Both the position numbers and the translations under genes were made by a program. 64,000 bases of DNA, taken from Blastocystis sp. Blastoise (Eukaryota > Protista > Bigyra: Opalinata). The notes beneath the pieces are model-generated. The model was not told where the DNA came from. It did not search any database and saw only the letters and a program-made list of their open reading frames with translations. Below are positions 1 to 64,000 of this stretch, in pieces (within the stretch, counting starts at the first letter, position 1; each line of letters opens with the position of its first letter). The DNA lies in NCBI GenBank assembly GCA_039096225.1, contig JBBPEB010000009.1, positions 186,001-250,000 on the forward strand, in the 5' to 3' direction.

Positions 1-196
1 GGATATTAATGATACAAAGAAATTATGTGTTGAATCCAATAATACTACTAAAACTAATAAGAATAAGAATAATAATATTTCTAATGAAGATTTTATTTGT
101 ATACGTTGTCGATTTATTACTACAGATATATCTAAACAAGTAAGTTATGAGAATAAAAATGACCGTTGTTTGCATTCCTATATCTCACTCGATTAA
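1..196 (+). CDS. 3' end of an unidentified gene (partial, runs off the window)
   Basis: Open frame from position 2 (DINDTKKLCVES...RCLHSYISLD*) ending in TAA at 194-196, followed by a T-rich UTR-like tract. Confidence 0.55.
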   Translation, partial: DINDTKKLCVESNNTTKTNKNKNNNISNEDFICIRCRFITTDISKQVSYENKNDRCLHSYISLD

Positions 197-518
197 ATAC
201 TATTCTATAAATATATATATTTGTTTTCTTTTTTCCTATTTTCTCTTTTTTTGGAGTTATTCTCTATTATATATGTTATTTCTCAATTCTTATGTTATTT
301 CTATTGTAGTTATAGTTATAATTATAATTCTGCTTTAAAAATACTTTATAATAATACTTATATATTCTCATTCATATTATTTAAAAGTTTTATTTTTTAA
401 ACACAACAAAAAAAAAAGAAGAATATAAGCATACAAATAAAATGTATTTAAGTGTATATATACATCAAGCAATAAATAAAAAAATACAACAATAAATAAT
501 ATATATAAAATACAACTA

Positions 519-1113
519 TTAATAATCATAAGCTGGCTCATCATCTGGTGCAAGAATTTTTTCAATTTTATGAACTGTCTCCATATCACCTCGTTTGAAT
601 GCAGCTTGTTTTTCCAACTAGATTCATTGATTTATATAGTAATAATAGATAAATCTTATTGTTTATAAAATAGACATGTAGGATTATAAAGAGGATACAT
701 AATATAATAATTATTATTATAATAATATAATAAATATTAATATGATATTAGAATAATATATATAATGTTAATAAATAGAAATATAATAAAAGTGGTAAAT
801 ATTATAATAAATATCACAATATAGTAATATAATAGTATCAGAATAACTTACAATAAGTTCTTGTTGCTTCTCCATAGCTTCCTTCTTCTCATTATCCAGT
901 CCCTTAAGAGCCATCCAATCCTTCATAATCTGCTTCTCCTTCTCCTTCAACTCTATCTCCTCAGCTGTAGGACCAGTAGAAACACTATATATAGTGTTAT
1001 ATTCATAATAACAACTTTTAATGATAATTTAATAATTATAATAATACTATGAATATTTAAATATATATATATATACTCTGATCCTTTTCGAGAACTTCTT
1101 CTTTCTATATATA

Positions 1114-1146
<33 letters not shown>

Positions 1147-2129
1147 GTTTAAAAATAGTTAACTATATACTAGCTTCTTTCTCTTGTTGATATTTAATAA
1201 TATCATAATATTTTCTTGAAGGAAACGTACATGTATTAAAAGCAGAACAATATCTATATAATAAATTATATATAAAATGAAAAAGAATATTCTATATATA
1301 TAGATAATAATTCATTAGTATTCATTAATATATATATATATATTACCCTTTAAATAATTTCATAGCTTCACTTCTTGACTGTGGAATAGAATCGATATGT
1401 TTCACTTCTTTCAACCAGAGAGCGAACTCCTATAGATATACAATAAAATAATATTTATATATAGATATATAGAGAGAATAATTATGTATATATTCTATAC
1501 TATAGTATTATGATTATATATATATATACCATTTGTTTATTGAAATAATCAGAATCAACAACAATTCCATATTTACCATAGTTATTCATATCAATAGCTA
1601 AAGATTTCTGGGTATGCTGATGAGAAGAATGCTAAGTATATTTATATACATATATATAATTATTTATATATATATTATTATTTATATATATAATTTATTT
1701 TTATAAAATATATACATGTCTGTGTCCATGACTATGTCCACTACCGTGACCACTACCGTGACCATGACTATGTCCATGACTATGTCCATGACTACGACTG
1801 CGTCCTCGATGTTCATTATTACTCTCAGAATCAGATGACGAACTATCATTTCTTTCTTTTGATTGATTTATTTGCTTATTCTGATCGGTCGTTTGTTGTC
1901 TCACACTTGTATCATCATCAGAAGAATCAACTAAAACCCACATCTCACTCTTTTTATTTTCTGCTATCTTGCCGACATCATCAGAAATGGAACGAGAACG
2001 ACTTCTTCGTTCTCGTCTACTGGAGCTATGATGTTTATGTTCTGATACATCTCTTCTATGATGTCTATCTCGACTAGAACTGGAATGATTGCGATGATTT
2101 CTATGTGATCTTTCTGTATCGTCTCCCAT
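519..2129 (-). CDS. Conserved uncharacterised nuclear protein with RS/His-rich N-terminus (7 exons)
   Basis: GT-AG spliced exons give an RS/GHSH-rich N-terminus, then YGKYGIVVDSDYFNKQMEFALWLKEVK...FNTCTFPSRKYYDI. I recognise this motif set from a conserved hypothetical family in plants, fungi and protists. Coiled-coil C-terminus. Confidence 0.75.
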
Positions 2130-2343
2130 TATGAATAATGAATCTTCACAAAAATATATTTATAAATAAAGAATAAAATCAAATAATATATGTAAAAATA
2201 ATAGCGAATATTTCTTTTATTTCTCAGAGAAATGGAGTGTTATTCATAATAATTTTATTTTTCTTTTTTTAACATTAATTATTGAAGAATAATATATATT
2301 ATATTTATATTTGTGAACTCTAGCTAAACTAATACAAAACGTG

Positions 2344-5166
2344 ATGTTTGGGAATCTCAAATTTTCTCTTCATCTTCTTCGTCAACAAAATATTCGTTTA
2401 TTTATGAATATTTCAAGATCTAATGTGTTTAAGTCATCTCCATCAATTATTAAAACAAATCAGATTTTCTTTAGATATGTAAGTGATCAAATCAATGTAG
2501 GATCATCTTCAAGACCAGTATTCAATTATTCAGAACAGGTATTATTTCATATTCTGCAATATATTTTATAATATTCAAATCATTTATATAGCTAGAATCT
2601 ATAGATGGTTTGAATCGTTGCTTAGAAAAATATAATTCAACAAAACAAAGTATTCCTAAAGATGTTGCTCGATATTTTGAAAGTGGAGATCTATTTAAAA
2701 AGTCTAGCTATCAGCAGGTATATATATATTTATTATGAAATTCTATTTGTTTCCTATTGTTGTCTAATTTTTTTTTAATGTTTTTTTTATTAGCAAAATA
2801 AATTATGGGAAACAATAAAACGATCGACAATAAATGATTTAGATAGTAAAGTGACTATATATAAAGGATTATTATTATATGCAACAAAATACCATAATGT
2901 TCGAACTGGACTTGATGTCTTTAATGTATATTTATATTATTTTATTATATTATTATATTATTATTATATTATATTATTATTATATTATTATTATATTTCT
3001 TACTCCATAGTCCATAATAACCATGGGAATCACGAGGAAAATGCCTGGATTCACTTATGAGAATCTTATTCGAGAGTTATATAAGAAGAAGGACTATAAA
3101 AATGCTATATATATGTATAATACTTTAAAAACACAAAATGTCACTCTTTCTCCTTAGTATATATATATAAATATATATTATTTGGTATTTGTTCTCATTT
3201 TATATACCATTATTATACATTTATTAATATTATTTTTTTTTATATTATTCTTCATATTTATATATTTAATTATTTATTCATAATCTATTATTCATATACT
3301 CTTGGTTTATAAACATATATATACATATATAGTTCAAAAGCCTATATAATTAATTCCTACGGGAATGTAAACCGTTGTGACCGGGCTATAGTTATATTAA
3401 ATGATTTAATTCAAGAATATAAATATTATAATGTGTATTCTACAGATAAAGATATCTATCAATATAAATATAATAATAAACATATTAATCGAAATCAAAT
3501 GAAAATTGTATATACAGCTGCTATCCAAGCATGTTGCAAATGTAACTATATAGATCAGGCGTGTATATATATAGAGGACATGACTCGATATGGTTTGTCT
3601 ATTGATGCTTATGTATATACACCTGTGATTACATCTCTTGGTATTAATAAACAAGTTGAAAAGGCTGAAATGATTTTTAATAAAGCGAAATTGAATGGTT
3701 GCTGTAACATTGTGTCACATAATGCACTTCTTGCCGTTTATGCCAGGGTAAATTATTATTATTGCTATTCTTATATTAGTAGTGTTATTACTCTATTATT
3801 ATATTATATTCTATATATTATATTCTATATAATATATTCTATATATTATATTCTATATATTATATTTTATATATTATATTCTATATATTATATTCTATAT
3901 AGAATATCCTATTTAATATATTCTATATATTATATTCTATATAATATATTCTATATAGAATATCATCTCTATATACTATGATATACTCTATATATATATA
4001 GAATGGGAATAGATCTAAGTTGGAGAGTCACATGAGAGATATGAAACAAGAAGGAATTTCCCTTGGAACAGAAGCGTATGATTATTCTCTATTCTATCTA
4101 TTCCTCTATATATATATTTATAGATTAGTAATAATATTCACATACAATGTTTCCTATATATAACATAATAATATAATAATATATAGATATAATAGTTTAC
4201 TAATGTGTTATGGTAATGAAAATGACGTTCCTTCTGCTCTCAATATATTTAATCTTATGAAGCAGGTATATATAGATTATTATTAAACATATTATTATTA
4301 TATATTTAGACAATTATTAACTATGCTATTATTATATATATAGAGTATTATTAACTATATTATTATTATATATAGAATAACATAGAGCCATCAATTGTCA
4401 CATTTGTTCAGTTAATTAAAATATTAGGACAAAACAAAGAATATGATCGAATATCCGCGGTTATTGATAAAATGACGGACTATAAACTAGAAATTAATAG
4501 TGATATATATGCAGCTTTATTAGATGCTTTTGAAAATACAAATATGGCTTTAGATGTATATAAACAAGCAAAGAAATATGTACATATATATATATATATT
4601 AGTTACGAATATAGAATATTAGTTATTCTTTTATAAATATCTATAGATATCTCCAAATGATCCCAATTTAAATAAGATATTCCCTCAATTATGTTCATCA
4701 AATTCAGTCACTTTACCTGATTTCCCAGAAGTTTATAAATATCTTGGAATGAATACAAGTACAGTCAAAGCTTCAGTTCTGGATAAACTGAATAATATAT
4801 TAACTAGTAAAGAACCATATTCTCGTGATCTTATACTTATTGCAGATTATTTTAGTCCCAATAAACGTATATATAACACAATAACTACGATTCTGAACGA
4901 TATGCAGATTTCTTGGTTTACTGGAGAAAAAGATGGTTATATATATATACCTAGAGATAGTATTACGTATATATATATTATATATTATATTATATTATAT
5001 TATATTATATTATATTATATTATATATTATATATAGTGATTTTGTGAGTAAAGAGAATTATAAGCGAATGAAGATGAAAATGGAAATATGGACATATATA
5101 AGAGTATTCTGCTGTTTCTCTCTTATTATTGGTACCGTGTATGCATTTATATATATATTCATCTAG
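2344..5166 (+). CDS. Pentatricopeptide-repeat (PPR) protein, probably mitochondrion/MRO-targeted, with Smr-like region and C-terminal TM helix
   Basis: Repeated PPR-type helices (VYTAAIQACCK, VYTPVITSLG, VSHNALLAVYAR, YNSLLMCYG, VTFVQLIKILG). R/S-rich presequence-like N-terminus. About 9 exons joined by GT-AG introns. Confidence 0.85.
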
Positions 5167-5754
5167 TTCTATTTTACACTATACTTTATCAATTCATATT
5201 ATACAGATATACCATTCCTTCATTATTATCATTTTACAAAGCTTAAATTATTCGGGTTGATTTATTTATCAAGTTATTGTTTTATTCTATACATTTTTCA
5301 AAACACTGTTTTGTTCTATCTACTTCATTTCTCATATTAAAAGCAGATGTTTAATTATTTGGATCCTTTTATAAATGATATGTCTATCAACATCTACATT
5401 TTCAAGCATTTTGCCTAATTAAAAATACACATTTCTTTTCAAATTTTTATAAATAAAGCATCTAACGTGTTTGACGTTTCTCACTTCATCCTTTCTTTAA
5501 TATTCATCACATATTCTCTGCTATTATAAAACATAAAAAATGACTTGCATATCATGTTGCACATTTCTTAACAAAACATATTTACATATTATAAACATGC
5601 CCCATAAAACACAACCATGAAATTATATTTCTTATTAATTAAAATAATAATAAAATTTCTAAGAACTTCTTTCAAAATTTATTTCTTTTTTCTGTCATTT
5701 CTTTTCCCTTTTACATTTAATTAAATAGCTTTTGTGTTAAGAGATTTGTTGAAT

Positions 5755-6801
5755 ATGAATTCTGATATCATCTCTTTATATCTTTCACTTCCCATCGTAC
5801 TTCTCATATGTGTCTTTGGCTATAAAAAGCATTCACTAAGCTTAGATGGGGCTTTAACAGCTTTCTTCGTTGGAATATTTCATTTTATAGCTGGTTGGCG
5901 CTATGTCATTCTTCTCTTTTTCTTTTTTTTCTCTTCAAGTAAAGTCACAAAAATGTGGAATGATAAAAAAAGCAAACTTGAAGACGGTTATAAATATGGT
6001 GGTGAACGTAAAGCTATACAAGTTATTGCCAATGGTGGACCTGCTACTCTTCTATGTATCTGTGTAACTTATTTAAAATATTGGAAACATTTAGAAAATC
6101 TTGATCAACTTGAAGGTATATAGTGTAATGATATTGATTTTATTTCTAAAGCGATCTTATTCTTGCCTGCTGTTTGTTGTCAGTATATTGAATCTAATTC
6201 AGACACATGGTCAAGTGAAATAGGTGTTCTCTGTCAAAAACCTATTTTATTATTTCCATTCTTAACAAGACCTTCTATATCCAATCAATATAAAGATATT
6301 TCAGTTGAAAAAGATCATCCTAAAACTTTTATTTCTTCATTTTATTCATTTTGTTATCATTATATTTATATTCCTTGTCCTGTATGTACTAATGGCGGTA
6401 TATCCTTATGTGGTCTCTCTGGAGCTTTTCTTTCAGGAATCTGTTTTTCAATTCTTTATTCTTTCATTCAACCAATACCTATTTATTCTTATCAAGAAAT
6501 TTTATTATATTGTGTTATTCTTTCCCTTTGTGGAACACTATTAGATTCTCTCCTTGGATCCCTCTTTGAAACATCTTTCTATTGTTCAACATCCCATAAA
6601 GTGATCAAATATAATCAAATACTCAATCATACATGTTGTCAAGAAGCATATCAATCTCATTCTTTTGTTAGTGGATCTCAACCAAAACAATGTGGTTATA
6701 TATGTGGATATTTCACCAGATCTGGATCATTCACAAATTTACTTACTTGCTCTATCATGACTATTCTTCCTTTCCTTTGGATTCTCTATCATAGATTATA
6801 A
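5755..6801 (+). CDS. TMEM19: TMEM19/DUF92-family membrane protein
   Basis: SLSLDGA, GGERKAIQVIANGG, SDTWSSEIG, TNGGISLCG and LLDSLLGSLF motifs. A 36-nt GT-AG intron (6116-6151) joins the two ORFs. Confidence 0.9.
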
Positions 6802-7122
6802 TCCTATTCAATATTATTTTATTATGGGGACTATATAAAATTTTCTTTGTTTTCATTATTTTATATATTTTGTTTTGTTTTTCTTTTATATGTTTATATT
6901 TATTTATGATCAAACTAAAACTTGTATATATATATATATACAAAACAAGACGATAAACATGAATAACAAATAAATACAAACATACAAAAAAAAACAAATC
7001 AAAATAGAAAACAGAAAAAATGAAAACTTAAGACATAATAAAACTTAATAGAGACATCAAATAGAAATGAAATTGAAATTGAGAATATGAAATAAGTAAT
7101 GATGTCGTTGATTATTAGTTAT

Positions 7123-7789
7123 TTACTTTTTAGCATTTATTCGTTCTCGAATACCTTTCATTTTATATGCATGTTTCTTCTTAGCTGTCAAAGTAGACTC
7201 TCTTGCTTCTTTTTCAAGTGTCTATATATATTCATAATTATTATATCAATATTCATTGGTTATGTATTTATATATATAATTAGTTAATAATAATAAGTAT
7301 TATAATATTAATAAATACCTTCTTCTTAATATATGCTTCTTTTTGTTTCTTCATTATGGCTTCTCTCTTTTCTACTCTTTCATTCTTAATAGTATTCAAA
7401 CGTTGCATTAAGACAGCTCTATATAAAGATATATATATATATGAACATATATATATATATATATATATATACTCCTTTCTTTCTTCATGGGTCATTAATA
7501 ATTTACGAGGAATAGCATCAGGTCTATAAATAGAATAAATGTAATAATAAACAATATAACTATAATATATATAATAATATATACCTAACTGGCTTCTTCT
7601 TCTTAGCTGTTCTCTTTTCTACATTTTGACTCTTAAAGGGAAGAGAGGCTTCCAGTTTCTTGGGGATTACGAGAGGATTAAACACCGGCTCTTGACGGAC
7701 CACTGGCTTATAAACACTGTCTTTTTTCACGGGAATCGGAATTTGTTTCTGTTGACGTAATTCACGTATAGTTCTCATATGTAACCAAT

Positions 7790-7876
<87 letters not shown>

Positions 7877-8058
7877 TTCTATATTTTTCACTAGTTTATT
7901 AGTCATATTATTATAATAATGTTTAGGTTCAATAGCAGCCCATGTCTTACAGAATATAGTATCACTCACTTTAATCTTATCTTCAAATGTAGCACGGAAT
8001 GTTCCCGCGGGACCAGGAGCCTTATGCTTGATCTATATATATATAGTAAGTGTTATAG

Positions 8059-8096
<38 letters not shown>

Positions 8097-10278
8097 TAAA
8101 TATAAATAATAATAATAATAATATATATATATATATACTTCTCCTCGAATACCACTAACAGTTCTGATTTTTGCTCCTTCGAATTTGGCGACTTCGAGTT
8201 CACTGTTAAACATATCCTTAATAAATGCAGTATTCTTATATATCTTGAAGGGATGACCAATAAGTTTCAGTTTCTTCATAATTTTGAATGTTTCTCCGAG
8301 TTCTAGTACTGTACCAGTTGACGATATACGGAATTCAGGCGTACGATTGGTGAGAGATGTAAATGTCATAAACCCGGTATTTGGCGGGACGGTAGGTCCA
8401 TAGAAGGCAGCTTGGCAATGCATATATTCTGGAGTATATTTGACCATTCTCATTCTCTTATTAAGATCTTCCATACAGTATATGGGTATAGTTTGGAATC
8501 GTCTCCATCCATAACTAACAATAAAGGGATCATTGGTCTTCAAAATACGCTTATACCAACGATGACGCTTAATACGGACCTATATATATAATAGTTATTA
8601 TTGTTATAGAATAATAAATAGAATAATAAATATAAACATAAATAAAATAATAAATAAAATAATACATACTCTAACAATACCCATATTTTGTTCATTTTCG
8701 AGTAATCCTCCTAATATCATGGGTTCATATACATTTACATTCTGTATAAAGGCAGCAGGCACCTTCTCTAAGACTACACGTACATAACACCCTGGAGGAA
8801 AACCCATTATACTATCTCTATATGCAAGAGGCATTCCTTCAAACTCAGCACGATTCTTCTTATCCTTTATACATATAGAATAGAGAATAAAGACATAGAA
8901 GAAGAATAAATATTATTATAATTACTAAAACATAATAATAATAAAATAGTAATAAATAAAAATCTAATAAAAAAATAAATAAAAATCTAATAAAAGATAT
9001 AATAATAAATATAATAAATATAATAATCATACTTGATCTTCTCGTTTCTTCTTAAGGATTTCAAAATATTCTTCATCTTTCTTCCAAACAGCTTTTTCTT
9101 CTTCTTTATCTTTTCCTTCTTCCTTCATATCATCGAATTCTTCATCGAAAGCAGCTTTCTTCTCTGCTTTCTTTTGTCTGTTATATTCTCTTTCTTCTTC
9201 TATAGTCATACCCTTTCTCTTTTCATCTTCATCTTCTTCTTTTTCATTCTTAGTATTATCATTCAATATATCTTCATCTAAATCACTTTCATTCATAACT
9301 TCATTATTATCATCATCATTATCATCATCATCATCATTATCATCATCATTATCATCATCATTATCATCTTCATTATTATTATCATCATCATCATCAGAAT
9401 CTTCGACTGGATCTTGAGCTAATTCAGGATGTTCTTCTAAATCAACTATACCATCTCCATCATCACTACTACTATCATCATTGCTATCATCATCATCATC
9501 GTCTATCTTATCACCCCACGTACCGGTAACGAAATGATTCTTAAAAGAAGACAAGAAACTCTCATCATTCCAATCATGAGTAATAGCAGGAAGAGCTTTT
9601 TTATCAGAATCAAAATCATTTTGAGTTAACAAAGAAGTAGCTTCTTCTGCCTTCTTTTTATTCTTTAATGTAAAGAAATCATCATCACTTTCTTCTTCTT
9701 CTTCTTCTTCTTGATCTTCAGGATGATCACCCTCACCATATCTAGATAGATATATATTAATAAGAATAATATATAATATAATAAATAATATATAATAGTA
9801 TATAATATATACACAAGAGACATAAGATCTTTATTAATAACTTTTCTATCTTCATGTCTTTCTACAGCTTGTTTTAATATATTATCTTTCCATTTAATAT
9901 CAGTTTCATTATATTGAGAAGTATCTAAACCAGTATTAGTGTTATTTATAGTAATATCCTTATTATTATTATTATCATCATCTTCATCATCATCATCTTG
10001 GGTATCAGTATTATAATGACCTTCAAGGGACCATTTCTCATTCTTCTCTTCTTCACTCTCTTCTTCTTCTTCTTCTTCTTCTTCATTATCATCATTATCA
10101 TCATTATCATCATCATCATAATCATCATAATCATCATTCTCCACTCCAAAAGGTCCTTCCATATCATCTTCACTATCACTATGTATATACATCTTCTTCA
10201 TCTTCTCCTCATCCTCTATATCACTACTATCTTCTTCACTATCCACATCACGCATTATCTATAATAATAATAATAATA

Positions 10279-10328
<50 letters not shown>

Positions 10329-12412
10329 TACTTGTTCTCCTTTCTCTACCTTAAGGTTCTCTACAGGTCGGCGGAAAAGCGGCTGTGTTTCTCGTTTATA
10401 AGTATCGGAATGATCCAGACGGCTGTTCAGAGCATCGATATCACCAAGGGAATCATTAGTATATGCCTTACTATCTTTAAATAGAGATAAAGCAGTATCC
10501 TTCAATTTATCATCTAATCCTGTATCTAAAGATTGTAAATCACGAACCATCGACACACCTTCACGAAGTTCGTCTTCATTTAATTTCTCTTTTTTATTTC
10601 CACTATTTAACACAGCGGATTGCCCGCCATTGGTTGGCGCCACTGTACTGTCTTTTACTACTAATTCACTGTTCTCATCAGTAAATTGAAGTTGAGGAAG
10701 ATTAATATACCTATATATATATATAAGGATAAGTATAAATAATATATATTTCACTAGAGTAATAAAAAATAAAAATGAATCTAATATATATATAATAAAT
10801 ATAATAATAATAATAATATATATATAATAAATATAAATATAATAATAATAATATACATAGCATCTTTATCAAAAACAATTTTACCCATATTACTCATAGG
10901 AGCATAAAGAATAATTTCTTTACTGTTTAATGTTCGTTTCTTCTTCCCCTCTTCTTTAGTAGGGAGGGGACAAGGATCCTCTTGACGTTGAACTATCTTG
11001 GGAACAAAATCTCCTACACCAATCAAATGGAAGGGTGTTGTTGGCTTTAAATAACAACCACGAACATAACCATACATAGTAACTGTTCTAGAAACATCTT
11101 GATTTTCTTGAATAACATTTGGATCTGTAATATCTTCATATCTATCTACTAAAACATAAGGATGAGATATTCTCCAATTTAAAGGACGTAACTTAATACG
11201 AGATATATATAAACATAAATTATGTATTTCTGTCTTAGGATACTATATATATAATATATATATATACTATATAATACATATATACTTAAAATTAAAACAT
11301 AATAATAATAAACAAAAAACTTAGAGAATAAACTTATATATATAATAATATATATACCTTTCCATTTTGAATACCAGGAATATAAAATAATTTAGCTCCA
11401 TTATAGATTTCAGTCCAAAAACGGTTTTTAATTTCCTTCTTCTTCTTCTTTAGTTTCTTAGCATCTTTAAATCCATCCAAATGGGTTAATATACCTAATA
11501 TCTTAGGAAAACCATGTATCTAAATATATATATATAATAATAATAAGTAGACGAATATAATAATAATAAAATAATTGTTTATACAAAATAAATTTAATAT
11601 ATATATATATATATATACTTGAAGAATATTAAGGAATTCGAATGTTTCCATTTCAAACCCATAAGAACCATCAATCATCAATAATACTAAATCAGCAACC
11701 TATATAAATATATATATAATAAATCATTATGAATATGAATTAATAATAAATATAAACATATAAATTATTATAATGAATAATAATAATAATAATAATAATA
11801 TATATATATATATTATCTAATAATAAAATAATATACTTTCCCGACATCAATCATAGAAGGAAGATCATTAGGACATTCAATAAACGTAAGTCGACGATTC
11901 TTACCACTAACTACAGTAATTGGACCTTTTACATCTATTAAAGATTGTTTTGTATATTTCTTAATCAAACCCTATATATAGAGAAGAGGATATTTATACT
12001 GAATAGAATAAATAAGATATTATAGTATAATCAAGAAAAAATATAATAATAAAAAAAATAATAATAATAAATATAATTAATAATAAACAGTATAAAAATG
12101 CTAAAAAAATACCTTAATTAAGGTAGTTTTACCAACACCTGTAGGTCCTACGACGGCAATAACAGTAGGAGGATTTTCTTCTTCTGTTAGATTGGCCATA
12201 GGCATATGATGTTTACGTTGAGCACGATCTAAATTACGTTGAAGTGCTTTTTTAGCACTAACAGCTGAGTTGACAGAGAAAGCACCAGGATGAGTACTCT
12301 TTTGTTTTCTTTGTCCATCATTTCTCTTCTTTTCTATTTTTCTTTGCTTCTTATTAGCTTTCACACCAGCTTGAGGAGCTCTATGCTGATGTTTAACGTC
12401 GTCAGTATTCAT
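7123..12412 (-). CDS. BMS1: Ribosome biogenesis GTPase BMS1
   Basis: [50 protein letters not shown] and [16 protein letters not shown] motifs, with an acidic central region. About 15 exons. Confidence 0.97.
7791..7876 (-). other. Intron consisting only of GT(AT)41AG
   Basis: Joins BMS1 ...KNIE|DWLHMRT in frame. Confidence 0.9.
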
Positions 12413-12724
12413 TACTTAAGCAGTTAACAAGAAAACAAATAAAATAAAATTTTTATGGGTAACAAAATAACCATGATTAAATGGATTTTCTGAACAATCA
12501 CACATTGGTGGAAAAAAGCAAATTTTAAGGAAAATGGAAGAAAAGTTGAAAGCACGGGAAAATTCAAATTATCACTCCTCTTCATTAGATTCCCGTGAAA
12601 AAAATAGTTCAAAGAAGAAAAGAGTATCAAACTTTGAAAGACCTATTCTTTCTAGTGATTGCTCCTCTCTTTGATTCGTATGTGTTTTACGGTAAAACAC
12701 TTAATAATATATAGTATCAAAAGC

Positions 12725-14808
<2,084 letters not shown>

Positions 14809-15599
14809 ATATAGTAACGTATGTCTATATTAGAATAAAATATATAATAATATTCGTAGAATACGTGAAATAAAATGTTATGATTTTCTTATAATTCTAT
14901 ATATATATATATTTGTTTTATATCTAATTTTATTTGTTTCTATATATATATATATATATATATATCGTTCTTCTTCATTTTTTCTTGGGGATTCCTTATT
15001 CTTTTCACTTTTTCAATTATTGTTTCTTCTCTTTTTCGTTTTTCGATTTTTTATGTACTATTAGTTGCATTTATACTTTTGTATATGCATATATTTGCAT
15101 TTTATCCTTTGGTTTTGCTTTATTTATTGAGTCATAACTATTTCCTGAAAAACAGAAAGAAATTAATAAATATATGTGTGTAAACAGAGAGTTTATATAA
15201 TAGAAGAGTAGTATATAGTTAAATGCAAGTCATTATAATTTATTTTTGACCTTTTAAAAAAATTAACTATTTTCATATTTCAATCTTATTGATTGATCAA
15301 AAAATCAAATATATTATCATGTTATCTTGTTTGTATCCATAAATACATTTCAAATAATTATTAAAAGCAAATAAAAAGTTATTCAAAAGTATTTAAATAT
15401 ATAAAAGAGTCTTTTCATTTAACAATACCATAAAATTAATATATGTGAAATGAATAATAAGTTTAATAAAAAAAATAGATAATATATAGAAATTATAATA
15501 ATATTTGCTATGAACAAAAAGAATACAGAATTCACTTAATATTTGTATTAATATAATTTACATAGAAATAGGTAGATTCATCAAATATGTTATTCTTCT

Positions 15600-15906
15600 T
15601 TAAATTATTGATTGATAAAAATGAGCTTCTAGTTTTTTATCTTCTTTCTTACATCCATACATACAGGCCATGATAGAATATATTAACTATATAAATATAT
15701 AGATAAAAAAAAGTTAATAATATAGATAAAAAGACTATGAATAACAGTATCGTATTATATATATGTGTGTATATGAAAGAAAATAGATATATACAAAGAC
15801 GATAGAGCCAATGATTCCATATATAACCCAAAGACTAAGTAGAGAACAAACTTTGTATACATGTAAAGGAGAATATAAAATATTGTTATTCAATAATTAT
15901 AAGTTA

Positions 15907-15980
<74 letters not shown>

Positions 15981-16902
15981 GGATATATAAGAAAAAGGAA
16001 TGACACAAGGAGTAGTAGAAGCAGAAGCATTATCACAAGCAGAAGAAGCATAGATACTTCCTACTCCATAAGTATCATTATAAGCAGCTATACCACAACA
16101 ATTATTCTGAATCTATATATATATAATAAATAAAGAATATAAAACAAATGTATGTAATAAATAGATAGTATACAATTATATCATAATATATTAAATGTAT
16201 ACAGTGAACTGTTTATAGTAATCTAAAAACCCTTCTTTTCCCTTATAATCTTCAAGCATTCCTTTCGCAACTTCTATATTATATTGCATTGTGTCACTCG
16301 TTAAATCCTATATTAAAATATATTATATTATTAAACAAATATACTCAATAAAATGTAACATTAATTTAATATAAATACATTTAAAAAATGAAAATAAAAT
16401 ACTTACATCTGTAGGGAACCAAAAATATACTTGCATCGTACAAATGAAAGTGATAACCATACAACCTAATACTCCACAAACACAATAAAAAATAGTAAAG
16501 CCATTACAACAATTACATCCATTTTTTACTATAGAAGAACAGATAAAAACACCAAGTGAACCAACAAAAAGAATCACAAGAAAACTAAAAAAAAACAGAA
16601 AATATATGTTTTTTTTAAATAATCTAAAATGATAATAAAAATGAATACACAGAGCTATAGGCCATAGGAAAGGATATCTCAATAATTATGTCATTCTAAA
16701 CATTTTAGTCACGACATATGAATATTTATATGTAAATATACAAAGACGCCAATAAAATAACAAATAATTGCGCCTATCAATGTTATTAATGTTGCAATTC
16801 CAGAAACAGCTAGCATTACCTTCATAAGACTGCTCTCTATAATATAGAGTGTAGTTAATATGTATATAGTATCATATTTCACATACTAGTAGTTTTGTCC
16901 AT
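15600..16902 (-). CDS. Tetraspanin-like protein, paralog 1
   Basis: Four hydrophobic segments and NNCCG in the large loop. The frame closes only if the AT-AC intron 15855-15986 is removed. Confidence 0.8.
15855..15986 (-). other. U12-type AT-AC intron
   Basis: 5' ATATCCTTT, branch TCCTTTAC, 3' GTATAC. Joins PFSY|KVCSL in frame. Confidence 0.9.
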
Positions 16903-17633
16903 TTTCCTTTAAATAATAAAGATAAAATAAAATATGAACAATTGATGATTCTACAAATGAAAAAAATCTTTTGAGACAACCGTGGAATGTACAGAAAAAG
17001 TGAAGGATGTACAGAAAAATACAGGAAAAAAAAAGATATGACTATAATTTCTCTTTTATTCAAGATTGTTTTTGAATACTCTGGAAAAGGAATTTACTTT
17101 TGGAAAAAGAAATCCACGATGAATAATCTTTGGCCTTTATAGAAATGTTAGAAGAATTGAGCTATGTACAACATGTATTGAGTCATTTTTGATGTTTTAA
17201 TAAAAGTGATTAAGTTTGAAATATAAACGGGCAATTATATATATATTATACGATTATCAGTACCTAATAGTAAATACTTTTAAATATTATTTGTGATGAA
17301 TAAAAACGTTTTTGCATTTAAAAAATTGTTTCTTCATAATAAACAAAAAATAGCATTAAAACAAGAATATCTGACTCTATATCATTAAGAAGAATAGTCA
17401 TAAAGGTACTTATTATGATGTAAATAAAACAAAACAAATAGTAATCGAAATGTAAAAAATGTGTATGTATATAAGAGAGAATTTTATCAATTAATATGCG
17501 AATACAGAAAGAGTCATAAAATATGATGACTATCGTTTCTTTATAATAGTTATAAAAAGATTAGAAAAAATAAATAGATATAATAAAATAGTTTATAATC
17601 AAAAAATAAGAGTATCTAGTTTCTTTGAATGAT

Positions 17634-19213
17634 TTAAGCATTCATGCCATTAGGATAGCCACCAAATTTTTTGTCTTCTTTCTTACAACAATACATACAA
17701 GCCATAACAGTATATAATATCTATATATACATAGAGAGATATATACAGTAAAATATAGAAATGAATAAGAGAGATAAAAGAGAAAAGAAGAATAAAAACA
17801 TAATCAATATTAATATAAATATACATAGATAATACAGGCAACTATAGCGAGAATAGCACATGTAGTGTAAAAACCAGCTGTTCTGTATATATATTAAGGA
17901 AAATATTTATATATTATAATGATTATATCATTCAAACAGGTATATTTTATATATAATAAATAGGTTTATTTGATAATAATAGAATAATAAAAAAAATATT
18001 TTGATATTAGAATAATAAAAAAAAAACATTTGATATTAGAATAATAAAAAAAAATATTTTGATAATAATAGAATAATAAAAAAAGAAACATTATTGTTTG
18101 ATAAAAATAGAATAATAAATATTATTCTATATAATAATATATAGCAATATTATAATAAACATAATATAAATAGGAGAGGATATCTTTGCAATAGGAATGA
18201 TACAAGGAGTAGTAGAAGCAGAAGCATTATCACAAGCAGAAGAAGCAAACATAGTATTCTTACCATAAGCATCATCATAAGAAGCTATACCACAACAATT
18301 ATTATCAATCTATATATATATAATTATAAATATATTCTTTTGAAAAATGTTTATTTGAAAAAAAATAAATAATAAAGCACTAAAAAATGATATATTCTAG
18401 ATATACAGAGAATTTCTTATAGACTTCTAAATAAGCTTCATTCATTTCAGAATAAGCATAAAGTTTGTCTTTAATATCTATGATATAATCTACCATAAAA
18501 TCATTTGTTAAATCCTATATAAAAAAAGTATATCACGTACAATAAATAGATTCTAATTTAAAATATATGAATATAAAGTAAAGAATAAAAAGTAAACTAT
18601 GTACACTAGAAGCAGCAGTATAAGCAAAACTATTAGCAATAAAGACGACAACGAAAATGATAGATCCTAGTATACCACAAATAGTGAAGAAGATAGTCTA
18701 TATAATTAAAGATTAATGAAGAATGAAAACTATGAGTATCATTATATATCTTATAACTATATACAAAACCGTTACAACAGTTGCATCCACATTTTACAAT
18801 TGCAGAACAGATCAAAACTCCAAGAGATGCAGAAAAAAGAACCCAGAATAAGCTAAAAATAATTTCTTTTAGTAAATACTGTTTTAGTACTTTGTTTAGT
18901 ATAGATATATTTATTTTTTAAATATTTAAAAAGCAAGATGATAATTAGTATAAATACTAGGAAACAGCTGACCAAATCATGAGGGTCTCCTGGTTGTAAG
19001 GATTCTAAATAATTATAATGTGATACGTAAGACATATATATATACGCTTGCACCAACAACAGCAGCGACGATAGCAATGACTAGGAATACGCCTGTAGCA
19101 ATTCCAGAGATAATAAGCATCTTCTTCAAAAAGTTATCCTCTAAGGAAATAAACAATAAAGTATGTAATTATTATGTTTTATCATGTAACTATATACTAG
19201 TAGCCGCGGCCAT
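17634..19213 (-). CDS. Tetraspanin-like protein, paralog 2
   Basis: Colinear with paralog 1 (IVKCGCNCCNGF, NNCCGIASYDD, CCKKED). AT-AC intron at the homologous position. Confidence 0.8.
17885..18183 (-). other. U12-type AT-AC intron
   Basis: 5' ATATCCTCT, branch TTTCCTTAAT, 3' ATATAC. Joins PIAK|RTAGF in frame. Confidence 0.9.
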
Positions 19214-20136
19214 TTTATAACGAATACAACAAATAAATAAAATATGTATGAAAATGTAAATGAAAAATTTTTAATGGGTATCTTTTTGAACTAATCGTGG
19301 ATTCGACTAAAAAGCTTGAAAGTTAAGGGGGGCTGGGGAAACTATGGAAATAGACATAAGCCATCATGACAGATCTATGTTTTATTCGTGACTTTTTTAA
19401 AGAATTCCCTTGAAATATAGATTTTTCAACATTTCTTCAAATCCACGATGAAAAGAGTCGGTTTTTTTGTTTAATGAAAAACAAGACTGATTTCTTTTTT
19501 GGTGACTTGATATTATATCGTGTAGACGCGTCAAATAGTTTAACGCATTTGATTGAATATCTCCTCTTTTTATCCAATATATACAGTAAAGATGTCAGTA
19601 TATTTAATAGTGAAATAAATGTAAAGCTGCAATTCAAAAAGAGTCAAAGGATATGCATTAAAAGAGAATAGTGGTTTGTCTTCAAGATATACGACAATAA
19701 CAAACAATACATTAAGAATGAACTAGAAATGAATAACGAAGAAGAAGGCAAAGGCAACTAACAAGAAATGAGAAGTAGAATAATTTGAAAGATAACAAGC
19801 TACGAATAGTGTATTGACAATAAATAAAGAAGAAATACAAAAAAAAAAAAGTGGAAAAAGAGAATAAAAAAATGAAAAACAAAAGAATCTCTACAACACA
19901 AATAAAAGAAATGATGATATATATTATTATTAATAAAATAAACGAGAATTCAAGTGATTTTCAATAACCAAGAAACTATTAATTAGACTATATTTATAAA
20001 AAAAAAATAGAAAACGGTAATGAAGAGTATTATATACATATATAGAGTTCAAAGAACTTTATAAAATAATAATAATAAGTTAAAAAATAAATTTAAAAAA
20101 AAATGTATTCTAAATAAAAAGTTAAAATAATCAATA

Positions 20137-21064
20137 TTAACGATTCCATTTTTGTGCTGTAAAGGATCCATTCGATGTCGCTAAAGACGCAACAAAACGA
20201 CCAAAACCCATCTCAGCATTCAATCTATAGATTATATATATGAAATAATAATTAGATAAATATGTTAAATAAAGATTTATATTTATATACATAATAATAG
20301 ATAAAAGAAAAGAATAATTACAATAGATAAATATATTAGAATAATATATAAAAAGTATAATAATAAACAATAAATATAAATATATACTCTTCAACGGGTG
20401 ATGTTTGAGAAAGAAAGCTATTATCGTCATTATGTTCTATCTTATTAATCATACGAGCGATTTCTTCCGAATCTTCATCATGAAGAATACTGCTCTTCGT
20501 TCGACTTTCACTATGTGTTCCATTCTGTGTCACTGTACGTATATGAGAATTAACAGGAAGAGAAGAACTAATATTCTTTCTCATATAACTTCTATTTGTT
20601 ACTGTATTTGCTATAGATATAGGAGCAGTTCTTGGAGACCGAATAGATAAAGAAGGAGATGGAAGTTGAACACGTTTTTGATTTAAAGAAGTTGATTTTG
20701 AATGTGAATATGATTGACTATTCATTGTAGCAGCAGTTAAAGCACTAAATGAAGGAATTGATTTATTTGTATTTGTATATGTATGCTCATCAAAAGTAAA
20801 GGCAGAAGGAGGCAATGAACATCGTGAATTACTTATTAATGGACGAATAGGAGCTGATATAGGAGAAAAAGATTCTGGATTGATATGATTAGATGAACGA
20901 GTTTGAATGGGTGCACTACTAGAATAAGAATCAATAATAATTAAAATAAATAGAGAAAGGTAATAATAAAATGATGAATATATATAAAAAAAAACGAATA
21001 ATAATAAAATTAATAAATAAAAAATTATATATATGCATAATTATGAAATATCAACTATAAAATT

Positions 21065-21138
<74 letters not shown>

Positions 21139-23718
21139 TACTTGATTTTTAGTTCACGCGAGTTTGGAGAAAGAGTTGTTAATGAAGTATCAAAAAAAGA
21201 GGACGTACTGTCATTATGTGCCAAAGGTGATGGTGTTTCAATGATAAGTGAGGTATTAAGAGGAATAGTAATAGAAGGAGATGGAGACATAGAGAGAGGA
21301 GTCAACGTAGTCGAAGATGTGATTGAAGAGGGAGTATATTGATAAGCTATAGAGTATTATATTTATTATTATATGTTTATTATTATATTTATTATATATT
21401 TATTATTATGTTTATTATTATGTTTATTATATATTTATTATATTTTTTATATTTATTATATTTATTATGTTGATTATTAATATATACATATGGGTGGAGG
21501 TGTGAGTTGACTTAAATATTTAGTATTAACAGCATCTTTATATGATTGAGATAATCGCTCTATATCTGCGATTCCCGTGGTAAATACGGAAAAACAATAT
21601 CTATAATAAAAATAGTATATTAAGAACATAATATATAATAATAAAAATATTATAATAATAAATATATTAATAAAATAAATATATAATAATAAAAAGTATA
21701 ATAATAAAAATACTCAGCATTTTGTGTATTAATATGAAAGAAATCATATGTATTTATAAATAGTATATTTGCATAAACAGAAGAAGGAGCAGCAAGTAAG
21801 ATAGTTAAAGAATATAATGGGAAGATTTCATCAGCTGTTAAAATAGACTGTTTCCTTTCTATATAAGTATATATATATATATATAAATATATATAAATAG
21901 ACAAATATATATATATATAAATATATATATACCTTCAATAGGTTGATCTTTATTGACATGTATATCTACTGCTTTAATAATTCGATTCATACAATCTTCA
22001 ATAACCTATATAGATTTAATATTATATATATATATAATGATAATTATGCATATATATATACAGATAATTTAGCTTTAACTGTTTTATAGATATTAATTTC
22101 TTGTAATCGAATAATAGCATCCCCCAATTCATCGGGACAATAATACTTTTGAGGGATCTCAAAGAGGGACGGAGAAATACAATTGTGACTCTATAAAATA
22201 ATATAATATATTTTAAAGTTATTAATAGAAAAATAATAAAAATAATAAATAGAATAAATAGAATATATATAAAAATAATAAAAACAAATATAATAAATAT
22301 AAATATAATAAATTTAAACAGAATAAATAGAATAAATAATAAATAAAATAAATAGAATATCTATATATACTCCTAAATAACTAAGAAGTGTTTGAAATAT
22401 TTTCTCTTGTGTTCGACAAATTTCTTTTAAATTAGCAAATATCTAAAATAATATATATACATATAAAGAATTTATTTTAGAAATAAAATATATACTTTTT
22501 TATATATATCTTGCATAATATAGCTTTCAATACATTGTTTCAGCAGTAATTGTTTCTTTTCGGATTTCAATGCTTTCTGCCATTTTCTATTATTTCTCTT
22601 AATAATAGTATATGTTTCTTCAATACATTTCTTGATTCTTAAGGCACTATCTTTAACACATACTTCAGAAGGAGGGAAATAATATGGATTATTAAACTGG
22701 TATACATGTTAAAAATACTACTTATATTATTATATGTAGAATAATATATAAAATAATATATAAAATAATATATAAAATAATATATAAAATAATATATAAA
22801 ATAATATATAAAATAATATATATAATAATATATATAATAATAGTATAAAATAATATATAAAATAATATATATAATAATATATAGAATAATACTTTAAATA
22901 ATAATATCTATCGTTATATAATAATAAATATAAATAGAATAATAAAAGATATCCAAATAAAGTCATCCATATATTCCAACGCTTTCTTATTATCTACATC
23001 TACTTCCAAAAAACTCTTCATATCTATAATTATATTCAAATTATATTATATATACTATAAATCATGATATATATACTGTAAATTGTATCATTTAAAATAT
23101 ATAAAATAAAATGATTCAATAAAAAAACACAAATAATATTCACAACTATTTACCTTCTGGACTTCGTTCTATATTGAAATAACTAAATCCATCATCAGCT
23201 TCAATCTGAAATTTTCCTTCTAACGGATATTCTAAGCATAATACTTTGAAAAATTGACATTTTGTATTCACAAATTGTTCATCAAATAATATATTTATAT
23301 TACGTTCCTCTGAAAAAGAAGAGCCATGATAATTATCTTTCTAAAATATACATTCATAATTGATTATAATTTATTTAAAAAAAAAACAAAATTTATCTAA
23401 AAATATATACATATGTGTGTATAGATCCATTTTTCAATTCAAGACTTTTGTGAGAAAGTGTAACATATTGATCTCGATATAAACAGCTCTTATAAATGAT
23501 ATGAGACATGATGAGACTTTTATTAATGTAATCTGTTCTCAACGTTTTACGACAAGGAATACAGACAATCCATTCTTTTTCTGGAGCATCATCATAAATA
23601 TTCTATAAAACAATAATTAAATGTGTTTTAGTATATATCATACTGGATAGTATTCTTTCAATGCAATAAAGAATGGATTTGTTAGGAGATTTTCATTATA
23701 AGTAACATTGTCATGCAT
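20137..23718 (-). CDS. VARP/ANKRD27-like VPS9-domain Rab GEF without ankyrin repeats
   Basis: N-terminal YNENLLTNPFFIALKE and ILFDEQF...FKVLCLEYPL resemble the ANKRD27 N-terminus. VPS9 core LTADEIFPLYSLTILLA...EYCFSVF. Ser/Thr/Pro-rich tail. Confidence 0.8.
22700..22952 (-). other. U12-type AT-AC intron
   Basis: 5' ATATCTTTT, branch TTTTTAAC, 3' GTATAC. Joins DDFIW|QFNNPY. I found no usable GT donor nearby. Confidence 0.8.
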
Positions 23719-24532
23719 CTTTGAATTTGAATAATAAAAACAAGAGATGAAAGGAGAGATGTCACTCAATAAAACCTTTGATTCAACGAATACCTTGTGA
23801 TCAAGAGGAAAACCTTCTTATAAATGCTTTGAAATTAGGGATTGTATTGACTTTTTTTTGTTCTACGAAAACAAACTGGAATACCCACGGGAATATAAAA
23901 ATCGTAAGGACACAAATTGATGACGACATTATGTGTCTTTAAGAATAATCATTTTTATGGAATGAACGATTTCTAGAATCAACCGACACTTCAAAAAAAT
24001 ATTTCCTTAGTTTTCATTGGGTTTCACATATTCGTTAGAATCTTCATCTTCGTTATTCTTAGATGAGAACAATTATTTTGCTAAAATGCACTAGAAACAT
24101 GACATATATTGATTCGTAGATATCATTAATATGAGTTATATTATTGTATGTTAATCACACATTGTTTTTGTCTGTATATTATGAAATGAAATATTTTGTT
24201 GTTGCATTCTATAGTGTACAACGTTATAACAAAGTTGTATATGTTTTTCATGATTCTGTCAAAAAGAGTTTAATTAATAATTGCATATTTTTTTAATGAT
24301 TTCTTGAAAAAAGTCAATGTTTTGTATGTTTATATATGAATTGAAGAGTGATTGAGTGAAGTCAATTTTTTATGCAAGAAAGAAGAAAATGATAATAATA
24401 ACTTTTCATACAAAATATTTTATTTCTCAAATTGTTATGATCTCTTTGACCACTACTTATCTTTTTCATTCAAACAAAACACTATCAATAGCTAAATAAT
24501 TTTAAAAAACAAAAACGATTATGTTTACATAC

Positions 24533-25219
24533 TTAAGAATGTCTACTATGATGATGATGATGATAAGAAGAAGAAGAAGAATTTCTATGATGGTTTTTAT
24601 CTCTACTTATATCATATCGATCTTTTTCTCTATCTATACTTTGTTCTTTATATTTGTTTCTATATATATCTTGATCTTTATGTATATCTGAATAATGTTT
24701 ATCATTTGATTGATATTCATTCTCATGATGTTGTGACGAATATGAATCTCTATTTTTATCGAATTCTTTCCTTCTTTCTCGACTTCGATCTGTTGAGTAT
24801 CTATCTGTTCTATTCGAATTCTTCTCTTCATAGATATTTCTATAATAATCCTTAGAATTATCTCTTCGATTAGAATTTCTTTCTCTTTCATTTTTATCTT
24901 CTTTATAATTTATGCTTCTTTCTCTATTATTATTTGGACTCTGATTTTTTTCTCTATAATAATTATCATTTCTTTCTCTATTATTATTTGGACTCTGATT
25001 TTTTTCTCTATAATAATTATCATTTCTTTCTCTATTATTATTTGGACTCTTATTTCTTTCATTTCTATCCTTATTACTTCTACTTCTACTTCTAGTAGTA
25101 TGATTTGTAGATATACTCGAAGTAGATTCTATAGAAGGAATAGAATAATAAGATATATTATCTAGAATAGAAAAGTTATACATTATATATAGTACATACT
25201 ATTATTATTATTATTAATA

Positions 25220-25256
<37 letters not shown>

Positions 25257-26275
25257 AATTTCGTGATGACCTATACAATTATATCAAAAACAGATATAAA
25301 ATTATATTAATAACATAAATATACAATTATATTAATAACATAAATATACAATTATATTGATAACATAAATATTTAAAAAAAAATGTCTAACAAAACAATA
25401 TATATATAACATTAACAAACAATACAAAAACAATATATATAACATAAATAAACAATAACAAAAACAATATATATAAAATAAATAAACAATAACAAAAACA
25501 ATATATATATATATACCGATCTCTATTAAACAATTGAGGATCAAAAGGAGATCGAAAAGGTCGTTGACGACCGCCAAATCGTAATTGACCACTTTCTTTT
25601 TTCCCGCCTAAACCTCCACCAAAGCGTCTTGGCTTCCATCCTAAACATTAAAATAATACATCTAAATATATTTGAAAAACATACCTTCCATAATTCTTTC
25701 TCTTTCATAATCAATGAATATCTGAGAACCATTCAAATAAGTATTGTGAATAGCATAGAATGCATCTTCCATATCTTTTTCATGTTCAAATGTAATAAAT
25801 GCATACTGTTTTGAAATTCCAGTCACTAAATTAATAGATTCAAACTATTCTATAATATACCTATATCACGAATCACTTTACATTGCGAAATTCGTCCATA
25901 TTTTTTAAATAACGGTAATAAATTATCTTCTGTAGTTTCAGGACTATATATTAAACAATCAATTTCTATTTCAATATAAAGGATACCTTAGTCCAAATAC
26001 AAAAAGAGTCAGTTCAGGTCGGACTGATTCACTTTCATTGAAAACACAAGAATCTACTTTAATTATAAACTATATAAACCATATTTACATGTTGTTTTTA
26101 ATGCTCTATTTAATCCCTTATCATGAGCAATGACATCTGTTCCATCGATACTTCCATTTCTTATTGGATCATATTCTGGAAGATACCTATGTAAATAAAT
26201 AAATTGAGTACCAACAAAATCAGATAGTTTAATATACCAATAACCCATATTTCTCTTTCCATAAGAATAGGACAT
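24533..26275 (-). CDS. SNRNP35: U11/U12 snRNP 35 kDa protein (minor spliceosome)
   Basis: [19 protein letters not shown] (TLFVFGLS...[13 protein letters not shown]) and [33 protein letters not shown]-rich tail. Confidence 0.95.
25944..25986 (-). other. Probable U12-type GT-AG intron within SNRNP35
   Basis: 43-nt intron with the exact U12 donor GTATCCTTT and TGTTTAAT ending 6 nt before the intron 3' end. Confidence 0.7.
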
Positions 26276-26702
26276 GATTTTATTTTTGTTAAAAATAACA
26301 TGTTTTATATATTTTTTATTGACCTATATTTTTTAGAAATATAACTATTGTTGACAAATGCTCCTTTAGCTTAAATATAGTTATGATTTTATGTAGACGA
26401 AGAACATAAATGATAATTAGACTGGAAATTTTCTCTTAAAAATATAAAAAAACAACAATAAATCAATCTAGAAATAGTTTAATAATAAAATGTATATTAA
26501 TTTATAATTATCACTATGAGTTTTATTAAAAATGTAAAAAAAAATAATACCAGTAATCACTCAATATACATATATACATGTAAAAAAATTGAAATGAAAA
26601 GAATAAAATGTATGAAGAATATAAATAATAAGAAAAGAAAAAAAAAGACACCGAAAATAGCAAAAGACTTGAAGAGTATACATAAAGACAGAATAAGTTG
26701 AT

Positions 26703-29021
26703 TTACCACCAGAAAGGTGTCTGGATTTGTCTGAAGCTTTCTGACTTTTTCTTATATACACATAAACCATACACTTCATGGCCAACAACATAATTCGTTG
26801 GTTGTAATCTATATAAGTAAATAAATATTTATACTAAAATGAAAAACGTAGAATAAATATATAGGTTCTGTTTATAATAATAATATATTAATATATATAT
26901 AATGTATATATACTCTTCTATAAGATCTAGATGTTTCTTAATAAAATCATAATGAGGTCTGTCTGGATCTCTACAGTCATGCACAAAGAGAACACCCTCT
27001 GGACTCAATTTCTCAGCATACTATATATAGATGTGTATATAGATATATACATAGTAATACTTATATTTATAGCAATAGTAATATTTATGTTAATAGTAAG
27101 AGTAATACTTATATTATTATTAATATTTAAAAATATAAATATAAACATATAAATATAAACATATATAAATAGATATATATAGGTCTTCATACTCGTACAG
27201 CTATTTGAGGTCTCAGTTTTCCGTCTAAAATAATGGCATCAATTGGTTCAGAGACTGTACTTATATAATCATAATACGATCTATAACTGAAGATATTATC
27301 AAAACCACCAATCTTTCTATATATATATAAAGGAAATAGGAAATTGTCAAGATTATATATTAACATATATATCTATACGAATTGCCGGTAGGGTCAAAAT
27401 GATGAATCTCATAATTATTATACTTGGAGAGAATAGGAAGGGACTTTCTATATATATATATATTAAAAATTATTATATATATATATTATAAATTATTATA
27501 TATATAATAATTATAATAAAAAGAATAATAATAGAATACAATAGTAATAAACATAATAATAATAATACTATGAATCATCTATATAAATATATCTTCTATA
27601 CTCATAGGCTAAAGTAGATAGAGTAGTAATATCGATGTGTTTGCAGAGAGGGGCAAGTGATCCTGTGACTAATTGTTGACCCATATATATACATCGACTC
27701 TTCTTGGGATCTAAATACTTTGCAAATAAATAATATTCCTCATCCGTATATAGATCATCATAGTGGATATTATTACTAGATCGTCGTGGAATCAATCGAA
27801 TGGTATTACTACTTGTATAATCTACAAGGATATATTATATATATATATAATGATATTTTAGTATGGAAAATAAGTTTATTAATATATTATGAAAACTTAA
27901 TAAAAATATTTATATATTTAAAAAGAATCCAAAATAAATCTATATATATACATACCTAATTTATATTTCAGATTAATAGTTCTACCATAATACCATATTT
28001 GACCAATTCGATCCAAATTATACCGCGCATCCATATTCTTACGCGCGAAACCAGCTTTGGCGCCAAATCGATCTGTCTGATGCACACATATAACTATATA
28101 TAATAGTGTAAATAAGTATAATAATAAATATATAATTAATAGAATAAATAGAATAAATATATAATATAAATATAATATATATATACTACTATTAGTGGAG
28201 TCAATAGTCGTGTGAGTGGCCTCTAATCTCCATACTATTTCTACTATATAATTATCATATCCCGGTCGACCTATAACTACATTGGCCATCGATTGCCAAG
28301 GGAAGGTATTCTTTGTAAAAATGAAATAATCCTATATACATATGCATATATATACACTAAGAAAACAGAAATTATTTGAATAATAATATTAATAAATATA
28401 TAAATATAAATATTCAATAATCAAATAGAATGATTATATAATATTTTACTTCTGCATCTGTTTGGAATAGTGTTCCCTTCCTTGCTAATTTATTGATGAC
28501 GTCATCCTGTTTATGTATATCTAGTGGAAGAGTGAAATGATCGGGTAAACTCACGTTAATACGGCGACCGGTCAGAAGTACCTATATATACATATTAAGA
28601 TTAATACTCTATACTATATACATACTAATCAATATATATATATATATATACTAGTAGAAAAAAGGATTATATTAATAAAAGAATAATAATAATAACTATA
28701 TTGAATACTATATAGTATATATACTTTTGGTTTAATTATATTCTTTCTTATTTGCTCCTTCACATATTCCAAGACTTCAATTATTCGACTATGAAGTAAT
28801 AAATCCCCGTTAATATATCCATAAAAAGGAGAACTATAATGATTCTCTATATAAGTCATCATAGACGCAAAGAAAGGAGTCCCATACTCATTACATCTAT
28901 ATATATATATATATGAATATATTTATATGGAATATATTTATATGGAATATATTGTATAAATATATAGAGTATACAAAACACAAAATATATATACAATACT
29001 ATATAAAATATTTAAACAAAG

Positions 29022-29052
<31 letters not shown>

Positions 29053-30918
29053 TACTCAAATTGATCATAGACATCTGCACCATGTTCTTTGGCATGTTCT
29101 TTCCATGACTCACTCTTCGTCATCACTACTAACCGTACATAGGGAGCTAACGCCGTTAACGCTCTTAAACTGTTTTCTTGAATATGAATCTTATTATGAT
29201 CCTATATATATATATATACTAAGAATAGGATAATAAATATATACACCAGTATCAATATAAGTAGTCGCTAATGTCAGAATAGGTCTATATAAATAGTATT
29301 CATAAATAATCATATAATATATTTATATAATAGAATATCAATAAAAAATATTTTATAAATTATATATATATACTCTTTGTTGTTTGCCTATTGAAGATGT
29401 ATTCATATAGAAATATAAACATAAAATATAGAGTATACAATAAATATAAATAGAATAATAATATAATAAATATAATAAATAGAATAATAAAATAATAAAT
29501 AGAATAATAAAATAATAAATAGAATAATAGAATAATAATATAAGCATAATAAATATAATAATAATATAAGCATAATAAATAGAATAATAATATAAGCATA
29601 ATAAATAGAATAATAATAAACATAATAAATAGAATAATAATATAAACATAATAAATATAACTTACACTTCTTAGTAATGATTCTGCAGATTGTTCATCCA
29701 TAAACACTAATTTCTCTACATATATATAATAATATTATATAATATATATATAATAATATACGTTGTTTATATTGTCCCTTATAGCTATTATCATTATTAC
29801 CTTTAAGAAGTGACAATAATCCTTCAATAGTTTTCATAGCTTCACTTTTCAAAGTGTTCACTTGTTCTCCATTCATATCTGATTCATTCTTTAAGATATC
29901 ATGAACATCAATATTAGCAACAGGAATAACTTCATCTATATTAGCATCAGACATATCTGGAGGAGCAGTATTACTTATAGAAGAAGAAGAAGAAGGAGTA
30001 ATAGCATTAATAATAGAAGCTATAATACCAGTTTTCTCTGAAGAATTCTTTATTGCTGATTTTACTGTAGATCCTCCAATAGAATCACTTGAAATAGGTT
30101 TCACTACTTCAGATTGAATAACTGAATTCTTATTAGAAGAAGAAGAAGAAGTTTGAGTACTATCTTTAGTAGTCATACTATTACCAGATATATTACTTTC
30201 GGACTGAATTAATCCTTGGATATTATTATCTTTAGATTCAGATTTAGAATCCTTTGTACCATCAGTCTCTATACTTGCTAAAGGAGCTTGTTCTTTTCCA
30301 TCAGATTGATTAAATTCATCTATTTGATTTATTTGATTCGATTCATTTATTTGATTTATTTGATTAGATTCATCTATTTGATTTATTTGATTCGATTGCT
30401 TATCCTTATTTAATTGAGATTCTGTCTTTGGATTCTGCTTCAAATCAGAAGAAGACAAATCTTTATGACTAGGTCGAGAATTGATTTCATCAATCAACTG
30501 CTGATTTATAGCATCTGTTGTCAAGACAACAGTACTCGATTTCTTTGATGTACTTTGACTGTCTTCAGCACGAATAAAACGATCTAAATATATATAATTA
30601 AAAGTGAAACACAAAACTACTGATAAATTCTTACTGTTGTTACGTTTAGCAGTCATTTCATAATATTTCTATATAGTTGGAATCAATGTAATAATAACAA
30701 TATATATATTATATACGGATTTCACCATGAATTCATCCTAAAAACATAAGAGTATAAAAATAAATATATTAAATACCTCTTTTTGGTCAACAGATGTAAA
30801 TCTAAGTGACTATATATAATAAATTAAACTAAAAGTAATCATATACAACAAAAATCAACGTTGTTACCGAGATAGAAACAATCAAAAACAGAAAAAATTG
30901 ATAAATACGTATCCTCAT
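26703..30918 (-). CDS. Type II membrane glycosyltransferase-like protein fused to a C-terminal SAM-methyltransferase-like domain
   Basis: N-terminal TM and S/T-rich stem. GT-A-like core (PILTLATT, NEYGTPF, FYGYINGDLL, GRPGYDN, CVHQTD). C-terminal IDAIILDGKLR...LSPEGVLFVHD resembles a class I MTase. Confidence 0.7.
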
Positions 30919-31380
30919 TAGTAGAATATACAAAAATAAATTTTAATAATGTAAAAGTGAACACTTGATACTATTTTGAAACCATTTTGATTAAAATATT
31001 TTTTGTTTTGTAATTATGATCATATTCATGGGAAAATCACTATTCGTAAAAATAAAACAATTTTAAACTTTTTGAATGATTGTGATCAATTCTTTCTATC
31101 ACTGTAATTTAAGTTGAGTATTTATCGTAATATACGATGTTTCTTATTGTCAATAACTTATTGTTACTATACATTAATTTCAAGTTTATTATGAACTCAT
31201 TATCATGTTCATTTTTTCAAATCTAAGAATATAATAACTATATAGTTATTCTGTAAGTTGGTGTATAAACTTTTGCATGAGATACTGTGAATTAGTAATT
31301 CAATTTATATTTTTAAAATAGTTTGATCCTAATTTATATATTTCAAGAGCAAAACACTTAGTTGATATCAATGGGTAAAA

Positions 31381-31475
31381 CAATAATTAAAAAGAAAAAT
31401 AGAAAACAATAATTAATGAAAAATAGAAAACAATAATTGAAGAAAATAGAAAACAATAATTGAAGAAAAAAGAAC
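31381..31475. repeat. About 4 imperfect tandem copies of a ~23-bp unit (GAAAATAGAAAACAATAATTRA)
   Basis: Directly visible, about 100 bp downstream of the Rep-like gene. Confidence 0.7.
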
Positions 31476-31574
31476 AATGAAAACTTTAACGAAAAAAGAC
31501 TATCATTAATCCTATAAAATGAGTCTAAAACAAAAAAAAATAGTTATATCAAAAATAAACTATATAACAAAAAG

Positions 31575-32147
31575 TTATATATTAATAAACTCTCCTATTT
31601 CTTTGTATAAATTATTCGCTATAAAAAAGAGTATAATAATAATATTAATAATAATACATATACATATATATATATACATTTAGATTTTAATGAAAATACT
31701 TCGAGAAGAGAATGAAGAGAAGAACGAGAATGGAAATGACAAGAAGATAAATCAGGGAAAAAAGAAGTAAAGAAACCTTTTACAAATTCGATGTTTTGAA
31801 ACTGATGCAATATAAGAAACACAGTAATCTGATATTTTTGAGAAGTATATAATGTTTCTGAAGGCGAGCAAGTAATAAGACAATATTTAATATATATATT
31901 ATTTCTTCCTAATGCTAAATAAGCATATATTTCATTAATCAGCGCCTAAATAAAAGTAATAGAAAAATAAGGAGATAAAAATAAATACATTCGTGTCTCT
32001 ACAAGTGCAACAGTTTTCTACAATATAGCTAAACCTCCATGTTTTGGAATGCTGAGTATCTAAAGATTCACGAAACGAATATTTCTCTCTTACTAGCTTA
32101 GAATGATATCCAGAGCATTCATCATCATCATCGTAAACTCTTTTCAT
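31575..32147 (-). CDS. 156-aa, 3-exon protein resembling a degenerate CRESS-DNA-virus Rep (HUH endonuclease/origin-binding) domain
   Basis: Exons 32147-31989, 31945-31678 and 31618-31575 join through GT-AG introns into one ORF. SKTWRFS, IKYCLIT, YQITVFLIL..QNIEFVKGFF, SCHFH and FSLK..NNLYKEIGEF parallel the circovirus Rep layout. Confidence 0.6.
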
Positions 32148-33272
32148 TTTGTATTACAGATTCAGAGAACACAAGCAACTAGAATTTCAAAAAGAGTCAT
32201 AGAATGAACATATTAATATGTATATAGTATATACTAGACTTTTGTAAAGAATTATTGAATATTTATTTACTGTATATACTGTTAATAACTACAAAAAGTA
32301 TGCAAAAAAAATGGAAGAAAAATGAAGCGATTTTTAATTTTTCGTTTTTCTTTCTCTTTGTGCTTTTTTTTGTTTTCTTTATTTATGTACTATTGTAGTT
32401 TTCTCATTTTTCATTATAATAGCATAATCCTATTAGTTTATATATAATATTAGTTGACTTTTAACACTTTAAATTTCCCACCCTTTTTCAACCATTCTGA
32501 AACTGGCTGTTTTTCTTTAACATATTATTTACTTGTTTTTCAACCATACATTTATGTTTTGAATAATTTAGTCATGCTCAGATTGGCTTATGAAAGATAT
32601 ACAGTAAGAAATACATAATAAATCATGAATATCTGGGCTTGTTCTTTAATTAGCCATTTCTATCAACTGGTTTCACAAGTTATATAGATATATTCTTTAT
32701 TGGATTTGTTCCATCTACTCATTGACTATTCAGTTAGCAACGAATAAGACTTCTTCAAAAGAGTTTGTTATTATTTTTGTTGCTATTAGCTAAGTATAAA
32801 GTGTATATTCACTGATTTCATTTATTCTAGTACTAGCTATCTTCTCCAGATATTCAAAAAGTTTCAATTTAACAGTGAGAAAGAAACTAATGAAGTGCTT
32901 GTTATGCGTTGATTATCATATTCTTCTTCAATAAATGATACAAGAATTGAATGGTACCTCAACTAAAATACTGTTAATCCTTTATTCAAAGAATAATCCT
33001 AATTCTGTTATATAATTATCTTATTTTCTTAAAAAAAAGAAATGGTTTTGATCTAAAATGATGATCCAGAAATCGTGATATCCAAAACTATTAGATTTAA
33101 TACCTTTATGTATCCTAAAACAACTAAAAAAGCCATTTCTTCATTTATAAAAGAGGAACTTCTTCGTTTTTATCAAACGTAGATTTGTAATGAAATGATA
33201 TTTTAGATTTGTTAAACGTATCAGTGAACAGAATTATATATATATATAACCTCTGATCAAGCCTTTATTTGA

Positions 33273-35417
33273 ATGAATGGGACAAATCGTATTACTGATT
33301 CACGTCAAAAAGTTAATGGAATTAACCATACTCATAGAGTCTACCCAGAATCTCCAAATATATTCGATATAGAGAATTTGTCGTTACATACGGATTCTAA
33401 CGATGTCATTAACGCAAATGACAACAAACAAAGTAGATTTTTATTCTATGAATAAAAACATTCATTTATATATTTAATATTGTTTATATTATGATATGAA
33501 CTGTTTATTTCTTATTTATCTTTAATATTTATTAGTATATAACGTCATCAATGGAACACAACAACCTATGCAAATCAACTCCTCTTCATCACATTTATTG
33601 TCAATACGTCCTATTCCATATTCAAAACTTGTTCCAATACAAAAACAGAATAATTATGCAAGTCTTAGTCAAGAAATGTCCATTGAAAATGTACCTACAG
33701 AAGATGATTCTTTAATGAATTCAGGATTATTTAGTAGATATACGTATCCTAAACGCAGTATAAGCACTCCTGTGTCTATATCTGAAGATTTAGATACATT
33801 ATCTGTAAGAACTAGTGACGAACAATATGATAATGAAGTAGGAATGAAAAAAGATAAAAAGAATTCACGCGAGAAAGCTAGAAGAATGGCTATTAACTAT
33901 AAATATAAAGAATTATGTTCTACTCTTGGATTAAAAGATGATAAAATGACCAAGGTATTTATTTCAATGAATGTTTATTTGAATTATTTTATATTATAAC
34001 TATCTTTATATTAATTTATATATTATTATTATTTTTATATTATTACTATTTTTATATAAACTATTTTTATATATTATTATAATATTTATATTATAAGATT
34101 TATATATTATTATAATATTTATATTATAAGCTTTTTATTATAACAATTTATATATTATAATAATCTAAACATTATAATATAATTTATTTTATTTACAAAT
34201 TTTTTTATTGAAAACTCACTATTTCATTTCTTTTAGGTACTTATCTTAGATATAGCCATATATGAAATAACGAAACTAAAAGAGAAACTCAATAGAACAA
34301 AAGAAGAATCAAAAACTCTACGTGCCTATATTAGTCAAGTATATATATATGTTATTTAATCATATTATTTGTTTGTATTCATGTATAATACTATATATTA
34401 ATTATTGTCCTACATTCATAGTTATATTATAGAATATGAAAATACCTATTGTAGTCTATATTCTTTATTATTATTTTTATAGTTACTTGACAATCCTAAT
34501 AGTATTTCTCAACCAAATCAGTCCATAAATAATCGCGGGAATATGAATATGATATCTCTTTATGAATCAAATCTCTCTTCTCTACAGAATTCAAATCAAT
34601 ATACAGTATTTTCTCTCTACTTTCTATGTTCTTATTCATATCTCTAATACTATACTATGTATCCTACATATAATTTATCTATTAAATATTTATATATATA
34701 TAGTCAATTAATCCATCTTCTTATCCTTTCAGTTCCATATCACCTCTCAATATATATCCCAATTCTAAAGAGAATGAAAATATAGTCAATAAAGATTCTC
34801 TACTACCTTCATTTCCCGTGAATATCGATACATCTTATGAAGTACGTCCTCCTTCTTCTCCTCCTCCTCTAACTCCCGTTCAATCTATGATACATCCCTG
34901 TTCTTCTTATTCTTATTCTTCTTCTCCTTCTTCAGCTCAATCAATCTCTATTACTGCTTATATGAATCAATATACAAATCAAAATTCGAAAGAACAACCC
35001 AATCAACAGTAAATGGTCTTTATAAATTATAGTTCTCCAATTATAATAATATTTATTTATTTATATTTATTCTTTTGAATACTATACATAACATTATAAA
35101 CTTTATATATATATAGATACTTAGAATCCAATTCTATTCAATCATCACTTCCTATTCAATCTACTCTATATACTAATAATAATAATACAAATAATCAAAC
35201 TCTTATTTCTTCTTCTTCTCCCTCATCTATGACAAGTCTTCAATCTACTACTAATCAAAGTATATGCTCACAAAATACTACTCAACCTTGTCTTCCGAAT
35301 GGAATTCTAAATGATTCCACTCACGTGCAAGATACAATAGTATCTTCAGACGGTGTCTCAACATATATAACGATAGATGACGAACTCTTCTGTCCATTCG
35401 ATCAACTTAACAAGTAA
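33273..35417 (+). CDS. bHLH-zip transcription factor
   Basis: KKDKKNSREKARRMAINYKYKELCSTL...KMTK|VLILDIAIYEITKLKEKL, with S/P/Q-rich flanks. 6 exons. Confidence 0.85.
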
Positions 35418-36171
35418 ATATATTATTAATATTCATTTTGACTTTTGCAAATATATATGTGTGTATATGAATATATTTATTATTCAATTCTATCTATATT
35501 TATCATTTATCTATTTGTTTTTGTTATTATTTATGTGAATACTATATATGTATCATTCAATGCTATCTGTATTTATCATTTATCTATTTGTCTTTGTTAT
35601 TATTCATGTGGATATTATATATTATTATTCAATTATTTGTCATTTTATTTTATAAACATACTTTATCACTTTGTATACTTATTAAACATAGTGTATACTC
35701 TCTCTTTTATTCTAGTTGTGTCTTAGTCAATATTCTTTTCTATTCTTTTTTTCTTGTTTATTCTTCATAGACTCATATTCAATATATATTATTAATTCTA
35801 TCATGTGATATCTTTATTCTTTTCTTTCTTTCTTGTTATCTATTGTTGCTAATAAGAATATTCATACTTATTAGCAAATACTAATTGTGATTCTCGATAT
35901 AATATTTATTATTTATACAATTATTATAGTCATCCGTTTTTTAATTTGTTTTATTATTCATAATAAATACTAGCAACATTTTTTTTTACATATACTAAAA
36001 ATTGAGTTATAGAAAGAGTATTGTTTATAACGATACAATAAATATAAATAAATTAAAAATAAAATTTTATATAAAATGCAATCATTTGGAACAGTAGTTC
36101 AATAAAAATAAATATACATATATTCTTATTCTGATATTCCTTCAATTTTAAAAAACATAAATATAAAAAAA

Positions 36172-39288
<3,117 letters not shown>

Positions 39289-40019
39289 ATTCTACAAAGT
39301 TTTCAACTAAGATGAGATATAATACAATATAAAAATACCGTGTCAATGAAACTAAAAAAATTAAAAAATATTTTTTCAGCAAAATTCAGAAAAATTTGAC
39401 ATTATCATTTATTATCGATAAGTAACGAAATCAAATACAATAATGCATCATTATTTCATATTTTTATTATGTGATTCAACTGTTAAATATATATCATGAT
39501 TTCTGTTTACTATTAAATCGTAATTACTAAGAAACAACTTATCTTCGGTATGGCAAAGAATATATAAGTTATATCTATCATTTAAATAAGAATCATAAAT
39601 GCATTATTATGTATATAAGCATGAAATCGTTATTTACAATGTGTTTTCATTCATTATAGTCTATGCTATTTATTCAGAGTTGATATACATTAGAATTATG
39701 TTTACATGTATCCACAGCACTTGAGAATACATATGCAGTATAAAATATATATTATAAATATATCAATTCAAACAAACAACTAAAAATAAATTTTTCTATT
39801 TCAGAACAAAGATAAAATCAACATATAAAAGAATTATAGCTTGATCAAATACTATATTGAATTATAAATTATATTTTAAAACATAAATGCATATATATAT
39901 TAAATAAATAATAAAAACAATTTTTTTTGCTATAAGAAAACAATAATAATAAAATACAAATAGAATCTTATATTCTGAATGATACAGAAAAGACTTATGA
40001 ATATATTTATTCTAGTTAC

Positions 40020-47270
<7,251 letters not shown>

Positions 47271-47465
47271 GTTATACCGTAAAAAGAAAAAGTACGACAA
47301 ACACAATAAAATGAAGATGTCACAACACAATTCTGCTAAAAAATCAATTTCGCCAAAAATTTTCGGAGTTCGTGTATCTGAAATGTGCTTAGTAAATCTG
47401 AATAATAAATTCATTCAAAAGGTTTTATGGATATATATGATCATTCTTGAGAGCTAATTGTCTCT

Positions 47466-48241
47466 ATGTTTGTCCCATTGTCTAGGTTGATGTATGGAAA
47501 TGTTGTTCACAACGTTTCTCGACTCTTATTATTACGATCATTATCAACAGAAATTTCCAGGTTTGAAAGTAATAGTAGTTCATTACAAAATAAGATCAAC
47601 TTGTTGATACATAAGCAAAAATTAAAATCATGTTTAAGTCAATTTTACATAAAAGAACTAGAATCTTATTCGTCAGATATTAATGATTTGATTGAGTTAT
47701 TCAAGTTAGAAAAAAATAGAAAAGACGTTCAAAATCATTATGAAAGAGAACTGGAAACTATTGAAAACACTTTGAATATGAATATTATAGATATAGCCAG
47801 TCAATGTATTAATTGATTTTATTTTGAAGTTAATGTTATATATTATTATATATTATTATATTTTATTATATTTTATTATATTTATACTATTATATATTAT
47901 ATACTATTATATATATAGACTATATGCTATTATATAATAAAACTATACATAGTTCATATATGTCCTACTCCTCAATTCCGTTTATCTATACATACAGGAA
48001 ATGGTGGGGATGACGCATGTGACTGGAGTTCTATCTTATTAGAGATGTACCTCAAGTTTCTGAGTCATAGAAATTATAAGTATGTTGTATATGATATGAA
48101 TAAAAATGAGAATGGAGGAATCAAATATGCTTCAGTTAATATAGATACACAAAATGTATATTATTATGTTTATTATTATACTTATTATTATTATTATTCT
48201 AAAGGCATATCCGTGGCTCTTTTACGAAACTGGTATATTAT

Positions 48242-48281
<40 letters not shown>

Positions 48282-48979
48282 TATACATCGTTGTATACGT
48301 ATATCTCCCTTCGATAGTGATAAACAGCGACATACCTCCTTTAGTTCTGTTATTATTACACCTATATATAAATCCAAGAGTATTACAATAGTACCATCAG
48401 ATCTACAGGTATATACTTATAGAGCAGGAGGAAAAGGAGGACAATACGTGAATAAAACAGAAAGTGCTGTTCGTATTGTTCATATACCTACAGGAACTGT
48501 AGTTCAAGTATATATATACATATATATTATTATTCTTGAAAATAAATTGCATTCTTATTTATTTATTATTCCTCTAATTATATAATTATAAGTAATAGTA
48601 TTTTACTATTTAAATGTATAGAATGAAGATGAACGAAGTCAATTCTTAAATAAAGAGAAAGCTCTTCAAGTATATATTAAAATAACTATATAATATATAT
48701 ATATATATATTACATATATTCCAATAGATTCTTCAATTAAGGCTTGAAGAGAAGCAAAACAAAGAATATCAACAAATCAAAGAGAGTCAGTATACTATGC
48801 GAGAAATCAATGGATTTGGCACAAATCAAATTCGAACATACGTTTTTCATCCAAATATTTATGTAAAAGATCATCGATTTAATGTAAAGACAAATAATAT
48901 GAATGATCTTCTCAATGGTGATTTAAAACCCTTTTTGTCTGATATTATCAAGCAAGCAATCTTCACAGATCCTGATTAA
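47466..48979 (+). CDS. prfB: Mitochondrial/MRO peptide chain release factor 2
   Basis: SPF anticodon-mimic (IRISPFD..RHTSF), [24 protein letters not shown] and [17 protein letters not shown]-rich presequence. Confidence 0.9.
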
Positions 48980-49414
48980 ATTATTTTTTATCTTTTAATA
49001 TTTATTTGTTTTGCTTCTTAATCATGTTATATGTATAGTCTAGATGATAAAAAACTAAACAAAAGGCAAAAACCTATAAATTTGGTATATAATATACTAA
49101 ATATAAGTAACACATAATTGTCTGTCCTTTCATCACCTATAACTCTATTTTCCCACCTATATTTCAAGTTAAATAAGCTTTAAAAACGATCAACAAAAAA
49201 ATAATTACTGTCTACTTAAAAATTCTTCAATTTTTTATTTAAATAAAGAGATCTTTTATCTTTTCTATCATAAATAAATTTACATCAGGTTTTCCTTTCT
49301 TTAAATGAAGAGAAACAAATTCTGCAAAACAACGGAAACTGACTTTAAAAAAGGAGAAATTTTTTCAATTATTTCTTTTATTACTGCTTTTATATTTAAA
49401 CTTCATCCTTTAAA

Positions 49415-51051
49415 ATGTCTGAATTATTCATAAATCAAGAAAGAAAACAATATCTGCTATCAATCTCTGAACCTCCTAAGGACATTAACTCTTTCACAAC
49501 ATTCATCAATACAATTTATCAGAAAAAACACATTCAGAATGTCCGATGTTTGTTAAATATTAAAAAAATACCTGCATGGAATCACTACTATTTATTGTTT
49601 TTTGAGGAGATATTACCTTGGCTAATTAAAAGAGTTCAATCATTTCTAAAGAAAAATAAATATACAACGATTTCCAGAATATCAGCAAATTCAGATATTA
49701 CTCTTGAACTTGATAAAGATGATGTGTTAGATCTAATGGTTGCTATGACGTTTGGATTATATTCTGATCCTAAACAGTCACAAAACATCGATTTTGAATA
49801 CTTTTTCTTTGAATACTGTGGAACTGTATCATTTTATTCACACTATATATATATATTATTATATATATAGTTTTTATATAATTATATTATAATTTTATTA
49901 TGTTATTATATTATAGAATAATATTATATAATTATATTATATAATTCTATTATATATCTCTATATAGTCTACCCAGAAACTTCTTTGTATCTTAGAGTAT
50001 TTCCATGAAAACATAAATAGGCCTCATTATGGAAAATTTATATTACATCGCTGTTATCTCTCCAATCCATTTACTGAAAATGACTTAAAATACTGTTCTC
50101 AGGAATTCAGTCCTTTTCAGATCTTTTCAACAGGAAAGATAGGAGATCAACCCAATGAAATCAAAGTTGATTTCGCAGATCAATATATATATATATTAAT
50201 TTGTTATTTTTACTATTATTCTTTTTTAATTATATTATTTATGTTTTTATTTAGTATTATTTCGTTTATTTTTTTGTTAGCTTGTCATTCTAAAAATAAT
50301 ATAAATAAATAACTCTTATTATGATTATATATTAATAACTTTTATTAAAATTATAACCCTTATCATAATTATAAGTAGTTCCTATGATATACTATGTTAC
50401 TCTAATAGATATATATATTATGTTGTTTCTATAGATATATAGGAGGTTATGTCTTGACCCACGGGGATTTGCAAGAGGAGATCATGTTTGTAGAGAGTCC
50501 GGAGTGTTTATTATCTGTATTATTCTGTGAAAAGATGGAGAATCGAGAAGCTATTATTATCGAGGGAGCAGATCTATATAGTGATATCATTGGGTATGGA
50601 ACACAATTCCAATTTAATGGACCTATAGGAAAGAATAAGTATATAGGAATAGTAGTTCATTAAATAGAGAAGATATGTTATATTTTTATATCAATCTAAT
50701 AGAATAATTCATCGAATAGAAATGTTTTTTGTTATATATATATTTATTTATATATTTATTTATTTATTTATTAATATATCTATTTATTTATTATTATTAT
50801 TATTATTATATATAGACGACTCAATGATGTGATTATATCTATCGATGCACGTGAATATTATAACGTTACTAATCAGTTTGATTCTAAAGAACTTCTCAGA
50901 GAAATCAATAAAGTGAATATATAAATAATTATATATTATTAACAAATTATCTCTCTTTATTATTATTATTATTATTTATAGGCTTATATTGGTTTTATAT
51001 CTACGTCGTCATTTCCATATCCCATTGGAACCGGTAAATGGGGATGTGGTG

Positions 51052-51089
<38 letters not shown>

Positions 51090-51468
51090 ATTATATATAT
51101 ATAGTTACACATATACATTATAAATTCCCATAAACATAGGCTTTTGGAGGTATCACTTCTTTAAAAGTTATTATTCAATGGATTGCTGCTACTATGGCTA
51201 AAAAACAAATTAACTTCTATACATTTGGGAATCAGAAGGAAGGTAAAGAATTATCTGATTTTATTAACTATGTTCAATCTAACCATATCACTGTTGCTGA
51301 CATTTCTACAAAATATATCCTTATATAACATTATTATTCTGTTCATTACATTGTTTACATAATTATTATCATAAAAGTATCCTTAATAAAATACTATTTG
51401 AGCTTCATACAATCAAAGATAAAAACAAACTCATCAATAATGTGTATCAGTATGTATTATCCAATTAG
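49415..51468 (+). CDS. PARG: Poly(ADP-ribose) glycohydrolase
   Basis: VDFADQYIGGYVLTHGDLQEEIMF, ISIDA, REINKAYIGF and GTGKWGCGAFGG. The model needs one AT-AG intron and one AT-AC intron. Confidence 0.92.
51315..51394 (+). other. U12-type AT-AC intron in PARG
   Basis: 5' ATATCCTTA, branch TCCTTAAT, 3' AATAC. Removal extends the ORF to ...LINNVYQYVLSN*. Confidence 0.88.
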
Positions 51469-52783
51469 TCGTCACTTTAATGTCATTTACAATTTATTAA
51501 TGAATCACTATTCATCTCGTTTTGTTTTGAATCATTATTTCTCATCATATAAATGATAAACCTTAAAAATGGTTCAATTCCACAATAAATATAGTGTTTA
51601 AAATAGATTTTTAAGCCACATTTATATTTAACGATCATATCAAGCATAGAACCACATCTACACTGAATTAAAGAATAAGATGAGATCTCCATGACAATGA
51701 AAATAGGTCATCCTTGATCTCAATCAGTAAATAATGTTATAAAAGCACTGAAAATCCATTATAATCATATTCTATTCAAAGAAACGAACTATTAATTGCA
51801 GAAACGGATACTATTAGTTTTCTATAGCTTCTAGTCACTTTCAAGCTTTAAAAAAATACTATAGTATTCTACATACCAATCTCTACTGATATTAAGAAAA
51901 GAATAGTTTGAGGTGAGATGTTTCCTCCTGAACAACATGATTTTTTTCAAGTGTTTAAAAAAATGTATAAATGTGTTTCTCTAGTCCTCTAAATGATTAT
52001 GAAGAATATATATAAAAGTAATTCACAAAAAAACGTCTATTTTTTAAAAAAGAGTGTTCTTGGTGTCATTATTGAACGTACTTGGTCTTATTATTATTGA
52101 TATACCTTATTCAGGTAAGAGAAGACCTATAAATAGACTAATATATCATAAATAAAGCAATAAAGCCTTTCGAAAAGAAAAAAGAAAAAGGAACGAGCAT
52201 GAAATGGCATAGACTCGTTTTTCGTATGGTTGATCCTATTAAAGCTAGTTTCTCAGAAAAATGGCCCTATTCAAAAGGGTAGAAAAACAAAACCCAGGAA
52301 TATATCGTTGTTTCCCGCGATTGTTTCATCATTTCATTGGTTTGAATAAGAGCCTATTAAATATTTATGTCTCATATGTTATGGATGAATAGTTATCACA
52401 AACATTTCTGGCTTTGGAGAAACTCAAGATGTCATCTTTTTTTTGATCGTCATTTTCTCCTTTTTATTTATCACAATTGGATATATATACAGTTCACCAA
52501 GATATATACATATAAAGAGCATGAGTATCTTCTTCTTTTATGAATGAAAATAGCATTTTAAGATTGATTATTGAAGTGAAATCAGGCAAATCAAAAAACA
52601 GTTTTTATTTTTTATTATTTTTTATCCTATATACAACTAACGTCAATGATATGAGTGATAAAATATGAATTTAAAACGAAATCTATATCGAAAAAAGTAT
52701 CAAATAAATAGAAAGTCCCATGAAAAAACGATTCAGAATTAAAAAAAGGTGGGTAATAATCAAATAAAAATGCGGTATTCGGA

Positions 52784-53151
52784 ATGACGCCTGTAGGGCA
52801 GGGGTCATCAGGCATGACCTCTTTCAGCGGGAAATGGGGAAAAAAAGCGCAAAAAGAGCCAGTTTTTACAAAAAAACACTGAAGAATCAGTCAAAAAATA
52901 ATTAAAAAATCACTAAAAAAATAAAAAAACAAGTATAATTTTCTTAAAAACCGTCGGTATTTTTTCAAAGACATTGTTTTTGAGCTTATCTTGACGTGCT
53001 ACACAAAACCGAACTATTTTCAAGTGAAAAAAATAAATAATCAGAGAGAAAATGTAAAATAATCGTTTAAGCGCAAAAAAAGCATCAATAAGCGCACTTT
53101 GCGCTAAAAGCGCAGTTTTGGCACACCCTGCTGTAGGGTGAGGTTCGTCAG
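52784..53151 (+). promoter_or_regulatory. Candidate cis-regulatory cluster upstream of GSIII
   Basis: 21-bp imperfect direct repeat at 52791 and 53131 (16/21 identical), five AGCGCA sites, and near-palindrome CACCCTGCTGTAGGGTG in AT-rich intergenic DNA. Confidence 0.45.
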
Positions 53152-53371
53152 AACAACAATGATACTATAACCAATAGAATCCTAGAAAAGATTCAGAAAA
53201 GTAGTTTAATTTGAAAAGACGAGACCAGCCAATGGTTCGTCACCATCTTAATCAGAATGACAAAGCTGTCGTTTCTGTGGTTAAATTCGATGTAGAAAAA
53301 ATAATGACAAGAGTTTTCGTTGCATAATATTTTTAATATTAGCCAAAAGTTTTTTCTAGTTATCAATAACA

Positions 53372-56321
53372 ATGTTAGCTTCTTGCTTGAGAAAGACCCT
53401 CCCAACTATGGTCAGTCAATCCTTAAGAGCTGGATCATATGTAACTTCCAAAGTAACTGAAGCTGGAAAGACTATAAACATGGAAACATGCGATAAAATA
53501 GAAGATGTCTTTGGCATGTACTGTTTTAATGATGAAGCTTTAAGATCTGCTGTTCCCTCTAATACGTACGTATTTCGACTTCATTTTTTTTTTCTATGAC
53601 TGATATAACTCTCAATCTTCCTCTTATAGTTATGAGGTAGTTCGTAGAGCTCGTACCTGTAGCGATTGCGACATTGACAAGGAGAACGCTGATGTTGTAG
53701 CTCATGCTATTATGCGTTGGGCTCAATCTCATGGTGTTACTCATTATTCTCACTGGTTCCAACCTCTTACGGGTCAAACCGCTCAAAAACAAGATGCTTG
53801 TATGTATTTAATTTGTAGAATACATACATATTTTTTTCATCTTGTATTTTTTACTCTTTTAAAGAAAGTTTTTTATTCAACAATGTGATTATTTGTTAAT
53901 TGCATTTTTTTTATAAACAAATATATCATTATTTTATTCTTATATTCTTTATTATATCTAGTCTTAAGTTTAGAAAATGGAAAAGTTGTTTCTAATTTCA
54001 CTGGATCTAAACTTATTAAAGTAAAAAAATATTTAAATATTTATTTTTTAATTTTATATATATATTCATGTGAGCTTATGTATATATATCATATAGGGTG
54101 AGCCTGATGCTTCTTCTTTCCCTAATGGTGGTTTACGTGAAACTCATATTGCTCGTGGTTATACCGTTTGGGACCCTAATAGTTATCCCGTTATTGTTAA
54201 ACACGGTAATGGGTATGCTTTTATTATTATTGATTTTTATTTCATATATATATTTTTTTTTATTTATTTTTATTATCATTATTTTATTTATTTTTTCAAT
54301 TATTAAATCCTAATTATCATTGTGATAATAATTATTTATAGTGGTACTTTATATATTCCTTCTGTGTTCTTATCTTGGACTGGTAAGACATTAGATCAGA
54401 AGATTCCTCTTCTTCGTTCTTTAGATGCTCTTACTAATGAAACAAAGAAGCTCTTCTATATTCTCGGTAGACCTCAAAAACACATTCATGTTTATACAGG
54501 TGCTGAACAAGAGTATTTCTTAGTAGATCGTGATTATTATGATAAACGTATTGATTTACAATTAACAGGTCGTACTCTATTTGGTGCTGCTCCTGCTAAA
54601 GGTCAAGAACTTCATGATCAATATTTTGCAGATCTTTCTGTTCGTATGGTTGATTGCATTCATGAAGCTGAAATTGAAATGTGGAAAGTGGGTATTATGA
54701 CTGTCACTAGACACCGTGAAGTTGCTCCTGGACAATATGAAGTAGCTCCTCTTTATACTAATTCTATTCTTGCCACAGATCAAAACTTACTTACTATGGA
54801 TATCTTAAGAAGAGTATTTTATTATTTTTATTATTATATATTTTTATTATTATATAATGTTTATTATTATTATTATATATTTATTATTTTATTATTACCC
54901 TATAAATAGCATAAAAATAATAATATATGTTCTATAGACTGCTCATAAGCATGGTTTAAAGGCTATATACCATGAAAAGCCTTTTGCTGGTGTTAATGGT
55001 TCTGGTAAACATAATAACTTCTCTATTGGTACTGATGAAATTCCTTGTTTATTTACTCCTGGTGATAAACCTGAAGAGAATATTCCTTTTATGATTATGA
55101 TAGCTGCTGCTGTTCGTGCTGTAGATATGCATGGAGATCTCTTAAGAGCTTGTGTTTCAGGTGCTTCAAATGATCATCGTCTTGGTGCTAATGAAGCTCC
55201 TCCTGCTATTATGTCTTGTTTCTTAGGTACAGATGTCTCTGCTGCTGTTGATAAATTCTTAAAGAAAGCCGTTGAAGAACAACCTTCTTTAGATCTTGAT
55301 ATGGGTGTTGTTTCTCTTCCTCATATTCGTAGAGGAGGTACCGATAGAAACAGAACTTCTCCTTTCGCTTTTACTGAAAATAAATTCGAATTTAGAGCTG
55401 CTGGTTCTTCTCAACCTGTTGCTCGTTCTAATATCATTCTTAATACCATCTTTGCTGATTCTATTAGATATATAGATTTAGTTTTTTTTTTTTTTTTTTT
55501 ATTATTATTATCATTATTATTATATTTTATTATTATTATTATATTTTATTATTATTATTATATTTTATTATTATTATTAATTTCTAATATATATATTATA
55601 TACTTTAATAAAAATATCTAATATTATTTTTTATAGATATATTGCTAATGAGATTGAAGGTAGAAAATTGACAATGGATACAAATAGTGCTGTAGCTCAT
55701 GTTATTCAAGATATCTTTATAAAACATCAACGTGTTATTTTCAATGGTAATAATTACTCTGAAGAATGGAGACAAAAAGCTCATGAATTAGGTTTACCTG
55801 AAAATAGACAAAGTCCTGAAGCTATTGCTGCTTTTGTTTCTGAAAAGAATGAAAAGTTATTCTCTTCTTTTGGTATTTATACTAAAGAAGAACTTCAATC
55901 TCGTGCTAATATTCTTTGGGATCAATATACTAAAGAAATTACTGTAGAAGCTAAATTATACAGAGAAATGCTTCAAGATTATATTATTCCTACTAGCTTC
56001 AATGCTCAGACTAATATAAGTAGTTCTATTATTGCTCTTGGTGCTGCTGCCCCTGAACTCAATAAAGCTCCTCAACTCTCTCATGTTGCTTGTATTACTG
56101 AATCTCTTAATGCTTGTATTAAGAATGTAGATGTCCTTACCAAAGTTATTAATGAATTAAAGAATAAACCTATTTATGAAGCTCAATCTATTTTCTGTAG
56201 AGATGAAATCAAACCTTTATTTGAAGGTATTCGTGAACATGGAGATAGATTAGAAACTCTTATTGGATCTAAAGCTTGGCCTCTTCCTTCTTATGATGAA
56301 ATGCTTTTCAATCAATCATAA
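53372..56321 (+). CDS. glnN: Glutamine synthetase type III with mitochondrial-type presequence
   Basis: [76 protein letters not shown] and [11 protein letters not shown]. Confidence 0.96.
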
Positions 56322-56919
56322 TTCATTTAACATATATATATATATACTATTATTATTATAAATGTTGTTTATTTTCTCTTTTCTATATTTTTATTAAACA
56401 TGATTCTCTTTATATAACCATTTTTCCTTTTTGTCATTTTAGATAAAACGCAATAACTCATTCTATTTGTTTCTCTCCTATTTATCATGTTTTGTTTCTC
56501 ATTTTCACTAAATATATATCAATCTACAAGTAATCAAAGGCAATATTTCAAATACCTTTTCGATCTCATTTATACATTGCTAACTATATAAATATTCATA
56601 TGAAATAAGTCAACGTACGAAATTCTTTGCTTTTAAATAATGAATAGGAAATATAATTTGTAATTCTTCAAAGAAACAGAGATACTAAGTTTTAACAAGC
56701 TTTTAGTAATACCAATTCGCCAATAATTCTTGAAATACATATATTTTTCGTTATTTACCACATACTGTACACTAATTAACGATGGAAACATCAAATCGAA
56801 CATAATTATAACTATCTATCTGTTTTGTATTATCCATATATACAAATCTACACGTTTTAAGAGTTTTCTACATGAAGTAAAATTCAAAAAAATATAGATG
56901 AAAAAAGAAAAGTAAAAAC

Positions 56920-56992
56920 TGGAGAAGAGGGGCATCGATCCCCTTACCTCTCGCATGCTAAGCGAGCGCTCTACCATCTGAGCTACATCCCC
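56920..56992 (-). tRNA. trnA-AGC: tRNA-Ala(AGC)
   Basis: GGGGATGTAGCTCAGATGGTAGAGCGCTCGCTTAGCATGCGAGAGGTAAGGGGATCGATGCCCCTCTTCTCCA. Cloverleaf, G3-U70 pair, downstream T-run terminator. Confidence 0.96.
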
Positions 56993-57075
56993 ATATCTGT
57001 GATTTCTTCCTTAGTACTCCATTTGAATATATACAATTTAGAATATACATATGATTCTTTATATTTAATTTCAAC

Positions 57076-58029
57076 ATGCAGGACAAGAAAAACGAAATAA
57101 AAATTTGTATGCTACATAATAAATGAATACTGACTAATTTTATAGCCATAAAAAAGCGTCGTCGTCCTCAACTTCGTAAACATTCTATAGATAATGGTAT
57201 AAAATTTACTTTCTTATACTTTTCCATATTGTTATATATATATATAGATGATGAGGAAGATATTAATATGGATAAAATATATAAAACGAAAGAAATGCAA
57301 AAATATCGAGATCTTCGTCCTGAAGGATTGACAGATGAAACACTTTTATCTGCATCATCAAAAGAAAACAAAAAGTCCATCAAGGAACAAACAATAGAAG
57401 AAGCATTAAAACCGCTATCAGTTACCTATGATGAGTCTAAAGGAATTGACGTTGACACATTACCTATACTGTATGTCTATCAACAAATTATCATTCCTAT
57501 ATTTAGTTTTTCTGATATTATTATATCTTATATATAGTCGTGATTATATTTATGAAAAAATGGGGTCAAAACAGCAATCATCAAATGATAAAAACAATGA
57601 ACAGGATTCATCTGTATATATGATATTTCTCTAATAATGTTTATTTTATATTCACTCTTTATTGATATACAGTTAGATAATAGTAAAAAAGGAAATAGAC
57701 ATGGAACAATAACTTCGTTAAGTATTGAAGAACATATTCTTCCTGTTTCTTATAAAATGAGTAACATTGAAGCTACTGAAAAAGAAAAACGAAAAATGCT
57801 CAATTCTCTTTACAATGATGGCAAACGAACAATAGGTATGTATTGTTACTTTAAAATAGTATACATTGAATTATAAATTATATACATAACACAAATTGTT
57901 ACTATATTATACACTTTATTCTTCTTTTGTACATTCTTATTATACTTACATATATATATAGACTCTATTACATCGACAGATGATAATATATTTGATAAAA
58001 CAATAAAGAAACAGAAAATGGATTTGTAA
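57076..58029 (+). CDS. C9orf78: C9orf78/TLS1 (Hep59)-family splicing-associated protein
   Basis: KEMQKYRDLRPEG, DYIYEKM, IEEHILPVSYKMSNIEATEKEKRKML and STDDNIFDKTIKK match the family pattern. 6 exons. Confidence 0.75.
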
Positions 58030-58250
58030 TGTGTGTGTTATTTTTGTGTAAAACTAATTCAATAATGTATATAGAATAAATAAATTGATTTGTTCTCATT
58101 ATTTTCATTTAATTAATAAAAAAAATAATTAAAGACTAAAATAACATATTTTAGCAACGTTTATTAATAAAAATTATTTTTGGATTTCCATTTTTAACAT
58201 ATTATTTTACAATTCATCTTATAATTCATAGAATATATTTTTATGAGATC

Positions 58251-59021
58251 ATGAGTAAATCTACAAAAGGAAAAACAGGTATTTATTAGATTTTTATAAG
58301 AATGTTGATTCATATATATGTTATAGACAAAAAAGTTAGGATTATTTTACAATCTGGTGATTTTAAAGAAGGAATCTTAAATGGAAAAGGCTATACTGAA
58401 TACTCTGATGGCCGTCAATATGAAGGTAATTATACAAATGGAGTATTAAATGGTCAGGGAGTTCTAAAACTAGCTTCAGGAGATATATATTCTGGTGATT
58501 TCGTTAATGACGAAGTCAATGGAATGGGACGTTTAAGTCGAATGGATAATAGTTTTATTGTAGGAAAATTCGTTGGCACATATACACGTACAGAAGGTAT
58601 AATTCAAGAACATACAAGTGATGGAAGTGTTTATACTGGAACTTTAAAGAATTTACTACGTGATGGAAAAGGTCGTTTAGAAACTCAAGATAATAATGTA
58701 TATGATGGTGATTGGAAACAAGGATTACGTCATGGATATGGAACTGCTATATTCAGTAACGGTGATAGTTATACTGGTCAATGGTTAAATGATCAAATTC
58801 ATGGTAAAGGTATATATAAATGGAAAGATGGTTCTATTTATGATGGTGATTGGGTTAATGGAAAACAAACAGGACATTGTGAATGGACTTATTTTGATCA
58901 TAGTAAATATATAGGAAGTGTATTGAATGGTGAACGTAGTGGTAGAGGTCGACTAGAATATAATTCTAATTACTGTTTAGATGGATTTTGGGATAAAGAT
59001 CATTATAAAGGTCTTTTTTGA
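58251..59021 (+). CDS. MORN-repeat protein
   Basis: Multiple YxGxWxxGxRHGxG repeats. 2 exons. Confidence 0.92.
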
Positions 59022-59536
59022 GTTTTATTTCATATTATTCTTTTTTTGTATGTTTCATTCATTCTATTTTTCTTCTTTTTCTTTTTTCTTCTTTTGCATA
59101 CATTAATTATGGTTTTGTTTGTGAATAAATATATAATTATTATATATGAATAAATAAAATTTCAAAAATATCATTGCTTGTAGTATCACGTCAAATAATA
59201 ATATTTGTCAATAGTAAATAATTAAACAAGAATTCAATTATAACAAAACAAATTTATATAACAATTAAATAATGAAAAAAAAAAAATTTGCAAAAAAAAA
59301 AAATTAAAGAAAAGTGAAAAAAAATAAAAGAAGAAAAAATTAAAAGAAAAGTGAAAACAATAAAAGAAGGAAAAAATATACACATGAAGAGTAAATATAA
59401 AAATATGTATACATTATATAAATATAAATATGTATACAGTAAATAGATATAGATATATATATAATAAATAGATATAGATATATATATAATACATAAATAT
59501 AGATATGTATATAATATATATATATTAAATATAGAT

Positions 59537-59727
59537 GTCTTCAGTATATGTATATTCCATCAGAACTCACCTTAGGAACAATCCTTGGGACGAATCCTAC
59601 CCCAAAAGGATAATCAACTATAGTAAGGCCACCATAACCGCGGGGATGTTGACATTACATAGGGTAGGATTCGTCCCAAGGATTGTTCCTAAGGTGAGTT
59701 CTGATGGAATATATATATACTGAAGAC
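59537..59727. ncRNA. Long inverted repeat / hairpin (66-bp arms with one mismatch, 59-nt loop) downstream of the Dicer stop codon
   Basis: 59537-59602 is the reverse complement of 59662-59727 except at 59550/59714. The repeat itself is certain; an RNA function is inferred. Confidence 0.7.
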
Positions 59728-59994
59728 TAAATAGTTATAGAAAAATGAATATATAATACTCTTTACATATGAAGATGAACAAAAAAAAATTAGATAAATA
59801 TATAAATGAATATATAAATGAATATATAAATAAATGTATAAATATATATAAATAAATACGTATAAAATAAAAACAAATAAATAAATATAAATAAATATAT
59901 ATAAATAAATTATTTAAATAAATAAAAATTAGATATTACGAAAGAGACTATAATAGTTCATAAATCACATCAAATAATCATGAGAATTGAGCTA

Positions 59995-60320
59995 TTACAT
60001 GGGTTGTTGATCATACTCATCAAAAAAGTCGATTCCCGTGATTATCAGATATATATTTCTAATAAATAAGAGTTCCATCATAGTAAGGAGGTCTTCATCT
60101 TTAGGCTTGATTCCCACGGGAATTGACCCAAAATTACTAGATGAACTAGGCTTTATGTTTGTAGTTAGAGAAGAAGAAGAGGAAGAAGTAAGAGAAATAG
60201 TTAATGCATTAATATTACCGATACGAAGAATAATAATTTCTTCAGATCCTGATTTTTTCTTGTCAATAGTCGCGGGACGATTCTTGAATGCAGGAAATTG
60301 ACTTGCAATATCCTATATAA

Positions 60321-60367
<47 letters not shown>

Positions 60368-61443
60368 TACTTGGAAGACTTGAGAAATGGCCATTTTGGG
60401 AGTGTCCAGGAAGTCGTTTAAGGAAGGAGTGAAGAGGATATCTAGTACCTTCTTACAACTATAGAGATTATAATAATAATATATATATATATATATACTT
60501 AGACCATCCTCCATCTAAATATATACCTCCAACGAGTGCTTCAAATACATCTCCATATATCTATATATATATATATATATATTACTATATATATATTACT
60601 ATATATATACTTTGAGTGGAGCTGTATACACGGCCATATGCTGAACAAAGAATGACGGAGTACTACAGTCAGTTATCTATATATAATCATATATAATAAT
60701 ATTAATATATATAATAATAATATAGACTAGAATAACTGGAGTAGTTAATTATACATATATATATACTGATTCAAGAAGATTATTTTCAGGGAATAAAACC
60801 AAATATTTGATTATTTGGAAATAAATAATCATGGGAATTGAGTGATATTGATAGAAGCGATCACTGATATACTAATAAAAATAGAATATTAAATATATTG
60901 ATATATATTATATATATATTAGATTTTAAGAATAGAATAATATACGAATTGAAGCACGTGGACTTCACGATTTAAGAGGATATACTGTTGGAGTGACGTA
61001 CAAAATAATAGATGCGTCAGCATTTCGTTACGTACCAAAGAAGAACGAATTACTATATATGTACGTATAATAATAATAATAAATATAATAATAAATATAA
61101 TAATAATATAATAACAAATATAATAATAATATAATAATAAATATAATAATAATATAATAATAAATAGAATAATAAATATAATAATAATATAATAATAAAT
61201 ACAGGTGCAGTTTCCCGGGAGTGCCTTAAGATCTGTATAAATATCATTTGAAGAACATGTTTGCATATATTGTTGGAACACAGTCATTTTTTCATCGTTA
61301 TTCAATTGGCTATTTGAAATGATCGTTTTCTTCATCACCGGTGTCGAAGCCAAAACCGCGGTAATTTTATAGTTGATGGCTTGCGATATATATAAGTCAA
61401 CGAGTGCATCTCCTAGAAACTCTAATACCTATATATATATATA

Positions 61444-61498
<55 letters not shown>

Positions 61499-61713
61499 TA
61501 TAGTTTAGCCAGGAGTATCCTGCTGACTTATCGGTGAGGGCCATAAGCATGTACCCATACTCATGATAAGAGTAATGAAGTGTAGATTCTACATCACTGA
61601 TCATTTGACGAGTGTTACTATTTCCTCTTAAATATATATTAATATCACGAAATGACGTGACGAAGGCTGTGTGAACGTACGGAGAACCATTAGCGTACGA
61701 TGCTTTCATCTAC

Positions 61714-61749
<36 letters not shown>

Positions 61750-63041
61750 TGCATGAATTACAGCTGCATTATTCATATTAGTACAAAGATATTGACAAAA
61801 ATCCATTGTTTGTTCGTCCCCCGCGGTTATATTGACGCATCCGACGAGGGCTTCGAGAACATCCGAGCGCTGATCATCTGTAATCGCAGACGGAATTCCC
61901 GCGGGAACTACTTGTTTCGATTTTTGATTTGAATCTATATATATATAAATAAATATAATAGAATGAATATATATATATTATATACCTTTAAACAGGAATG
62001 GCTTATAATTCAGTATAATAGGAACAGATTTGAGGGGAATATATATATAACGATCAGAAAGAACTTTTTGAAAGGTCTTATTTTTAATCGTATCCTATAA
62101 TAATAAGTAGAAGGGTAACATGATATATATATATATATATATACTGTTTTCCACTTGGTTAAAACTTCTTCAGAAACAGATTTATACCAGAAGAATCCAT
62201 AGAGACTACTAAAGAACCTAAAGAGACAAAATAATCACGGGAATATATATATCATTATTTTGAATGATAAGTATAATAATAATAAATATAATAATAATAA
62301 ACATAATAATAAATATAATAAACAGAAACATAATAATAAATATACTAAACATAAACATAATAAACATATAATAAAATAAAATACTTAAGGAAAACATCTC
62401 CAAAGAATTCGAGTACTTCATAAGAATAGACGCTCATGTCACTTGATGTAAACACATTAAATAGTGTTCCTGCTGCGTCATTGGGGATTGTTAACGTGCT
62501 TAGAGAGGGGTTCTTGAGGGATTGAAGAGGAATGAATGTTCGTTTCAAATAATCGTGGGAATCGAACGGTTGAACCAAAGGAAGAGTGTAATTCATTTGT
62601 TTCTGTATATCGGTATAAATACGATATATATGGTTACACCAGAATAAATGATAGTAGAGGGAGTGCACGTGATTAAGCACAGTCATGTGTGACGCGTCAA
62701 GGATAAATAGTGAACAGTAGTACGGAACTATCACCTGATTGGCTGATGGTGACGAACTAGAGAGTATATATAATGATAATAAACATAATAATAATAATAC
62801 TAATAATAATAATGATTTATATACGTTTTCTTCTCTCTATAGGAAATAAATTCTTTGGTTTTTCTCTTTTGAGTTGTATTATTCACTGCCATATGTACCT
62901 CTGCGAGTGGCTGATATTGATATAAATACTGAAAAGAATAGGGATAATGAGGGATATTCCCGCGGGGAAGTTGGAGGGAATAATCAGGTAAATCTTGAGG
63001 ATCTACACGATATTTAGGCGATACACATTGTATATATGTTC

Positions 63042-63074
<33 letters not shown>

Positions 63075-63147
63075 TATACTTCTTTGCCTTATTAGAATTG
63101 AAAGAGGAGAAAAGATTTAAATCACATTTTAAGTTTTTAAATGAATA

Positions 63148-63218
<71 letters not shown>

Positions 63219-64000
63219 AAACATACAGAGCATTATTGTATACTGTGCCAAATACATATCTATCATAAATATCCGTGGGAATTGAAGAGAAAGGATGAGG
63301 TTCGGTTAATGTTGGTGGGGCGTTGTCGTTATCAGGATTATATCCACGTGGAGCGTTAGTCGCCGTACATTCCGCGAAATAATTATTCACATATTGTACG
63401 ATTTGTGCCATGGATTTATTGTTCGCAGCTGTTTGTGTTTGGGAACACAATTGATAAATGAGCAAATCAAATAACGTAACAGAGGGAGGCGACGGAGATA
63501 CTATATATAAATAATAATAATAATAATAAACATATAAATATATACAGAAAAAGTTGCATATATCTTCCATGACTTCCCATTGAATACTTCCTTTATATAT
63601 ACATATACTATAAATCACAGAAGCTTCTACTGTAGATGCCTCCATTCCCGTGGGGAAGAAAGGTTCTTCGTTGTCAACAGTAACACTCTTATCGTTATAC
63701 AGGAATTTCATAAGCACATAGTGATAACGGTAAAGCGCATGATATTGGGGGACAGAGAGGGTAAGTGGGGGATGAGGTGAGGGATTAGGGAAAAATATAA
63801 GTATAGGAATAGAAAGATAATTATTATAAATATTATATTTAAAAAGTAAAATAAAATAAAATAAAATATATATATGGATATTAGTGAATTTATACATAGA
63901 TCGTGAATCATCGAAGAGTTGAAGAGAGGGATAAGAATGATTCTGTTTAACAAGTGCTCCAAATCTCCAAGGAATAGAGAGTGATCGTAGATGGACATTG
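59995..64000 (-). CDS. Dicer-like endoribonuclease, 3' part (PAZ-like region plus two RNase III domains; 5' end outside the window)
   Basis: RIIIa YEVLEFFGDVFLK...RSDVLEALVG and RIIIb YNVLEFLGDALVD...YGDVFEALVGGIYLD, with catalytic acidic residues present. PAZ-like YQPLAEV...VPYYCSL. Last coding exon 60312-59995. Confidence 0.88.

Follow-up and report, generated by a model that had tools for sequence, protein, structure and literature searches.

A 66-bp hairpin beside a Dicer-like gene of Blastocystis: a candidate cis-acting double-stranded RNA element

Blastocystis is the commonest eukaryote of the human gut, and RNA silencing seems to be unstudied in this organism. A full-text literature search combining Blastocystis, Dicer and Argonaute returned no paper with those terms in its title or abstract, and Dicer and RNAi are unmentioned in the genome paper (PMC12129017). 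In Blastocystis sp. Blastoise, a long inverted repeat is found shortly after the stop codon of a gene that encodes a pair of RNase III domains. The question raised by this locus is whether the hairpin is there by chance or is a substrate of the enzyme encoded beside it. An earlier note on this DNA had proposed that Dicer dices its own transcript as negative feedback and/or releases about three phased small RNAs from the hairpin.

The window, that is, the whole stretch of 64,000 nucleotides of the genome that was analysed, has a GC content of 24.6%. The reading put forward here, which is tentative, sees the hairpin as double-stranded RNA that acts in cis: it would be transcribed along with the 3' region of the Dicer-like gene and then cut by an RNase III enzyme, and feedback on Dicer could result.

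Structure and surroundings of the hairpin

The inverted repeat described in the earlier note was recovered at the same place (Table 1). It is made up of two 66-nt arms, 98% complementary, with a 59-nt loop between them (191 bp overall), and the sole mismatch of the arms (59550 G vs 59714 T) gives a G-U pair in the plus-strand RNA and A-C in the minus-strand RNA. The extra TCAAC/GTTGA pairing reported within the loop is present in the predicted folds of both strands. RNA folding yields -132.2 kcal/mol for the minus strand (z -18.8) and -130.6 kcal/mol for the plus strand (z -17.7), and none of 200 shuffled sequences folds as stably. The long near-perfect intramolecular duplex that characterises hpRNA and inverted-repeat siRNA loci is present in this element, with 66 bp.

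The ends of the palindrome are sharp: the adjoining 60 nt on each side are complementary at 18 of 60 positions, under the mean of 23.5 for AT-rich background. The element is also far richer in GC than its surroundings, as had been noticed before (0.414, against 0.138 in the left flank and 0.127 in the right flank). A GC content of 0.41 amid a background of 0.13 suggests that the element is either young or constrained. Each arm carries a 13-nt tandem (59570-59595) formed by CCTTAGGAACAAT and CCTTGGGACGAAT, which are identical at 10 of 13 positions and contain a short palindrome in each unit; the short palindromes CCTTAGG and CCTTGG are found within the arm. On the plus strand, one frame is open across the entire hairpin (59535-59723, 62 codons) and has no Pfam match; it is probably due to chance, with an expectation of roughly 1 in 10 over six frames.

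Table 1. Features of the convergent gap and of its two neighbouring genes (positions in the window)
Feature	Position	Strand	Remarks
Converging MORN-repeat gene	58302..59021	+	Stop 59019-59021; Pfam E 8e-33; ~100-nt T-rich plus-strand tail
Region beyond hairpin	59161..59536	-	Minus-strand T-rich; plus-strand AT skew +0.35; 25-nt and 37-nt tandem repeats; long T runs
Left arm	59537..59602	n/a	66 nt; GC 0.42; carries 13-nt tandem at 59570-59595
Loop	59603..59661	n/a	59 nt; GC 0.41; TCAAC/GTTGA pairing; CCGCGG core 59638-59643
Right arm	59662..59727	n/a	Reverse complement of left arm save 59714 (T vs 59550 G)
Spacer, Dicer-like stop to hairpin	59728..59994	-	267 nt; GC 0.13; minus-strand T-rich; many 12-nt tandem repeats
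Last open segment of Dicer-like gene	59995..60312	-	Stop TAA 59997-59995; no Pfam domain match
Exon with end of second RNase III domain	60501..60560	-	DVFEALVGGIYLD motif (at 60560); PF00636 profile 85-102, E 0.0017
Start of second RNase III domain	61372..61428	-	LEFLGDA (at 61428); PF00636 profile 3-23, E 1e-4
First RNase III domain	61693..62400	-	LEFFGD near 62400, DVLEALVG near 61850; separate exons

A palindrome of this kind could be produced by the assembly itself, for instance as a fold-back chimera of nanopore reads, and the assembly was in fact made with Flye from R9 nanopore reads. Fold-back chimeras are normally kilobases long and are located at read ends, whereas this element has just 191 bp and is embedded in unique sequence on both sides, inside a 1.7-Mb contig. 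Its 59-nt centre is unique, its arms differ by one mismatch and the assembly was polished with Illumina reads, all of which leaves an artefact a very slight chance. The hairpin is a genuine, single-copy, well-bounded 191-bp fold-back sequence.

The distance from the hairpin to the stop codon of the minus-strand neighbour, previously given as about 270 nt, is 267 nt, and the TAA is followed by an in-frame TAG. This neighbour had been called Dicer. Two RNase III domains with their acidic motifs were found in it, and it is called Dicer-like here on those two domains alone. The motifs LEFFGD, DVLEA, LEFLGDA and DVFEA appear in the correct order and in separate exons of the minus strand. The domains were read exon by exon. 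Since they are interrupted by introns, each Ribonuclease_3 match of Pfam stays under the curated cut-off, and a six-frame Pfam search of the genome for RNase III missed them for the same reason. Judged from its sequence, the neighbour is a Dicer-like gene with two RNase III domains and intact acidic motifs. Relatives were sought with the Dicer exon, by look-ups of exact products and by a scan of JGI metagenomes, and no match was obtained in any of the three. The GC-rich palindromic word TTCCCACGGGAA is found at 60111-60122, inside the last coding exon of this gene.

Genes with Piwi domains are encoded at two other places of the genome (C26:481 kb and C17:835 kb) and, together with the Dicer-like neighbour, make an RNA-silencing pathway plausible. 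A match to the Maelstrom domain (C2:258463-261828) falls within an open frame that runs for 2623 codons without a break, which is unusual here, since the majority of genes in this genome are divided into short exons.

Copy number and origin of the palindrome

The earlier note found no second copy of the arm in the window, and BLAST and mismatch searches extend this result to the whole genome. The complete element, searched by BLAST at E up to 10 against the 33.34-Mb genome in 34 contigs, matched itself and nothing else, and both 33-nt halves of the arm, with up to 3 mismatches, matched the two arms alone. The terminal 11-mer of the element is not enriched genome-wide (28 occurrences, 23 for the reversed control), and no other facing plus/minus pair of it is found anywhere in the genome. 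Related to this, the flanks ATATAGAT and TAAATAGT are not duplicates of each other, so a target-site duplication is absent, and TA, TTAA or TWA at both ends are absent too; the best comparison of 11-nt flanks reaches 8/11, within AT-only sequence.

Membership in a MITE family, an alternative named beforehand in the note, was rejected for this genome. The element has terminal inverted repeats, but it is single-copy, no family or autonomous partner shares its ends, and dispersed copies and a target-site duplication are absent. A foreign source was sought as well, and searches of bacterial, plasmid, phage, viral and metagenome sequences were without match: exact 22-24-mers of the element are missing from GTDB genomes, JGI metagenomes and IMG/VR, and blastn found no match in plasmid or phage records.

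These results bear on the possibility that the palindrome is inert DNA, an orphan fold-back element or a young inverted duplication placed beside the Dicer-like gene by chance. It could be all that remains, or all there ever was, of a non-autonomous transposon, or else a duplication whose source has been lost or was foreign, and intra-palindrome gene conversion, instead of function, could keep the arms alike and GC-rich. Its layout is MITE-like, with long terminal inverted repeats and a short core within 191 bp; its boundaries are sharp, its GC content stands out like that of an exon from the AT-rich DNA around it, and it has no target elsewhere in the genome. Furthermore, many types of transposon are described for the genome, with a transposable element content of 5.6-7.5% (PMC12129017). 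On the other hand, the single copy, the terminal 11-mer that is neither enriched nor otherwise paired, the absent target-site duplication and the lack of a source in bacteria, plasmids, phages, viral contigs or JGI metagenomes count against it. Chance placement less than 300 nt from one of about 2 Dicer-like genes, out of some 8,500 genes, would also be improbable if such hairpins are rare, with a roughly estimated probability of 1-9%.

The rarity of comparable hairpins was estimated from the window and the next 200 kb of the contig (264 kb), counting complex hairpins with arms of at least 28 nt. The sole other one in this sample is a 29-nt palindrome (C3:368686-368744). The arms of this one are 29 nt long and joined by a loop of a single nucleotide; AAACCCGTGAA/TTCACGGGTTT forms its core, and it resembles the iterated palindrome family. 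As a rough estimate, a hairpin would be sited by chance beside one of the handful of RNA-silencing genes, among ~8,500 genes, with a probability of 1-9%, where the upper bound derives from none being found in the unbiased sample of 200 kb and the estimate presumes that such hairpins are rare. The idea that RNA-silencing genes as a class carry hairpins was rejected: no comparable complex hairpin is found within ~1.5 kb of the 3' ends of the two Piwi genes, which speaks against a general pattern. Taken together, the inert orphan palindrome is ranked nearly as likely as the cis-acting double-stranded RNA element.

Several RNA identities were also considered. No Rfam family matches the element at E up to 10. 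A canonical miRNA precursor was rejected, given the absence of an Rfam match and a stem that is perfect over 66 bp, and tRNA identity was rejected because the sole tRNA of the window is a tRNA-Ala (AGC) at 56919-56993 on the minus strand. This tRNA gene is placed between the GSIII gene and the next gene.

The hairpin could otherwise be a small-RNA gene in its own right, miRNA-like or hairpin-siRNA, driven by a promoter of its own and acting in trans on a target whose complementarity falls short of near-perfect or which lies outside the genome, in a virus or another organism. A long perfect stem is ideal for dicing, and the poly(dA:dT) tracts situated 140-250 nt leftward could be a nucleosome-free region of promoter type. 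Nevertheless, when 22-24-nt windows over 59553-59602, the 50 nt of the arm with complex sequence, were searched with up to 3 mismatches, the genome contained no further site, and a target for trans-silencing was rejected at this threshold for these windows and for the 33-nt arm halves over the whole genome. Rfam, IMG/VR and phage records give no match, and a perfect 66-bp stem differs from canonical miRNA precursors. Such a gene is thus distinctly improbable and a trans-silencing hairpin seems unlikely; the lack of another genomic match for the tested 22-33-nt pieces of the arm points to a role in cis rather than in trans.

Transcription and processing signals in the convergent gap

The hairpin is located in a convergent gap of 973 bp, on the side of the Dicer-like gene, 267 nt from its stop and 515 nt from that of the MORN gene. 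The median intergenic length in tortoise strains is 645-719 bp (PMC12129017). Protein searches with the MORN open reading frame gave matches with at most 37% identity, and the search of representative sequences was dominated by multi-MORN proteins. Tandem repeats hem the hairpin on both sides: a 37-nt A-rich unit in two copies (59280-59353), a 25-nt unit in five copies (59372-59525) and a 12-nt unit (59784-59860).

Introns and 3' flanks of this genome are rich in T on their sense strand, in the plus-strand GSIII gene as well as in the minus-strand Dicer-like gene. Both flanks of the hairpin are T-rich on the minus strand, as described in the earlier note, with a plus-strand AT skew of +0.35 on the left and +0.31 on the right. 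This minus-strand T-rich domain continues unbroken from the Dicer-like stop across the hairpin to ~59160, where the strand bias switches, and the T-rich plus-strand tail behind the MORN stop extends for just ~100-140 nt (AT skew -0.65). The hairpin is thus included in the T-rich domain of the Dicer-like side, which fits minus-strand transcription through it. The argument from composition is weakened by the other convergent gene pairs in 264 kb, which have equally long, lopsided T-rich domains. A search of sequencing runs with the words of 58300-62800 found 0.40 of them in one run of the same organism and 0.10 in a poly(A) gut metatranscriptome. RNA-seq data of this strain are also reported (PMC12129017).

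The signals that could process such a transcript were inspected. It had been suggested that an intron-like segment (59939-59727, minus strand) ends exactly at the first base of the stem, so that the hairpin might form an exon of its own. The terminal dinucleotides are as stated (GT at 59939-59938, AG at 59728-59727), but the donor GTAATA differs from the local consensus. The dominant donor is GTATAT, found at 123 of 386 boundaries between exons and AT-rich sequence in the window plus 200 kb (264 kb), and GTATAT appears to be the 5' splice-site consensus of this genome. The classical donor AAGGTGAGT occurs twice in 264 kb, both times within the hairpin arms; its use in the right arm, with its complement in the left arm, as donor and acceptor was rejected because the donor of this genome would be GTATAT.

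As for polyadenylation, no AATAAA was seen by eye on the minus strand of the spacer (59728..59994). The word TGTTTGTT, which serves human subtypes of Blastocystis as their downstream element, is more frequent in the window than expected (12 sites, 2.2 expected), but its 12 sites (e.g. 6171, 25421 and 49547) are not at ORF ends. In tortoise strains, this element is not enriched downstream of genes (PMC12129017). It was therefore rejected as a marker of poly(A) sites, and it cannot place the poly(A) site here since the tortoise strains are without the downstream element (PMC12129017).

The position of the palindrome could alternatively reflect a signal at the DNA level. By forming a cruciform or binding a protein, the palindrome would then mark where the two convergent genes meet, for instance by halting polymerases or replication forks or by positioning nucleosomes. 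Its site in a convergent gap, where long poly(dA:dT) tracts and tandem repeats adjoin it, is in line with this, as are the short palindromes of the arm (CCTTAGG, CCTTGG), the 13-nt tandem and the CCGCGG of the loop. A boundary signal should recur at convergent pairs, whereas this hairpin is one of a kind, with none at the other pairs in 264 kb, and its arm is without the iterated word TTCCCRYGGGAA of this genome. A DNA-level signal is accordingly held to be improbable.

A possible role and comparison with known systems

A near-perfect double-stranded stem of 66 bp is the kind of RNA that RNase III enzymes with two catalytic domains are classically known to cut. In the preferred reading, a cis-acting double-stranded RNA element, Dicer-like transcripts running at least 270 nt past the stop, owing to a long 3' UTR or to read-through, would carry this stem. 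Cleavage of the stem would separate the transcript from everything downstream and set free a few small-RNA duplexes. Since nothing else in the genome matches the arm, the effect would be confined to this locus and could consist of ending or destabilising transcripts at the convergent pair, with feedback on the Dicer-like mRNA as a further possibility. Within this chain, transcription through the hairpin is suggested by strand composition, cleavage by the Dicer-like enzyme would be expected from general knowledge of such substrates, and the regulatory effect would depend on both. The more specific claim of the earlier note, here worded as a Dicer-like enzyme that regulates its own mRNA through dicing of the 66-bp hairpin, carried in the 3' UTR or in read-through sequence, is regarded as doubtful.

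If the hairpin is transcribed and diced, it would be a natural reporter of Dicer activity and would add another RNase III enzyme that senses its own abundance. It would also be the first small-RNA locus described in Blastocystis, as far as searchable papers show. Otherwise, the locus would count as an oddity, an orphan palindrome in a genome very rich in AT.

Among the known systems, the hpRNA and inverted-repeat endo-siRNA loci described in Drosophila and in plants, to which young miRNA genes that arose by inverted duplication also belong, match a founder or target gene elsewhere in the genome. The hairpin resembles them in its long near-perfect inverted repeat, its short loop and the several phased Dicer products that would be expected from it, and differs in that its arm matches nothing else in the genome. 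With MITEs and fold-back transposons it shares the size (~190 bp), the long terminal inverted repeats, the sharp ends and the condition of a GC island in AT-rich DNA; unlike them, it is single-copy and lacks a target-site duplication, and its ends are shared neither by a family nor by an autonomous partner. A third comparison is provided by the fail-safe termination hairpins cut by the yeast RNase III Rnt1 downstream of poly(A) sites, which are short stems capped by AGNN tetraloops. The hairpin of Blastocystis is likewise downstream of a gene, where RNase III could putatively cut read-through transcripts, but it has a 66-bp stem and a 59-nt loop.

Parallels are also found in RNase III enzymes, in whose own or partner transcripts hairpins have arisen repeatedly, as with Drosha, which cleaves Dgcr8 mRNA, and in the rnc operon of E. 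coli (PMC3814725). The hairpins of Arabidopsis DCL1 (MIR838) and moss DCL1 (MIR1047) have independent origins (PMC4429486). As in rncO, located in the E. coli rnc leader, in Drosha/Dgcr8, in MIR838 of DCL1 intron 14 and in MIR1047 of Physcomitrella DCL1 intron 7, a strong hairpin is physically linked in Blastocystis to the gene of a putative double-strand-specific RNase. The Blastocystis hairpin is much longer and more perfect than the miRNA-like hairpins of the MIR838/MIR1047 type. The known self-regulatory hairpins are placed in the 5' leader, the coding region or an intron, and owing to this position their cutting destroys the message, whereas the hairpin described here lies 267 nt after the stop codon. 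If self-regulation is true in this case, it would mean that RNase III enzymes came to control themselves independently once more, with the hairpin in a place new to such systems, behind the stop codon.
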